Shown here: one piece after another, positions 1 to 64,000 of the stretch | Layout: each line of letters begins with the position of its first letter | How positions within the stretch are numbered: position 1 is the stretch's first letter | The notes under the pieces: generated by a model | What the model saw: the letters and a program-made list of their open reading frames with translations, nothing else | Database searches by the model: none | Told to the model about the DNA's origin: nothing | Translations under genes and position numbers: made by a program | From: Escherichia coli | GTDB taxonomy: Bacteria > Pseudomonadota > Gammaproteobacteria > Enterobacterales > Enterobacteriaceae | Strand: one strand, 5' to 3' | Length of the DNA stretch: 64,000 nt | Assembly: GCF_003334785.1 (NCBI RefSeq) | Contig: NZ_QOWV01000005.1

Positions 1-651
1 ATCGAAAAACGGCTTTTACAGAGCGGCGAAGATTATATTGCGATGCTTGAGGAAGCTCTTGCGGGTTACGGACGTTATCTGGATCTGCTGCAAGCGCGTG
101 CCGAGCCGGATTTAATCATTCAGGCGTTCAATGAGTACCAGCTTTTGTGCGCCCTGCGGGAAGGGCCGTTTGGCGTGGCTGGACTGAATGAGCGAATTGA
201 GCAGTTTATGCAACAGAAGCGCAAAATTCATCGTCATCCGCACTCTCGTTGGTACGAAGGTCGACCGGTGATGATTGCCCGTAATGACAGCGCGCTTGGG
301 TTGTTTAATGGCGATATCGGTATTGCGCTGGATCGCGGGCAGGGGACGCGCGTCTGGTTTGCGATGCCGGACGGCAATATTAAGTCTGTGCAACCGAGTC
401 GCTTGCCAGAGCACGAAACTACGTGGGCGATGACGGTACATAAATCGCAGGGATCGGAGTTCGACCATGCGGCGTTGATTTTGCCGAGCCAACGCACGCC
501 GGTAGTAACGCGAGAGCTGGTTTATACCGCGGTGACCCGCGCGCGTCGCCGTCTGTCGCTGTATGCCGATGAGCGCATATTAAGTGCGGCAATCGCCACT
601 CGTACTGAGCGGCGCAGTGGTCTGGCGGCGTTGTTTAGTTCACGGGAATAA
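1..651 (+). CDS. recD: RecBCD exonuclease V alpha subunit RecD, C-terminal part (5' end lies outside the window)
   Basis: ORF in frame from position 1; the C-terminal sequence (…[39 protein letters not shown]…) matches the RecD helicase C-terminus from memory. Confidence 0.85.
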
Positions 652-712
652 ACGTAATTGCCGGATGCGACGTACGAGTGTTACGCATGTCGCATCCGAC
701 GATTTTCATCGC

Positions 713-2044
713 TTACCCTAAATCCGCCATCAACACTTTGGATTTACGCTGGTAGTTGTACAACTGCTTTTTGCTCTCGGGCAGTAAATCAATATCCACT
801 GGGGTAAATCCACGTTCCTGGAACCAGTGAATACTGCGCGTGGTCAGCACAAACAATTTGCTTAAGCCGCTCTGCTTCGCCTGAGCGGCAATGCGTTCCA
901 GCAGAACTTCACCCCTTGATGAACTGCGGTAATCCGGGTGAACTGCCACACAGGCCATTTCCCCAATCTTCTCTTCCGGGAACGGATAGAGCGCGGCGCA
1001 GGCAATAGTCGTGTTATCGCGCTGAATAATGGTGAATTTGTCGATTTCCATCTCCAGCTGCTCGCGAGAACGGCGTACCAGAATACCTTGCTGCTCCAGT
1101 GGGCGAATCAACTCCAGAATACCGCCAATATCGTTGATTGTTGCGCGACGAATCTGCTCGGCGCTTTCCATCACAATCTGCGTACCGATACCGTCGCGTG
1201 AGAACAACTCTTGCAACAGCGCGCCATCTTCCTGATAACTGATTAAATGACAGCGACGCACGCCGCTGCGGCAGGCTTTCACTGCGCCACGCAAAAAGCG
1301 CACCGTACCGGAGTTGTAATCGCCTTTCTCTTCCTGGGCTTCTACCCGCGCTTGCGCTTCGTTAGGGAAAAGTTCGGAGACAATATCACCGTCGTCATTA
1401 GTGACGCCCTGGGAAGAGCAAAAACCAATCATCTTTTCAGCTTTCAGTTTGATGGCCAGTTGAGTGGCAATCTCTTCCGAGGTCAGGTTAAAGCTCTCGC
1501 CAGTGACTGAAACAGCGACCGGCCCCATTAGCACTATTGCACCGCTGTCCAGTTGACGATGGATCGCGTCTTCATCAATCCGCCGGATACGCCCGCTATG
1601 GCAGTAATCCACGCCGTCATCGACGCCCAGCGGCTGGGCAATAATAAAATTGCCACTGACGACGTTGATATGCGCGCCCTGCAGCGGCGTGTTATTGAGA
1701 CTCATCGACAGGCGAGCAGTAATATCCAGTTGCAATGTTCCCGCAGCCTGCTTCACCAGTTCCAGTGTTTTGGCGTCGGTCACACGTATATTCTTGTGAT
1801 ACAGCGGTTCGTGGTGATGCGCAGCCAGATTTGCGTCGATCTGCGGACGTGCGCCATAGACCACCACCAGACGGATGCCGAGGCTGTGCAACAACCCGAT
1901 ATCATTAACGATACTGGAGAAATTCTCATGCTCAATGGCTTCACCGCCGAGCATGATGACAAACGTTTTTCCCCGGTGGGTATTGATATAGGGAACCGAA
2001 TGGCGGAATCCCTCGACCAACTCGGTTTTACGTTCCTTTACCAC
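713..2044 (-). CDS. argA: N-acetylglutamate synthase (amino-acid acetyltransferase)
   Basis: ORF 713..2110; the protein begins [33 protein letters not shown]; a GTG start at 2044 gives the expected 443 aa. Confidence 0.9.
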
Positions 2045-2275
2045 GGCACACCTCTTTGCATGATTATTCGAAATTAGTGTATTTTTATTCTGTTTTTTCG
2101 CAGGGTGCAAGTGTAAATTTTATGCGAGAGCGACTTTTTTATCAGTAATGCCGTGAATATAAAAAGAATGTTTACCGTTTATTAGATGACAGATTATGCG
2201 TCTTTCGCTAAAGTTTCCGGTCAAATTAGTCGTTTACTTGTTACACAGCTTAGATTTCTTTTGCTCGGGAGAGGC

Positions 2276-3529
2276 ATGTCAGGATCCAACACTGCAATCA
2301 GCCGTCGTCGTTTACTGCAAGGCGCGGGTGCCATGTGGCTATTGAGCGTAAGTCAGGTCAGTCTGGCTGCGGTCAGCCAGGTCGTGGCGGTGCGCGTCTG
2401 GCCTGCGTCCAGCTACACCCGCGTGACGGTGGAATCAAATCGTCAGCTGAAATATAAGCAGTTCGCGTTGAGTAACCCTGAACGCGTGGTGGTGGATATC
2501 GAAGATGTAAACCTGAACTCGGTACTCAAGGGGATGGCGGCACAAATTCGTGCAGACGACCCGTTCATCAAGTCGGCGCGCGTCGGGCAATTTGACCCGC
2601 AAACCGTACGGATGGTTTTTGAATTAAAGCAAAACGTAAAACCGCAGCTGTTTGCCCTTGCGCCGGTCGCCGGGTTTAAAGAGCGTCTGGTGATGGACCT
2701 CTATCCGGCCAATGCACAGGATATGCAGGACCCGCTGCTGGCGCTGCTGGAGGATTACAACAAAGGCGACCTCGAAAAGCAGGTGCCGCCAGCGCAAAGT
2801 GGTCCACAACCGGGTAAAGCAGGGCGCGATCGTCCGATTGTCATTATGCTTGACCCTGGCCACGGTGGCGAAGACTCCGGTGCGGTGGGGAAATACAAAA
2901 CGCGCGAAAAAGATGTGGTATTGCAAATAGCTCGCCGTTTGCGCTCTCTGATCGAGAAAGAGGGCAATATGAAGGTGTACATGACGCGCAATGAAGACAT
3001 CTTCATTCCATTGCAAGTGCGCGTAGCAAAAGCCCAGAAACAGCGTGCTGACCTGTTTGTCTCTATCCATGCCGACGCCTTTACCAGTCGTCAGCCGAGC
3101 GGTTCCTCTGTGTTTGCGCTCTCAACCAAAGGTGCAACCAGTACTGCGGCAAAATATCTGGCACAAACCCAGAACGCCTCGGACTTGATTGGTGGCGTGA
3201 GCAAAAGCGGTGACCGCTATGTCGACCACACCATGTTCGATATGGTACAGTCGCTGACCATTGCCGACAGCCTGAAGTTTGGTAAAGCGGTACTGAATAA
3301 GCTCGGTAAAATCAACAAGCTGCATAAAAATCAAGTTGAACAGGCCGGGTTTGCCGTACTAAAGGCACCAGATATTCCCTCCATTCTGGTCGAAACGGCG
3401 TTTATCAGTAACGTTGAGGAAGAGCGTAAACTGAAAACGGCGACTTTCCAGCAGGAAGTTGCGGAGTCTATTCTTGCGGGGATTAAAGCGTATTTTGCCG
3501 ATGGGGCGACGCTGGCGAGAAGGGGATGA
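2276..3529 (+). CDS. amiC: N-acetylmuramoyl-L-alanine amidase AmiC (Tat signal peptide)
   Basis: ORF 2186..3529; internal ATG at 2276 gives [23 protein letters not shown] (twin-arginine signal) and 417 aa; amidase_3 domain. Confidence 0.9.
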
Positions 3530-3530
3530 T

Positions 3531-3556
3531 AAAAAGGCGCTGAATGGCGCTTTTTT
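3531..3556. terminator. Hairpin flanked by an A-run and a T-run (bidirectional intrinsic terminator) after amiC
   Basis: AAAAAGGCGCTGAATGGCGCTTTTTT immediately after the amiC stop. Confidence 0.6.
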
Positions 3557-3571
3557 ATGGGAGACCAGAAA

Positions 3572-3596
3572 CAAAAAAACACCCGTTAGGGTGTTC
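3572..3596 (-). terminator. Intrinsic terminator downstream of the tRNA-fMet gene
   Basis: Minus strand reads ACACCC-TAAC-GGGTGT followed by TTTTTTT, just 3' of the tRNA. Confidence 0.6.
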
Positions 3597-3602
3597 AATA
3601 AT

Positions 3603-3679
<77 letters not shown>

Positions 3680-3887
3680 TCCGTGGATGCGCACTATACT
3701 CCGCTCGCGTTTTCATGCAACCTTTTTTTTACCCCGATCACGGATTTGGCATGATTTTGAACAAAAACAAATCACTAAAGCCTATTTTTTGTGCAAAATT
3801 TGCGTCAGGGAGAGGCTGCTCATTTCATTAAACGCGGCGGTTTGTTATCTTCGTTGCGCCTTATTTTTTAACCTGAAGAAGAGAACA

Positions 3888-4985
3888 ATGAAAGGACGTT
3901 GGGTAAAGTACCTTCTTATGGGCACGGTTGTGGCAATGCTTGCCGCCTGCTCTTCCAAACCAACCGATCGCGGACAGCAATATAAAGACGGGAAATTTAC
4001 CCAGCCTTTCTCTCTGGTGAACCAGCCAGATGCCGTTGGCGCGCCGATTAACGCCGGTGATTTTGCCGAGCAAATTAACCATATCCGTAATTCGTCACCG
4101 CGTCTGTATGGCAACCAGAGTAATGTTTATAACGCGGTGCAAGAGTGGCTGCGCGCAGGCGGTGATACCCGCAATATGCGCCAGTTCGGCATTGATGCCT
4201 GGCAGATGGAAGGTGCCGACAACTATGGTAACGTGCAGTTTACCGGTTATTACACGCCGGTAATTCAGGCGCGCCATACCCGCCAGGGCGAGTTCCAGTA
4301 TCCTATTTACCGTATGCCGCCAAAACGTGGTCGTCTGCCGTCTCGTGCGGAGATCTACGCGGGGGCATTGAGTGATAAATATATTCTCGCTTACAGTAAC
4401 TCCCTGATGGATAACTTCATTATGGATGTGCAGGGTAGTGGGTATATCGACTTTGGTGATGGCAGTCCGCTTAACTTTTTCAGCTATGCAGGGAAAAACG
4501 GTCATGCCTATCGCAGCATTGGTAAGGTGCTGATCGACCGTGGCGAAGTGAAAAAAGAAGATATGTCGATGCAGGCGATTCGTCACTGGGGCGAAACACA
4601 CAGTGAAGCCGAGGTTCGCGAGCTGCTGGAACAGAACCCGTCTTTCGTCTTCTTTAAACCGCAATCTTTTGCTCCGGTGAAAGGGGCAAGTGCGGTGCCG
4701 CTGGTTGGTCGCGCGTCAGTTGCCTCTGATCGTTCCATTATTCCGCCAGGTACTACCTTGCTGGCAGAAGTGCCGTTGCTGGATAATAACGGCAAATTTA
4801 ATGGTCAGTACGAACTGCGTCTGATGGTGGCGCTGGATGTCGGTGGTGCAATCAAAGGCCAACACTTCGATATCTATCAAGGGATCGGGCCGGAAGCCGG
4901 ACACCGCGCAGGTTGGTACAACCACTATGGACGTGTCTGGGTGCTGAAAACCGCCCCGGGCGCAGGTAACGTCTTTAGCGGCTGA
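3888..4985 (+). CDS. mltA: Membrane-bound lytic murein transglycosylase A (lipoprotein)
   Basis: ORF 3459..4985 runs spuriously across the tRNA; ATG at 3888 follows an AGAAGAGAA RBS and gives MKGRWVKYLLMGTVVAMLAACSS (lipobox), 365 aa. Confidence 0.9.
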   Translation: MKGRWVKYLLMGTVVAMLAACSSKPTDRGQQYKDGKFTQPFSLVNQPDAVGAPINAGDFAEQINHIRNSSPRLYGNQSNVYNAVQEWLRAGGDTRNMRQFGIDAWQMEGADNYGNVQFTGYYTPVIQARHTRQGEFQYPIYRMPPKRGRLPSRAEIYAGALSDKYILAYSNSLMDNFIMDVQGSGYIDFGDGSPLNFFSYAGKNGHAYRSIGKVLIDRGEVKKEDMSMQAIRHWGETHSEAEVRELLEQNPSFVFFKPQSFAPVKGASAVPLVGRASVASDRSIIPPGTTLLAEVPLLDNNGKFNGQYELRLMVALDVGGAIKGQHFDIYQGIGPEAGHRAGWYNHYGRVWVLKTAPGAGNVFSG

Positions 4986-5021
4986 TGTGATATTCTGTAT
5001 GCCGTTTTTACGGATATGACA

Positions 5022-5204
5022 GGGTGAGGGGTAACCTCACATCCTGATTATTGACTAAGTGCGCGTTGTTCATGCCGGATGCGGCGTGAACGCCTTATCC
5101 GGCCTACAAATCATGCAAATCCAAAATATTGCAGGAGTTATGTAGGCCTGATAAGCGTAGCGCATCAGGCATTTATGCGTTTAGGGTGAGGGATAACCTC
5201 GCCC
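5022..5204. repeat. REP/BIME-type palindromic elements flanked by two copies of a GGTGAGGG(G/A)TAACCTC hairpin
   Basis: GCCGGATGCGGCGTGAACGCCTTATCCGGCCTAC and GTAGGCCTGATAAGCGTAGCGCATCAGGC; hairpin copies at 5022-5040 and 5184-5204. Confidence 0.7.
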
Positions 5205-5223
5205 TTTTTAATTCTGAGGTGCT

Positions 5224-6030
5224 ATGTCTGTGGTAATTAGTGATGCATGGCGTCAGCGTTTTGGTGGCACAGCGCGTCTGTATGGTGAAAAAGCGTTGCA
5301 ACTGTTTGCTGACGCGCATATTTGTGTGGTTGGTATCGGTGGTGTCGGTTCCTGGGCGGCGGAAGCGCTGGCGCGCACGGGGATTGGCGCAATCACGCTT
5401 ATCGATATGGATGATGTGTGCGTCACCAATACCAATCGGCAAATTCATGCCCTGCGCGATAACGTTGGGCTGGCAAAAGCGGAAGTTATGGCGGAGCGTA
5501 TTCGCCAGATTAACCCGGAGTGCCGTGTAACGGTGGTGGATGATTTCGTGACGCCGGATAACGTAGCGCAGTATATGAGCGTGGGTTATTCGTACGTGAT
5601 TGATGCCATTGATAGTGTACGGCCCAAAGCGGCGCTGATTGCTTATTGTCGGCGCAATAAAATCCCACTGGTCACAACCGGTGGCGCGGGTGGGCAGATT
5701 GATCCGACGCAGATTCAGGTTACCGATCTGGCGAAAACGATTCAGGACCCGCTGGCGGCGAAGTTGCGCGAGCGCCTGAAAAGCGATTTTGGCGTAGTGA
5801 AAAACAGTAAAGGTAAGCTCGGCGTGGATTGCGTGTTTTCTACTGAAGCGCTGGTGTACCCGCAGTCAGACGGTACGGTGTGTGCGATGAAAGCCACGGC
5901 AGAAGGGCCGAAGCGGATGGATTGTGCATCTGGATTTGGCGCGGCAACGATGGTGACCGCCACCTTTGGGTTTGTTGCGGTTTCTCATGCGCTGAAGAAG
6001 ATGATGGCGAAAGCGGCGCGTCAGGGTTAA
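5224..6030 (+). CDS. tcdA: tRNA threonylcarbamoyladenosine dehydratase (ThiF/MoeB E1-like)
   Basis: 268 aa; Rossmann motif VVGIGGVGSWAAEALARTGIG; sequence matches TcdA/CsdL from memory. Confidence 0.85.
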   Translation: MSVVISDAWRQRFGGTARLYGEKALQLFADAHICVVGIGGVGSWAAEALARTGIGAITLIDMDDVCVTNTNRQIHALRDNVGLAKAEVMAERIRQINPECRVTVVDDFVTPDNVAQYMSVGYSYVIDAIDSVRPKAALIAYCRRNKIPLVTTGGAGGQIDPTQIQVTDLAKTIQDPLAAKLRERLKSDFGVVKNSKGKLGVDCVFSTEALVYPQSDGTVCAMKATAEGPKRMDCASGFGAATMVTATFGFVAVSHALKKMMAKAARQG

Positions 6031-6035
6031 ACAAT

Positions 6036-6067
6036 CAGGTCGGATGAGACGCGAACGTCTTATCCGA
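6036..6067. terminator. Palindromic hairpin between convergent tcdA and csdE
   Basis: GGTCGGATGAGACG…CGTCTTATCCGACC, a near-perfect inverted repeat. Confidence 0.5.
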
Positions 6068-6080
6068 CCCGGTTCTGTGC

Positions 6081-6524
6081 TTAAACCTGCTTCGTCGCAG
6101 CGATAATCGCCTCGCTTAACGCATTTAACCCCTGGCTGCGTGAGGCGCTAAGCTGCGCACGTAATCCCAGCTCATCAAACAATGCCAGTGGTGACTGTGC
6201 CTGCAACTCGGCGGCGGTTTTCCCCTCAACGGCAGTCAACAACACCGCCAGCAGGCCGCGCACAATGCGCCCTTCGCTGTCGCCAAAGAAATGCATTTTG
6301 CCGTTTTCAGCCACTGTATATCCCAGCCAGACGCGGTTTTCGCATCCGGCAATCTCTTTAGCCTGCGCTTTTAACTCGTCTGGCAATGCCGGAAGCTGTT
6401 TCCCCAGCATGATCAACTGGCGATATTTATCTTCCCATTGCGTCAACGGTGCGAAGGTATTGCGTAACGTTTCTGCGGTTACGGTTGTGCCGAACGGATG
6501 TCCGGCGAATTGCGGGTTTGTCAT
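6081..6524 (-). CDS. csdE: Sulfur acceptor protein CsdE (SufE-like)
   Basis: 147 aa SufE-family protein; its start overlaps the csdA stop (TAATG). Confidence 0.85.
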
Positions 6525-7729
6525 TAATCCACCAATAATTCCAGCGCGCGGTCAACGGCATTCACCAGCGCATCCACATCACTCTTTGTATTATATGGCG
6601 CAAAAGAGGCGCGCAGTGTGCCGGTTACGCCTAATTCTGCCAGTAGCGGCTGAGCGCAATGCTGCCCGGCCCGCAGGGCAATACCGTACTCCGCCAGCAG
6701 CGTCACCATATCGCTATGATGAACGCCAGCAAAATCAAAGGCCAGCAGGCTGGAATCCTGGCAGCGGAATGAACGAAAGCCGGGACGTTTCGCCAGCGCA
6801 TCTTCCGCCAGCGTTGCTAAGCTACGGCTCCAGCTTTCGGCCTGGTTGATATCGTAATCTGCCAGCCATTCCAGCGCCGCGCTTAATCCTATGACACCAG
6901 CGACATTTGGCGTTCCAGCTTCCAGTTTCCACGGCGCAGATTGAGTCGTGAAGCCGTCAAAACTCACTTCGTGAACCATTTTGCCGCCGCCCAGCCAGGG
7001 CGACATCGCCTCCAGCAGTTCTGATTTACCATACAGCACGCCGATACCTGTCGGGCCATACAGTTTGTGACCTGAAAAAGCATAGAAATCAATATCCAGT
7101 TGCTGAACATCCGCGGGGAAATGCACTGCCCCCTGAGCACCATCAACCATCACCACCATCCCGGCTGAATGAGCAAAGGTAATCGCTCGCGCCAGATCCG
7201 GGCAACCGCCAGTAACGTTCGACATCTGACCCAACGCCAGAATCCGACTACGGGGAGTAATCAGTTCTGGCAACAAATCGACATCCGGCAGTCGCTGCGC
7301 ATTAAGCGGCAATTTCACCACTTTGGCTCCAGTTTGTTGGGCGACCATCAGCCAGGGGACGAGGTTGGCGTGGTGTTCTGCCACGCTGACAATAATCTCA
7401 TCGCCCGGTTGCAGACGCGGACGCGCATAGCATTGTGCCACCATGTTGATGGATTCAGTGGTGCCGCGCGTCCAGACGATAGTTTTATCATCCGGTGCAT
7501 TCAGTAATTGCGCCACTTTCTCTCGTGCAGCTTCATAACGCGCGGTCAGGCGTTGGGCTTCGGCAAACTGGCTGCGATGGACGTTTCCGGCGCTCAGACT
7601 GTAAAACTGTTGGGTGGCTTCAACCACGGCTTCAGGTTTAAGCGCGGTCGCGGCGCTGTCGAGATAGACGCCCGCATCCTGTAGTGCGGGAAACTGGGCG
7701 CGAAACTGCGCGGGATTAAAAACGTTCAT
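6524..7729 (-). CDS. csdA: Cysteine desulfurase / sulfinate desulfinase CsdA
   Basis: ORF 6524..7765; start [20 protein letters not shown] at 7729 gives 401 aa; class V aminotransferase fold. Confidence 0.9.
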
Positions 7730-7920
7730 GGTACTCCTCGGCTTGATGCACCGATCGTGACGCAAAATTCACTTTGATACAAGGAGAGTGCTAACCATCA
7801 GAATTATCTGGATATCCTGGCGAAGCCGCGTAAGTAACATATGCTGAATAGTGTTAGGCGTTAATTTTAGCCTGTTAATCAATACTATTAAGATTTATTA
7901 ATCGCTTTAAGGAGAAGATG

Positions 7921-8148
7921 ATGAAAAAGACTGCCGCAATTATTTCTGCCTGTATGCTGACTTTTGCCCTGAGCGCCTGTTCCGGTTCGAACTATGTGAT
8001 GCACACCAATGACGGACGTACCATCGTCTCTGACGGCAAACCACAGACTGATAACGATACCGGTATGATTTCGTATAAAGACGCTAATGGCAACAAACAG
8101 CAGATCAACCGTACTGACGTGAAAGAGATGGTCGAACTGGATCAGTAA
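7921..8148 (+). CDS. ygdI: DUF903 family lipoprotein YgdI
   Basis: [23 protein letters not shown] lipobox; 75 aa (the ORF track starts one Met earlier, at 7918). Confidence 0.8.
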
Positions 8149-8164
8149 TTCGCGATCGCAAGGT

Positions 8165-8370
8165 AAAAAAAAGCACCGCAATTAGGCGGTGCTACATTAA
8201 TCACTATGGACAGACAGGGTAAATGTACAGGAAGTGAAAAAAGGTAGCTTTGCTACCATGGTCTGAATCGCAGACCAATTGCAAACACAACAACACAACA
8301 TCACAACCGTAAGCCAAAAGTTCACCAGAACACGCATTCCGATAAAACTTTTCGTTCCGGCTCAGGAAGT
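8165..8370 (-). ncRNA. gcvB: GcvB small regulatory RNA
   Basis: Reverse complement begins ACTTCCTGAGCCGGAACG, contains the GU-rich seed GTTGTGATGTTGTGTTGTTGTGTTTGC and ends in a terminator hairpin (GCACCGC…GCGGTGC) plus T8; divergent from gcvA. Confidence 0.9.
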
Positions 8371-8498
8371 GCCGCCACTATAGGTATTTGCTGGTAGAAG
8401 CTCAACGGACAATTTATAATGGCTAAGATTAAAAAAACTAATAGGTTACATAGTGTGATCTAATTGTTAAATTCATTTAACATCAAAGTTTAATAGCC

Positions 8499-9416
8499 AT
8501 GTCTAAACGATTACCACCGCTAAATGCCTTACGAGTTTTTGATGCCGCAGCACGCCATTTAAGTTTCACTCGCGCAGCAGAAGAGCTTTTTGTGACCCAA
8601 GCCGCAGTAAGTCATCAAATCAAGTCTCTTGAGGATTTTTTGGGGCTAAAACTGTTCCGCCGCCGTAATCGTTCACTCCTGCTGACCGAGGAAGGGCAAA
8701 GCTATTTCCTCGATATCAAAGAGATATTTTCGCAATTAACCGAAGCGACGCGTAAACTCCAGGCCCGTAGCGCCAAGGGGGCGTTGACGGTCAGTTTACT
8801 CCCCAGTTTCGCCATTCATTGGTTGGTTCCGCGACTTTCCAGCTTTAATTCAGCTTATCCGGGAATTGACGTTCGAATCCAGGCGGTTGATCGTCAGGAA
8901 GATAAGCTGGCGGATGATGTTGATGTGGCGATATTTTATGGTCGGGGCAACTGGCCGGGGCTACGGGTGGAAAAACTGTACGCCGAATATTTATTGCCGG
9001 TGTGTTCGCCGCTACTGCTGACTGGCGAAAAACCCTTGAAGACACCGGAAGATCTGGCTAAACATACGTTATTACATGATGCTTCGCGCCGTGACTGGCA
9101 GACATATACCCGACAGTTGGGGTTAAATCATATCAACGTTCAGCAAGGGCCAATTTTTAGCCATAGCGCCATGGTGCTGCAAGCGGCTATCCACGGGCAG
9201 GGAGTGGCGCTGGCAAATAACGTGATGGCGCAATCTGAAATCGAGGCCGGACGTCTTGTTTGCCCGTTTAATGATGTTCTGGTCAGTAAAAATGCTTTTT
9301 ATCTGGTTTGTCATGACAGTCAGGCAGAACTGGGTAAAATAGCCGCCTTTCGCCAATGGATCCTGGCGAAAGCCGCTGCTGAACAAGAAAAATTCCGCTT
9401 TCGTTATGAACAATAA
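8499..9416 (+). CDS. gcvA: LysR-type transcriptional regulator of the glycine cleavage system
   Basis: 305 aa; N-terminal HTH LNALRVFDAAARHLSFTRAAEELFVTQAAVSHQIKSLE. Confidence 0.9.
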   Translation: MSKRLPPLNALRVFDAAARHLSFTRAAEELFVTQAAVSHQIKSLEDFLGLKLFRRRNRSLLLTEEGQSYFLDIKEIFSQLTEATRKLQARSAKGALTVSLLPSFAIHWLVPRLSSFNSAYPGIDVRIQAVDRQEDKLADDVDVAIFYGRGNWPGLRVEKLYAEYLLPVCSPLLLTGEKPLKTPEDLAKHTLLHDASRRDWQTYTRQLGLNHINVQQGPIFSHSAMVLQAAIHGQGVALANNVMAQSEIEAGRLVCPFNDVLVSKNAFYLVCHDSQAELGKIAAFRQWILAKAAAEQEKFRFRYEQ

Positions 9417-9434
9417 TTTACGTAGGGTACGACC

Positions 9435-9830
9435 ATGACCAGCCGTTTTATGCTGATTTTCGCCGCCATTAGCGGCTTCATTTTTGTGGCTCTGGGCGCT
9501 TTTGGCGCGCATGTGTTAAGTAAAACCATGGGGGCCGTTGAGATGGGCTGGATCCAGACCGGCCTCGAATACCAGGCGTTTCATACGCTGGCGATCTTAG
9601 GTCTGGCGGTGGCAATGCAGCGTCGCATCAGTATCTGGTTTTACTGGAGTAGCGTTTTCCTCGCGTTAGGCACGGTGTTGTTCAGCGGCAGCCTTTATTG
9701 CCTGGCGCTGTCCCATCTGCGTTTGTGGGCGTTTGTCACTCCGGTTGGCGGCGTGAGCTTCCTCGCGGGCTGGGCGTTAATGTTAGTTGGTGCTATCCGT
9801 TTAAAGCGCAAGGGCGTAAGTCATGAATAA
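9435..9830 (+). CDS. ygdD: DUF423 inner-membrane protein YgdD
   Basis: 131 aa, hydrophobic throughout; overlaps rlmM by 8 nt. Confidence 0.8.
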
Positions 9831-10923
9831 GGTTGTATTGCTGTGCCGTCCGGGCTTTGAAAAAGAGTGCGCCGCAGAAATTACCGATAAAGCCGGCCAG
9901 CGGGAAATTTTCGGTTTTGCCCGCGTGAAAGAGAATGCGGGTTATGTCATTTATGAATGTTATCAACCTGATGATGGCGATAAGTTAATCCGTGAGCTGC
10001 CGTTCAGTTCATTAATTTTTGCCCGCCAGTGGTTTGTGGTGGGGGAACTCCTGCAGCATTTGCCGCCAGAAGATCGTATTACCCCCATTGTCGGCATGTT
10101 ACAGGGCGTAGTAGAGAAGGGCGGTGAACTGCGTGTTGAAGTTGCCGATACCAACGAAAGCAAAGAGTTACTGAAATTCTGCCGTAAATTTACTGTTCCG
10201 CTACGCGCTGCCTTGCGCGATGCCGGGGTGCTGGCGAACTATGAAACGCCGAAGCGTCCGGTTGTGCATGTATTCTTTATTGCACCAGGCTGCTGCTATA
10301 CCGGTTACTCATACAGCAACAATAATTCGCCGTTCTATATGGGCATTCCGCGCCTGAAATTTCCGGCAGATGCGCCGAGTCGTTCCACGCTCAAACTGGA
10401 AGAGGCATTTCATGTGTTTATTCCTGCGGATGAGTGGGATGAACGCCTGGCGAACGGGATGTGGGCGGTGGATTTAGGCGCTTGCCCTGGCGGCTGGACC
10501 TACCAACTGGTGAAGCGCAACATGTGGGTTTATTCCGTCGACAACGGCCCGATGGCGCAAAGTCTGATGGATACCGGACAGGTGACGTGGCTGCGGGAAG
10601 ACGGTTTCAAATTCCGTCCGACGCGCAGCAATATCTCCTGGATGGTATGCGATATGGTTGAAAAACCGGCGAAAGTTGCGGCATTGATGGCGCAGTGGCT
10701 GGTTAATGGCTGGTGCCGTGAAACCATTTTCAACCTCAAACTGCCGATGAAAAAACGCTACGAAGAAGTGTCACACAATCTGGCGTATATTCAGGCACAG
10801 CTTGATGAACATGGCATAAATGCTCAGATTCAGGCGCGGCAGTTGTATCACGATCGCGAAGAAGTGACGGTGCACGTCCGCCGCATCTGGGCTGCGGTGG
10901 GTGGTCGTCGCGACGAGCGATAA
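9823..10923 (+). CDS. rlmM: 23S rRNA (C2498 2'-O)-methyltransferase RlmM
   Basis: 366 aa; matches RlmM/YgdE from memory. Confidence 0.85.
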
Positions 10924-10966
10924 CAGGCAAGGCCGGGGCGTCGTCTCCGGCCTGCTACCCTTTCCG

Positions 10967-11698
10967 TCAGGCTGTTACCAAAGAAGTTGCAACCTGGCGC
11001 TCATCAGAAATAATGTGCGTTACCTCATCCAGATGCCCGATGCGGGCTTCCCCTGAACGATTAAATTTACTTTTATCAATCAATAACAACGATTGCGCGG
11101 CACGTTTTAATAGCATCGATTTGTAATCAGCGTTGATCGCATTGGAGTCCCACAGTGCGCCGCTGCTATCGATCCCTTCACAAGAAAAAATAAACAGATC
11201 GATTTCCAGCGATTTAAGTTGGGAAATCAGCGAGGGATTGACGTAACAGCCATATTTGCGCTCAAGTGTGCCGCCGGAACTGATCAGTTGAATGCGTTCG
11301 CGTTTACCGAGTTCATGGCAAATCGGATGGCTATTGGTGAAGACCTGAATGTTGATGTCAGGCAACTGGCGTGCCAGATACCAGCAAGTTGAACTGGCGT
11401 CTAAGGCTATCACCATCCCTTCTTCAATCCACGCGAGCGCCTCGCGCGCGATATCTGCTTTATGCGCATAATGGCTTTTCAGCCTGATGTGAAAGGGATC
11501 GCCACTGTCTTGATTTTGACGGTGGATATATTTAGCGCGTCCATGATTGCGCAGAATTTTACCCTGCGTCTGTAATTCATTGAGATCGCGACGAATGGTT
11601 TCTTTACTGACCTTTAGCTGTTCAGAGAGAGCTTCCGTGGTCAGGCTGGTATGGTTCAGCAGCAGGTCGACTATCGCTTGCTGGCGTGCCGCTTTCAT
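10967..11698 (-). CDS. fucR: L-fucose operon activator FucR (DeoR family)
   Basis: ORF 10967..11707; start MKAARQQAIVDLL gives 243 aa; DeoR-type HTH. Confidence 0.85.
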   Translation of the reverse strand: MKAARQQAIVDLLLNHTSLTTEALSEQLKVSKETIRRDLNELQTQGKILRNHGRAKYIHRQNQDSGDPFHIRLKSHYAHKADIAREALAWIEEGMVIALDASSTCWYLARQLPDINIQVFTNSHPICHELGKRERIQLISSGGTLERKYGCYVNPSLISQLKSLEIDLFIFSCEGIDSSGALWDSNAINADYKSMLLKRAAQSLLLIDKSKFNRSGEARIGHLDEVTHIISDERQVATSLVTA

Positions 11699-11755
11699 AT
11701 TTTTCACCCCATCATTCGATAACCGCCCGCGTCATGCGGGCGTACCGGTATGAGA

Positions 11756-12178
11756 TTACGGTGTTACCCCTTTTTTTAAAAGAATATTCCCGTACTTCGC
11801 TCGTTCGCCTGTGATAACGATCGCAAAGGCTTTTTGCGCCCGTTCATAAAACGCAAAACGATTGATGCGGATGATGTCAGGACACGGGGCTTGTAGTGAA
11901 AGCGCATTACGGTAACGTCGTTCTACTTCAGGATCGAGAGTGTCACCTTCTACCGCCGCCATCATCACCAGCGGCGGTGCATAACTGTCCAGTTCAAATA
12001 ACGGGATAATCGCCTGGAGCAAGTCGCTCACCAACAGGCCATCAGCGCGGATCACCTGCGGTCCCATCGAATGGGCGGGAAAGTGAGCATCGGAAAAAAT
12101 AATTTCATCTCCATGTCCCATCTCTGCCAGCACTTTCAATAGTTCGGGAGAAATTAACGGCGAAATTGTTTTCAGCAT
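11756..12178 (-). CDS. fucU: L-fucose mutarotase
   Basis: 140 aa RbsD/FucU family. Confidence 0.9.
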
Positions 12179-12179
12179 T

Positions 12180-13598
12180 TCACACTTCCTCTATAAATTC
12201 AGGTTCAGTTTGCGGGTAGAAATAACGGTACTGATAATGAATCTGTGCGCGGGCTTCTTCCGGGCTGTTAAATTCCCCTACGCCATACCAACCGAACAGC
12301 GCAGCTCCTGCGACGGTCGTTTCGGCGTCGTCGAGAACTTTTACCGGAATATCAAGCATATTGGCTTTAATCTGATTCCACAATGTGTTGCGACTTCCTC
12401 CACCGACTAACAATAATTCAGAGGCCTTAAAGTGCCCGATTTTTTCCAGCATCTGTAGATTGCGCTGTAATTGCGCAGTTAACCCTTCCAGCGCCGCGCG
12501 ATAGAAATGCCCCCGCGTGGTATTAAGCGTCACTCCTTGCCAGCCAGCGTTCTGACACGACAATAAATCACACTGCATTTTTACGCCATCCGCGCCAGGC
12601 GCGATCAGACGAGCTTCTTCAATCAACATTTGCCAGGGTGTTTCAGCCGTCCAGAACAGTTTTCTCACCCATTCCAGCACGCCGGATGCCAGCCATTGCA
12701 TACCTGGGTTATACAACCCTGCCTGGCTATCCAGTTCGCAGGTGGAACCGGCGTACTGACTTAACAGCGAAGTATCAACCTGGGCGCTGCGAACCATTAA
12801 AATTTCCCATGTACCGGAAGAGAGCACGGGTTCATTTTGTTCAGCACCAGCGCCAAAAAGGGCGAACTGGGTATCGTGACCTGCGGAAATCACCGGTATG
12901 CCAACGGGTAAGCCGAGCATTGCTGCGGCGCTGTTCTGTAGCGTACCAATCTGTTCACCCGCTTCCACCAGACGAGGGAAGAGTCGGCGTGGAATACCGG
13001 TGGCTTGTAAAATTTGCGGACTGAAATCGCGTTGCTGGATATCCAGCATCTGGCTGGTTCCGGCCATCGTGATATCAGTAGTGAATTCGCCGGTTAAACG
13101 GTGGTTAATCAGCGACGAAATAAAGAGCCAGGCGTGCGCGCGTTCCAGCAGTTGTGGATGATTTTCTTTCAACCACACCAACTTATATAACGTATTGAAA
13201 CTAAAGGCTCCGACGCCAGAAATAGCCTGCAACCGCTGTGCGGAGATTAACCGTTCAATATTGTCCATAACCGCTGCTGTTCGCGGACATTTCCAGCTAA
13301 TAATCGGATAGAGCAGATTGCCTTGCTTATCTACCAGAGCGCCATCCACACCAAAGGTGGTGACGGCGATACCGCGGATGTGGCATTCAGTCAGTTCACT
13401 ATTGATTTGCCGACAGCAATCAGCAAAGCGTTGCAAAATGGCGTCTAAAGACCACTGGTGCCAGGTGTTGTTTTCCATCGCGATATCGCTGGCATTAGGC
13501 GTTGAGGCGCGGGCAACAATTTTGCCCTGCCGATTAACCGCGATGGCCCTGACATTGGTCGCGCCACAGTCGAGTACCAGGATAACTTCTTGTTTCAT
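12180..13598 (-). CDS. fucK: L-fuculokinase (FGGY family)
   Basis: ORF 12180..13628; ATG at 13598 ([15 protein letters not shown]) is preceded by AGGAG at 5-nt spacing; the longer ORF would run into an intergenic hairpin. Confidence 0.85.
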
Positions 13599-13616
13599 AA
13601 TCGCTCCTGCAATATA

Positions 13617-13640
13617 GCCGGATAACATTGCTTATCCGGC
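13617..13640. repeat. Palindromic hairpin in the fucI-fucK intergenic region
   Basis: GCCGGATAACATTGCTTATCCGGC. Confidence 0.6.
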
Positions 13641-13706
13641 TAACCACTCTTGCTTGTTCAGGCCCGGTAGCCGGAGCGACCGGGCATCACATCAGGGAGT
13701 AATGTA

Positions 13707-15482
13707 TTAACGCTTGTACAACGGACCGTAGTTCTGGCAAGCGCGGTAATCCTGGCCTTCAATATCCATGCCGTGCGCAGCCCAGGCAGAAGGACGATAC
13801 ACTTTGGTCTCTTCAACGTTGTGCATACATACCGGGATACGCAGCATGGAGGCGAGAGTGATAAAGTCTGCGCCAACGTGGCCGATGGTCAGAACCCCAT
13901 GGTTAGCGCCCCAGTTCGCCATTACCGAGTACACATCCGTAAACGGCCCTTTACCGGTGAGGCGCGGTGCAAACCAGGTGGTTGGCCAGGTTGAGTTGGT
14001 GCGTTTGTTGAGGATGTCATGCACATCCTTCGGCAATTCCACGCTCCAGCCTTCCGCGATTTGCAGTACCGGTCCCAGGCCTTTGATGATGTTGACACGA
14101 GTCATGGTGAACGGGACGCCGCCTTCGGTAAGGAAGCGGGAAGAGTAACCGCCGCCACGGAAGTATTCGTGGATCGCCGGGCACCATTCGGTAGCGGCGA
14201 GGCAAGCGTCAGCCTCTTGCTGAGAGATTTCCCAGTGTGGCTTCATCGTCGGGTTACCTTCGCTGTCGCGTTGTTTACAGGAACCGTCCAGCGCAGCAGA
14301 ACCGGAGTTGATCAAATGGATGATGCCGTGTTCTGCCAGTCCATCCAGTTTATGCCCCGTTACACGCTCAATTGCTTCTGGTGACCAGTAGGTACGCACA
14401 TCGGCAAATACCTGAGCGGTGCCGGTGAGCTGGTGACCCATTAGCATTGCCACGCCGTTAAGACTGTCGTTTTCGGTCGCCACGACAAAGGGTTCGCGCA
14501 CGCCATTCCAGTCAAATGAACTGTTGAGGATCGCTTCGGCGGTGTCACCATTGGGATATTGATCGGTCCAGTGACGTTGCCCCTGGAAGCCCGCAGCGAT
14601 GGCGTTGTAGCCAAGTGATTCTTCCACGCGACCAATATCGGCCAGTTTGCTGTTGCCTTGCATCATGTCGCGGATACACATCGCCATCAGTAAACTTTCG
14701 CGCAGAACTGCGCGGCTTTGCTCGGCATTACGTTGATACTGTTTGTTATTTTCATCTTCGCCATAGCGGAAGTTTTTATCAGCCCAGGCCAGTGCCATTT
14801 CCAATTCGGCTTCGTCGTAAATCTTCTGATCGATACGGCGACGCAGTTCGGTCATATCCACCGCCTGGACTTTCATTCCCAGCCAGGATTCAAAGAAGTT
14901 GTGATCAACAATGGAACCGGCGATACCCATCGAAACGCCGCCCAGCGACAGATAGCTTTTACCTTTCATGCTGGCGACGGCCAAACCGGCGCGGGCAAAG
15001 CGCAGCAGTTTTTCTTCAACATCGGCAGGAATCGATGTGTCATCGGCATCCTGAACGTCATGACCGTAAATGGAGAATGCTGGGATGCCTTTCTGGCTGT
15101 GAGCTGCCAGAGCCGCTGCCAGGTAAACAGCGCCGGGGCGTTCAGTGCCGTTAAAGCCCCAAATGGCCTTCGGGCGGGTTGGATCCATGTCGATGGTTTC
15201 ACTGCCATAGCACCAGCAAGGCGTTACCGTAATGGTGAGGCCTACATTCTGACTGCTGAATTTTTCTTCGCAAGCAGCGGCTTCAGCCATACCCGCGATA
15301 CAGGTATCGGAAATGACACACTCGACGGCAGCTCCGCAGGCATGGCGCAGTTTCTCGGTCAGCAGTGCGGCCGTAGCTTTCGCCATATTCATTGTTTGTT
15401 CTTCAAGCGACTCACGAACACCCATGCGACGACCGTCAATAACCGGGCGGATACCAATTTTCGGTAAGCTGATTTTTTTCAT
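13707..15482 (-). CDS. fucI: L-fucose isomerase
   Basis: 591 aa; matches FucI from memory. Confidence 0.95.
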
Positions 15483-15514
15483 TACAGATTCCTCACTTTA
15501 TTCGGAAAATATGT

Positions 15515-16831
15515 TCAGTTAGTTGCCGTTTGAGAACGGAAACGGGCAAAGATAAAGATGACCGCGAAGCAGAGTGCGGGGATCAGTTCAGCAGTGGGGA
15601 TGTTGCCCGCCGCGTCACTGACAAAACCCATGACCGGAGTGACAATACCGCCGCCAATAATGGTCATAACGATGAAGGACGAACCATATTTGGTGTCCTG
15701 GCCGAGATTCTTAATGCCCAGCGAGAAGATTGTTGGGTACTGAATCGACATAAAGGCGCTGCATAAAGTCAGGGCTATTAAGCCCACATGACCGCCAGCG
15801 AAGGCTGAGATCAGGCACAGTGCCATAGCGATTAATGCGTAGGCGGCCAGGACTTTGTGTGGTGCGAAGCGACTGATGAGCCAGGTACCGGTGAAACGAC
15901 CAATAAAGAAGCACACCATGGTTCCGGTTAAATAGTTAGCGGCAAAGCCTGCAGTCATACCTGGAATTTCTTCTACAGCGTAGCGAATCAAATAGCTCCA
16001 GCAGGCCGTTTGTGCGCCGACATAGCAGAATTGCGCTAATACCGCCCAGCGCCAGTGGCGAATACGCGCCAGGCGAGAAAGCGATGCGGAGAACGATCCT
16101 TGTTTGGCGTCACTGTGATTATCACTCTGCAATGCCGGGAATTTCGTCAGCATGATCAGCAGGGCGACCAGTAACACGATAGCCACGATGATCATATAAG
16201 GTGTCTGTACCGATAATACCAGGCTGTGTTTATACGCACTCAATTGCTCTGGAGACATTTTATCGAGAACGTCTTGCGATTGATGTGGCACGTTAGACAA
16301 AATAAGACTTTGCCCAAAGACAACCGCGATAATTGCGCCAAACGAGTTAAATGTTTGCGCAAGATTTAAGCGGAAGTGACCACTACTTTCCGGCCCTAAT
16401 ACCGTAACAAAAGGGTTTGCGGCAGTTTCCAGACAACCTAATCCGGCTGCAATAATAAATAGGCCAACTAAAAATAAGGTGTAGTTCATTATTTCTGCGG
16501 CGGGCCAGAATAATGCAGCACCCAAGGCATATAAAAATAACCCGGTAATAATCCCTGCTTTATAACTGAGTTTTTTCATCAATATCCCAGCAGGGATTGG
16601 GATAATGAAATAACCAAAGTAAAAGGCCGATTGGATCAGGCCAGCCTGGAAATTTGTCAGCGTAAAAGCCTGCTGGAATTGAGGTAATAAAATGTCGTTA
16701 AGGTTATTGGCTACCGCCCAAAGAAAAAACAGTGAGCACAGCAGCGCGAATGGAATAATGTAACTTCTGCTTTGCCCTGCATCTTTATCTACCGCACGGT
16801 AACTCTGCGTTTGTATTGATGTGTTTCCCAT
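15515..16831 (-). CDS. fucP: L-fucose:H+ symporter (MFS)
   Basis: 438 aa polytopic MFS protein, first gene of the fucPIKUR unit. Confidence 0.9.
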   Translation of the reverse strand: MGNTSIQTQSYRAVDKDAGQSRSYIIPFALLCSLFFLWAVANNLNDILLPQFQQAFTLTNFQAGLIQSAFYFGYFIIPIPAGILMKKLSYKAGIITGLFLYALGAALFWPAAEIMNYTLFLVGLFIIAAGLGCLETAANPFVTVLGPESSGHFRLNLAQTFNSFGAIIAVVFGQSLILSNVPHQSQDVLDKMSPEQLSAYKHSLVLSVQTPYMIIVAIVLLVALLIMLTKFPALQSDNHSDAKQGSFSASLSRLARIRHWRWAVLAQFCYVGAQTACWSYLIRYAVEEIPGMTAGFAANYLTGTMVCFFIGRFTGTWLISRFAPHKVLAAYALIAMALCLISAFAGGHVGLIALTLCSAFMSIQYPTIFSLGIKNLGQDTKYGSSFIVMTIIGGGIVTPVMGFVSDAAGNIPTAELIPALCFAVIFIFARFRSQTATN

Positions 16832-17019
16832 AGCATCCTCTTAGGTTCAGAAGCTTAAGCACGTAATCGGTTATGTTTTCAAAAGTGCAAAACCAGCGAG
16901 TTCGGGCTTCATATCAGTGAATATTTGCCTGTCTGAAATGAACTCATGGATTCATTTTCAAATAAAAAACGCTCTGTAATATGACGGCGGTCACACTTAT
17001 TAGCTAGAAGGTGACTTTA

Positions 17020-17035
17020 TGTGACTACCATCACT
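17020..17035. promoter_or_regulatory. CRP-like site in the fucPIK/fucAO divergent control region
   Basis: TGTGACTACCATCACT matches TGTGA-N6-TCACA at 9 of 10 positions. Confidence 0.45.
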
Positions 17036-17093
17036 TTAATAATCGAAATTTCATGCCCGTTTCAGAAAATAAATCATAAAAAACACAAATCAG

Positions 17094-17188
17094 ATGACCG
17101 TATTAATTGTTTGTGCCGAAAACGGTCATTCCGGGCTTGGAGGAATAGAAAAATGACCGTTTTGATAAATATTTTTAAGAGCGGTCAT
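17094..17188. promoter_or_regulatory. Two copies of an ATGACCGT-N20-ACGGTCAT inverted repeat (candidate FucR operators)
   Basis: ATGACCGT at 17094 and ACGGTCAT at 17122; ATGACCGT at 17153 and GCGGTCAT at 17181; copies about 59 bp apart between fucP and fucA. Confidence 0.5.
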
Positions 17189-17377
17189 TTTTAATGGGGT
17201 TATAAAAAGAGAACTTGCAGTTATTTACTGTGATTAGTTGAACCAGGTCACAAAATATAAGCTTGTGAATTTCTTTCTTGTTAATCAGGAAGAAGATGGT
17301 GGGTAATTAAACGGCTAATTCAATAGTGTGAAAGGAACAACATTATTGCCCTGTTTTGAATCAGAGAGAGGTAGCTA

Positions 17378-18025
17378 ATGGAACGAAATAAACTTGCTCG
17401 TCAGATTATTGACACTTGCCTGGAAATGACCCGCCTGGGACTGAACCAGGGGACAGCGGGGAACGTCAGTGTACGTTATCAGGATGGGATGCTGATTACG
17501 CCTACAGGCATTCCATATGAAAAACTGACGGAGTCGCATATTGTCTTTATTGATGGCAACGGTAAACATGAGGAAGGAAAGCTCCCCTCAAGCGAATGGC
17601 GTTTCCATATGGCAGCCTATCAAAGCAGACCGGATGCCAACGCGGTTGTTCACAATCATGCCGTTCATTGCACGGCAGTTTCCATTCTTAACCGATCGAT
17701 CCCCGCTATTCACTACATGATTGCGGCGGCTGGCGGTAATTCTATTCCTTGCGCGCCTTATGCGACCTTTGGAACACGCGAACTTTCTGAACATGTTGCG
17801 CTGGCTCTCAAAAATCGTAAGGCAACTTTGTTACAACATCATGGGCTTATCGCTTGTGAGGTGAATCTGGAAAAAGCGTTATGGCTGGCGCATGAAGTTG
17901 AAGTGCTGGCGCAACTTTACCTGACGACCCTGGCGATTACGGACCCGGTGCCAGTGCTGAGCGATGAAGAGATTGCCGTAGTGCTGGAGAAATTCAAAAC
18001 CTATGGGTTACGAATTGAAGAGTAA
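17378..18025 (+). CDS. fucA: L-fuculose-1-phosphate aldolase
   Basis: 215 aa class II aldolase. Confidence 0.95.
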   Translation: MERNKLARQIIDTCLEMTRLGLNQGTAGNVSVRYQDGMLITPTGIPYEKLTESHIVFIDGNGKHEEGKLPSSEWRFHMAAYQSRPDANAVVHNHAVHCTAVSILNRSIPAIHYMIAAAGGNSIPCAPYATFGTRELSEHVALALKNRKATLLQHHGLIACEVNLEKALWLAHEVEVLAQLYLTTLAITDPVPVLSDEEIAVVLEKFKTYGLRIEE

Positions 18026-18052
18026 TTTCGTAAAGCAACAAGGAGAAGGATG

Positions 18053-19201
18053 ATGGCTAACAGAATGATTCTGAACGAAACGGCATGGTTTGGTCGGGGT
18101 GCTGTTGGGGCTTTAACCGATGAGGTGAAACGCCGTGGTTATCAGAAGGCGCTGATCGTCACCGATAAAACGCTGGTGCAATGCGGCGTGGTGGCGAAAG
18201 TGACCGATAAGATGGATGCTGCAGGGCTGGCATGGGCGATTTACGACGGCGTAGTGCCCAACCCAACAATTACTGTCGTCAAAGAAGGGCTCGGTGTATT
18301 CCAGAATAGCGGCGCGGATTACCTGATCGCTATTGGTGGTGGTTCTCCACAGGATACTTGTAAAGCGATTGGCATTATCAGCAACAACCCGGAGTTTGCC
18401 GATGTGCGTAGCCTGGAAGGGCTTTCCCCGACCAATAAACCCAGTGTACCGATTCTGGCAATTCCTACCACAGCAGGTACTGCGGCAGAAGTGACCATTA
18501 ACTACGTGATCACTGACGAAGAGAAACGGCGCAAGTTTGTTTGCGTTGATCCGCATGATATCCCGCAGGTGGCGTTTATTGACGCTGACATGATGGATGG
18601 TATGCCTCCAGCGCTGAAAGCTGCGACGGGTGTCGATGCGCTCACTCATGCTATTGAGGGGTATATTACCCGTGGCGCGTGGGCGCTAACCGATGCACTG
18701 CACATTAAAGCGATTGAAATCATTGCTGGGGCGCTGCGAGGATCGGTTGCTGGTGATAAGGATGCCGGAGAAGAAATGGCGCTCGGGCAGTATGTTGCGG
18801 GTATGGGCTTCTCGAATGTTGGGTTAGGGTTGGTGCATGGTATGGCGCATCCACTGGGCGCGTTTTATAACACTCCACACGGTGTTGCGAACGCCATCCT
18901 GTTACCGCATGTCATGCGTTATAACGCTGACTTTACCGGTGAGAAGTACCGCGATATCGCGCGCGTTATGGGCGTGAAAGTGGAAGGTATGAGCCTGGAA
19001 GAGGCGCGTAATGCCGCTGTTGAAGCGGTGTTTGCTCTCAACCGTGATGTCGGTATTCCGCCACATTTGCGTGATGTTGGTGTACGCAAGGAAGACATTC
19101 CGGCACTGGCGCAGGCGGCACTGGATGATGTTTGTACCGGTGGCAACCCGCGTGAAGCAACGCTTGAGGATATTGTAGAGCTTTACCATACCGCCTGGTA
19201 A
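18053..19201 (+). CDS. fucO: Lactaldehyde reductase (L-1,2-propanediol oxidoreductase, Fe-ADH)
   Basis: ORF from 18050 (MMANR…); the second Met gives 382 aa; iron-containing alcohol dehydrogenase. Confidence 0.9.
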   Translation: MANRMILNETAWFGRGAVGALTDEVKRRGYQKALIVTDKTLVQCGVVAKVTDKMDAAGLAWAIYDGVVPNPTITVVKEGLGVFQNSGADYLIAIGGGSPQDTCKAIGIISNNPEFADVRSLEGLSPTNKPSVPILAIPTTAGTAAEVTINYVITDEEKRRKFVCVDPHDIPQVAFIDADMMDGMPPALKAATGVDALTHAIEGYITRGAWALTDALHIKAIEIIAGALRGSVAGDKDAGEEMALGQYVAGMGFSNVGLGLVHGMAHPLGAFYNTPHGVANAILLPHVMRYNADFTGEKYRDIARVMGVKVEGMSLEEARNAAVEAVFALNRDVGIPPHLRDVGVRKEDIPALAQAALDDVCTGGNPREATLEDIVELYHTAW

Positions 19202-19219
19202 ATGCGCTGATGTGATAAT

Positions 19220-19249
19220 GCCGGATACGACGTTTGCGGCGTATCCGGC
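19220..19249. repeat. REP-type palindrome between convergent fucO and xni
   Basis: GCCGGATACGACGTTTGCGGCGTATCCGGC. Confidence 0.7.
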
Positions 19250-19255
19250 TCGCCG

Positions 19256-20122
<867 letters not shown>

Positions 20123-21490
20123 TTAATCGCAGGCAACGATCTTCATTGCCAGGCCGCCGCGAGAGGTTTCGCGGTACTTGGCGTTCATATCTTTACCTGT
20201 TTCGTACATGGTTTCGATAACTTTATCGAGGCAGACGCGCGGCTCGCTGGTACGGCGCAGCGCCATACGTGCGGCGTTCACCGCTTTTACTGCCGCAATG
20301 GCGTTACGCTCGATGCATGGCACCTGTACCTGTCCGGCGACCGGGTCACACGTCAGACCGAGGTTGTGCTCCATGGCGATTTCCGCCGCGATGCACACCT
20401 GCGCCGGGCTTGCGCCTAATAGTTCTGCCAGACCAGCCGCCGCCATTGAGCACGCCACGCCAACTTCACCCTGGCAACCCACTTCAGCACCAGAAATCGA
20501 CGCGTTCATCTTATAAAGAGAACCAATGGCGCTGGCTACCAGCAGGTAACGAGCCAGTGAGTTAGCGTTCACTTCGCGGATAAACTTGTCGTAGTACGCC
20601 AGAACTGCCGGGATAATCCCGCACGCACCGTTAGTCGGCGCAGTCACCACGCGACCGCCAGCAGCGTTCTCTTCGTTCACTGCCAGTGCAAACATGTTGA
20701 TCCAGTCAACAACCGCCATCGGGTCAGTGGTGGTTTTATCCTGGCTGACCAGCATCCGGCGTAGTGCCGCAGCACGGCGTGGAACGCGCAGTTTGCCAGG
20801 CAACACGCCTTCGGTGGAAATACCGCGCTCAATACCGCCGCGCATGACTTCCCAGACGTTCGCCAGGTGCTGTTCCAGCTCTTCTTTGCTGTGCAGCGCC
20901 AGCTCGTTTTTCATCATCAGGCCAGAGAGTGACAGCCCGGTTTCCTGACAATGTTTTTGCAGATCGGCTGCTGAACTGTACGGATAAGGAACTTCAACCG
21001 GTGCGCTATCCTGCTGGCCAAAATGCTCTTCATCAACGATAAAGCCACCGCCAATAGAGTAGTAAGTCTGGCTGTAAACGACTTTATCGCCCGCCAGCGC
21101 GGTAATGCGCATACCGTTTTCATGCAGAGAAAGGTTGTCGGCGTGGAAGTTCATGCACTGATCAACCGGGAACTCCACTTCATGCTGACCGTTTGCCAGC
21201 ATCAGGCGACCATGAGTATTCACATCCTGAATAAAACTGGGGATGGAATCGATATCCACGGTATCCGGCAGGTTACCCGCCAGGCCCATAATAATGGCGA
21301 TATCAGTGTGGTGGCCTTTACCGGTCAGAGAGAGCGAGCCGTACACGTCAACCACCACGCGGGTCACGTCTTTAAGCAGGTTACGGGCAATCAGATCGTC
21401 GGTAAATTGTTTACCCGCTTTCATTGGTCCAACGGTATGAGAACTGGAAGGGCCAATGCCGATTTTGAAAATATCGAATACGCTAATCAT
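20123..21490 (-). CDS. sdaB: L-serine dehydratase 2 (Fe-S)
   Basis: 455 aa; matches SdaB from memory. Confidence 0.9.
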   Translation of the reverse strand: MISVFDIFKIGIGPSSSHTVGPMKAGKQFTDDLIARNLLKDVTRVVVDVYGSLSLTGKGHHTDIAIIMGLAGNLPDTVDIDSIPSFIQDVNTHGRLMLANGQHEVEFPVDQCMNFHADNLSLHENGMRITALAGDKVVYSQTYYSIGGGFIVDEEHFGQQDSAPVEVPYPYSSAADLQKHCQETGLSLSGLMMKNELALHSKEELEQHLANVWEVMRGGIERGISTEGVLPGKLRVPRRAAALRRMLVSQDKTTTDPMAVVDWINMFALAVNEENAAGGRVVTAPTNGACGIIPAVLAYYDKFIREVNANSLARYLLVASAIGSLYKMNASISGAEVGCQGEVGVACSMAAAGLAELLGASPAQVCIAAEIAMEHNLGLTCDPVAGQVQVPCIERNAIAAVKAVNAARMALRRTSEPRVCLDKVIETMYETGKDMNAKYRETSRGGLAMKIVACD

Positions 21491-21547
21491 AGGAAATACA
21501 TCGCGTTAAAACGGAGGAAGCGCCGCCCGAAAGCGGCGCGAAAGGAC

Positions 21548-22837
21548 TTAGCTGAACAGAGAGTAGAAGATTGCGGAGATTGCAATCAGACCCATCACGA
21601 CAACGAATACGTTGCTGATGTGACCGCTGTACTTACGCATTGCCGGTACTTTCTGAATTGCGTACATCGGCATCAGGAACAGGATCATCGCGATGATTGG
21701 ACCGCCCAGGGTTTCAATCATACCCAGGATGCTCGGGTTCAGGGTGGCAACAATCCAGGTCGTTACCAGCATGAACAGCGCAGTGATACGGTTCAGCTTG
21801 TTGATTTCGATAGACTTACCTTTACCACGCAGAGATTTAATCACCATACCGTTGAAGCCTTCACGTGCGCCCAGGTAGTGACCGAGGAAGGATTTGGTGA
21901 TAGCGATAATCGCGATAATCGGAGCCATCCACGCGATAACCGGTGCGTTAAAGTGGTTAGCCAGGTAAGACAGAATCGAGATGTTCTGCTCTTTAGCCGC
22001 AGCCAGGTCTGCCGGAGTCAGGCTCAGTACACAGCTGAAGACGAAGAACATTACGGTCAGCACCATCATGATGTGTGCGAATGCCAGGATCTTCGAGCAT
22101 TTCTGTTCTGCCATATCGCCGTACTCTTCACGCTTCGCAACGGCGAAAGAAGAGATGATCGGAGAGTGGTTGAACGAGAACACCATTACCGGAATTGCCA
22201 GCCACAGGGTCATCCACAGACCGTTTCCGGTTGCAGATGCAGTGTCCAGAGACAGCGTTTCCAGTGCAGCGCCGTTCCACTGCGGGATCAGGTACAGAGC
22301 CAGCAGCATCAGTACGCCAACAAACGGGAATACCAGAATACTCATCGCTTTAACGATCATCTGCTCACCGAAGCGAACGATGGTCATCATACCCACGATC
22401 AGGATCAGCGACAGAATCGCACGCGGCGGTGGCGTCATACCCAGCTGGTGAGACATGAAGCTTTCAACGGTATTGGTGATTGCCACGCTATAAACCAGCA
22501 GGATCGGGTAGATAGCGAAGAAGTAGAGCAGGGTAATCAGTTTACCTGCGCCAATACCAAAGTGTTCTTCTACAACCTCGGTGATGTCTTCGCCCGGGTT
22601 TTTACCAGACAGTACGAAGCGAGTCAGGCCGCGGTGAGCAAAAAACGTCATCGGGAACGCAAGGATAGCCATGATGATCAGCGGGATCATACCGCCAACA
22701 CCGGCGTTGATTGGCAGGAACAGCACGCCCGCGCCGATTGCCGTGCCGTAAAGGCCCAGCATCCACATGGTGTCTGTCTTGCGCCAGGCACTACGAGAGT
22801 CTTTCGACGCAATCGTGCTGGTTTGAGTCGTTTCCAT
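21548..22837 (-). CDS. sdaC: Serine:H+ symporter
   Basis: 429 aa polytopic transporter immediately upstream of sdaB. Confidence 0.9.
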
Positions 22838-23393
22838 CTATTTCTCCTGGAGGAATGCAAATAATTCAGCTTTTAGCCAGTTCAGCCCGGGAAGGTGCCT
22901 GACCGTAAAAATGAAATCTGTCTATCGGCGATGGCTTAATCATTTACCGCCGTAATAATTTGAGGGCGGAAAGATACACACAAGTTATGTATCTATCAGT
23001 GATCTTGATCTCAAATACAATAATCTACTTGGAAGATAGATTATCCCAACGCTTTACTCTGTAAATCAAAAGTAAAAGAGAATTTAAGGGCAATATTTGC
23101 CCATTAAACGACATCTGACTTCTTCCGGGGCGCGCAATATATGTAGGTTGAACTGAAAAAATCAATACTTTTAGTTAATCATGGCGATAATTTCTTTTTC
23201 ATAGCGATAAAATACGGTTTATGAAAATAGGGAAACGTTTGCGTTGCAACATAAATTGTATGACATATTAACTGTGATGATATTTGTCGCGTGAGGGTGG
23301 TAAGAAACATTCATATAACAAATGAAATGAGTTGATGAGTAAGTGACCAAAAACGAGAAAACCCGGCAACAAACGTCACCGGGGGAGCGGAGA

Positions 23394-24758
23394 TTACGTG
23401 CAGATTTCGTAGCAAGGGATGTAGGCTGAGCCTGGCAACTTCATACGATGCTGGGCAACAAAACCCTGTAGCAGGTCGTCCATACGACGCATAATCTCTT
23501 TATCGCCGTTGATTTTGTAAGGACCAAACTCTTCAATGGCGCGAATACCGACTTCTTTTACGTTACCCGCCACAATACCGGAGAACGCACGGCGCAGGTC
23601 GGCAGCCAGCACTTCAACAGGTTGATCCGGGTAAAGCTTCAGATTAGCCATATTCTCGTGAGACGGCTCAAACGGCATTTGCAAATCTGGCGCAATGCGC
23701 ATTGACCAGTTAAAGCTGTAGGCATCGCCTGTATCACGGCGATTTTCTTTCACCAGCGGCATCGATTTTTTCATCTGACGAGCGACTTCAGCTGCGTCAT
23801 CAATGATGATGCGGTAATGGCGGCGCGCGTTTTCACCCAGCGTATGCACGACAAACTCGTCCAGTACGCGGAAGTAGTCGGCGCTCTCTTTCGGGCCGGT
23901 GAGGATCAATGGTAAAACCTGATCTTTGTTGGCCGGGTTCATTAAAATTCCCAGCAAATAGAGCAACTCTTCTGCCGTACCCACACCGCCAGGGAAGATA
24001 ATGATACCGTGAGCGATACGGACAAACGCTTCCAGACGTTTTTCGATATCTGGCATGATGATCAATTCGTTGACCAGCGGGTTAGGCGGTTCAGCGGCGA
24101 TAATCGACGGCTCTGTCATACCAATAAAACGACTGTCTTTGTAACGCTGCTGCGCGTGTCCGACCGCAGCACCTTTCATCGGCGCTTCCATCGCTCCCGG
24201 ACCACAGCCGGTGCAGATATTCAGCTCACGCAGGCCCAGCTGGTTTCCGACGCGACGGGCATACAAATACTCGTTTTCGTTAATTGAGTGACCGCCCCAG
24301 CAGACCACCATATTTGGCGCTTCACCCACATGCAGCGCGCGAGCGTTACGCAAGATGGAAAAGACCAGGTTAGTGATGTGGACGGAGTTGTCGAGATTCA
24401 GGTTGGGAAAACGAACGGTGTTATGGATTTGCCCGTAAACGAAGAGAATGTCACGCAGGACCGCGAACAAGTTGGCCTGCAAAGCGCGAATAATTCGCCC
24501 ATCGACAAAAGCCTCTTCCGGGGGATTAATCAGTTCCAGCTTTACGCCGCGTTCACGGCGCAAGACGTTAATATCGAAATTTTCAAAACGAGACAGCAAT
24601 TCTTTGCTGTTATCGGTCAAACTACCGGAGTTCAGTACGGCAAGTGAACAGTTGCGAAACAGTTGATAGAGGTCGCTGCTGGCGGTGCGTTTAAGCATAT
24701 CCACTTCCAGCTGCGACAACATATCCATGGAGCCAAGCGGGCTAATATGTGTAATCAA
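23394..24758 (-). CDS. ppnN: Nucleotide 5'-monophosphate nucleosidase PpnN (LOG family)
   Basis: 454 aa; LOG-type motif [10 protein letters not shown]; matches YgdH/PpnN from memory. Confidence 0.85.
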
Positions 24759-24869
24759 GAAAAACTCCTTATGGGACGAATATCGTCATTCCCTTTGATT
24801 ACAATAGCCCTGCCTGATGACCTTTCACAACCTTCTGCGTGAATCCAGCACGCAAAATTGAGAAAAAAT

Positions 24870-25718
24870 TTATTGCCGAACCAGTCTTGTGGTCGATGGG
24901 ACAAAATCGCTATTACTGCGCCACGGGTTAATGTCCAGACCGCCACGACGGGTATAACGTGCGTAAACGCTCAATTTTTCTGGCTGGCAGAAGCGTAACA
25001 GGTCATTAAAGATGCGTTCCACGCACTGTTCGTGGAACTCGTTGTGATGACGGAATGAGACCAGGTAACGCAGCAGTTTTTCTCTGTCAATTTGGCGTCC
25101 ACGATACTGAATTTGGAGCGAACCCCAATCTGGTTGATGGGTGATCAGGCAGTTTGATTTCAGCAGGTGGCTGACAAGCGTCTCTTCCACTACTTTTTCA
25201 CCACAGGTGGCATTCTCCAGATAGTCAGTAGTGAATTCATAGTTATCGATAGTGATATCCTGGTCATCAATGCAAGTGCCATTAAAATGACCTATCGGCT
25301 GGCCTTCCAGTTCATCAAGACGATATAACGCCACGCTAATCTTACCCTGAGCGCAAGTGCTTAAGTCGCGCTCCAGCGTCTGGCGCACCTCATCCCAGTT
25401 ATTAAAACGCGTCTGGTTAAAACTGTTGAGATAGAGCTTAAAACTCTTCGACTCAATCAGATTTACGCTGGTGTAATCAAGTTCAACATGACCGACAGCG
25501 ACCTGCGGCAAACCTTTCGCATTCAGCCAGGAAAGTTCATACAGCGTCCAGATATCCGTACCGTGAAAAGGCAGGTTATCCGCTTTCAGACCCAGCGGGT
25601 CGCGATTCAGGCTGCGTGGAACGCCTTGCAGTAGGCTGGCGTCATAGGTATCCCGGTAATCGGTTGATTTTCCAAGAGTCAGGCCCGCAAGTGCCTGATG
25701 GTTTGCATAAGAAGACAT
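24870..25718 (-). CDS. queF: NADPH-dependent 7-cyano-7-deazaguanine (preQ0) reductase
   Basis: 282 aa two-domain QueF. Confidence 0.9.
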
Positions 25719-25785
25719 GTTTCACCGTCATAAACCAGATAAACTAAACGACAAGTGTATCTGGTTTAAGTGAAGAGAGAAATTA

Positions 25786-26331
25786 GTGGACGATTTGACC
25801 GCACAAGCCCTGAAAGATTTTACTGCACGCTACTGCGATGCGTGGCATGAAGAGCATAAAAGCTGGCCGTTAAGTGAGGAACTGTACGGTGTTCCTTCAC
25901 CGTGCATTATTTCAACTACCGAAGATGCCGTATACTGGCAACCCCAGCCGTTTACCGGGGAACAAAATGTAAACGCGGTTGAACGCGCTTTTGATATTGT
26001 GATACAACCCACAATTCATACCTTTTATACGACTCAGTTTGCCGGGGATATGCACGCGCAGTTTGGCGATATCAAACTGACATTGCTGCAAACCTGGAGT
26101 GAAGACGACTTCCGTCGGGTGCAGGAAAATCTGATTGGTCATCTGGTGACTCAGAAAAGGCTAAAACTGCCGCCCACACTATTTATCGCGACGCTGGAAG
26201 AAGAGTTAGAGGTCATCTCGGTGTGTAATCTCTCCGGTGAAGTGTGCAAAGAGACGCTGGGAACACGTAAACGGACGCATTTAGCCTCAAATCTTGCGGA
26301 ATTCCTTAATCAACTTAAGCCTCTTCTGTAA
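25786..26331 (+). CDS. syd: SecY-interacting protein Syd
   Basis: 181 aa; matches Syd from memory. Confidence 0.85.
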
Positions 26332-26350
26332 TCCAAATACCCCATCTGGT

Positions 26351-26368
26351 TGTGAGAGATCTCTTACA
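26351..26368. promoter_or_regulatory. 18-bp near-perfect palindrome, the UvrY-type upstream activating site of csrB
   Basis: TGTGAGAGATCTCTTACA about 190 bp upstream of the csrB 5' end. Confidence 0.7.
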
Positions 26369-26541
26369 GACTCTGTAGGAGATCGCCAGGAAATAAGCGA
26401 ATACTTAAAAAGATAAGAATCGTTATTTTCATTTAAAATCAAAATGTTGATTGTTAATTCTTAACTTTCATATGAAATTTTCCTTAAGGCATTGTCTGTA
26501 AGCGCCTTGTAAGACTTCGCGAAAAAGACGATTCTATCTTC

Positions 26542-26910
26542 GTCGACAGGGAGTCAGACAACGAAGTGAACATCAGGATGATGACACTTCTGCAGGACAC
26601 ACCAGGATGGTGTTTCAGGGAAAGGCTTCTGGATGAAGCGAAGAGGATGACGCAGGACGCGTTAAAGGACACCTCCAGGATGGAGAATGAGAACCGGTCA
26701 GGATGATTCGGTGGGTCAGGAAGGCCAGGGACACTTCAGGATGAAGTATCACATCGGGGTGGTGTGAGCAGGAAGCAATAGTTCAGGATGAACGATTGGC
26801 CGCAAGGCCAGAGGAAAAGTTGTCAAGGATGAGCAGGGAGCAACAAAAGTAGCTGGAATGCTGCGAAACGAACCGGGAGCGCTGTGAATACAGTGCTCCC
26901 TTTTTTTATT
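26542..26910 (+). ncRNA. csrB: CsrB sRNA (CsrA-sequestering, multiple GGA motifs)
   Basis: About 369 nt with many CAGGATG/AGGGA/AGGA repeats; ends in the terminator CCGGGAGCGCTGTGAATACAGTGCTCCC plus T7; lies between syd and yqcC. Confidence 0.9.
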
Positions 26911-26952
26911 CCTGCTATCCTTCGCGGCAGTTTTTCTTATTGAGGTTGCTTT

Positions 26953-27282
26953 ATGACCACTCATGACCGCGTTCGTCTCCAGTTGCAGGCGCTTGAAGCG
27001 TTACTGCGTGAACATCAGCACTGGCGAAACGATGAACCCCAGCCGCATCAATTTAATAGTACCCAACCGTTCTTTATGGACACCATGGAACCACTGGAGT
27101 GGTTGCAGTGGGTGCTGATCCCGCGAATGCACGATTTGTTAGATAACAAACAGCCGTTACCGGGCGCTTTTGCCGTTGCACCCTATTATGAAATGGCGCT
27201 GGCGACGGACCATCCGCAACGCGCGCTTATTCTGGCTGAGCTGGAAAAACTGGATGCTCTTTTTGCGGATGATGCGAGCTAA
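26953..27282 (+). CDS. yqcC: DUF446 protein YqcC
   Basis: 109 aa; stop overlaps the truC start. Confidence 0.8.
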   Translation: MTTHDRVRLQLQALEALLREHQHWRNDEPQPHQFNSTQPFFMDTMEPLEWLQWVLIPRMHDLLDNKQPLPGAFAVAPYYEMALATDHPQRALILAELEKLDALFADDAS

Positions 27283-28064
27283 TGCTGGAAATACTCTATC
27301 AGGATGAATGGCTGGTTGCGGTAAATAAACCCTCCGGCTGGCTGGTTCACCGCAGCTGGCTGGATCGCGACGAGAAAGTAGTGGTCATGCAAACCGTGCG
27401 TGACCAGATAGGCCAGCATGTTTTTACTGCTCATCGTCTGGACCGACCCACTTCTGGTGTGTTGTTGATGGGATTATCCAGCGAGGCCGGACGGCTGCTG
27501 GCACAACAGTTTGAACAGCACCAAATCCAGAAACGTTACCATGCGATTGTGCGCGGCTGGTTGATGGAAGAAGCGGTGCTGGATTATCCACTGGTGGAAG
27601 AACTGGACAAAATCGCTGATAAATTTGCCCGCGAAGATAAAGGCCCGCAGCCAGCAGTGACGCATTATCGCGGTCTGGCGACCGTAGAAATGCCGGTAGC
27701 GACCGGACGTTACCCGACCACGCGCTACGGCCTGGTGGAACTGGAGCCGAAAACCGGACGCAAACATCAGCTTCGCCGACATCTTGCCCATTTGCGTCAT
27801 CCGATTATTGGCGATAGCAAACATGGCGATTTACGCCAGAATCGCAGCGGTGCTGAGCATTTTGGCCTCCAGCGGTTAATGCTACATGCCAGTCAGTTGT
27901 CATTGACGCATCCTTTTACTGGCGAGCCGCTGACTATTCACGCGGGCCTGGACGACACCTGGATGCAGGCGTTATCACAATTTGGCTGGCGCGGTCTGCT
28001 TCCTGAAAATGAAAGGGTTGAGTTCAGTGCGCCATCGGGTCAGGATGGAGAGATAAGTTCCTAA
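27282..28064 (+). CDS. truC: tRNA pseudouridine(65) synthase
   Basis: 260 aa RluA-family pseudouridine synthase (HRLDRPTSG motif). Confidence 0.9.
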
Positions 28065-28081
28065 TCCAGGGAGAAAACGGT

Positions 28082-28531
28082 ATGGCGGAAATTGGTATTT
28101 TTGTCGGCACCATGTACGGGAATTCACTGTTAGTGGCCGAAGAAGCGGAAGCGATTCTGACCGCGCAGGGCCACAAAGCAACGGTATTTGAAGATCCTGA
28201 ATTAAGCGACTGGCTGCCCTATCAGGATAAGTATGTTCTGGTGGTTACGTCCACGACCGGGCAGGGCGACCTTCCTGATAGCATTGTGCCACTCTTTCAG
28301 GGAATCAAAGATAGTCTGGGCTTCCAGCCGAATCTGCGTTATGGCGTGATTGCGCTCGGCGACAGTAGTTATGTGAATTTCTGCAATGGCGGCAAACAGT
28401 TCGATGCCTTGTTGCAGGAACAGAGCGCTCAGCGGGTTGGCGAAATGCTGTTGATTGACGCCAGTGAGAACCCGGAACCGGAAACGGAATCAAATCCGTG
28501 GGTCGAACAGTGGGGCACGCTGTTGTCCTGA
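28082..28531 (+). CDS. yqcA: Flavodoxin-like protein YqcA
   Basis: 149 aa with flavodoxin FMN-binding signature ([12 protein letters not shown]). Confidence 0.8.
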
Positions 28532-28965
28532 TATGTTCAGCGAGCGGTAAATGTCGTTTTAGCGGTGCTGAATCGAATCTTTTCAGGCAAATGTCAGTAA
28601 AAACTGCTTCATAGCGCGGATTTTTACTGGCGTTTGCCTGGAGTCAAGCGATCCATTTCATACTCTTCTTTATTTCTTCGTTTTAACCCTTCCTTTCTTG
28701 TTCTTGTTTTCATTTCCGTGAAGTGGATTCCACCGTCCAGGGCTAATGCCAAAATCGGGCCTCATTGAACGCATTAATGTTGTGTTGTTGCACGGTGAGC
28801 CGCTATGGCGCGCTTTTTATACTGCTATTGCCAGATATAAACACGCGCCGTATTCGGCGAACGACCTATAAAAACGGCAAAAAACACCCTACGTCACCTC
28901 TGATTTCCTGGCGATGTCGCAGTCCAGAGTGAGCGTGGCTAACGCGAATTTTCAGGAGTGCAACA

Positions 28966-30318
28966 ATGAGTTCTTTAAGTCAGGCTGCGAGCAGTGTGGA
29001 AAAACGCACAAATGCTCGTTACTGGATAGTGGTGATGTTGTTTATCGTCACATCCTTCAACTACGGCGACCGCGCTACGCTCTCTATCGCCGGTTCGGAA
29101 ATGGCCAAAGATATCGGCCTTGATCCCGTGGGAATGGGCTATGTGTTCTCTGCTTTCTCATGGGCTTATGTTATCGGGCAGATCCCTGGTGGCTGGTTGC
29201 TGGACCGTTTTGGTTCAAAACGCGTCTACTTCTGGTCGATCTTTATCTGGTCGATGTTTACCTTGCTGCAAGGCTTCGTCGATATCTTTAGTGGATTCGG
29301 CATTATCGTTGCCCTGTTTACGCTGCGCTTCCTGGTCGGGCTTGCTGAAGCGCCATCTTTCCCCGGCAACAGTCGCATTGTTGCGGCCTGGTTTCCGGCG
29401 CAGGAAAGGGGAACGGCGGTGTCGATTTTTAACTCCGCTCAATACTTCGCAACGGTGATCTTCGCGCCGATTATGGGCTGGCTGACGCATGAAGTGGGCT
29501 GGTCACACGTCTTCTTCTTTATGGGCGGTCTGGGGATTGTCATCAGCTTTATCTGGTTGAAAGTCATCCACGAGCCAAATCAACATCCGGGGGTAAATAA
29601 GAAAGAGCTGGAGTACATCGCCGCGGGTGGTGCGCTGATCAATATGGATCAGCAAAACACCAAAGTTAAAGTGCCGTTCAGCGTGAAGTGGGGGCAGATC
29701 AAACAGCTGCTAGGGTCACGGATGATGATCGGCGTTTATATCGGTCAGTACTGTATCAACGCCCTGACTTACTTCTTTATTACCTGGTTCCCGGTTTATC
29801 TGGTGCAGGCACGCGGGATGTCGATTCTGAAAGCGGGCTTTGTGGCTTCCGTTCCGGCGGTTTGCGGTTTTATCGGCGGTGTGCTGGGTGGGATTATTTC
29901 CGACTGGCTGATGCGCCGCACGGGATCGCTGAACATTGCGCGTAAAACACCGATCGTAATGGGCATGTTGCTGTCGATGGTGATGGTGTTCTGCAACTAC
30001 GTCAACGTTGAGTGGATGATCATCGGCTTTATGGCGCTGGCCTTCTTCGGTAAGGGCATCGGGGCGCTGGGTTGGGCAGTAATGGCAGATACCGCGCCAA
30101 AAGAGATCAGCGGTCTTTCCGGTGGCCTGTTCAACATGTTCGGTAACATTTCTGGCATCGTCACGCCAATCGCAATTGGTTATATCGTTGGCACGACTGG
30201 CTCGTTTAATGGGGCGCTGATTTATGTTGGTGTTCATGCCTTAATCGCGGTACTGAGCTACCTGGTGCTGGTGGGCGATATCAAGCGTATCGAGTTGAAA
30301 CCTGTTGCGGGGCAATAA
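28966..30318 (+). CDS. gudP: D-glucarate/galactarate MFS transporter
   Basis: 450 aa MFS protein, first gene of gudPXD. Confidence 0.9.
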
Positions 30319-30319
30319 G

Positions 30320-31660
30320 ATGGCGACACAATCCAGTCCTGTTATTACTGATATGAAAGTCATTCCGGTGGCCGGGCATGACAGCATGTTGCTTAATATT
30401 GGTGGGGCACATAACGCATATTTCACCCGCAATATTGTGGTACTCACCGATAACGCCGGGCATACCGGCATTGGTGAAGCGCCGGGCGGAGATGTGATTT
30501 ATCAGACGCTTGTCGATGCTATTCCGATGGTTCTGGGCCAGGAAGTTGCGCGACTGAATAAAGTGGTCCAGCAGGTGCATAAAGGTAATCAGGCCGCCGA
30601 TTTTGATACCTTCGGTAAAGGTGCCTGGACCTTTGAATTACGCGTTAACGCCGTGGCGGCGCTGGAAGCCGCTTTGCTTGACCTGCTAGGTAAGGCGCTG
30701 AATGTTCCGGTCTGCGAACTGTTAGGGCCAGGCAAGCAACGCGAGGCTATTACCGTCCTCGGTTATCTGTTTTATATCGGTGATCGGACCAAAACCGATC
30801 TTCCTTATGTGGAAAATACGCCGGGCAACCATGAGTGGTATCAGTTGCGGCATCAGAAAGCAATGAACAGCGAAGCCGTTGTGCGTCTGGCGGAAGCCTC
30901 ACAGGATCGCTACGGCTTTAAAGATTTCAAACTTAAGGGCGGCGTGTTACCTGGCGAGCAAGAAATCGACACTGTTCGTGCATTGAAGAAACGCTTCCCG
31001 GATGCGCGGATTACCGTTGATCCCAACGGTGCATGGCTGCTTGATGAAGCCATTTCTTTATGCAAAGGGCTGAATGATGTTCTTACCTATGCCGAAGATC
31101 CATGCGGCGCAGAACAGGGCTTCTCCGGACGTGAAGTGATGGCGGAATTTCGACGGGCGACCGGCTTGCCCGTCGCGACTAACATGATCGCCACCAACTG
31201 GCGCGAAATGGGTCATGCGGTGATGCTCAATGCGGTAGATATTCCACTTGCCGATCCGCACTTCTGGACGCTTTCCGGTGCAGTCCGTGTGGCGCAGCTT
31301 TGCGACGACTGGGGGCTGACCTGGGGCTGCCATTCTAATAACCATTTCGATATCTCTCTGGCGATGTTTACCCATGTGGGCGCGGCGGCACCGGGTAATC
31401 CTACCGCTATCGATACCCACTGGATTTGGCAGGAGGGCGATTGTCGCCTGACCCAAAATCCGCTGGAGATTAAAAACGGAAAAATTGCCGTTCCTGATGC
31501 GCCCGGTCTGGGCGTGGAACTGGACTGGGAACAGGTACAAAAGGCACATGAGGCCTATAAACGTCTGCCTGGCGGTGCGCGTAACGACGCAGGTCCGATG
31601 CAGTACCTGATCCCCGGCTGGACCTTTGACCGTAAACGTCCCGTTTTCGGCCGTCATTGA
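30320..31660 (+). CDS. gudX: Glucarate dehydratase-related protein (enolase superfamily)
   Basis: ORF from 30305; ATG at 30320 ([22 protein letters not shown]) gives 446 aa; paralog of gudD. Confidence 0.85.
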
Positions 31661-31680
31661 TTCTGAAAAAGGACATAAAT

Positions 31681-33021
31681 ATGAGTTCTCAATTTACGAC
31701 GCCTGTTGTTACTGAAATGCAGGTTATCCCGGTGGCGGGTCATGACAGTATGCTGATGAATCTGAGTGGTGCACACGCACCGTTCTTTACGCGTAATATT
31801 GTGATTATCAAAGATAATTCTGGTCACACTGGCGTAGGGGAAATTCCCGGCGGCGAGAAAATCCGTAAAACGCTGGAAGATGCGATTCCGCTGGTGGTAG
31901 GTAAAACGCTGGGTGAATACAAAAACGTTCTGACGCTGGTGCGTAATACTTTTGCCGATCGTGATGCTGGTGGGCGCGGTTTGCAGACATTTGACCTACG
32001 TACCACTATTCATGTAGTTACCGGGATAGAAGCGGCAATGCTGGATCTGCTGGGGCAGCATCTGGGGGTAAACGTGGCATCGCTGCTGGGCGATGGTCAA
32101 CAGCGTAGCGAAGTCGAAATGCTCGGTTATCTGTTCTTCGTCGGTAATCGCAAAGCCACGCCGCTGCCGTATCAAAGCCAGCCGGATGACTCATGCGACT
32201 GGTATCGCCTGCGTCATGAAGAAGCGATGACGCCGGATGCGGTGGTGCGCCTGGCGGAAGCGGCATATGAAAAATATGGCTTCAACGATTTCAAACTGAA
32301 GGGCGGTGTACTGGCCGGGGAAGAAGAGGCCGAGTCTATTGTGGCACTGGCGCAACGCTTCCCGCAGGCGCGTATTACGCTCGATCCTAACGGTGCCTGG
32401 TCGCTGAACGAAGCGATTAAAATCGGTAAATACCTGAAAGGTTCGCTGGCTTATGCAGAAGATCCGTGTGGTGCGGAGCAAGGTTTCTCCGGGCGTGAAG
32501 TGATGGCAGAGTTCCGTCGCGCGACAGGTCTACCGACTGCAACCAATATGATCGCCACCGACTGGCGGCAAATGGGCCATACGCTCTCCCTGCAATCCGT
32601 TGATATCCCGCTGGCGGATCCGCATTTCTGGACAATGCAAGGTTCGGTACGTGTGGCGCAAATGTGCCATGAATTTGGCCTGACCTGGGGTTCACACTCT
32701 AACAACCACTTCGATATTTCCCTGGCGATGTTTACCCATGTTGCCGCCGCTGCACCGGGTAAAATTACTGCTATTGATACGCACTGGATTTGGCAGGAAG
32801 GCAATCAGCGCCTGACCAAAGAACCGTTTGAGATCAAAGGCGGGCTGGTACAGGTGCCAGAAAAACCGGGGCTGGGTGTAGAAATCGATATGGATCAAGT
32901 GATGAAAGCCCATGAGCTGTATCAGAAACACGGGCTTGGCGCGCGTGACGATGCGATGGGAATGCAGTATCTGATTCCTGGCTGGACGTTCGATAACAAG
33001 CGCCCGTGCATGGTGCGTTAA
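31681..33021 (+). CDS. gudD: D-glucarate dehydratase
   Basis: ORF from 31657; ATG at 31681 ([17 protein letters not shown]) gives 446 aa. Confidence 0.9.
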
Positions 33022-33144
33022 GACAGAAAACCAAAACCGGCTCTATCTGGAGCCGGTTTGAGACTGATGCTAAACGCAAAATAGCCTGTTGTGCTATGTA
33101 TCAGGTCTACATCATTTTTTAATTCATTGAATTTAATTGGTTTT

Positions 33145-33178
33145 GTAGGCCGGATAAGGCGTTAACGCCGCATCCGGC
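33145..33178. repeat. REP element between convergent gudD and barA
   Basis: GTAGGCCGGATAAGGCGTTAACGCCGCATCCGGC. Confidence 0.7.
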
Positions 33179-33252
33179 ATAAACACAGGCACTTTGTCAC
33201 CAATCTGAAACCAGCGTCATAAAAAGCCGATTGCTACTCGACAAGACATCCA

Positions 33253-36009
33253 TTACCCGAGAATTTTGCTGGCTTCGCGCGCGACATTATCCATCTCGTC
33301 CAACAGTTCCAGCAGCTCCGGTTCCAAATCTTCTTCTTTAGTACCGCTACGTAGCTGTTGTTCGATCAGTTGGCAGAGATTCTTCATACGTGGCACACCG
33401 CTATAGCCGCAACTGCCATGCAGTTTATGAATCAAATCAACCAGGCCTTCCGGGTTTTCTCCAACCAGCTGTTCCTCAACTTTGTTGCGAACTTCAGGCA
33501 GGAAATCGAGTAACATTTGCAGCATATCGCGCGCTAAATCGGTTTTTCCTGCTGCCTGGCGTAGTGCCAGTTGCCAGTCGAGGGTCGCATTCGGGTTCAC
33601 CACAATTTCGTTGACTTCGGGCGTCACGACGCGAGAGGAAATACCGCTGCCAGGCTTGTAGCGCAACAACAAATTATGCAATCGCTCTTCTTCAATCGGT
33701 TTCGCCAGATAATCGCTCATCCCTGCGCCAAGCAGCTTCTCTTTTTGCCCGGCCATTGCATGCGCCGTTACCGCGATAACCGGCGTTTGTTGCTGATGCG
33801 GGAGTTGGTGGATGAGTTCGCAGGCCCGAATGCCATCCATGTCCGGCATTTGAATATCCATTAAGATCAAATCGAACGGCATCTGTTTCGCCCGTTCAAC
33901 CGCCTGATGCCCGCTATCGCAAAGTTCCACATGTTGCACCATATCTTCCAGCAATGCGCCGATAAGTTTCAGGTTAGCGGGGTTGTCATCAACCGCCATG
34001 ACTGTCATTGCCAGCTTACTTTCATCGGTTACAGGCAAAAGCGTGTTTTGTTTGTGATGACAAAATTCCGTCAGGGCAGGCAACAGGCGTGTAGGTGTTA
34101 ATGGTTTCAGCAGACACGCGCCGATACCATCTTGCTTGAGTTTTTCAGCATTGACTTGTGCATGGCAAGGAAGTGCCAGCATCAGGAAATCGGTCATCGA
34201 TACCGCTTTCGCTAATCGCTCATGTTGCATTGTTAGCGGCTCGCGGAAGGTCACCGCGATGCCTAACAACATCATGTCGTAATGCGCGGGAGGCAGCGCG
34301 GAGAACGTTGGGCTATAAACCACTTCCAGCGGCGTTTCACTTAAAATATCCAGCGTGCATTGCGCTGCTGCGGAGTTTGGTTCGACATAGGCCAGGCGCT
34401 TACCTGCGAGGCACTGGGTGGATGGCCCTTCGATAATAATGTTCGGGTTCAGATCGAGATTAATGTGGAACCAGAAAGTTGAACCGCGATTCGGCTGGCT
34501 ATGGAACGAAATATCGCCGCCCATTTCATTAACCAGTTTTTGTGTAATCACCAGCCCCAGCCCGGTGCCACCATGACGGCGGGAAATACTGGCATCAGCC
34601 TGTCGGAAGGCCTGGAATAAGCGCGATTGATCGCGTTCAGGAATACCAATGCCGGTATCCCGAATCTGCACTTCAATCTGCACTTTGGTATTACTCAGCG
34701 CACGTTTTTCTACCAGAATATCAATGTTGCCATTCTCGGTGAATTTAATTGCATTCCCCACCAGGTTAGTGATGATTTGCTGTAATCGCAGCGGGTCGCC
34801 GATCACGTTATCAGGCACGTCGCTTTTAATATTGAGCGTCAGTTCTAACCCTTTATCGTGAGAAGAATGTGCCAGCAGAGTAACGACTTCATCCAGCGTG
34901 CTGCGTAGTGGGAATGGAATACTTTCCAGAATCAGCTTACCTGCTTCCAGTTTCGAGAAGTCGAGAACATCATTAATAATTGCCAGCAAATTATTTGCCG
35001 AACGTTCAATCGTATTCAGGTGATCGCGCTGCGTTGGTGTTAATTCTGTTTTCAGCGTCAGGCGGGTAAAGCCAATAACACCATTCAGTGGTGTACGCAG
35101 CTCGTGTGACATATTTGCCAGAAACTCGGATTTAATACGCGCCGCTTCCTGGGCGCGCTTTTTCGCCAGATCTAACTCAACGTTCTGAATTTCCATCTGC
35201 TCCAGCGTTTCACGCAGATCGGACGTCGCCTGGTCGATATTGTGCTGCATCTCTTCGTGATAAGCAGCCAGCGACATTGCCATCGAGTTGATACCGTTTT
35301 TCAGCATATCCAGCTCGCCGAGCATAAATCCTTCCACCCGGCTGTCGAGTTGCCCGCGACGGATGCGGTCGACGGTATTCACCATGTTGCGAATCGGACC
35401 GGTTACATCGCGCATTAAGCGCCAGCCAAAAATAAGCGCAATACCGATACAAAACAGCATCATCACGCTGGAAATAAAGATCTCTTTATATTGCTGCAAG
35501 CGAACCGATTTAAGATCCAGCTCCAGCGCAATATATCCCAACATATTTTGACTATTTTTGGCATCGCTACTGGGCGATTCGTCGGGGGAGTAACTCTCAG
35601 AAATAATCGGCGTGCGGAGGATCATAATATCGCCGTCACGAGTGACAGTGAGCTGGCGAGGAAACGGCACGTTGCTGCCGAGCTGCATTGATGAGGGATC
35701 AAGATGAAAATTGGAGGTGACAAAGAGTCGGTTATTTTCATCATAAACCGAAATCGCGCGAACAATATCGGAATGGCGACGATGCAGTACGCTTATTAAC
35801 TGACCGATAGATTCGCGATTTTGCAGGCTCATGCCATATTCAGTAGAAACTGCAAGCGGCTCAATAATGCTGGCACCGGCATCTTCCAGTTGACGCTGCA
35901 AGTCGTTATAGCGATGCACGACGAAAAAGATACTCAGCAATAAACCAATAAGGACGGTCGGTGCCAGGATCAGAATCATCATGCGTGCGCGCAGGCTGTA
36001 GTTGGTCAT
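33253..36009 (-). CDS. barA: Hybrid sensor histidine kinase BarA
   Basis: 918 aa with HAMP, HisKA (SHELRTP), HATPase, receiver and HPt domains. Confidence 0.95.
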
Positions 36010-36065
36010 GGAGTTCCGTTATGGGACAATTAAGGTCACACTGTTAAATTGAGAAAGTCTCGCCA

Positions 36066-37367
36066 ATGGCGCAATTCTACTCTGCAAAACGACGCACGAC
36101 GACGCGTCAGATCATAACCGTTTCAGTCAACGACCTCGACTCTTTTGGTCAGGGCGTGGCGCGACATAACGGCAAAACGCTATTTATCCCCGGATTATTG
36201 CCGCAGGAAAACGCGGAAGTTACTGTTACTGAAGATAAAAAACAGTATGCCCGCGCTAAAGTCGTACGCCGGTTAAGCGATAGCCCGGAACGCGAAACGC
36301 CACGCTGTCCTCATTTTGGCGTATGCGGTGGCTGTCAGCAACAACACGCCAGCGTGGATTTACAGCAGCGAAGCAAAAGTGCGGCACTCGCCCGATTAAT
36401 GAAACACGATGTCTCTGAAGTGATCGCCGATGTTCCCTGGGGCTATCGCCGTCGCGCGCGTTTAAGTCTGAACTACTTACCGAAAACACAGCAACTTCAG
36501 ATGGGGTTTCGCAAAGCGGGCTCCAGTGACATTGTCGACGTCAAACAATGCCCCATTTTAGCGCCCCAACTTGAAGCATTGCTGCCCAAAGTCAGGGCAT
36601 GTCTGGGCAGCTTACAAGCTATGCGCCATCTTGGTCATGTTGAACTGGTACAGGCAACCAGCGGCACGCTGATGATTTTGCGCCATACCGCACCGCTAAG
36701 TTCGGCAGATCGCGAAAAACTGGAACGCTTTTCGCATTCTGAAGGCCTGGATCTGTATCTCGCCCCCGATAGTGAGATACTCGAAACCGTCTCTGGTGAG
36801 ATGCCCTGGTATGACTCAAACGGGTTGCGCTTAACTTTTAGCCCGCGCGATTTTATTCAGGTCAATGCGGGTGTGAACCAAAAAATGGTAGCGCGTGCGT
36901 TGGAATGGCTGGATGTGCAACCTGAAGATCGCGTACTGGATCTGTTCTGCGGTATGGGCAACTTTACACTGCCATTGGCGACACAAGCTGCCAGTGTGGT
37001 CGGTGTAGAAGGTGTTCCGGCGCTGGTGGAAAAAGGCCAGCAGAATGCGCGTCTTAATGGCTTACAGAATGTGACGTTTTATCACGAAAATCTTGAAGAA
37101 GATGTCACAAAGCAGCCGTGGGCGAAAAACGGCTTCGATAAAGTGTTGCTGGACCCGGCGCGAGCAGGTGCCGCAGGTGTTATGCAGCAAATTATAAAAC
37201 TGGAACCTATTCGTATAGTTTATGTATCCTGTAACCCTGCAACGCTGGCTCGGGATAGCGAAGCGTTATTAAAAGCAGGATATACCATTGCGCGACTGGC
37301 GATGCTGGATATGTTCCCACACACGGGACATCTGGAATCGATGGTACTTTTCTCGCGCGTTAAATAG
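36066..37367 (+). CDS. rlmD: 23S rRNA (U1939-C5)-methyltransferase RlmD
   Basis: 433 aa; TRAM domain, Fe-S cysteines ([11 protein letters not shown]) and SAM methyltransferase domain. Confidence 0.9.
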
Positions 37368-37414
37368 TTGCGATTTGCCGATTTCGGCAGGTCTGGTCCC
37401 TAAAGGAGAGGACG

Positions 37415-50546: not shown

Positions 50547-50652
50547 AGGTCTCTAGTAATTGAAATAATAAATAACATGGAAAGCAGAGGTGTTGTGTGA
50601 GAGTAATCACGCTTCTGCTTTTTAAAATTATTTGACAATACGAATATCACAC

Positions 50653-50668
50653 TGTGATTACGATCACA
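50653..50668. promoter_or_regulatory. Consensus CRP site in the yqcE/ygcW divergent control region
   Basis: TGTGATTACGATCACA is a perfect TGTGA-N6-TCACA. Confidence 0.65.
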
Positions 50669-50721
50669 TTAGCAGTTATGCCCTTATGCTAAAAATTATC
50701 TCCAGTTACCAGAGATAATGA

Positions 50722-50768
50722 GAAAGGTAACTTCCCTCTCGCGGGGGAAGTTACCTTTCTTTTTTTTT
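50722..50768 (+). terminator. Strong intrinsic terminator in the ygcW 5' leader, 25 nt before the start codon
   Basis: GAAAGGTAACTTCCC-TCTCGCGG-GGGAAGTTACCTTTC (perfect 15-bp stem) followed by T9. Confidence 0.7.
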
Positions 50769-50792
50769 GCCTTACGGAAATTGGAGCTAACT

Positions 50793-51578
50793 ATGTCAAT
50801 CGAATCTCTCAATGCGTTCTCAATGGATTTTTTCTCCCTGAAAGGTAAAACCGCAATTGTTACCGGTGGGAATAGCGGTTTAGGCCAGGCATTTGCCATG
50901 GCGTTGGCCAAAGCTGGCGCAAATATCTTTATTCCTAGTTTCGTCAAAGATAACGGCGAAACAAAGGAAATGATTGAAAAACAGGGTGTTGAGGTGGACT
51001 TCATGCAGGTGGATATCACCGCAGAAGGCGCGCCGCAGAAGATTATCGCTGCTTGCTGTGAGCGTTTCGGTACAGTTGATATTCTGGTTAACAATGCCGG
51101 TATTTGTAAGCTGAATAAGGTGCTGGACTTCGGTCGTGCCGACTGGGATCCGATGATTGATGTGAACCTGACCGCCGCATTCGAGTTAAGCTATGAAGCT
51201 GCAAAAATTATGATCCCGCAGAAAAGCGGCAAAATTATTAATATCTGTTCATTGTTCTCTTACTTAGGTGGACAATGGTCACCTGCATATTCTGCCACTA
51301 AACATGCTCTTGCCGGGTTCACCAAAGCTTATTGTGATGAACTAGGTCAATATAATATTCAGGTAAATGGTATCGCCCCTGGCTATTATGCAACAGATAT
51401 TACGCTGGCGACACGCAGTAATCCAGAAACCAATCAGCGCGTTCTTGATCATATTCCGGCAAACCGTTGGGGCGATACTCAGGATTTAATGGGCGCAGCC
51501 GTATTCCTCGCAAGTCCGGCATCGAATTATGTCAACGGGCATTTATTAGTGGTTGATGGCGGTTATTTAGTGCGCTAA
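50793..51578 (+). CDS. ygcW: Short-chain dehydrogenase/reductase (KduD-like) YgcW
   Basis: ORF from 50718; ATG at 50793 with GGAG RBS gives MSIESLNAF… and 261 aa; TGGNSGLG Rossmann motif. Confidence 0.8.
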   Translation: MSIESLNAFSMDFFSLKGKTAIVTGGNSGLGQAFAMALAKAGANIFIPSFVKDNGETKEMIEKQGVEVDFMQVDITAEGAPQKIIAACCERFGTVDILVNNAGICKLNKVLDFGRADWDPMIDVNLTAAFELSYEAAKIMIPQKSGKIINICSLFSYLGGQWSPAYSATKHALAGFTKAYCDELGQYNIQVNGIAPGYYATDITLATRSNPETNQRVLDHIPANRWGDTQDLMGAAVFLASPASNYVNGHLLVVDGGYLVR

Positions 51579-51647
51579 CCCATAACGGTGGTTTCTGTTT
51601 TCTCTTATTAATGATTATTCCATTTTTATTATCAGGAAGGAATTACT

Positions 51648-53102
51648 ATGTCTTTATCTCGCGCAGCGATTGTCGACCAGCTAAAGGAAATTGTTGGTGC
51701 AGATCGCGTAATTACCGATGAAACAGTATTAAAGAAAAACAGTATTGACCGTTTTCGTAAATTTCCGGATATTCATGGCATTTATACTTTGCCGATTCCG
51801 GCAGCGGTCGTAAAACTCGGTTCCACAGAGCAAGTATCCCGTGTGCTGAATTTTATGAATGCGCACAAAATTAACGGTGTGCCGCGTACCGGTGCTTCCG
51901 CCACCGAAGGTGGGCTGGAAACTGTTGTAGAAAACTCGGTGGTGCTCGACGGCTCCGCCATGAATCAAATCATTAATATTGATATTGAGAATATGCAGGC
52001 GACGGCGCAATGTGGTGTTCCGCTGGAAGTGCTGGAAAACGCGTTGCGTGAAAAAGGTTACACCACGGGGCATTCTCCGCAGTCAAAGCCGCTGGCGCAG
52101 ATGGGCGGCCTGGTAGCAACCCGAAGTATCGGGCAGTTCTCCACACTCTACGGCGCAATCGAAGATATGGTCGTTGGTCTGGAAGCAGTATTGGCTGATG
52201 GCACCGTCACACGCATTAAAAACGTGCCACGCCGCGCGGCTGGCCCGGACATTCGTCACATCATCATCGGCAACGAAGGTGCATTGTGCTATATCACTGA
52301 AGTAACAGTGAAAATCTTTAAATTCACCCCGGAAAACAACCTCTTCTACGGCTATATCCTGGAAGACATGAAAACCGGCTTCAACATCCTGCGTGAAATC
52401 ATGGTGGAAGGGTATCGTCCGTCAATCGCTCGTTTGTATGACGCTGAAGATGGCACCCAACACTTCACCCATTTTGCCGACGGAAAATGCGTGCTGATCT
52501 TTATGGCTGAAGGTAACCCTCGCATTGCGAAGGTGACGGGCGAAGGGATTGCGGAAATCGTTGCCCGCTACCCGCAATGCCAGCGCGTGGACAGCAAGCT
52601 GATCGAAACCTGGTTTAACAACCTGAACTGGGGACCGGATAAAGTGGCTGCCGAACGTGTGCAGATCCTCAAAACCGGCAACATGGGCTTTACCACCGAA
52701 GTATCCGGCTGCTGGAGCTGCATCCACGAAATCTACGAAAGCGTTATTAACCGTATTCGTACTGAGTTCCCGCACGCCGACGACATCACCATGCTGGGCG
52801 GTCATTCCTCTCATAGCTATCAGAACGGCACCAACATGTACTTCGTCTACGATTACAACGTCGTTGACTGTAAGCCGGAAGAGGAAATCGACAAGTACCA
52901 CAATCCGCTCAACAAGATCATCTGTGAAGAAACCATTCGCCTCGGCGGTTCGATGGTGCACCACCACGGTATCGGTAAACATCGCGTTCACTGGAGCAAA
53001 CTGGAACACGGCAGCGCGTGGGCGTTGCTGGAAGGGCTGAAAAAGCAGTTCGATCCTAATGGCATTATGAATACGGGTACTATCTATCCGATTGAAAAAT
53101 AA
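51648..53102 (+). CDS. ygcU: FAD-linked oxidase (FAD-binding PCMH-type) YgcU
   Basis: 484 aa; FAD-binding type-4 oxidase architecture. Confidence 0.8.
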   Translation: MSLSRAAIVDQLKEIVGADRVITDETVLKKNSIDRFRKFPDIHGIYTLPIPAAVVKLGSTEQVSRVLNFMNAHKINGVPRTGASATEGGLETVVENSVVLDGSAMNQIINIDIENMQATAQCGVPLEVLENALREKGYTTGHSPQSKPLAQMGGLVATRSIGQFSTLYGAIEDMVVGLEAVLADGTVTRIKNVPRRAAGPDIRHIIIGNEGALCYITEVTVKIFKFTPENNLFYGYILEDMKTGFNILREIMVEGYRPSIARLYDAEDGTQHFTHFADGKCVLIFMAEGNPRIAKVTGEGIAEIVARYPQCQRVDSKLIETWFNNLNWGPDKVAAERVQILKTGNMGFTTEVSGCWSCIHEIYESVINRIRTEFPHADDITMLGGHSSHSYQNGTNMYFVYDYNVVDCKPEEEIDKYHNPLNKIICEETIRLGGSMVHHHGIGKHRVHWSKLEHGSAWALLEGLKKQFDPNGIMNTGTIYPIEK

Positions 53103-53143
53103 TGTGTCAGGCAGCGTTCCGCGATGACGGGGCGTTGCCTTTT

Positions 53144-53173
53144 CGGCTTCTCAGGCGAGAAGCCGTTCTTATT
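53144..53173 (+). terminator. Hairpin with weak U-tract between ygcU and ygcS
   Basis: CGGCTTCTC-AGGC-GAGAAGCCG followed by TTCTTATT. Confidence 0.45.
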
Positions 53174-53195
53174 ACCGGACAATGAAGGGGTAAAG

Positions 53196-54533
53196 ATGAA
53201 CACTTCACCGGTGCGAATGGATGATTTACCGCTTAACCGTTTTCACTGCCGCATTGCTGCGCTCACTTTCGGCGCACACCTGACCGACGGTTATGTTCTC
53301 GGCGTCATTGGTTACGCCATTATTCAGCTTACGCCCGCCATGCAACTGACGCCGTTTATGGCGGGAATGATCGGCGGCTCGGCGCTCCTTGGTTTGTTCC
53401 TTGGCAGCCTGGTTCTTGGGTGGATCTCCGACCATATTGGTCGGCAAAAAATCTTCACCTTCAGCTTTTTGCTGATTACGCTTGCTTCGTTTTTACAATT
53501 TTTTGCCACCACGCCAGAGCATCTTATTGGACTGCGCATTTTGATTGGCATTGGTCTGGGAGGCGATTATTCAGTAGGTCACACCTTGCTGGCTGAATTT
53601 TCCCCGCGCCGCCATCGCGGTATTTTGCTGGGCGCATTCAGCGTGGTGTGGACCGTAGGCTATGTGCTGGCAAGTATTGCCGGACATCACTTTATTTCCG
53701 AAAACCCGGAGGCCTGGCGCTGGCTACTGGCATCGGCAGCTCTGCCCGCGTTGTTGATTACGTTATTACGCTGGGGAACGCCAGAATCACCACGCTGGCT
53801 ACTGCGCCAGGGGCGTTTTGCAGAAGCTCACGCTATCGTGCATCGCTATTTTGGTCCCCATGTTTTACTGGGCGATGAAGTGGTAACGGCGACCCATAAA
53901 CACATCAAAACCTTGTTCTCTTCGCGTTACTGGCGGCGCACGGCGTTTAACAGCGTCTTCTTTGTCTGCCTCGTAATCCCATGGTTTGTGATTTATACCT
54001 GGCTGCCAACTATCGCCCAGACTATTGGTCTGGAAGATGCGCTGACTGCCAGCCTGATGCTTAATGCGTTGTTAATTGTGGGCGCGCTGCTGGGATTAGT
54101 TCTGACGCACCTGCTGGCACATCGCAAATTTTTGCTGGGAAGTTTTTTGCTGCTGGCGGCAACGCTGGTAGTCATGGCCTGTTTGCCTTCCGGCAGTTCA
54201 TTAACGCTGCTGCTTTTTGTTCTCTTCAGCACCACCATTTCGGCAGTCAGTAATCTGGTGGGCATTTTGCCTGCGGAAAGTTTTCCTACTGACATTCGCT
54301 CGCTGGGCGTCGGTTTTGCCACTGCCATGAGTCGACTTGGCGCGGCGGTAAGTACTGGCCTGCTGCCGTGGGTGCTGGCGCAGTGGGGAATGCAAGTCAC
54401 CTTATTGCTCCTGGCGACAGTGTTGTTGGTTGGTTTTGTTGTGACCTGGCTATGGGCACCAGAAACTAAAGCCCTCCCGCTGGTGGCGGCGGGAAATGTA
54501 GGAGGTGCGAATGAACATTCTGTTAGCGTTTAA
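53196..54533 (+). CDS. ygcS: MFS sugar-type transporter YgcS
   Basis: ORF from 53124; ATG at 53196 (MNTSPVRMDDLPLNRF) gives 445 aa. Confidence 0.8.
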   Translation: MNTSPVRMDDLPLNRFHCRIAALTFGAHLTDGYVLGVIGYAIIQLTPAMQLTPFMAGMIGGSALLGLFLGSLVLGWISDHIGRQKIFTFSFLLITLASFLQFFATTPEHLIGLRILIGIGLGGDYSVGHTLLAEFSPRRHRGILLGAFSVVWTVGYVLASIAGHHFISENPEAWRWLLASAALPALLITLLRWGTPESPRWLLRQGRFAEAHAIVHRYFGPHVLLGDEVVTATHKHIKTLFSSRYWRRTAFNSVFFVCLVIPWFVIYTWLPTIAQTIGLEDALTASLMLNALLIVGALLGLVLTHLLAHRKFLLGSFLLLAATLVVMACLPSGSSLTLLLFVLFSTTISAVSNLVGILPAESFPTDIRSLGVGFATAMSRLGAAVSTGLLPWVLAQWGMQVTLLLLATVLLVGFVVTWLWAPETKALPLVAAGNVGGANEHSVSV

Positions 54534-55290
54534 AGCCGAACCGGATGCCGGAATGCTGGCGGAAAAAGAGTGGCAGGCGGCGGCTCAGGGTAAAAGCGGA
54601 CCGGATATTTCGCTACTGCGAAGTTTACTCGGTGCTGATGAACAGGCCGCTGCCGCGCTGCTGTTGGCGCAGAGAAAAAACGGTACGCCGATGTCTTTAA
54701 CCGCGTTGAGCATGGGGGATGAACGGGCATTGCACTGGCTGCGCTATCTCATGGCTCTTGGGTTTGAGGAAGCTGTATTGCTGGAGACGGCGGCAGATCT
54801 GCGCTTTGCGCCGGAATTTGTCGCTCGCCATATTGCCGAATGGCAGCATCAGAATCCGCTGGATCTGATAATTACCGGCTGCCAAAGCAGCGAAGGGCAG
54901 AATGGGCAAACGCCATTTTTGCTGGCGGAAATGCTGGGCTGGCCCTGCTTCACCCAGGTGGAGCGTTTCACTCTCGACGCGCTGTTTATCACCCTCGAAC
55001 AGCGTACTGAACATGGGTTGCGTTGTTGCCGGGTTCGCTTGCCTGCGGTGATTGCCGTGCGTCAGTGCGGTGAAGTGGCCTTGCCAGTACCGGGAATGCG
55101 CCAGCGAATGGCTGCGGGGAAAGCAGAAATTATCCGTAAAACTGTTGCTGCCGAAATGCCAGCGATGCAGTGTCTGCAACTGGCAAGAGCAGAGCAACGA
55201 CGCGGAGCGACGCTGATTGATGGGCAAACGGTAGCAGAAAAAGCTCAAAAGCTATGGCAGGACTATTTACGCCAAAGGATGCAGCCATGA
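54511..55290 (+). CDS. ygcR: Electron-transfer-flavoprotein beta-subunit-like (FixA-like) YgcR
   Basis: About 259 aa; overlaps the ygcS 3' end and the ygcQ 5' end. Confidence 0.75.
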   Translation: MNILLAFKAEPDAGMLAEKEWQAAAQGKSGPDISLLRSLLGADEQAAAALLLAQRKNGTPMSLTALSMGDERALHWLRYLMALGFEEAVLLETAADLRFAPEFVARHIAEWQHQNPLDLIITGCQSSEGQNGQTPFLLAEMLGWPCFTQVERFTLDALFITLEQRTEHGLRCCRVRLPAVIAVRQCGEVALPVPGMRQRMAAGKAEIIRKTVAAEMPAMQCLQLARAEQRRGATLIDGQTVAEKAQKLWQDYLRQRMQP

Positions 55291-56147
55291 ATATCGCAAT
55301 TGTGACAATAAATCAGGAGAATGCCGCAATAGCAAGCTGGCTGGCGGCGCAGGATTTCAGCGGTTGTACCCTGGCGCACTGGCAGATTGAACCTCAGCCT
55401 GTAGTGGCGGAACAGGTGCTGGATGCGTTGGTGGAACAGTGGCAGCGAACGCCTGCGGACGTTGTTCTCTTTCCGCCGGGAACGTTTGGCGATGAACTGT
55501 CGACCCGGCTGGCCTGGCGTTTACATGGTGCAAGCATCTGCCAGGTGACTTCGTTAGATATTCCAACCGTAAGCGTGCGCAAATCCCACTGGGGAAATGC
55601 GCTAACGGCGACGCTGCAAACAGAAAAACGCCCGCTATGCCTTTCCCTGGCGCGTCAGGCGGGAGCAGCGAAAAACGCCACGTTGCCCTCTGGAATGCAA
55701 CAACTGAACATTGTCCCGGGTGCGCTTCCGGACTGGCTGGTTAGCACAGAGGATCTGAAAAATGTTACCCGCGACCCATTAGCTGAGGCCAGACGGGTGC
55801 TGGTGGTGGGGCAGGGCGGAGAGGCAGATAACCAGGAAATCGCTATGCTGGCAGAAAAGCTGGGAGCCGAAGTGGGCTACAGTCGGGCGCGAGTGATGAA
55901 CGGTGGCGTTGATGCTGAAAAAGTGATTGGTATTTCCGGACATCTGCTGGCACCTGAGGTGTGTATTGTTGTTGGCGCTTCTGGCGCAGCAGCGTTAATG
56001 GCGGGCGTACGCAATAGCAAGTTTGTGGTGGCGATTAATCATGACGCCAGCGCTGCGGTATTTTCACAGGCAGATGTTGGCGTGGTTGATGACTGGAAAG
56101 TGGTGCTGGAGGCACTGGTGACAAACATTCACGCAGATTGCCAATAA
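55287..56147 (+). CDS. ygcQ: Electron-transfer-flavoprotein alpha-subunit-like (FixB-like) YgcQ
   Basis: ORF from 55254; ATG at 55287 (MNIAIVTINQ) overlaps the ygcR stop (ATGA); 286 aa. Confidence 0.75.
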   Translation: MNIAIVTINQENAAIASWLAAQDFSGCTLAHWQIEPQPVVAEQVLDALVEQWQRTPADVVLFPPGTFGDELSTRLAWRLHGASICQVTSLDIPTVSVRKSHWGNALTATLQTEKRPLCLSLARQAGAAKNATLPSGMQQLNIVPGALPDWLVSTEDLKNVTRDPLAEARRVLVVGQGGEADNQEIAMLAEKLGAEVGYSRARVMNGGVDAEKVIGISGHLLAPEVCIVVGASGAAALMAGVRNSKFVVAINHDASAAVFSQADVGVVDDWKVVLEALVTNIHADCQ

Positions 56148-56149
56148 CG

Positions 56150-56260
56150 TGTTGCCGGATGATCCTGCCTACGGTTCTGGCCTGGGGACTTGTAGGCCTG
56201 ATAAGACGCGTCAAGCGTCGCATCAGGCGCTGAATGTCGGATGTGGCGTGCGGCCTACAA
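56150..56260. repeat. REP/BIME cluster between convergent ygcQ and ygcP
   Basis: GTAGGCCTGATAAGACGCGTCAAGCGTCGCATCAGGC plus flanking GCCGGATG / GCGGCCTAC units. Confidence 0.7.
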
Positions 56261-56294
56261 ATCAAACCAAATTCAATTGGTTACGATTATCCCG

Positions 56295-56870
56295 TCAAAG
56301 TAATTTTTTCGCTAACGTCCAGACCCCGGTATTCGTGGTGGAAAGCGCCACGACACCCGCGTTAATCGCATTACGCGCATCTTCTTCATCGCACACCAGC
56401 CCACCGGCAATCAGCGGTTGGCGGATTTTCTCTGTCACCCAGCCCAGCACTTTGGGCATACAGCCTGGCAGGATCTCAATACAATCCGGATTCGATTGCG
56501 CAACTTGCTTATCAATGTTGTGAAACGAAATTGAATCAACAATAAACAGGCGATGAATACAGAAAAAACCTTCCGCTCTTGCCGCTTTCAACATTGAGGC
56601 TTTGGTACTGATAATGCCGTCCGCCTCGGTCACCAGTTTCAAAAACTGAATAACGACTTCTTTATTTGACGCGCCTTCCAGCAAATCAACATGAATAAAA
56701 GCATATTTCCCGGCGTTCTTAATCTTTTTAACGATATTACTGATGGTGCAGATATTGCCGTACAACACGGAAATAAATTGGCATTCAGAATCGATTGCCA
56801 GTTGCAGGCTGGCATTATCTTTAACGGCAGCAATCACCGGATTCTGGCGGAGCAGGTGTAAGAGGGGCAT
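56295..56870 (-). CDS. ygcP: GlpP-like putative RNA-binding transcription antiterminator YgcP
   Basis: 191 aa; GlpP-family assignment from memory. Confidence 0.75.
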   Translation of the reverse strand: MPLLHLLRQNPVIAAVKDNASLQLAIDSECQFISVLYGNICTISNIVKKIKNAGKYAFIHVDLLEGASNKEVVIQFLKLVTEADGIISTKASMLKAARAEGFFCIHRLFIVDSISFHNIDKQVAQSNPDCIEILPGCMPKVLGWVTEKIRQPLIAGGLVCDEEDARNAINAGVVALSTTNTGVWTLAKKLL

Positions 56871-56886
56871 AAATTATCCTTATTAT

Positions 56887-57147
56887 TTATCCAAAGCGGT
56901 AGGTGATGCCGAATCCGGAAGGCGGATAGCGCCACTGTTGTAGTGTTGATTCGTCGCACAGCAAACGGCAGGTGCCACACTCCAGGCAACTGCGATAGTC
57001 AATACGTAAGTTACCTTCCGGTGTGAGCGAAAAAAGACCTGCCGGACAGGCGTTAATCAACCGTTCTGCCGTCTGGCGCTCAACGGAGTCAGCCGGAACA
57101 ATGTGCGGCGCATCAGCAACGCGCCAGAGATTACGGGCTACAGACAT
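56887..57147 (-). CDS. ygcO: Ferredoxin-like protein (FixX-like) YgcO
   Basis: ORF to 57183; start MSVARNLW at 57147 gives 86 aa; CxxCxxC cluster (CLECGTCRLLC). Confidence 0.75.
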   Translation of the reverse strand: MSVARNLWRVADAPHIVPADSVERQTAERLINACPAGLFSLTPEGNLRIDYRSCLECGTCRLLCDESTLQQWRYPPSGFGITYRFG

Positions 57148-58409
57148 CGCAGACTCCTGATAACATCGCCCGCCAGATGCCACAGGCCGTGACGACGTAA
57201 ATGATGCCAGAATAACTGGCGCAGCGGTGGAACAGGTTTATCACCCTGATCCCATAAATCGCGGGAAATATCCTGCATTAACGCAGGCCACGTACGGTAC
57301 CATCCCGGGCGTTGCAAAAGCGCCGGAACATGCTGATAACGCTGTAGAACATCCCACAGCAGGCTGCGCTCTACGTTGTGATGATAAAGCGGAAACAGAT
57401 TTTGCGGCTCGCGGTGCTGGCAGGCGCTTATCAGCGTTTGTGCCGCCGCCTGCGCGCCAGTCAGCGCCATATCCATGCCGCGCACGGAAATTCCGGTATT
57501 GACGCAACTGCGCAACGCATCGCCCACCAGCAGCCAGCCGTTACCGGCGTATTGCACCGGCATACTGTGCAAGCCACCTTCTGGCACCAGATGCGCACCA
57601 TACTCCAGTGATTCCGTGTTTTTGATAAGCGGGCGCACTGCCGGATGCGCTTTAAAGCGAGTCAGCAGCTCGCTTGCCGGAACACGACTTTGCGTAAGGG
57701 AAGAGAGCGGGCAAACAATCCCTAACGAGAGCGTTTGTTGATTAGTATAAAGAAATGCGCCGCCGGGTAAGTCATCACAGATCCTGCCGCTGAACAGCAA
57801 CGCTGCGCCTTCGTTATTCTCCAGATGAAAACGTTCTTCAATAGCGGATGTTTCCAGCGACAGCACTTCTTTGATCCCCAACGCCATCGCTTCGCCAGCA
57901 GGACGAGCCACTAACCCGTGACGTTCAGCCAGGACGCTGTTGGCACCTTCTGCCAGCACCACATAACGGGCGCGGAGAATATCGTCACCACAAATAACGC
58001 CACAGACTCTGCCGTTTTCTTCATACAGTGCATCCACCGTCGCTCCGGGGATGCATTCGACACCTTCTTTTTCGGCTTCGGCAACCAGCCACGGATCGAA
58101 TCGTGCACGTAATACACTCCAGGATTCACCGCCGGGCTGTAAGCTGGAAAACGTCGTTACGCCATCGGGCGTTAACAGGGAAAGGCTTTCGTGAGTGATG
58201 CGTCGTTCAAGAGGCGCGGTCAGATGAAATTGCGGGAGGAGTTCCGCGAGTGCATGGGTATATAACCGCCCGCCGGAAAGATTTTTGCTGCCGGGGATTT
58301 CAGCGCGTTCCAGTAACAAAACGGATAAACCCGCTCGCGCGCAGCGTAACGCGCAAGCGGTGCCTGCAATACCGGCACCAATAATAATAATGTCGCAGTC
58401 GTCTTCCAT
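57138..58409 (-). CDS. ygcN: FAD-dependent oxidoreductase (FixC / ETF-quinone oxidoreductase-like) YgcN
   Basis: ORF to 58439; start MEDDCDIIIIGAGIAG (FAD-binding GxGxxG) at 58409 gives 423 aa. Confidence 0.8.
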   Translation of the reverse strand: MEDDCDIIIIGAGIAGTACALRCARAGLSVLLLERAEIPGSKNLSGGRLYTHALAELLPQFHLTAPLERRITHESLSLLTPDGVTTFSSLQPGGESWSVLRARFDPWLVAEAEKEGVECIPGATVDALYEENGRVCGVICGDDILRARYVVLAEGANSVLAERHGLVARPAGEAMALGIKEVLSLETSAIEERFHLENNEGAALLFSGRICDDLPGGAFLYTNQQTLSLGIVCPLSSLTQSRVPASELLTRFKAHPAVRPLIKNTESLEYGAHLVPEGGLHSMPVQYAGNGWLLVGDALRSCVNTGISVRGMDMALTGAQAAAQTLISACQHREPQNLFPLYHHNVERSLLWDVLQRYQHVPALLQRPGWYRTWPALMQDISRDLWDQGDKPVPPLRQLFWHHLRRHGLWHLAGDVIRSLRCL

Positions 58410-58486
58410 GTCATGCCCCAGATATCCAGAACACAACACCCTAACATAGCGTTACTTAAGGGAAATTGACCGCCGACACACTCTTA

Positions 58487-58852
58487 TCATTCGCCGCGAT
58501 AGATACAACCTGCGGTGCAGGTTTCTTTTACCATCACCGCACTTAACAGCGGCACAACGGGTTTAACCTGATCCCAAATCCATTTTGCTAAAACCTCGCT
58601 GGTTGGGTTTTCCAGACCTGGAATATCATTGAGATAATGGTGATCGAGGCGCTCGTAGGTTGGTTTAAACGCCGCTTTTAGTTCAGCGAAATCGATAATC
58701 CAGCCCGTATGCGGATCGACTTCCCCGGTAATTTCCAGTCGCACCATAAAGGAATGCCCGTGCAGGCGACCACATTTATGCCCTTCCGGGACGTGTGGTA
58801 AGCGGTGAGCGGCTTCGAAGGTGAAATCTTTAAATAACGTGGTGGACATCAT
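58487..58852 (-). CDS. queD: 6-carboxy-5,6,7,8-tetrahydropterin synthase
   Basis: ORF to 58936; start [18 protein letters not shown] at 58852 gives 121 aa. Confidence 0.85.
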
Positions 58853-59167
58853 AATTTCTCTACAGGACGATAAAACCGCCGTAGAGTACCGGAAAGGCTG
58901 TTTTTTCGCATTATCTAAAACGACTTTGTTGCGCAAAATCGCTGATTTATCTTAATGATTGGCTAAATTCATTTGTTTTTCATTAGGTTGGTTAATCTAT
59001 TTTGTTGTTAAAGACTATTGCTAAAACAGGTTAGTCGATTTGGTTATTAGTTATCGCTATCCCGTCTTTAATCCACACCGTTTGCCCCGTTAACCTTACC
59101 TTCTCTTCTGTTTTATGGGCGCTGACAGGGCGCAGAAACAGCTTTGCTTACTGGAACATAACGACGC

Positions 59168-64000: not shown

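What the first reader, a model, noticed from the sequence alone, without database searches (positions are those of the whole stretch)
17020..17188. Paired inverted repeats and a CRP-like site in the fucPIK/fucAO control region
Two copies of ATGACCGT-N20-ACGGTCAT (the second with one mismatch) lie about 59 bp apart, six helical turns, plus a CRP-like TGTGACTACCATCACT upstream. This fits cooperative binding of a dimeric DeoR-type regulator (FucR) at phased operators driving both divergent fuc promoters.
Basis: partly seen in the sequence, partly recalled or inferred. Interest (0 to 1): 0.35.

Follow-up and report, generated by a model that had tools for sequence, protein, structure and literature searches.

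The report
Known FucR and CRP sites, fuc regulon
The repeats are the binding sites of the fucose activator FucR, and the CRP-like box is a known CRP site, in the E. coli fucose control region; the main parts are already published and partly tested, but comparing species shows a more ordered, modular layout than has been described.

Summary
ATGACCGT-N20-ACGGTCAT lies at 17094-17129 and a one-mismatch copy at 17153-17188, with none expected by chance. TGTGACTACCATCACT lies at 17020-17035. The window is the E. coli fucPIKUR/fucAO divergent control region. The main parts are already published. The two right arms are the mutationally validated FucR sites OFucR2 and OFucR3, and the CRP box is OCrp1 (PMC11011485, PMC11894529). 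New here, from 50 orthologous regions across at least 15 genera:

1. A fifth conserved half-site lies at 17053-17060.
2. The inverted pair with 28-bp half-site spacing is an almost invariant unit.
3. Two rigid modules exist: OCrp0-40-OCrp1-29-L0-41-L1-28-R1 on the fucP side and L2-28-R2-59/60-OCrp2 on the fucA side. The linker between them varies (20-53 bp).

So the "59 bp, six turns" phasing (really 5.6 turns) is not conserved. The pairs look like promoter-specific operators rather than one phased cooperative array. Published truncations also show that single right arms can activate PfucAO under full induction.

The parts
16980..16995 (.). CRP site OCrp0 (TATGACGGCGGTCACA). It is proximal to the fucPIK promoter and is also the CRP site used by the IS5 fusion promoter.
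   Evidence: 1 mismatch to the CRP consensus. The published 22-mer maps to 16977-16998. Conserved in all orthologues, 39/40 bp from OCrp1.
17004..17007 (.). CTAG, the published IS5 target site between OCrp0 and OCrp1. Insertion there activates fucAO and silences fucPIK.
   Evidence: Published position -374..-371 relative to the fucA ATG maps to 17004-17007.
17020..17035 (.). It serves fucPIK and is not needed for PfucAO.
   Evidence: Published role. Its centre lies exactly 29 bp from the L0 centre in 39 of 39 loci.
17053..17060 (-). L0, a fifth FucR-type half-site. It reads ATGCCCGT on the + strand and ACGGGCAT on the - strand, pointing toward fucP.
   Evidence: 14.9 bits. It is a perfect ATGACCGT in most other genera. 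Conservation 0.90. Fixed 41/42 bp from L1. Its function is inferred, not tested.
17078..17088 (+). Conserved AAA..CACA block at the position where L0's inverted partner would sit (L0+28). It lacks the invariant CGG. Role unknown.
   Evidence: Most genera have AAACCCACAG; Photorhabdus has a genuine half-site, TCGGTCAT, at the same register.
17094..17101 (-). L1, the left arm of inverted pair IR1 (ATGACCGT).
   Evidence: It is dispensable for PfucAO: truncation V5 starts at 17108 and keeps full activity.
17122..17129 (+). R1, the right arm of IR1 (ACGGTCAT). It is the core of published OFucR2 (17116-17130).
   Evidence: Published mutation lowers induced PfucAO by about 30%. Always 28 bp from L1 (42 of 43 loci).
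17153..17160 (-). L2, the left arm of inverted pair IR2 (ATGACCGT). It shares the highest matrix score (19.3 bits) with R1 and is the best-conserved half-site.
   Evidence: (conservation 0.91). It is absent from truncation V6 (starts 17172), which keeps about 70% activity.
17181..17188 (+). R2, the right arm of IR2 (GCGGTCAT). [quoted passage not shown]
   Evidence: Published mutation gives a >50-fold loss. Its centre lies 59/60 bp from the OCrp2 centre in 40 of 40 loci.
17234..17255 (.). CRP site OCrp2, centred at -70.5 relative to the PfucAO start. Essential for PfucAO.
   Evidence: The published sequence maps exactly. Conserved.
17305..17315 (+). PfucAO -10 element (AATTAA, 17305-17310) and the 5'RACE transcription start (C, 17315).
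   Evidence: Published -73..-68 and -63 relative to the fucA ATG, mapped.
17324..17345 (.). CRP site OCrp3 in the fucA 5'UTR, an accessory site.
10970..11698 (-). fucR, encoding the DeoR-family L-fucose operon activator presumed to bind the half-sites.
   Evidence: NCBIfam NF007720, 508 bits against a cut-off of 259. ORF.
15515..16831 (-). fucP, the first gene of the fucPIKUR operon.
17378..18025 (+). fucA, the first gene of the fucAO operon.

Best explanation
The interval is the core of the E. coli fucPIKUR/fucAO divergent control region. It carries five FucR half-sites (consensus AAACGG[T/G]CAT[T]) lying between CRP sites.

Four of the half-sites form two 44-bp dyads (AAAATGMCCGTTT-N14-AAACGGKCATTTT). 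Each dyad has an A+T-rich spacer and 28 bp between half-site centres.

My reading is that the array is two promoter-specific modules, not one phased array:
- P-module: OCrp0 (about -41.5), OCrp1 (about -81.5), L0 and dyad IR1. This serves PfucPIKUR.
- A-module: dyad IR2 (R2 at -130.5, L2 at -158.5) and OCrp2 (-70.5). This serves PfucAO.

Fuculose-1-phosphate-bound FucR occupies the dyads, probably with one subunit per arm of a dimer or tetramer across the bendable spacer. From a strictly fixed distance it then helps CRP and RNA polymerase at the adjacent CRP site.

Shown: the sequence, its conservation and geometry; that R1 and R2 are functional; that OCrp2 is essential; and that the half-sites match the DAP-seq FucR motif.

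Inferred: that L0, L1 and L2 bind FucR; that the dyad is the binding unit; that IR1+L0 act on PfucPIKUR; and the fucP start position (about 16946).
For: - Identity of the locus and its parts.
- Published function of R1 (OFucR2), R2 (OFucR3) and OCrp0-3: (PMC11011485, PMC11894529).
- Half-site matrix: exactly 5 sites in the intergenic region, against 0.05 in shuffles. In the rest of the 64-kb window only 9 scattered single sites reach the 12-bit threshold used for that scan, and none is paired.
- In 47 fucP<>fucA regions, 27 have 5 sites and 11 have 4. Of 32 fucA-paralogue loci without a closely related divergent fucP, 22 have none.
- L-to-R spacing is 28 bp (74 cases) or 29 bp (11 cases). The only other values (68-71 bp and one at 80 bp) are compound distances across the array.
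- Segment lengths over 43 loci in at least 15 genera: OCrp0-OCrp1 39/40; OCrp1-L0 29 (39 of 39); L0-L1 41/42; L1-R1 28; L2-R2 28/29; R2-OCrp2 59/60 (40 of 40). The R1-L2 linker ranges from 20 to 53 bp.
- The 45-bp R2-OCrp2 gap is poorly conserved in sequence (0.46) yet fixed in length. The shorter R1-L2 gap (0.30) varies in length.
- Serratia sp. DD3 has fucAO without a divergent fucP. It carries only one perfect dyad, 59 bp from a CRP-like site, so the A-module can stand alone.
- Edwardsiella keeps the full array.
- Mutating R2 abolishes PfucAO induction, while mutating R1 costs only 30%. This fits IR2 being the fucAO operator.
- IS5 insertion at 17004-17007 silences fucPIK. It displaces OCrp1 and every FucR site from that promoter.
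Against: - No direct FucR footprint exists at these coordinates in the literature I could search. Binding to L0, L1 and L2 is inferred from motif match and conservation.
- Published truncations show that L0 and L1 (V5) and also L2 (V6) are dispensable for most PfucAO activity under full induction. So the dyad is not obligatory for activation.
- Nothing experimental links IR1 or L0 to PfucPIKUR. PMC11894529 only mentions 'putative OR0 and OR1' in a figure legend, without giving positions in the text.
- A biosensor study fitted a Hill coefficient of 1, which gives no sign of cooperativity.
- The orthologous loci are phylogenetically related, so the fixed spacings are not fully independent observations.
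- The oligomeric state of FucR is unknown, and no solved relative was found by sequence.
Confidence: 0.7

Rival explanations
1. The two inverted repeats are helically phased operators, six turns apart, bound cooperatively by dimeric FucR as one array that drives both divergent promoters.
For: Both repeats are real and are FucR-type. Mutating R1 does lower PfucAO by about 30%, so IR1 contributes something to the distal promoter.
Against: 59 bp is 5.6 turns, not six. The pair-to-pair offset ranges from 48 to 82 bp across genera with no common helical phase, while every other spacing is fixed to within 1 bp. PfucAO keeps about 70% activity with R2 alone. A lone dyad suffices upstream of fucAO in Serratia sp. 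DD3.
Confidence: 0.12
2. The published minimal model. FucR acts through independent single 15-bp sites (OFucR2, OFucR3). The left arms are incidental or serve only as separately acting, oppositely oriented sites for fucPIK (L-type sites for fucP, R-type sites for fucA).
For: Truncations V5 and V6 and the point mutants show that single right arms work without their left partners. Orientation correlates with promoter direction. The 2025 paper lists two putative sites for fucPIK and two for fucAO.
Against: L-to-R spacing is 28/29 bp in 85 of 85 adjacent pairs across genera. L2 keeps a fixed distance to R2 and OCrp2 but a variable distance to the fucP-side module, the opposite of what is expected if L2 served fucP independently. 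L2 is the best-conserved half-site. The Serratia sp. DD3 fucAO-only locus retains both arms.
Confidence: 0.15
3. A FucR tetramer bridges IR1 and IR2 and loops the intervening DNA, as described for other DeoR-family regulators. The loop is what activates or represses transcription.
For: Multiple operators and higher oligomers are typical of DeoR, GlpR and UlaR. This is from general knowledge and was not tested here. Two dyads do lie close together.
Against: A 50-80 bp loop would need strict helical phasing, which is not conserved. IR1 is largely dispensable for PfucAO. A single dyad suffices in Serratia sp. DD3.
Confidence: 0.03
4. The inverted repeats act as nucleic-acid structures (a cruciform, an RNA hairpin or a terminator) rather than as protein sites.
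For: They are inverted repeats.
Against: The arms are only 8-10 bp with a 16-20 nt A+T-rich loop and no T-tract. No terminator-like site was found. The region lies upstream of both mapped or inferred start sites. Within the arms, conservation follows the FucR motif: CGG and CA are invariant and the central base is free. It does not follow base pairing.
Confidence: 0.01

Closest known systems
FucR operators OFucR2/OFucR3 (OR2/OR3) and CRP sites OCrp0-OCrp3 of the E. coli fuc regulon (Zhang et al. 2024, PMC11011485; 2025, PMC11894529; FucR motif from Baumgart et al. 2021 DAP-seq)
   Same: These are the same DNA. All published strings map exactly onto the window.
   Different: The papers treat the FucR sites as two single 15-bp sites. 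In the text I could read, they do not describe the left arms, the 28-bp dyad, the fifth site at 17053-17060 or the cross-species modular geometry. Searches for 'palindrom' and 'inverted repeat' found no such description. 'Putative OR0/OR1' appear only in a figure legend.
Operators of other DeoR-family regulators (DeoR, GlpR, AgaR, UlaR); from general knowledge, not tested here
   Same: There are multiple operators per control region, a sugar-phosphate effector, and a protein with an N-terminal winged helix and a C-terminal sugar-phosphate-binding domain. FucR matches the family models.
   Different: FucR is an activator that works with CRP from far upstream (-130 and beyond). The others are repressors overlapping the promoter. 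The FucR half-sites are 28 bp apart in inverted orientation, rather than forming compact palindromes or tandem repeats. No conserved phasing between operators suggests looping.
CRP-coactivated sugar promoters with dyad sites of widely spaced half-sites (RhaS/RhaR at rhaBAD/rhaSR, MelR at melAB); from general knowledge
   Same: There are divergent or paired sugar promoters. A specific activator binds long dyads whose half-sites are separated by about 16-20 bp. Spacing to a CRP site is strict, and activation is synergistic.
   Different: Those activators belong to the AraC family and sit next to or overlapping the -35 element, with CRP upstream. Here the DeoR-family activator sits upstream of CRP.

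Membership tests
Published FucR operators of the E. coli fuc regulon (OFucR2/OFucR3) | Sequence identical to the published 15-mers, at the published positions relative to the fucA ATG | tested here: met
   CCGAAAACGGTCATT lies at 17116-17130 (-262..-248). TTAAGAGCGGTCATT lies at 17175-17189 (-203..-189).
Published FucR operators of the E. coli fuc regulon (OFucR2/OFucR3) | Match to the DAP-seq FucR consensus (..AAACGG[T/G]CA[T/A]T) | tested here: met
   All five half-sites carry the invariant CGG-N-CA. The flanking AAA was not part of the 8-mer seed (except its last A), and it emerges from 202 orthologous sites. Consensus as quoted.
Published FucR operators of the E. coli fuc regulon (OFucR2/OFucR3) | Mutation reduces FucR-dependent induction | not testable with these tools
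   Published for R1 (about 30% loss) and R2 (>50-fold loss). No data exist for L0, L1 or L2 beyond truncations showing they are dispensable for PfucAO.
Published FucR operators of the E. coli fuc regulon (OFucR2/OFucR3) | Direct physical binding of FucR at these coordinates (footprint, EMSA or ChIP) | not testable with these tools
   Only the DAP-seq-derived motif is cited. No footprint was found in the literature searches.
CRP-cAMP binding site | Match to TGTGA-N6-TCACA | tested here: met
   17020-17035 has 1 mismatch. A second site at 16980-16995 also has 1 mismatch.
CRP-cAMP binding site | Conserved in orthologous regions at a fixed position | tested here: met
   Present in essentially all fucP<>fucA regions, 39/40 bp from OCrp0 and 29 bp from L0.
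CRP-cAMP binding site | Functional dependence on CRP | not testable with these tools
   Published: OCrp0 and OCrp1 are important for fucPIK and are not needed for PfucAO.
Helically phased cooperative or looping operator pairs (DeoR/GlpR/UlaR style) | Operator-to-operator distance conserved in length or in helical phase | tested here: not met
   The IR1-IR2 offset runs from 48 to 81.5 bp (4.6 to 7.8 turns) across genera, and from 52 to 59 bp within Enterobacteriaceae.
Helically phased cooperative or looping operator pairs (DeoR/GlpR/UlaR style) | Both operators required for regulation | tested here: not met
   From published data: PfucAO keeps about 70% activity without IR1 and L2. There is a lone dyad in Serratia sp. 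DD3.
Dyad operator bound as a unit by a symmetric oligomer | Invariant half-site spacing and symmetric arms across species | tested here: met
   Spacing is 28/29 bp in 85 of 85 adjacent L-to-R pairs. The consensus arms are symmetric: AAAATGMCCGTTT and AAACGGKCATTTT.
Dyad operator bound as a unit by a symmetric oligomer | Both arms needed for binding or function | tested here: inconclusive
   Published truncations say a single arm suffices for PfucAO at full induction. Conservation argues for selection on both arms. No binding data exist.
DeoR-family regulator (the protein, FucR) | Full-length match to the FucR equivalog and to DeoR-family models | tested here: met
   NF007720 scores 508 bits (cut-off 259). 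Weaker matches to GlpR, AgaR, SrlR, UlaR and DeoR models.

The most novel reading that the evidence does not exclude
FucR recognises a 44-bp dyad whose half-sites are 28 bp apart, an unusually wide geometry for a DeoR-family protein. The fuc control region is built from two autonomous activator modules, each locked at a fixed distance to its own CRP site (29 bp on the fucP side, 59.5 bp on the fucA side). This implies a stereospecific FucR-CRP or FucR-alphaCTD contact from upstream of CRP. The left arms and L0 would matter only at limiting FucR, setting induction threshold and kinetics, which is why saturating reporter assays missed them.
Probability: 0.45. Interest if true: 0.4.

Novelty: already known. 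Interest (0 to 1): 0.25.

Why it matters
The fuc regulon is a classic system for divergent promoters, for IS5-mediated activation and for the experimental evolution of propanediol use. Fucose use also matters for gut colonisation.

The comparative result does give testable predictions that the published reporter work did not address:
- the dyad, not the 15-mer, is the conserved unit;
- there is a fifth site next to OCrp1;
- distances to the CRP sites are fixed to the base pair, while the link between the two halves is free.

If confirmed, this would explain how one activator coordinates two divergent CRP-dependent promoters. It would also give the first operator architecture for a DeoR-family activator.

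Tried and rejected
- Sigma-70 and terminator consensus scan of 16832-17377 found nothing. This fits activator-dependent promoters and argues against a hairpin or terminator reading.
- PDB sequence search with FucR found no relative at E<=1e-3, so no structural test of the 28-bp span was possible.
- Podolny et al. 1999 (PMC94201), which mapped the fucPIK CRP sites, is not held. The fucP start (about 16946) therefore remains my inference, from OCrp0 sitting at -41.5 and from the legend quoted.
- Literature searches for FucR plus inverted repeat, SELEX, ChIP-exo or DAP-seq found no footprint or architecture description. The Baumgart et al. paper itself was not available.
- I looked for a true inverted partner for L0 in E. 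coli. The +28 position scores -13.8 bits, so it is not a FucR site, although a conserved AAA..CACA block sits there.
- The Photorhabdus rows were mis-paired by my script (L0/R0 taken as IR1). I use the offsets instead.
- The other matrix hits in the window (for example 4498, 49954 and 51745) are isolated and unpaired, at about the chance rate, and were dismissed.

Full report
**1. What is in the sequence**

The window is E. coli. The 546-bp stretch 16832-17377 is 100% identical to E. coli chromosomes and occurs in 5025 of 5426 complete genomes. It lies between fucP (15515-16831, minus strand) and fucA (17378-18025, plus strand). fucO lies downstream of fucA, and fucI, fucK, fucU and fucR lie downstream of fucP.

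The fucR product (10970-11698, minus strand) matches the NCBIfam equivalog "L-fucose operon activator" at 508 bits (cut-off 259). It also matches other DeoR-family models more weakly.

- IR1: ATGACCGT (17094-17101), N20, ACGGTCAT (17122-17129).
- IR2: ATGACCGT (17153-17160), N20, GCGGTCAT (17181-17188).
- The two are offset by 59 bp.

Allowing up to two mismatches, the gapped pattern occurs nowhere else in 64 kb and never in 100 shuffles. TGTGACTACCATCACT is at 17020-17035, and a second CRP-like box, TATGACGGCGGTCACA, is at 16980-16995.

**2. What is already known**

Two recent papers dissect this region (PMC11011485, 2024; PMC11894529, 2025). Every site string they print maps exactly onto the window:

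| Published element | Window coordinates | Note |
|---|---|---|
| OFucR2 (CCGAAAACGGTCATT) | 17116-17130 | right arm of IR1 |
| OFucR3 (TTAAGAGCGGTCATT) | 17175-17189 | right arm of IR2 |
| OCrp0 | 16977-16998 | |
| OCrp2 | 17234-17255 | |
| OCrp3 | 17324-17345 | |
| PfucAO -10 | 17305-17310 | |
| 5'RACE start | 17315 | |
| IS5 target CTAG | 17004-17007 | |

It is therefore the published OCrp1.

The FucR motif came from a DAP-seq study (Baumgart et al. 2021, as quoted). The published functional results are:
- Mutating OFucR2 lowers fucose-induced PfucAO by about 30%.
- Mutating OFucR3 lowers it more than 50-fold.
- Mutating OCrp2 abolishes activity.
- OCrp0 and OCrp1 are assigned to fucPIK and are not needed for PfucAO.

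The core of the finding is therefore a rediscovery of published elements.

Neither paper's readable text mentions the left arms, a palindrome or an inverted repeat. The 2025 paper names "putative" fucPIK operators OR0 and OR1 only in a figure legend.

**3. What the comparison of species adds**

A search with FucA returned 80 loci in Enterobacterales. Forty-six of them have a closely related divergent fucP. Three Edwardsiella loci with a more distant, 44-46% identical FucP relative were added later.

*Matrix and specificity.* I built a weight matrix from the orthologous half-sites. It recovers AAACGG[T/G]CAT[T]. The AAA flank was not part of the 8-mer seed (except its last A), and it agrees with the published consensus. 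The matrix finds exactly five sites in the E. coli region:

| Site | Start | Score (bits) | Shorthand |
|---|---|---|---|
| ATGCCCGT | 17053 | 14.9 | L0 |
| ATGACCGT | 17094 | 15.3 | L1 |
| ACGGTCAT | 17122 | 19.3 | R1 |
| ATGACCGT | 17153 | 19.3 | L2 |
| GCGGTCAT | 17181 | 13.1 | R2 |

Shuffles give 0.05 sites and no pairs. Of the 47 fucP<>fucA regions (46 loci plus the window), 27 have five sites and 11 have four. Of 32 control loci, which are fucA paralogues without a closely related divergent fucP, 22 have none.

In a 24-sequence alignment all five half-sites stand out as footprints (identity 0.79-0.91, against 0.63 for the whole region). Within each, CGG and CA are near-invariant and the central base is free.

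*Dyad shape.* Aligned, the pairs form a 44-bp dyad, AAAATGMCCGTTT-N14-AAACGGKCATTTT. The spacer is 82% A+T, and its centre is not conserved in sequence.

**4. Geometry**

Start-to-start L-to-R spacing is 28 bp (74 cases) or 29 bp (11 cases). The only other values (68-71 bp and one at 80 bp) are compound distances across the array. Segment lengths across 43 loci in at least 15 genera are as follows:

| Segment | Length (bp) |
|---|---|
| OCrp0 to OCrp1 | 39/40 |
| OCrp1 centre to L0 centre | 29 (39 of 39 loci) |
| L0 to L1 | 41/42 |
| L1 to R1 | 28 (42 of 43 loci) |
| L2 to R2 | 28/29 |
| R2 centre to OCrp2 centre | 59/60 (40 of 40 loci) |
| R1 to L2 linker | 20 to 53 |

The variable linker gives the following pair-to-pair offsets:
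- 59 bp in Escherichia;
- about 56 bp in Salmonella, Klebsiella and Citrobacter;
- 48 bp in Photorhabdus and Mangrovibacter;
- 66-82 bp in Yersinia.

The Photorhabdus rows were mis-paired by my script, so I use for that genus.

The 45-bp R2-OCrp2 gap is poorly conserved in sequence (0.46) but fixed in length. The shorter R1-L2 gap (0.30) varies in length. This argues for a spacing constraint rather than simply a lack of indels.

Two natural variants support modularity:
- Edwardsiella keeps the full five-site array.
- Serratia sp. DD3 has fucA-fucO behind a co-directional LacI-type regulator gene, with no divergent fucP. It carries one perfect dyad (ATGCCCGTTT...AAACGGGCAT, 28-bp spacing) with its right arm 59 bp from a CRP-like box.

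**5. Interpretation**

The phasing idea is not supported: 59 bp is 5.6 turns, not six, and the offset is not conserved in length or in phase.

The layout instead suggests two modules:
- A fucP-side module: OCrp0, OCrp1, L0 and IR1.
- A fucA-side module: IR2 and OCrp2.

Relative to the PfucAO start (17315), OCrp2 is at -70.5, R2 at -130.5 and L2 at -158.5. If the fucP start is near 16946, OCrp0 is at -41.5, OCrp1 at -81.5, L0 at -110.5 and IR1 at -151.5/-179.5. That start position is my inference, consistent.

The published phenotypes fit this reading. R2 is essential for PfucAO and R1 is only accessory. IS5 insertion at 17004-17007 silences fucPIK, and it separates that promoter from OCrp1 and from every FucR site.

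**6. What argues against an obligate dyad**

The published truncations map as follows:

| Construct | Starts at | FucR half-sites retained | PfucAO activity |
|---|---|---|---|
| V5 | 17108 | R1, L2, R2 (L0 and L1 lost) | full |
| V6 | 17172 | R2 only | about 70% |
| V7 | 17212 | none | most activity lost |

Under full induction, then, a single right arm suffices. L2 adds nothing measurable, although it shares the top matrix score with R1 and is the best-conserved half-site.

I reconcile this with the invariant 28-bp spacing as follows. The second arm may raise affinity when FucR is limiting. FucR is positively autoregulated and abundant in the conditions that were assayed. This is inference.

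A biosensor study fitted a Hill coefficient of 1. No FucR footprint was found in the literature I could search, and no structure of a sequence relative was found.

**7. Rivals**

- The published "independent 15-mers" view, or an "orientation" variant in which L sites serve fucP and R sites serve fucA. It explains the truncations. It does not explain why L2 is locked to R2 and OCrp2 while floating relative to the fucP side.
- Looping between the two dyads. This is disfavoured by the unphased, variable linker.
- A nucleic-acid-structure role. This is excluded for practical purposes: there is no terminator, the region is upstream of both starts, and conservation follows the protein motif rather than base pairing.

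**8. Verdict**

The elements are already known. The added value is a sharper, testable architecture: five half-sites, a 28-bp dyad unit, and two CRP-locked modules joined by a free linker. Interest is low to moderate.

Noticed in passing
window 17078-17088: There is a conserved block (E. coli AAAAAACACAA; most genera AAACCCACAG) exactly where an inverted partner of L0 would lie (L0+28). It keeps the AAA and CA of the FucR motif but lacks the invariant CGG. Photorhabdus has a genuine half-site, TCGGTCAT, in the same register. It could be a decayed half-site, a weak contact, or another factor's site.
   Followed up: partly
window 16980-16995 (OCrp0) and orthologues of OCrp2 (E. coli 17234-17255): Several of these CRP sites contain (C/T)GGTCAC, one base away from the FucR half-site CGGTCAT. 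In some genera they score about 12 bits with the FucR matrix. Overlapping CRP and FucR specificity is possible.
   Followed up: no
window 16890-16898 (fucP 5'UTR); locus L081: The human gut isolate E. coli EC25 carries an IS1A insertion with a 9-bp target duplication (AAACCAGCG) in the fucP leader. It lies outside the FucR/CRP array. It may affect fucPIKUR expression, by analogy with the laboratory IS5 mutants.
   Followed up: partly
window 17263-17268 versus 17282-17287: PMC11011485 gives the PfucAO -35 element as TTGtgA at -96..-91. In this sequence TTGTGA lies at -115..-110, 36 bp from the stated -10 element, and -96..-91 reads TAATCA. The published -35 assignment and its coordinates are inconsistent. 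The -10 element and the start site do map correctly.
   Followed up: partly
locus L056 2310-2408 (Serratia sp. DD3): This is a fucA-fucO operon without a divergent fucP. It is preceded by a co-directional LacI-type regulator gene, a single perfect FucR-type dyad, and a CRP-like box at the canonical 59-bp distance. It would be a useful minimal natural test case.
   Followed up: partly
window 50596-50611 and 50653-50668: Two CRP-consensus matches lie 57 bp apart, one of them perfect (TGTGATTACGATCACA). They are unrelated to the fuc locus.
   Followed up: no
E. coli reference-type genomes L001-L003 versus the window, position 17126: R1 is ACGGTCAT in the window but ACGGGCAT in other Escherichia representatives. 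This is natural T/G variation at the one degenerate core position of the motif, consistent with the DAP-seq consensus T(G).
   Followed up: no

Follow-up and report, generated by a model that had tools for sequence, protein, structure and literature searches.

The 64-kb window, which is the whole stretch of DNA analysed here, is part of the E. coli chromosome, and the 11 kb that were compared (positions 26000-37000) match sequenced E. coli genomes with 100% identity. The small RNA gene csrB lies on the plus strand at 26542..26910 (369 nt). Its conserved left neighbour is syd, which encodes the SecY-interacting protein (25786..26331, plus strand; NCBIfam NF003439, 286.7 bits, and RefSeq annotation of an identical genome). 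On its other side, csrB is followed on the same strand by yqcC (DUF446), truC (tRNA pseudouridine-65 synthase), and yqcA (flavodoxin) at 26953..28531 and by the gudP-gudX-gudD genes for a glucarate transporter and dehydratases at 28966..33021, both groups being assigned by NCBIfam and RefSeq. The sensor kinase gene barA occupies 33253..36009 on the minus strand, and rlmD and relA, its widely conserved upstream neighbours, are found at 36066..39649 on the plus strand (NCBIfam). The initial annotation placed barA 6.3 kb from csrB on the opposite strand, which agrees with the 6,343 bp measured between the 3′ ends of csrB (26910) and barA (33253). The two genes are convergent, with six unrelated genes between them, and no mobility genes were seen in this interval by NCBIfam and RefSeq annotation. 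The convergent gudD/barA intergenic region carries a palindrome detected by repeat search at 33146..33181, which we take to be REP-like because of its GCCGGATAAGGCG-type motif.

The Rfam model RF00018 (CsrB) covers positions 26551-26910 of the plus strand with a score of 380.4 bits, compared to a gathering score of 71, and is matched over model positions 1-356 of 356. The gene start at 26542 corresponds to the transcription start of Zere et al., as obtained from the inverted-repeat centre at 26359.5 plus 182.5. The coordinates of csrB in the initial annotation are in agreement with both the Rfam match and this published start. GGA motifs occur 22 times in csrB, compared to 12.2 ± 2.8 expected from 2000 shuffles, and there are nine matches to CAGGA[ACT]G. 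The gene is closed by its own intrinsic terminator, for which a terminator scan gave a stem at 26875-26900 and a T-run. The score, the full-length match, and the excess of GGA motifs together place the gene in the CsrB/RsmB family. Sequestration of CsrA by E. coli csrB is known from the literature (introduction of Zere et al. 2015, PMC4682653).

An 18-bp inverted repeat, TGTGAGAGATCTCTTACA, is located at 26351..26368, and is the binding site of phosphorylated UvrY (UvrY/GacA box). Measured from the start of csrB, the centre of this box is about 183 bp (-183/-182) and its 5′ edge about 191 bp upstream, so that the palindromic UvrY-type box proposed earlier at about 190 bp upstream is indeed present. 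The form TGTRAG-N6-CTYACA is matched exactly at 26351-26368 with its centre at -182.5. TGTGAGAGATCTCTTACA has no other match in the 64 kb, even when three mismatches are allowed, and gave no match in 100 shuffles. Binding of UvrY was mapped to this box by ChIP-exo and DNase I footprinting, in which the 18-nt inverted repeat centred at -183/-182 was footprinted by UvrY-P, and the experiments of Zere et al. (2015, PMC4682653) showed that phosphorylated UvrY binds the box and that this binding depends on BarA. The box in the window is identical in sequence and position to the published DNase I footprint (PMC4682653). It also forms an island of conservation in a 12-genus alignment, and in about 50 loci its centre precedes csrB by about 181-206 bp (mostly by 181-184 bp).

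Other elements of the control region are conserved in the same alignment. A third half-site, TGTAGGAGA, was found by repeat search and scan at 26374..26382 on the plus strand, 5 bp downstream of the box. A second palindrome, which is imperfect, spans 26358-26384 and is made up of this half-site and the right arm of the box. The half-site is conserved and was already described by Zere et al. (PMC4682653). A regular-expression match to the IHF consensus, AATCAAAATGTTG (WATCAANNNNTTR), is present at 26437..26449 (plus strand), centred near -99, with a conserved TCAA....TTA core. Since a putative IHF site has been placed between two UvrY crosslink sites and csrB activation needs IHF (Zere et al., PMC4682653), the AATCAAAATGTTG match is probably that site. 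In the core promoter region at 26506..26537 (plus strand), CTTGTAAGAC (-36 to -27) and GATTCTAT (-12 to -5) are conserved columns; judged by conservation only, they may be the promoter elements of csrB. A scan for consensus promoters missed the csrB promoter. The core promoter region shares positions with the stretch from -56 to +25 in which UvrY was crosslinked close to the promoter (Zere et al., PMC4682653).

The product of barA, a protein of 918 amino acids, matches the NCBIfam equivalog NF008318 over residues 1-917 with 1623.9 bits against a cut-off of 890, and the matching open reading frame is annotated by RefSeq as barA in an E. coli genome of 100% identity. Pfam domains of 100%-identical proteins give the architecture sCache_4-HAMP-HisKA-HATPase_c-Response_reg-Hpt. 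The phospho-sites H302, D718, and H861 are invariant in an alignment of 32 orthologues, and their sequence contexts, IHKLHG among them, were confirmed in the BarA of the window. Profile, architecture, and phospho-residues are all those predicted for a tripartite hybrid sensor kinase of the BarA/GacS type. The statement that uvrY lies outside the window was borne out by a tblastn search of the 64 kb, in which the receiver domain of BarA itself was the only one. Moreover, ten open reading frames of 191-268 amino acids gave no response-regulator match in NCBIfam; six belong to other families and four have no match.

The linkage was surveyed in relatives by using the N-terminal 297 residues of BarA (from an 8-sequence alignment) as a query, which avoids paralogous hybrid kinases. 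The best 120 BarA homologues were all from E. coli or Salmonella; the survey was made on the best 80 species-representative loci, all from Enterobacteriaceae plus three from Erwiniaceae. The flank covered downstream of the barA stop was 8.1 kb. The frame syd-[box]-csrB-yqcC-truC-yqcA, variable island, barA-rlmD-relA is present wherever the flank is long enough, namely in 57 of the 80 loci. The other 23 are too short or have an insert exceeding the 8.1-kb flank, and none contradicts the frame; nine large-insert loci end before csrB, one of which, Mixta, was settled by a separate look-up via GudP. The linked frame is likewise found in Salmonella and, within Erwiniaceae, in Tatumella and Mixta. 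Every linked locus is convergent, with a spacing between csrB and barA of 1,643 to 10,724 bp (median 7.4 kb), and the housekeeping genes yqcC-truC-yqcA, which are unrelated to the circuit, always stand 3′ of csrB in the linked arrangement, as seen from tblastn synteny. The variation lies in the island between yqcA and barA. The gud genes are missing in E. albertii, Yokenella, Pluralibacter, RIT691, Buttiauxella warmboldiae, and Tatumella, and csrB is then only ~1.7 kb from barA in E. albertii, Yokenella, and Tatumella; the island is enlarged with garK, garL, garR, and garD in Salmonella, Mixta, and Winslowiella. In at least 25 genera of the two families the junction has survived, even though DNA was inserted repeatedly at this very position. 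In the linked taxa, the whole 16-kb block ppnN-queF-syd-csrB-yqcC-truC-yqcA//barA-rlmD-relA is collinear, and therefore barA-csrB is conserved no better than barA-queF.

Outgroups were taken singly from representatives of 50%-identity clusters, with Pectobacteriaceae, Hafniaceae, Budviciaceae, and Serratia outside the sample. No RNA of the Csr/Rsm family was found within about 10 kb in the barA flanks of Yersinia, Photorhabdus, Photobacterium, Moritella, one Aeromonadaceae genome, and Shewanella, so that a linkage extending beyond close relatives did not hold; it is seen only in Enterobacteriaceae and Erwiniaceae. The unlinked outgroups all encode a full-length BarA orthologue and retain rlmD-relA-mazG-pyrG-eno upstream of barA, but its downstream neighbours differ. 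Both rlmD and relA were called beside barA in Tatumella, Photorhabdus, Photobacterium, Moritella, Aeromonadaceae, Gallaecimonas, and Shewanella; in Y. kristensenii, relA is by barA but there is no full-length rlmD call. The downstream order barA|dgt-mtnN-btuF-erpA-hemL is common to Y. kristensenii and Photorhabdus, with degQ before dgt in Yersinia, and barA|pdxJ-recO-era-rnc-lepB-lepA-rseCBA-rpoE is common to Photobacterium, Moritella, and Aeromonadaceae. The downstream neighbours in Shewanella differ from both arrangements.

The closeness of barA and csrB is very probably a gene order inherited after one rearrangement, at an otherwise ordinary, characterised E. coli csrB locus with barA. This rearrangement would have put syd-csrB-yqcC-truC-yqcA against the 3′ end of barA-rlmD-relA once, in a common ancestor of Enterobacteriaceae and Erwiniaceae, a node that we infer from few outgroups. 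The junction would have been inherited vertically ever since, while doubling as an insertion point for glucarate and galactarate catabolic islands. Alternatively, barA and csrB could form a horizontally transferable regulatory module whose linkage is kept by co-acquisition, and the variable gud/gar island in the interval does show a recombinationally active site. This reading is hardly credible, given that the region is core, being in one piece in 5,412 of the 5,426 complete E. coli genomes with a single match overall on a plasmid, that eno-pyrG-mazG-relA-rlmD upstream of barA is conserved to Shewanella and Vibrionaceae, which speaks for vertical descent, that the required response regulator lies outside the block, and that the interval has no mobility genes that could be seen. 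A horizontal barA-csrB module was rejected on the grounds that the region is core, chromosomal in essentially all matches, and devoid of mobility genes.

In a genome of 4.64 Mb, the named pair would fall within 7 kb by chance with a probability of ~0.3%, and any pair among six Csr-system loci with one of ~4%; both are post hoc estimates. A prior chance of ~0.3% for a pair at 6-7 kb is a counterpoint to plain inheritance, and the survival of the junction in at least 25 genera despite insertions could be read as weak retention.

The sensor-RNA linkage had been presented as if it were significant in itself, which the data do not bear out: the genes are convergent, six unrelated genes separate them, the spacer measures anywhere from 1.6 to 10.7 kb depending on the species, and UvrY acts as an intermediary. 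Nor does the locus look like a functional co-localised cluster. Adjacency and co-transcription are not seen, in view of the convergent orientation, the six genes between, and the csrB terminator; the linkage does not go beyond vertical synteny, being limited to Enterobacteriaceae and Erwiniaceae among the sampled taxa; and the cognate response regulator is not in the 64-kb window. Selection for proximity could still be imagined if transertion of BarA tethered the region to the inner membrane, thereby raising the local amount of UvrY-P at the csrB promoter and speeding the response. The low prior chance of such closeness, ~0.3%, and the retention of the junction in every sampled member of Enterobacteriaceae and Erwiniaceae, sometimes with only ~1.7 kb between the genes, would fit such an effect, but we consider it quite improbable. 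The linkage is missing in Yersinia, Photorhabdus, Vibrionaceae, Moritella, Aeromonadaceae, and Shewanella, all with a full-length BarA orthologue. Furthermore, V. cholerae, P. aeruginosa, and others run the VarS/VarA or GacS/GacA circuit with sRNA genes beside other genes (PMC1488887), none of these Csr/Rsm sRNA genes being described beside the sensor gene. Inserts of 4.5 to 9 kb between barA and csrB are tolerated, csrC, which UvrY targets just as directly, is not linked to barA, and UvrY is a small diffusible protein; no report of such a proximity effect was found in the open-access literature. The stronger claim, that selection has kept the proximity in Enterobacteriaceae and Erwiniaceae because membrane-tethered synthesis of BarA exposes the csrB promoter to a zone rich in UvrY-P, as a spatial shortcut in a relay whose regulator gene is elsewhere, is less probable still. 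If proximity did alter signalling kinetics, this would be a rare case of chromosome position tuning a phosphorelay; nothing here points that way, and nothing indicates a function of the barA-csrB proximity.

A significance of the physical link between sensor and RNA is not supported, as BarA never touches csrB DNA and the signal passes via cytoplasmic UvrY, which is encoded elsewhere. According to the literature, BarA autophosphorylates and then relays the phosphoryl group through H302, D718, and H861 to UvrY, whose gene is about 0.9 Mb away, beside uvrC. In this published scheme, UvrY-P occupies the 18-bp box centred at -183 relative to csrB, and a bend made by IHF in the AT-rich spacer allows UvrY-P to meet RNA polymerase. 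The resulting csrB RNA, with its 22 GGA motifs, then sequesters CsrA.

Compared to the E. coli K-12 csrB locus and the BarA-UvrY-CsrB/C circuit (Suzuki et al. 2002; Zere et al. 2015, PMC4682653), the window has the same csrB, TGTGAGAGATCTCTTACA, TGTAGGAGA half-site, IHF-type site, and BarA, with no difference in sequence or organisation. Genes, RNA, binding site, and circuit all belong to the textbook knowledge of E. coli. An explicit mention of the 6.3-kb barA-csrB linkage was not found in the open-access literature, and the addition made here is descriptive only: the barA-csrB neighbourhood is a derived trait of Enterobacteriaceae and Erwiniaceae, the spacer within it is variable and holds glucarate/galactarate islands, and the neighbourhood is missing in the other sampled gammaproteobacteria with BarA orthologues. 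Kulkarni et al. (2006, PMC1488887) described the same order, in which csrB follows syd immediately and the UvrY/GacA box separates the two, in a paper whose scope did not include barA; they found this neighbourhood in E. coli, Salmonella, Shigella, Yersinia, Photorhabdus, and Pectobacterium. The csrB-syd link is older and wider, whereas the csrB-barA link is narrower and derived, in Enterobacteriaceae and Erwiniaceae. The second strong UvrY target, csrC, adjoins yihA/yihI and is not near barA (Kulkarni table, PMC1488887). The GacS/GacA-RsmY/Z system of Pseudomonas and the VarS/VarA-CsrB/C/D system of Vibrio follow the same logic, in which a hybrid kinase acts on a FixJ/NarL-type regulator that binds a palindromic upstream box of a GGA-rich sponge RNA. 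To our knowledge, none of the sRNA genes of these two systems lies beside gacS or varS; positions of the sensor genes do not appear in the list of Kulkarni et al. The sRNA genes have other neighbours, with rsmZ between fdxA and rpoS, rsmY between dnr and PA0528, and V. cholerae csrB1 between VC0882 and VC0883 (PMC1488887).

The two genes under consideration lie in an 11-kb segment (26000-37000) that matches several complete E. coli chromosomes with 100% identity; of the 5,426 complete E. coli genomes, 5,412 contain it as a single piece. According to the RefSeq annotation of an identical genome and NCBIfam equivalogs, the order is ppnN (-), queF (-), and syd (+), then csrB (+), the plus-strand genes yqcC, truC, yqcA, gudP, gudX, and gudD, followed by barA (-) and, beyond it, rlmD, relA, mazE, and mazF (all +). 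The csrB gene is unannotated in that RefSeq record and was placed by Rfam, which detects CsrB at 26551-26910 (+) and scores it at 380 bits, the gathering score being 71. The csrB start proposed in the initial annotation, 26542, corresponds to the transcription start adopted in published work; the RNA carries 22 GGA motifs, compared to 12.2 +/- 2.8 expected from composition, and is closed by a strong intrinsic terminator. BarA gives a full-length match to the NCBIfam BarA equivalog (1,624 bits versus a cut-off of 890) and shows the tripartite architecture, in which H302, D718, and H861 are invariant. The csrB and barA genes converge, with 6,343 bp between their 3′ ends, in agreement with the opposite strands and 6.3 kb originally described. 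No receiver domain besides BarA's own was found within the window, so that uvrY is located elsewhere, as had been proposed; it adjoins uvrC, about 0.9 Mb away.

Other features were also observed in the window. A REP-like palindrome (TAGGCCGGATAAGGCGTTA / TAACGCCGCATCCGGCATA) lies at 33146-33181 between the convergent gudD and barA. Rfam matches above the gathering score were obtained for GcvB sRNA (199 bits, 8165-8370, -), ES036/CssrF (46.5 bits, 5107-5149, +), and sok antitoxin RNA (113 bits, 63610-63767, +), the last of which implies a hok/sok-type locus at the right edge. ARAGORN and Rfam both show a single tRNA-Met(CAT) gene at 3603-3679 (-), a position at which E. coli K-12 has three tandem initiator tRNA genes (metZ, metW, and metV); this may be due to a strain difference in copy number or to a collapsed assembly.

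The UvrY-type box recognized upstream of csrB is the palindrome TGTGAGAGATCTCTTACA at 26351-26368, which begins 20 bp beyond the stop codon of syd, has no second copy in the 64 kb of the window when up to three mismatches are allowed, and has no match in shuffled sequences. Its centre lies 182.5 bp upstream of 26542. An identical 18-nt inverted repeat, "centered at -183/-182 in E. coli", was footprinted with DNase I using phosphorylated UvrY and showed barA-dependent ChIP-exo crosslinking (Zere et al. 2015, PMC4682653). The additional TGTAGGAGA described in that study 5 bp downstream of the repeat is present at 26374-26382 and, together with the repeat's right arm, makes up a second imperfect palindrome. 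An IHF consensus match, AATCAAAATGTTG at 26437-26449 (near -99 of csrB), is probably the putative IHF site that the same study placed between the two UvrY crosslink regions of csrB. In a 12-genus alignment, conserved islands are formed by the box, the third half-site, a TCAA....TTA core, CTTGTAAGAC, and GATTCTAT, and the remainder of the spacer is divergent. CTTGTAAGAC, at 26506-26515 (-36 to -27 of csrB), is kept in most of these genera and resembles a UvrY half-site (TGTAAGA); it lies within the promoter-proximal region crosslinked by UvrY in ChIP-exo, for which no footprint was obtained in vitro (Zere et al. 2015).

The proposed synteny survey was performed with a BarA-specific N-terminal alignment against one genome per species (GTDB representatives). 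The best 80 loci, which come from more than 25 genera of Enterobacteriaceae plus Winslowiella and Mixta, were typed by nhmmer for csrB, tblastn with twelve E. coli reference proteins, and a regular expression for the box. The order barA, variable stretch, yqcA-truC-yqcC-csrB-box-syd was found in 57 of these 80 loci; csrB was unseen in 23, each with a short stored flank or an insert exceeding the 8.1 kb available, and wherever the sequence reached gud or yqcA genes, none of the 80 had other downstream neighbours. Between the barA stop and csrB there are 1,643 to 10,724 bp (median 7.4 kb), and in loci matching the strict expression the box centre lies 181-206 bp upstream of csrB, mostly 181-184 bp. 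Salmonella has the common frame with one added glycerate kinase gene and a barA-csrB distance of 7.4 kb, and in Mixta a 9-kb garD-gudPXD-garLRK island widens the distance to 10.7 kb. E. albertii, Yokenella, Pluralibacter, isolate RIT691, and Tatumella lack the gud genes, and the distance is only about 1.7 kb in the three of these taxa checked by Rfam (E. albertii, Yokenella, and Tatumella).

The stretch from yqcA to the barA 3′ end (28531-33253) is itself a variable sugar-acid catabolism island, whose states were compared across nine loci. It is empty in E. albertii, Yokenella, Pluralibacter, and Tatumella, contains gudD alone in Kluyvera, Shimwellia, and Mangrovibacter yixingensis, gudPXD in E. 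coli, and added garK, garL, garR, or garD in Salmonella, Mixta, and Winslowiella. Carboxylates are reportedly sensed by BarA, and the carboxylate-sugar genes next to it may be a coincidence worth looking at.

Outgroups were drawn from representatives of BarA clusters formed at 50% identity and comprised Yersinia, Photorhabdus, Photobacterium, Moritella, an Aeromonadaceae genome, and Shewanella; Gallaecimonas and one other contig, with too little downstream sequence, were left out of the linkage call. In every outgroup sampled, relA-mazG-pyrG-eno lies upstream of barA, and rlmD lies between barA and relA in all except Yersinia kristensenii. On the other side, barA is followed by degQ-dgt-mtnN-btuF...erpA-clcA-hemL in Y. 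kristensenii, by dgt-mtnN-btuF-erpA...hemL in Photorhabdus, and by (acpS)-pdxJ-recO-era-rnc-lepB-lepA-rseCBA-rpoE in Photobacterium leiognathi, Moritella, and an Aeromonadaceae genome; Shewanella sediminis is unlike the other outgroups downstream. Within about 10 kb of barA, Rfam detected no RNA of the Csr/Rsm family in Yersinia, Photorhabdus, Photobacterium, Moritella, the Aeromonadaceae genome, or Shewanella. The linkage thus holds in Enterobacteriaceae and Erwiniaceae but is absent in the outgroups sampled beyond these two families.

In a comparison of six loci (barA at about 10001-12800), conservation of the upstream side extends from E. coli as far as Shewanella and Vibrionaceae, and the downstream side is lineage-specific. 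The neighbourhood on the 5′ side of barA is old and stable, and the 3′ end, because what follows it varies by lineage, is a recurrent synteny breakpoint. The Y. kristensenii locus (L083, 9087-10001) has a gap of about 900 bp between relA and barA, with a 46-aa ORF and no full-length rlmD called; rlmD may be a pseudogene here or have been deleted. The Photorhabdus orthologues P0127 and P0363 are only 775-786 aa, compared to about 918 aa elsewhere, and align to E. coli BarA in two stretches with Hpt still among the Pfam hits; an internal deletion in the linker may explain this.

Since the outgroups are unlinked, the linked state is derived. It probably arose by rearrangement in an ancestor shared by Enterobacteriaceae and Erwiniaceae, reportedly sister families in the Enterobacterales phylogeny (Adeolu et al. 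2016), and the junction has since been passed down with the whole ppnN-to-relA block. Inherited in this way, barA-csrB is conserved no better than barA-queF, and the repeated gain or loss of sugar-acid catabolic genes at the junction indicates that the spacing is unconstrained. By a post hoc estimate, the prior chance of lying this close is about 0.3% for barA and csrB themselves and about 4% if any two of six Csr loci are counted; both figures are compatible with one fortuitous rearrangement. A selected spatial effect, by which a membrane-tethered barA locus lifts local UvrY-P at csrB, is very improbable. There is no mechanistic reason for the linkage because BarA acts on UvrY protein, not on DNA; the physical linkage of sensor and RNA output is correct as fact, but the function it implied is unsupported.

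The other strong UvrY target, csrC, adjoins yihA/yihI (PMC4682653, PMC1488887). In the flanking genes of Csr/Rsm sRNAs tabulated for many species by Kulkarni et al. 2006 (PMC1488887), barA is unmentioned and csrB tends to remain near syd. Collectively, the genes, the RNA, and the binding site described here are all already known.

Follow-up and report, generated by a model that had tools for sequence, protein, structure and literature searches.

A probable chance hairpin over the predicted class II CRP promoter of yqcE-ygcE in Escherichia coli

Genes and mapped transcripts of the ygcW/yqcE region

The divergent ygcW/yqcE intergenic region of Escherichia coli lies at 50.4-50.8 kb of the window, the term used here for the whole 64,000-nucleotide stretch of DNA that was analysed; positions are those of the window unless a K-12 coordinate is given. 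On the minus strand, yqcE, which encodes an MFS transporter, begins with an ATG at 50474, and on the plus strand ygcW, which encodes an SDR oxidoreductase, begins with an ATG at 50793. A 501-bp query matched 5043 of 5426 complete E. coli genomes with 95-100% identity, always in the yqcE-ygcW interval. Between the two genes, an earlier sequence-only reading had marked an inverted repeat at 50581-50625, followed by a run of U, as a hairpin with no gene to terminate, and had offered three explanations for it: that it belongs to the yqcE promoter architecture, that a short divergent transcript has its 3' end there, or that it arose by chance. Neither the list of open reading frames nor the annotation contains a plus-strand gene upstream of the repeat, as that reading had said, and the TTGACA hexamer (50632-50637) and the perfect CRP site (50653-50668) that it had noticed nearby are both in place. 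A 61-bp query for the element matched once, and only once, in each of 4871 E. coli genomes, and this single-copy distribution rules out a dispersed repeat family (REP/BIME, IRU etc.).

Two strains carry lesions at the locus. In E. coli PK8277 (NZ_CP080133.1; extracted locus 5288-6800), two IS1A copies stand on either side of a 47-bp remnant, which matches window 50584-50630 exactly. In addition, yqcE is truncated, and the DNA from ygcW through most of ygcP is deleted. Evidently, the CRP-site region of this strain took an IS1 insertion on each flank. The 47-bp segment was considered as the boundary of a mobile element and rejected, being a remnant between two IS1 insertions with a deletion adjacent to it. 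In E. coli MS20677 (NZ_CP082053.1), a CSF isolate, yqcE has an internal stop and a pseudogene annotation, and the U/A-run of the leader is shorter by one base.

Published transcript coordinates were placed in the window by the relation U00096.3 position = 2951066 - w, where w is the window position. Starts given on U00096.2 were placed via K-12 gene coordinates and an offset between U00096.2 and U00096.3 that we take to be 1978 bp, a value that agrees with the Term-seq coordinates. The two class I starts that fall here lie at 50561/50560 on the minus strand and at 50700-50704 on the plus strand, and are the only ones mapped in the intergenic region; in the dRNA-seq data of Romero et al. 2014 (PMC4681348) they are listed as FWD 2898527-2898528 and RVS 2898384-2898388 (U00096.2). 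The same study reports the short RNAs ecr2775(u+) at 2898527-2898590 and ecr2774(u+) at 2898315-2898388, and confirmed by northern blot the RNA that lies upstream of yqcE. Term-seq analysis by Adams et al. 2021 (PMC7815308) placed 3' ends at 2900556(+) and 2900311(-), equivalent to 50510 and 50755, both of which are inside leader hairpins. The Term-seq tables contain no 3' end on either strand in the K-12 interval 2900400-2900499, and the dRNA-seq data list no plus-strand start between 50561 and 50700, in maps that cover few growth conditions (LB, M9 or M63 glucose). The Cappable-seq supplement (PMC4782308) and the supplement of Kim et al. 2012 (PMC3415461) hold nothing at these coordinates, and the region is absent from the supplementary tables of a survey of bidirectional promoters in E. 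coli published in 2026, which is a weak negative. Because the hairpin lies between the only two mapped starts, it falls in an untranscribed spacer. Transcript starts or ends at the element, for which the sequence-only reading had proposed to look, appear in neither the dRNA-seq nor the Term-seq data, and its suggestion of the 3' end of a short divergent transcript is not supported, there being no plus-strand start upstream and no Term-seq 3' end.

The inverted repeat as a fold and as a terminator

The repeat consists of two perfect 8-mers, AAAGCAGA at 50581-50588 and TCTGCTTT at 50614-50621, with 25 bases between them; the 23-nt loop described earlier is obtained when the G50589-T50613 wobble is counted as a pair. 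Repeat search extended the arms to 13 nt (50581-50593 and 50609-50621) with 85% complementarity, and the full stem of 13 pairs contains five G-C and two G-U pairs and encloses a loop of 15 nt. As plus-strand RNA, a 41-mer folded with -16.8 kcal/mol (z -4.0) and a 61-mer with -20.4 kcal/mol (z -4.3), and not one shuffled sequence folded as well. The minus strand gave a weaker fold (-10.4 kcal/mol, z -2.7), the plus strand folding better because two of the pairs are G-U on that strand. A run of T does follow the 3' arm, as had been claimed, but it is just five T long (50619-50623), and three of these pair with AAA at the foot of the stem; beyond the stem there is TT and then AAAA.

Repeats of this class are common in the window. 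There were 45 perfect inverted repeats with arms of 8 bp or more and a loop of 3-30 nt, against 24 ± 5 in dinucleotide shuffles, and 0.12-0.22 of them are expected per intergenic region of 319 bp. About 0.9% of the 61-nt segments with similar G+C fold at least equally well, at about seven other places in the window. The hairpin thus exceeds chance only weakly, and its fold is on the good side of ordinary, not exceptional.

Intrinsic terminators combine a stable, G+C-rich stem and a loop of about 3-8 nt with a U-tract; they follow a transcription unit on their own strand and coincide with a mapped 3' end. What the hairpin at 50581-50625 has in common with them is the inverted repeat with T residues behind it on the plus strand. 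It differs in its 15-nt loop, its 13-pair stem that is poor in G-C and has two G-U pairs, its tail of 2 T beyond the full stem, the absence of any plus-strand gene or start upstream, and its lack of conservation. The neighbouring yqcE and ygcW leader hairpins show every one of these terminator features. A discriminant of the d'Aubenton Carafa type, computed with modern energy parameters and valid as a relative measure only, gave -41 to -9 for the hairpin, depending on the limits chosen for stem and tail, versus +53 and +32 for the ygcW and yqcE leader terminators, respectively. The free energy per length (-dG/length) was 0.38-0.41 for the hairpin and 0.48-0.69 for the leader terminators, and the tail scores were 2.0-3.9 and 5.6. 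A simple terminator scan picked up only the palindrome of the CRP site in the loop (50595-50612) as terminator-like here.

CRP site 1, the yqcE promoter and the hairpin arms

The loop, which the sequence-only reading had treated as anonymous, holds a CRP site that it missed. This site, TGTGAgagtaaTCACG at 50596-50611 (hereafter site 1), matches the CRP consensus TGTGA-N6-TCACA at 9 of 10 positions. CRP matches with at most one mismatch occur six times in the 64 kb, against 1.8 expected, and two of the six are here, 57 bp apart. The other is TGTGAttacgaTCACA at 50653-50668 (site 2), a perfect match to the consensus. Elsewhere in the window, two more CRP-like sites with one mismatch each, TATGACGGCGGTCACA at 16980-16995 and TGTGACTACCATCACT at 17020-17035, lie 40 bp apart, and this sequence pattern may possibly mark another CRP-controlled region.

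Measured from the class I start of yqcE at 50561 (minus strand), the parts of the hairpin fall on successive parts of a predicted promoter. The 5' arm (50581-50593) occupies -20 to -32, in the spacer between the CRP site and the -10 element. Site 1 is centred at 50603.5, that is at -42.5 or -43.5 from the starts at 50561 or 50560, as converted with the 1978-bp offset. The 3' arm (50609-50621) occupies -48 to -60, overlapping the last 3 bp of site 1 and its upstream flank. What had been read as a U-run belongs, on the yqcE strand, to an A/T tract, TTTTAAAAAG (50619-50628), at -58 to -67 and directly upstream of the CRP site. Sequence and conservation point to TGtTATTTA (50577-50569, minus strand) as an extended -10 element, and no -35 hexamer was found in the yqcE promoter. 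The match to the consensus, the centre near -41.5 and the spacing to the -10 element are, as sequence evidence, those of a class II CRP promoter. In positions 50563-50569, just past the extended -10, K-12 and O157 have TATTTATTATTTC, and most other E. coli and Escherichia species have TATTTCTTATTGC; this lineage difference in the -10/discriminator region could change the strength of the promoter.

The predicted elements of this promoter are widely kept. Loci encoding YqcE relatives were fetched from one genome per species (59 loci, 58 of them with enough upstream sequence), and 56 of the 58 orthologue loci had a CRP-like site upstream of yqcE, at a distance that is nearly constant. These represent more than 20 genera of Enterobacterales, ranging from Escherichia to Serratia, Rahnella, Pantoea and Erwinia. 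A TGnTA follows 18-19 nt past the CRP site in 55 of the 56 (18 nt in this window), and the -10 columns C-A-T-G-n-T-A hold 1.6-2.0 bits in 30 non-Escherichia sequences. Published data also connect CRP with the region. The yqcE-ygcE operon is listed under 'Crp activation' (PMC8085971), and yqcE/ygcW is among the top CRP predictions of PhyloScan (PMC1794230). CRP binding to the intergenic region was detected by ChIP-chip in ETEC (PMC4287617) and in vitro by Footprint-seq, with a Kd of 1.7 nM (PMC12871828); both studies name the site at 50653-50668.

With class II CRP promoters such as galP1, melR and CC(-41.5), the yqcE promoter shares a CRP site at about -41.5 to -42.5 that overlaps the -35 position, the lack of a recognisable -35 hexamer, an extended TGn -10 and A/T-rich DNA upstream of CRP. 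It departs from the textbook arrangement in its centre at -42.5 rather than -41.5, given the dRNA-seq start, and in its -10 hexamer TATTTA, which is poor at the last positions; site 1, moreover, is a predicted site. At class II promoters, the alpha-CTD of RNA polymerase docks just upstream of CRP. We infer that cAMP-CRP would bind the predicted site TGTGAgagtaaTCACG in place of a -35 element of the yqcE-ygcE promoter, and that RNA polymerase would use the extended -10 TGtTATTTA. The A/T tract at -58 to -67 probably seats the alpha-CTD, as a docking or bending tract. The two arms would then be the spacer between CRP and the -10 element and the upstream flank of CRP, made complementary in Escherichia by accident. 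Occupancy of site 1 by CRP, the role of the A-tract and the functionlessness of the pairing are all put forward here as probable readings of this arrangement.

Site 2 is the class II site of the ygcW promoter, whose class I start is the one at 50700-50704 on the plus strand; relative to that start, the hairpin lies at about -81 to -121. As in other divergent CRP-controlled regions, the two promoters stand back to back with one class II CRP site each. Here 57 bp separate the CRP sites and about 141 bp the starts, a spacing kept in many Enterobacteriaceae. Unlike in those other regions, a homologous leader terminator lies downstream of each promoter and adds a second, post-initiation layer of control. 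CRP sites at CytR-regulated promoters are 52-53 bp apart. A CytR-type nucleoprotein complex, with a repressor between the two CRP sites, was considered and set aside: an informal inspection by eye found no CytR-like half-site, and the 57-bp spacing differs. The TTGACA at 50632-50637 was likewise rejected as a -35 element, as it has no acceptable -10 at 16-18 bp downstream and no mapped start, and reads TTGATA in many strains. RpoD genomic SELEX (Shimada et al., PMC3946193) had proposed 'constitutive' promoters with the hexamers TTGACA-16-TGTGAT for ygcW and TTCTCA-18-GATAAT for yqcE, and marked the spacer as bound by H-NS. The proposed hexamer pairs (50632-50637 and 50724-50695, respectively) do not coincide with the dRNA-seq starts.

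Whether the pairing of the arms is maintained was examined in 35 Enterobacteriaceae sequences, aligned without gaps from the CRP site as anchor. In register, 56% of the cells paired (G-U included), compared with 43-50% when the 3' partners were slid by 1-3 columns, a small excess that is to be expected, as the structure was derived from the Escherichia rows. The number of in-register Watson-Crick pairs dropped from 11 of 13 in E. coli to about 2-6 of 13 in other genera. Within Escherichia, 15 sequences were compared (nine E. coli genomes spanning the identity range, together with E. albertii, E. whittamii and cryptic lineages). The arms were identical in nine of them, including most of the E. 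coli sampled, and 6 of the 23 arm columns varied (4/13 in the 5' arm and 2/10 in the 3' arm outside the CRP site). Every substitution weakened or broke a pair, and none was compensated. In the same sequences, the CRP core had no variable column among 16, and the two leader hairpins had one each, among 40 and 58 columns. Information content, calculated from 30 non-Escherichia orthologues with identical spacing, averaged 1.84 bits per column in the CRP 16-mer, against 0.46 in the 5' arm and 0.93 in the 3' arm outside the CRP site. Most of the latter is contributed by GAAG adjoining the CRP site and by four A at 50620-50623 (-59 to -62 of the yqcE promoter), which hold 0.9-1.4 bits per column across genera.

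The maintained base pairing that characterizes a structured RNA is therefore absent here, as pairing is neither conserved beyond the genus nor compensated within it. An Rfam search of 49800-51400 at a permissive E-value returned sub-threshold noise only (SurA with 25.9 bits against a gathering threshold of 100, and L20_leader with 17.6 against 58.7). Judged from these comparisons, the pairing does not appear to be under selection, and the arms are among the less constrained parts of the region. Of the explanations offered by the sequence-only reading, chance is right for the pairing, the arms being unconserved and polymorphic without compensation and the repeat class being common in the window. 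Promoter architecture is right for the location: the element covers -20 to -60 relative to the yqcE start, with the CRP site inside it.

We consider it very likely that 50581-50625 is a chance hairpin lying over the class II CRP promoter of yqcE-ygcE, that is, promoter DNA and not a terminator or a small RNA. Some doubt stays with this verdict because the plus strand folds well and the transcript maps cover limited growth conditions. Those two circumstances bear on the idea that the hairpin and its U5 form a weak terminator for a plus-strand transcript of about 45 nt, arising from a bidirectional yqcE -10 region. Such a transcript would suit the plus-strand fold (-16.8 to -20.4 kcal/mol, z about -4, in the top ~1% of segments with similar G+C) and the strand asymmetry in its favour. 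A sigma-70-like plus-strand match, TTCTCA-16-AATAAT with a TG (50542-50569), would in K-12 set a start at about 50576-50580, at the foot of the hairpin, and bidirectional promoters are reported to be common in E. coli (PMC12825309; bioRxiv 10.1101/2020.01.31.928960). However, dRNA-seq shows no plus-strand start from 50561 to 50700, Term-seq shows no 3' end at the hairpin, and, as a weaker point, the region is missing from the supplementary tables of the bidirectional-promoter study. The final T of AATAAT is lost in most E. coli and other Escherichia, which have AATAAG, and the stem, with its 15-nt loop, five G-C pairs out of 13, 2 U past its end and negative discriminant, is neither conserved nor compensated. 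We regard this weak terminator as very improbable. A narrower version, in which the yqcE -10 region of K-12-like strains also fires in the opposite direction when cAMP is high and yields a plus-strand RNA of about 45 nt from ~50577-50580 that stops in U5, is exceedingly hard to credit; if it exists, this RNA would be divergent and promoter-associated, and making it would compete with initiation at yqcE.

The remaining alternatives assign the repeat to minus-strand RNA or to DNA. A structure in a long 5' UTR of yqcE, transcribed from a distal promoter inside the ygcW leader, could start from the sigma-70-like minus-strand match at 50724-50695, the hexamers of which are identical with those of the putative 'constitutive' yqcE promoter from SELEX. 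Yet those SELEX hexamers are sequence guesses inside a binding peak, not mapped starts, dRNA-seq has no minus-strand start there, and the minus-strand fold is the weaker one, with unconserved pairing; we hold this to be extremely unlikely. The perfection of the 8-bp arms, and their identity in most of the E. coli sampled (9 of 15 Escherichia sequences), would also fit AAAGCAGA and TCTGCTTT being half-sites of an Escherichia-specific DNA-binding regulator that brackets site 1. The arm dyad is centred at 50601, though, 2.5 bp away from the CRP dyad at 50603.5, and half-sites of dimeric regulators are not typically 25 bp apart. Sequence differences occur in the arms of several E. coli lineages and sister species, whereas the neighbouring CRP core and leaders are invariant; the arms are unconserved beyond the genus, and no gene for a DNA-binding regulator is annotated in the examined stretch of the cluster. 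We think such half-sites very unlikely. A chance hairpin over promoter DNA remains the reading that we prefer.

The flanking leaders and YgcP

The real regulatory RNAs at this locus are the two leader attenuators that flank the hairpin, and not the hairpin itself. The yqcE leader (50499-50561, minus strand) and the ygcW leader (50702-50768, plus strand) are homologous, both follow a class II CRP promoter, and both give abundant short transcripts that end at a strong terminator. In the yqcE leader, the terminator hairpin with its U8 (50499-50546) forms the 3' part of ecr2775, contains the Term-seq end at 2900556(+) and is conserved in 55 loci; in the ygcW leader, the hairpin with its U9 (50720-50768) forms the 3' part of ecr2774 and contains the end at 2900311(-). 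The dominant Term-seq 3' ends of both (50510 on the minus and 50755 on the plus strand) lie inside the descending arm of the terminator, 3-6 nt short of the end of the stem and about 10 nt short of where the U-tract ends. These positions suggest either 3' trimming of an A-U-rich stem foot or an unusual release point. In E. coli NCTC9104 (NZ_LR134152.1; extracted locus ~1795-1930), a 67-bp tandem duplication of the ygcW leader, ATTATCTCCAGTTACCAGAGATAATGAGAAAGG...CCTTTCT, creates two consecutive leader hairpins, the first copy of which is without a U-run.

A motif is common to the two leaders, (A/G)TTAC(T/C)-N14-18-GAGAAA(A/G)GTAA(T/C)...CTTTTCTC-T7-9, and a search of the window found its core, GAGAAARGTAAY, only in these two places. 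The motif is kept in 55 loci with yqcE orthologues in Enterobacterales, where the upper stem varies by lineage yet still pairs. No Rfam family matched the leaders (49800-51400). Within the motif, (A/G)UUACU:AGUAA(U/C) is a possible antiterminator helix, as suggested by covariation of its variable pair, which is A-U in 23 sequences and G-C in 21, with one exception; these states track clades and hence represent few independent events.

A candidate for a trans-acting antiterminator of these leaders is encoded in the same cluster. The ygcP gene (56295-56870, minus strand) encodes a protein that matches PF04309 (G3P_antiterm, the glycerol-3-phosphate-responsive antiterminator family) over its full length, with a Pfam E-value of 1.6e-62; a search of YgcP against NCBIfam gave no match, and a full-text literature search on ygcP and antitermination found no paper that mentions ygcP. 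The arrangement resembles GlpP-dependent antitermination in the glpD leader of Bacillus subtilis in that the cluster encodes YgcP, a full-length PF04309 protein, and that leaders containing a terminator start both operons. It differs in that the role of YgcP at the ygcW and yqcE leaders is a candidate role only, and the comparison concerns the leaders and not the hairpin between them.

The assignment made here removes a false terminator or small-RNA candidate, and identifies its DNA as part of the yqcE promoter, namely CRP site, spacer and A-tract. Experimental effort would be better aimed at the leader system than at the hairpin. The analysis also clarifies a poorly studied locus, with mirror-image class II CRP promoters, homologous and deeply conserved leader terminators, and YgcP as the candidate antiterminator acting on them.

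Follow-up and report, generated by a model that had tools for sequence, protein, structure and literature searches.

A conserved terminator-type hairpin between ygcU and ygcS, best read as an ordinary intra-operon element of the Escherichia coli ygc cluster

In Escherichia coli, terminators or attenuators are found inside operons, as between rpsU and dnaG in rpsU-dnaG-rpoD and between rplL and rpoB. Intercistronic hairpins can also stabilise mRNA, two examples being the REP element between malE and malF and the hairpin between pufBA and pufLM of Rhodobacter. In Bacillus subtilis, glpD, glpFK and glpTQ are preceded by GlpP-dependent leader terminators, and GlpP acts on 5'-UTR terminators that each carry a binding site of their own (PMC9604022). 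The element considered here is a hairpin, H2, located between ygcU and ygcS in the ygc cluster of E. coli. With the rpsU-dnaG and rplL-rpoB elements it shares a GC-rich hairpin and a U-rich tail placed between co-directional genes of one transcription unit, downstream genes without a promoter of their own, and an expected fixed step-down in expression. It differs from them in that its termination is predicted, that its U-tract is interrupted in E. coli, that two tandem hairpins are present in Escherichia but one elsewhere, and that its stem core is unusually conserved. Like the malE-malF and puf elements, H2 is a stable stem-loop at the boundary of genes needed at different levels; unlike them, it combines a terminator-typical U-rich tail with a single-copy sequence that is neither REP nor BIME. 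The GlpP leaders come close in two respects, namely that the ygc cluster encodes a GlpP-family protein, YgcP, and that transcription of catabolic genes has to pass a terminator hairpin. However, H2 is not in a 5' UTR, is devoid of the ygc leader motif described below and is missed by the covariance model built for the leaders.

The window, i.e. the whole 64-kb stretch of DNA that was analysed, contains the E. coli ygc cluster, annotated in the order ygcE and yqcE (minus strand), ygcW, ygcU, ygcS, ygcR and ygcQ (plus strand), and ygcP, ygcO, ygcN and queD (minus strand). Of 5426 complete E. coli genomes, 5095 match a 1.1-kb query around the ygcU-ygcS spacer at their ygcU/ygcS region. The ygcU coding sequence extends from 51648 to 53102 and ends with a TAA codon at 53100-53102 on the plus strand, as judged from the list of open reading frames, the sequence and the RefSeq annotation of identical DNA. 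The spacer, taken from this stop codon to the MG1655-type ygcS ATG at 53196, comprises the 93 nt from 53103 to 53195. It consists of two tandem hairpins, H1 and H2, followed by 30 nt carrying the ygcS Shine-Dalgarno sequence, and its predicted folding energy as a whole is -44.6 kcal/mol (z = -4.4). A sensitive blastn search of 5093 E. coli genomes found the spacer at a median of one place per genome; this single copy rules against H2 being a copy of a REP/BIME or ERIC repeat. When the region 48000-60000 was scanned against Rfam, no match was obtained inside 53103-53195 at E <=10. Elsewhere in the cluster, a REP-type element lies in the convergent ygcQ/ygcP gap (56195-56268), where Rfam naRNA4 gives a sub-threshold match (34 bits, E = 0.005).

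H2 itself occupies positions 53144-53165 of the plus strand, as delineated by folding, a terminator scan and conservation. Its sequence is CGGCUUCUC-AGGC-GAGAAGCCG, then UUCUUAUUA. The 5' arm CGGCTTCTC (53144-53152) and the 3' arm GAGAAGCCG (53157-53165) form a 9-bp stem with six G-C pairs, closed by the tetraloop AGGC (53153-53156). An interrupted U-rich tail lies directly 3' of the stem on the same strand (TTCTTATTA, 53166-53174), with 6 T among its first 8 positions, the scan criterion being at least 5 T in 8. The hairpin and U-rich tract that the initial annotation placed in this 93-bp spacer are exact in sequence. Folded alone, H2 reaches -14.9 kcal/mol (z = -4.5), and none of 200 shuffled sequences folds as well. 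These dimensions, 9 bp with six G-C pairs and a 4-nt loop, fall within those of intrinsic terminators, whose stems are GC-rich and of about 5-14 bp, with loops of 3-8 nt; the tail UUCUUAUU likewise has the U content of a terminator, 6 U in 8, though it is interrupted. The consensus scan classes H2 as terminator-like on the plus strand only, the minus strand presenting AAAAGGCA in place of the U-rich tail UUCUUAUU. A score of the d'Aubenton-Carafa type came out negative for most hairpins with modern energies, even for several whose stem is followed by a run of 5-6 U, and was not relied on.

Perfect hairpins of at least 9 bp are more frequent in the window than in its dinucleotide shuffles (10 versus 1.7 ± 1.5). 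At the frequency of the shuffles, such a hairpin is expected by chance in a given 93-nt spacer only about 0.0025 times. H2 is thus a real structure, unlikely to have arisen by chance.

The position of H2 relative to ygcS depends on which start codon is used. In MG1655 ygcS starts at 53196 (445 aa), which gives a coding sequence of 53196-54533, and the combination of a Shine-Dalgarno sequence, GAAGGGG (53184-53190), with this ATG (53184-53198 in all, plus strand) is supported by the cross-genus alignment as well as by the MG1655 annotation. Residue 1 of YgcS aligns with the ATG at 53196 in all Enterobacteriaceae loci. By contrast, the RefSeq/PGAP annotation of E. coli starts ygcS at the ATG at 53124 (469 aa), inside the loop of H1 and without a Shine-Dalgarno sequence, which would place H2 within the coding sequence. 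A coding explanation of the hairpin on this basis was rejected: the other genera have no such extension, their spacers (52-64 nt) are not multiples of three, and they contain no upstream in-frame ATG. To judge by the alignment, PGAP probably places the start 24 codons too far upstream, and the 469-aa version is the one annotated in thousands of RefSeq E. coli genomes. A mini-ORF, AUG AAG GGG UAA (53182-53193), overlaps the ygcS Shine-Dalgarno sequence and has none of its own. Related species retain its AUG, with a stop just ahead of the ygcS start or overlapping it as AUGA, and the mini-ORF is missing from the Pluralibacter group and from C. amalonaticus; it is probably incidental.

Conservation of H2 was analysed in a comparative sample obtained by a YgcU scan with one genome per species, which yielded 67 loci on each of which the ygc genes were mapped. 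In all Enterobacteriaceae loci where ygcS follows ygcU (35/35, 30 distinct sequences), a hairpin precedes the ygcS ATG by 18-32 nt. These loci span Escherichia, Citrobacter, Klebsiella, Raoultella, Superficieibacter, Pluralibacter, Mixta, Yokenella, Cedecea, Buttiauxella and others, and their ygcU-ygcS spacers usually measure 52-64 nt. Two contigs of the sample look mislabelled or contaminated: one assigned to a Planctomycetota MAG (L005), whose YgcU is 100% identical to that of the window and whose spacer is identical, and one assigned to Chryseobacterium sp. (L029), which carries a typical Enterobacteriaceae ygc cluster. In a MAFFT alignment, 86% of the cells of the H2 helix are paired; sliding the 3' partner by 1-3 columns lowers this to 41-59%. 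Both members have changed in 6 of the 11 pairs, with a covariation score of 0.239 versus at most 0.142 in the slid controls. A model-fitted alignment, which leans towards structure, gives 87.7% paired cells against 42-59% in the slid versions, both-side changes in 7 of 11 pairs and a covariation score of 0.252. The H2 helix thus shows the compensatory change in evolution looked for in an intrinsic terminator. Among the cells that are not Watson-Crick pairs, G.U is found 34 times and A.C 11 times; this excess of G.U indicates that selection acts on the plus-strand RNA, since neither a DNA palindrome nor a minus-strand RNA would be expected to produce it.

The tails of the H2 orthologues bear on the question of what the hairpin does. 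In C. sedlakii the stem is GGUGGCUUCCCGCUCGGGAAGCCAC, followed by 8 U (-21.7 kcal/mol, z = -6); nine consecutive T follow the last C, two of them pairing at the base of the stem. A MAG (L018) has U8 (T8) and the Pluralibacter group U6 (T6). By sequence, then, many H2 orthologues are canonical terminators with runs of 6-8 U. C. koseri, C. youngae, the Cedecea group and Buttiauxella, on the other hand, have poor tails yet keep the hairpin, which is what one would expect if H2, together with H1, were a post-transcriptional stability or processing element only and caused no termination by RNA polymerase. Under that hypothesis 3'-to-5' exonucleases would be blocked after endonucleolytic cleavage downstream, and the ygcWU segment would outlive ygcSRQ; the stem is stable enough for this, and the outcome, more ygcWU than ygcSRQ, is the one expected of a terminator too. 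An exonuclease barrier needs no U-tract, however, and in most lineages the stem runs straight into a U-rich tail, which in several is an uninterrupted stretch of 6-8 U; nor is H2, as a single-copy sequence, an element of the REP kind. A pure stability role is consequently a possible but minority explanation. The two roles are not mutually exclusive, and in the species with poor tails (C. koseri, C. youngae, Buttiauxella) the hairpin may be mainly a stability element. The core of the stem, GGCUUC/GAAGCC, is more conserved in sequence than a generic terminator needs, which hints at an additional constraint.

Outside this set of loci, other hairpins are found at the end of ygcU. In more distant Enterobacterales (Limnobaculum, Budvicia, Rahnella, Serratia) the ygcU stop is immediately followed by unrelated GC-rich hairpins, for example GACCGGGGCCGUC...GACGGCCCGGUUUUU in Limnobaculum, and a GC-rich hairpin also follows ygcU where it is the last gene of its unit (among others in Erwinia, Ewingella and Serratia proteamaculans). 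In Firmicutes, ygcR/ygcQ or ygcE follows ygcU by 5-40 nt and no hairpin is present; the element therefore accompanies the Enterobacterales arrangement with ygcS. As regards the flanking genes, identity to E. coli across genera (loci L009-L034) is 78-97% for YgcE, YqcE, YgcW, YgcU and YgcP and 68-76% for YgcS, and falls in the range 36-62% for YgcR, YgcQ, YgcO and YgcN in Pluralibacter, Mixta and Cedecea. H2 coincides exactly with the border between the conserved core and a fast-evolving or exchanged ygcSRQ module.

The initial annotation overlooked H1, the stronger of the two hairpins, which stands just upstream of H2 (-21.8 kcal/mol, z = -5.1). H1 occupies 53109-53140 of the plus strand, as defined by folding and by comparison of the loci, and begins 6 nt past the ygcU stop; its 13-bp stem is formed by AGGCAGCGUUCCG and CGGGGCGUUGCCU around the sequence CGAUGA, with UUUU (53140-53143) after it. 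The ATG at 53124 falls within the loop. H1 is found in all six loci of the Escherichia lineage, with changes from U.G to C-G and from U.G to U-A, and is absent from the 29 other Enterobacteriaceae loci. The interval between the ygcU stop and H2 also receives ERIC/IRU-like palindromic inserts, which were found in Klebsiella spallanzanii (L009, 7456-7600), Raoultella terrigena (L058, 7456-7590), Enterobacter sp. 10-1 (L013, 7456-7670) and, in a shorter form, C. koseri (L010, 3689-3745). H1 and the right end of the inserts of Klebsiella, Raoultella and Enterobacter, which occupy the same site, have AGGCAGCGT..GATGACG in common, and for this reason H1 may be a relic of the end of an ERIC-like insert. 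It differs from ERIC/IRU elements in measuring only about 35 nt and in having no other copy in E. coli according to BLAST, and H2 lies outside the inserts. Within E. coli, strain CFSAN018748 carries an IS200C (L073, about 2569-3300) directly after the H2 tail, near TTAC at 53172-53175, and there PGAP calls the 445-aa ygcS; strain EC5 has an IS1A insertion within the 1.1-kb region, in or near the spacer.

A spacer that behaves as an insertion hot spot raises the possibility that H2 is a non-functional relic, either a leftover operon-end terminator or the scar of a mobile element, which is merely tolerated where it stands. The ERIC-like inserts, the two insertion sequences of E. coli and the possible origin of H1 as an insertion scar all speak for it. 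Against it, H2 persists, through compensatory changes, in genera where the surrounding spacer sequence is diverged or replaced, and it is invariant in divergent E. coli. I consider this explanation improbable.

Whether ygcS, ygcR and ygcQ could be expressed independently of H2 was assessed by looking for a promoter. The scan revealed no sigma-70-like promoter between H2 and ygcS, and the gap from H2 to the ygcS ATG, 18-32 nt across the 35 loci, is too short to hold one; a ygcS promoter in or after H2 was rejected on these two grounds. Since there is no promoter between H2 and ygcS, the three genes must be transcribed through H2.

Another possibility is a role in the translation of ygcS, either by controlling access to the ribosome-binding site or through gating by ribosomes that terminate at ygcU. 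The sequence UUACCGGACAAUGAAGGGGUA between H2 and the ATG is conserved from Escherichia to Citrobacter, Klebsiella and Yokenella, as might be expected if it took part in such control. Moreover, the hairpin starts 6-10 nt past the ygcU stop in the 22 loci that have neither H1 nor an insert (with one exception, 14 nt), and at 6-10 nt it is close enough for a terminating ribosome to reach it; the other 13 loci have it further downstream. The region from the tail to the start codon, however, has no significant structure (z = -0.25; 80 of 200 shuffled sequences fold equally well), the ygcS Shine-Dalgarno sequence is not paired with H2 in either the MFE or the centroid structure, and the Pluralibacter and Mixta group retains H2 but lacks the conserved block downstream of it. 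Translational control of ygcS by H2 hence appears very improbable.

The remaining possibility raised by the initial annotation was that H2 is a second regulated antitermination point. YgcP or another factor would then suppress termination there when inducer is present. The case for it comes from the cluster itself. YgcP is a full-length GlpP-family G3P_antiterm protein (PF04309, E = 1.6e-62), and a strongly conserved leader RNA element looks like its target; the element is present in two divergent copies, at 50702-50772 (plus strand) before ygcW and at 50496-50563 (minus strand) before yqcE. The consensus of the leaders is cCAGUUACuAGAGA..AUGAGAAAgGUAAC-stem-loop-UUUCUC then U8. The ygcW leader is extremely conserved, reading CAGUUACYAGAGA..AUGAGAAARGUAACUUCCC-loop-GGGAAGUURCYUUUCUC, then U8-9. 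The AGUUACY segment in its upstream part complements the terminator's 5' arm, and the two covary (AGUUACC/GGUAACU, AGUUACU/AGUAACU, AGUUGCC/GGCGACU); on this comparative evidence the ygcW and yqcE leaders combine an antiterminator and a terminator. A covariance model of the leaders, R1, scores 70-91 bits on ygcW leaders and 52.9 bits on the yqcE leader of the window. It finds both copies in every Enterobacterales locus holding the region, and in Firmicutes it finds single or double copies beside homologues of ygcP, ygcW, ygcU or ygcE, at 31-45 bits. The Rfam scan of 48000-60000 gave no match to this leader element at E <=10. The element looks like an undescribed cis-regulatory RNA family and is probably the RNA target of YgcP; tied in this way to YgcP, the leaders are more interesting biology than H2. 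Between the two divergent leaders lies a perfect CRP consensus palindrome, TGTGATTACGATCACA (50649-50664), and yqcE/ygcW is among the top predicted CRP sites in PhyloScan (PMC1794230).

H2 shares one feature with the ygcW leader terminator, the CUUCCC/GGGAAG of the upper stem, which is common to both in many species. This resemblance does not co-vary: Cedecea and Buttiauxella keep CUUCCC in the leader, while their H2 stems are GGUCGGCUC and GCGGUCUC. The leader motif CAGUUACYAGAGA..GAGAAARGUAAC, which provides the antiterminator pairing, precedes H2 in none of the loci, and the regular expression retrieves only the ygcW and yqcE leaders. Similarly, R1, which gives 31-91 bits on true leaders, has no match at H2 in the window at E <=10, and its only scores at H2 elsewhere, 13.5-18.5 bits in two other loci (E of 0.6-7.5), are at noise level; on H1 it gives 8-9 bits (E of 4-7). 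H2 as a third copy of the leader element was rejected because both the motif scan and R1 fail on it, and the label 'third leader hairpin' given to it in the initial annotation is a misnomer: H2 is intercistronic, with no promoter-like site nearby, rather than part of a 5' UTR, where the known GlpP targets are located (PMC9604022). A thermodynamic search predicted no structure competing with H2, but this search is of low power and also misses the covarying antiterminator helix of the ygcW leader. Regulated antitermination at H2 is not supported by these comparisons and is the least probable of the explanations considered here.

A looser form of regulation would make H2 a gated attenuator, either bound by a factor at its conserved stem (GGCUUCCC/GGGAAGCC) or suppressed by ribosomes, so that ygcSRQ would be coupled to an inducer or to translation of ygcU. 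The factor would be YgcP, acting through the CUUCCC/GGGAAG upper stem, or some other RNA-binding protein. The ribosome route, by which the 6-10 nt spacing of the insert-free loci would let a ribosome ending ygcU suppress the hairpin, is speculative. Gating of either kind is unlikely.

Published 3' ends were consulted for MG1655, for which complete Term-seq tables are available (Adams et al. 2021, PMC7815308). They contain a 3' end at 2900311(-), corresponding to the ygcW leader terminator, and another at 2900556(+), corresponding to the yqcE leader terminator; neither is classed as Rho-dependent, and both have high intrinsic-terminator scores (PMC7815308). The same tables have no 3' end in the spacer (2897871-2897963), under conditions (LB, M63 glucose) in which transcripts end at the leader terminators; since transcription has already stopped at the leaders, this absence carries no information about H2. 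The TERMITe supplements have no ygc entry, and the papers naming ygc genes contain nothing on transcript structure.

Taken together, these data make it probable, on balance, that H2 is a partial Rho-independent terminator and 3'-end hairpin that closes the ygcWU core, ygcSRQ being expressed by read-through. Of the two interpretations offered in the initial annotation, the first, partial termination by which ygcS, ygcR and ygcQ would be expressed at a level different from ygcW and ygcU, has the best support, on comparative grounds: the conservation of the hairpin, the U-tracts, the presence of hairpins after ygcU in other lineages and the lack of a promoter all point to it. Termination at H2, and its efficiency, I infer from these features. 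In this model H2 would act as a terminator-type hairpin on the plus-strand transcript, backed in Escherichia by H1 upstream, and would delimit the conserved ygcW-ygcU core unit at its 3' end. Of the RNA polymerases that get past the ygcW leader, some would halt and release the transcript, either at H1-UUUU or at H2-UUCUUAUU. With its U-tract interrupted in E. coli, H2 is predicted to terminate incompletely, and H1-UUUU may add to this termination. The hairpin remaining at the 3' end would also shield the ygcWU message from 3' exonucleases. The other polymerases would read through, this being the only apparent route to ygcS, ygcR and ygcQ, and the outcome would be a fixed step-down of the MFS transporter and the ETF subunits relative to the two upstream enzymes.

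H2 is best read, then, as an ordinary, unannotated intra-operon hairpin of the terminator type, and as a regulatory principle it is ordinary. If the partial-terminator reading is correct, a ygcW-ygcU core and a ygcS-ygcR-ygcQ module dependent on read-through would constitute the internal architecture of a cryptic catabolic cluster of E. coli, and this two-module organisation would matter for attempts at inducing or engineering the pathway.
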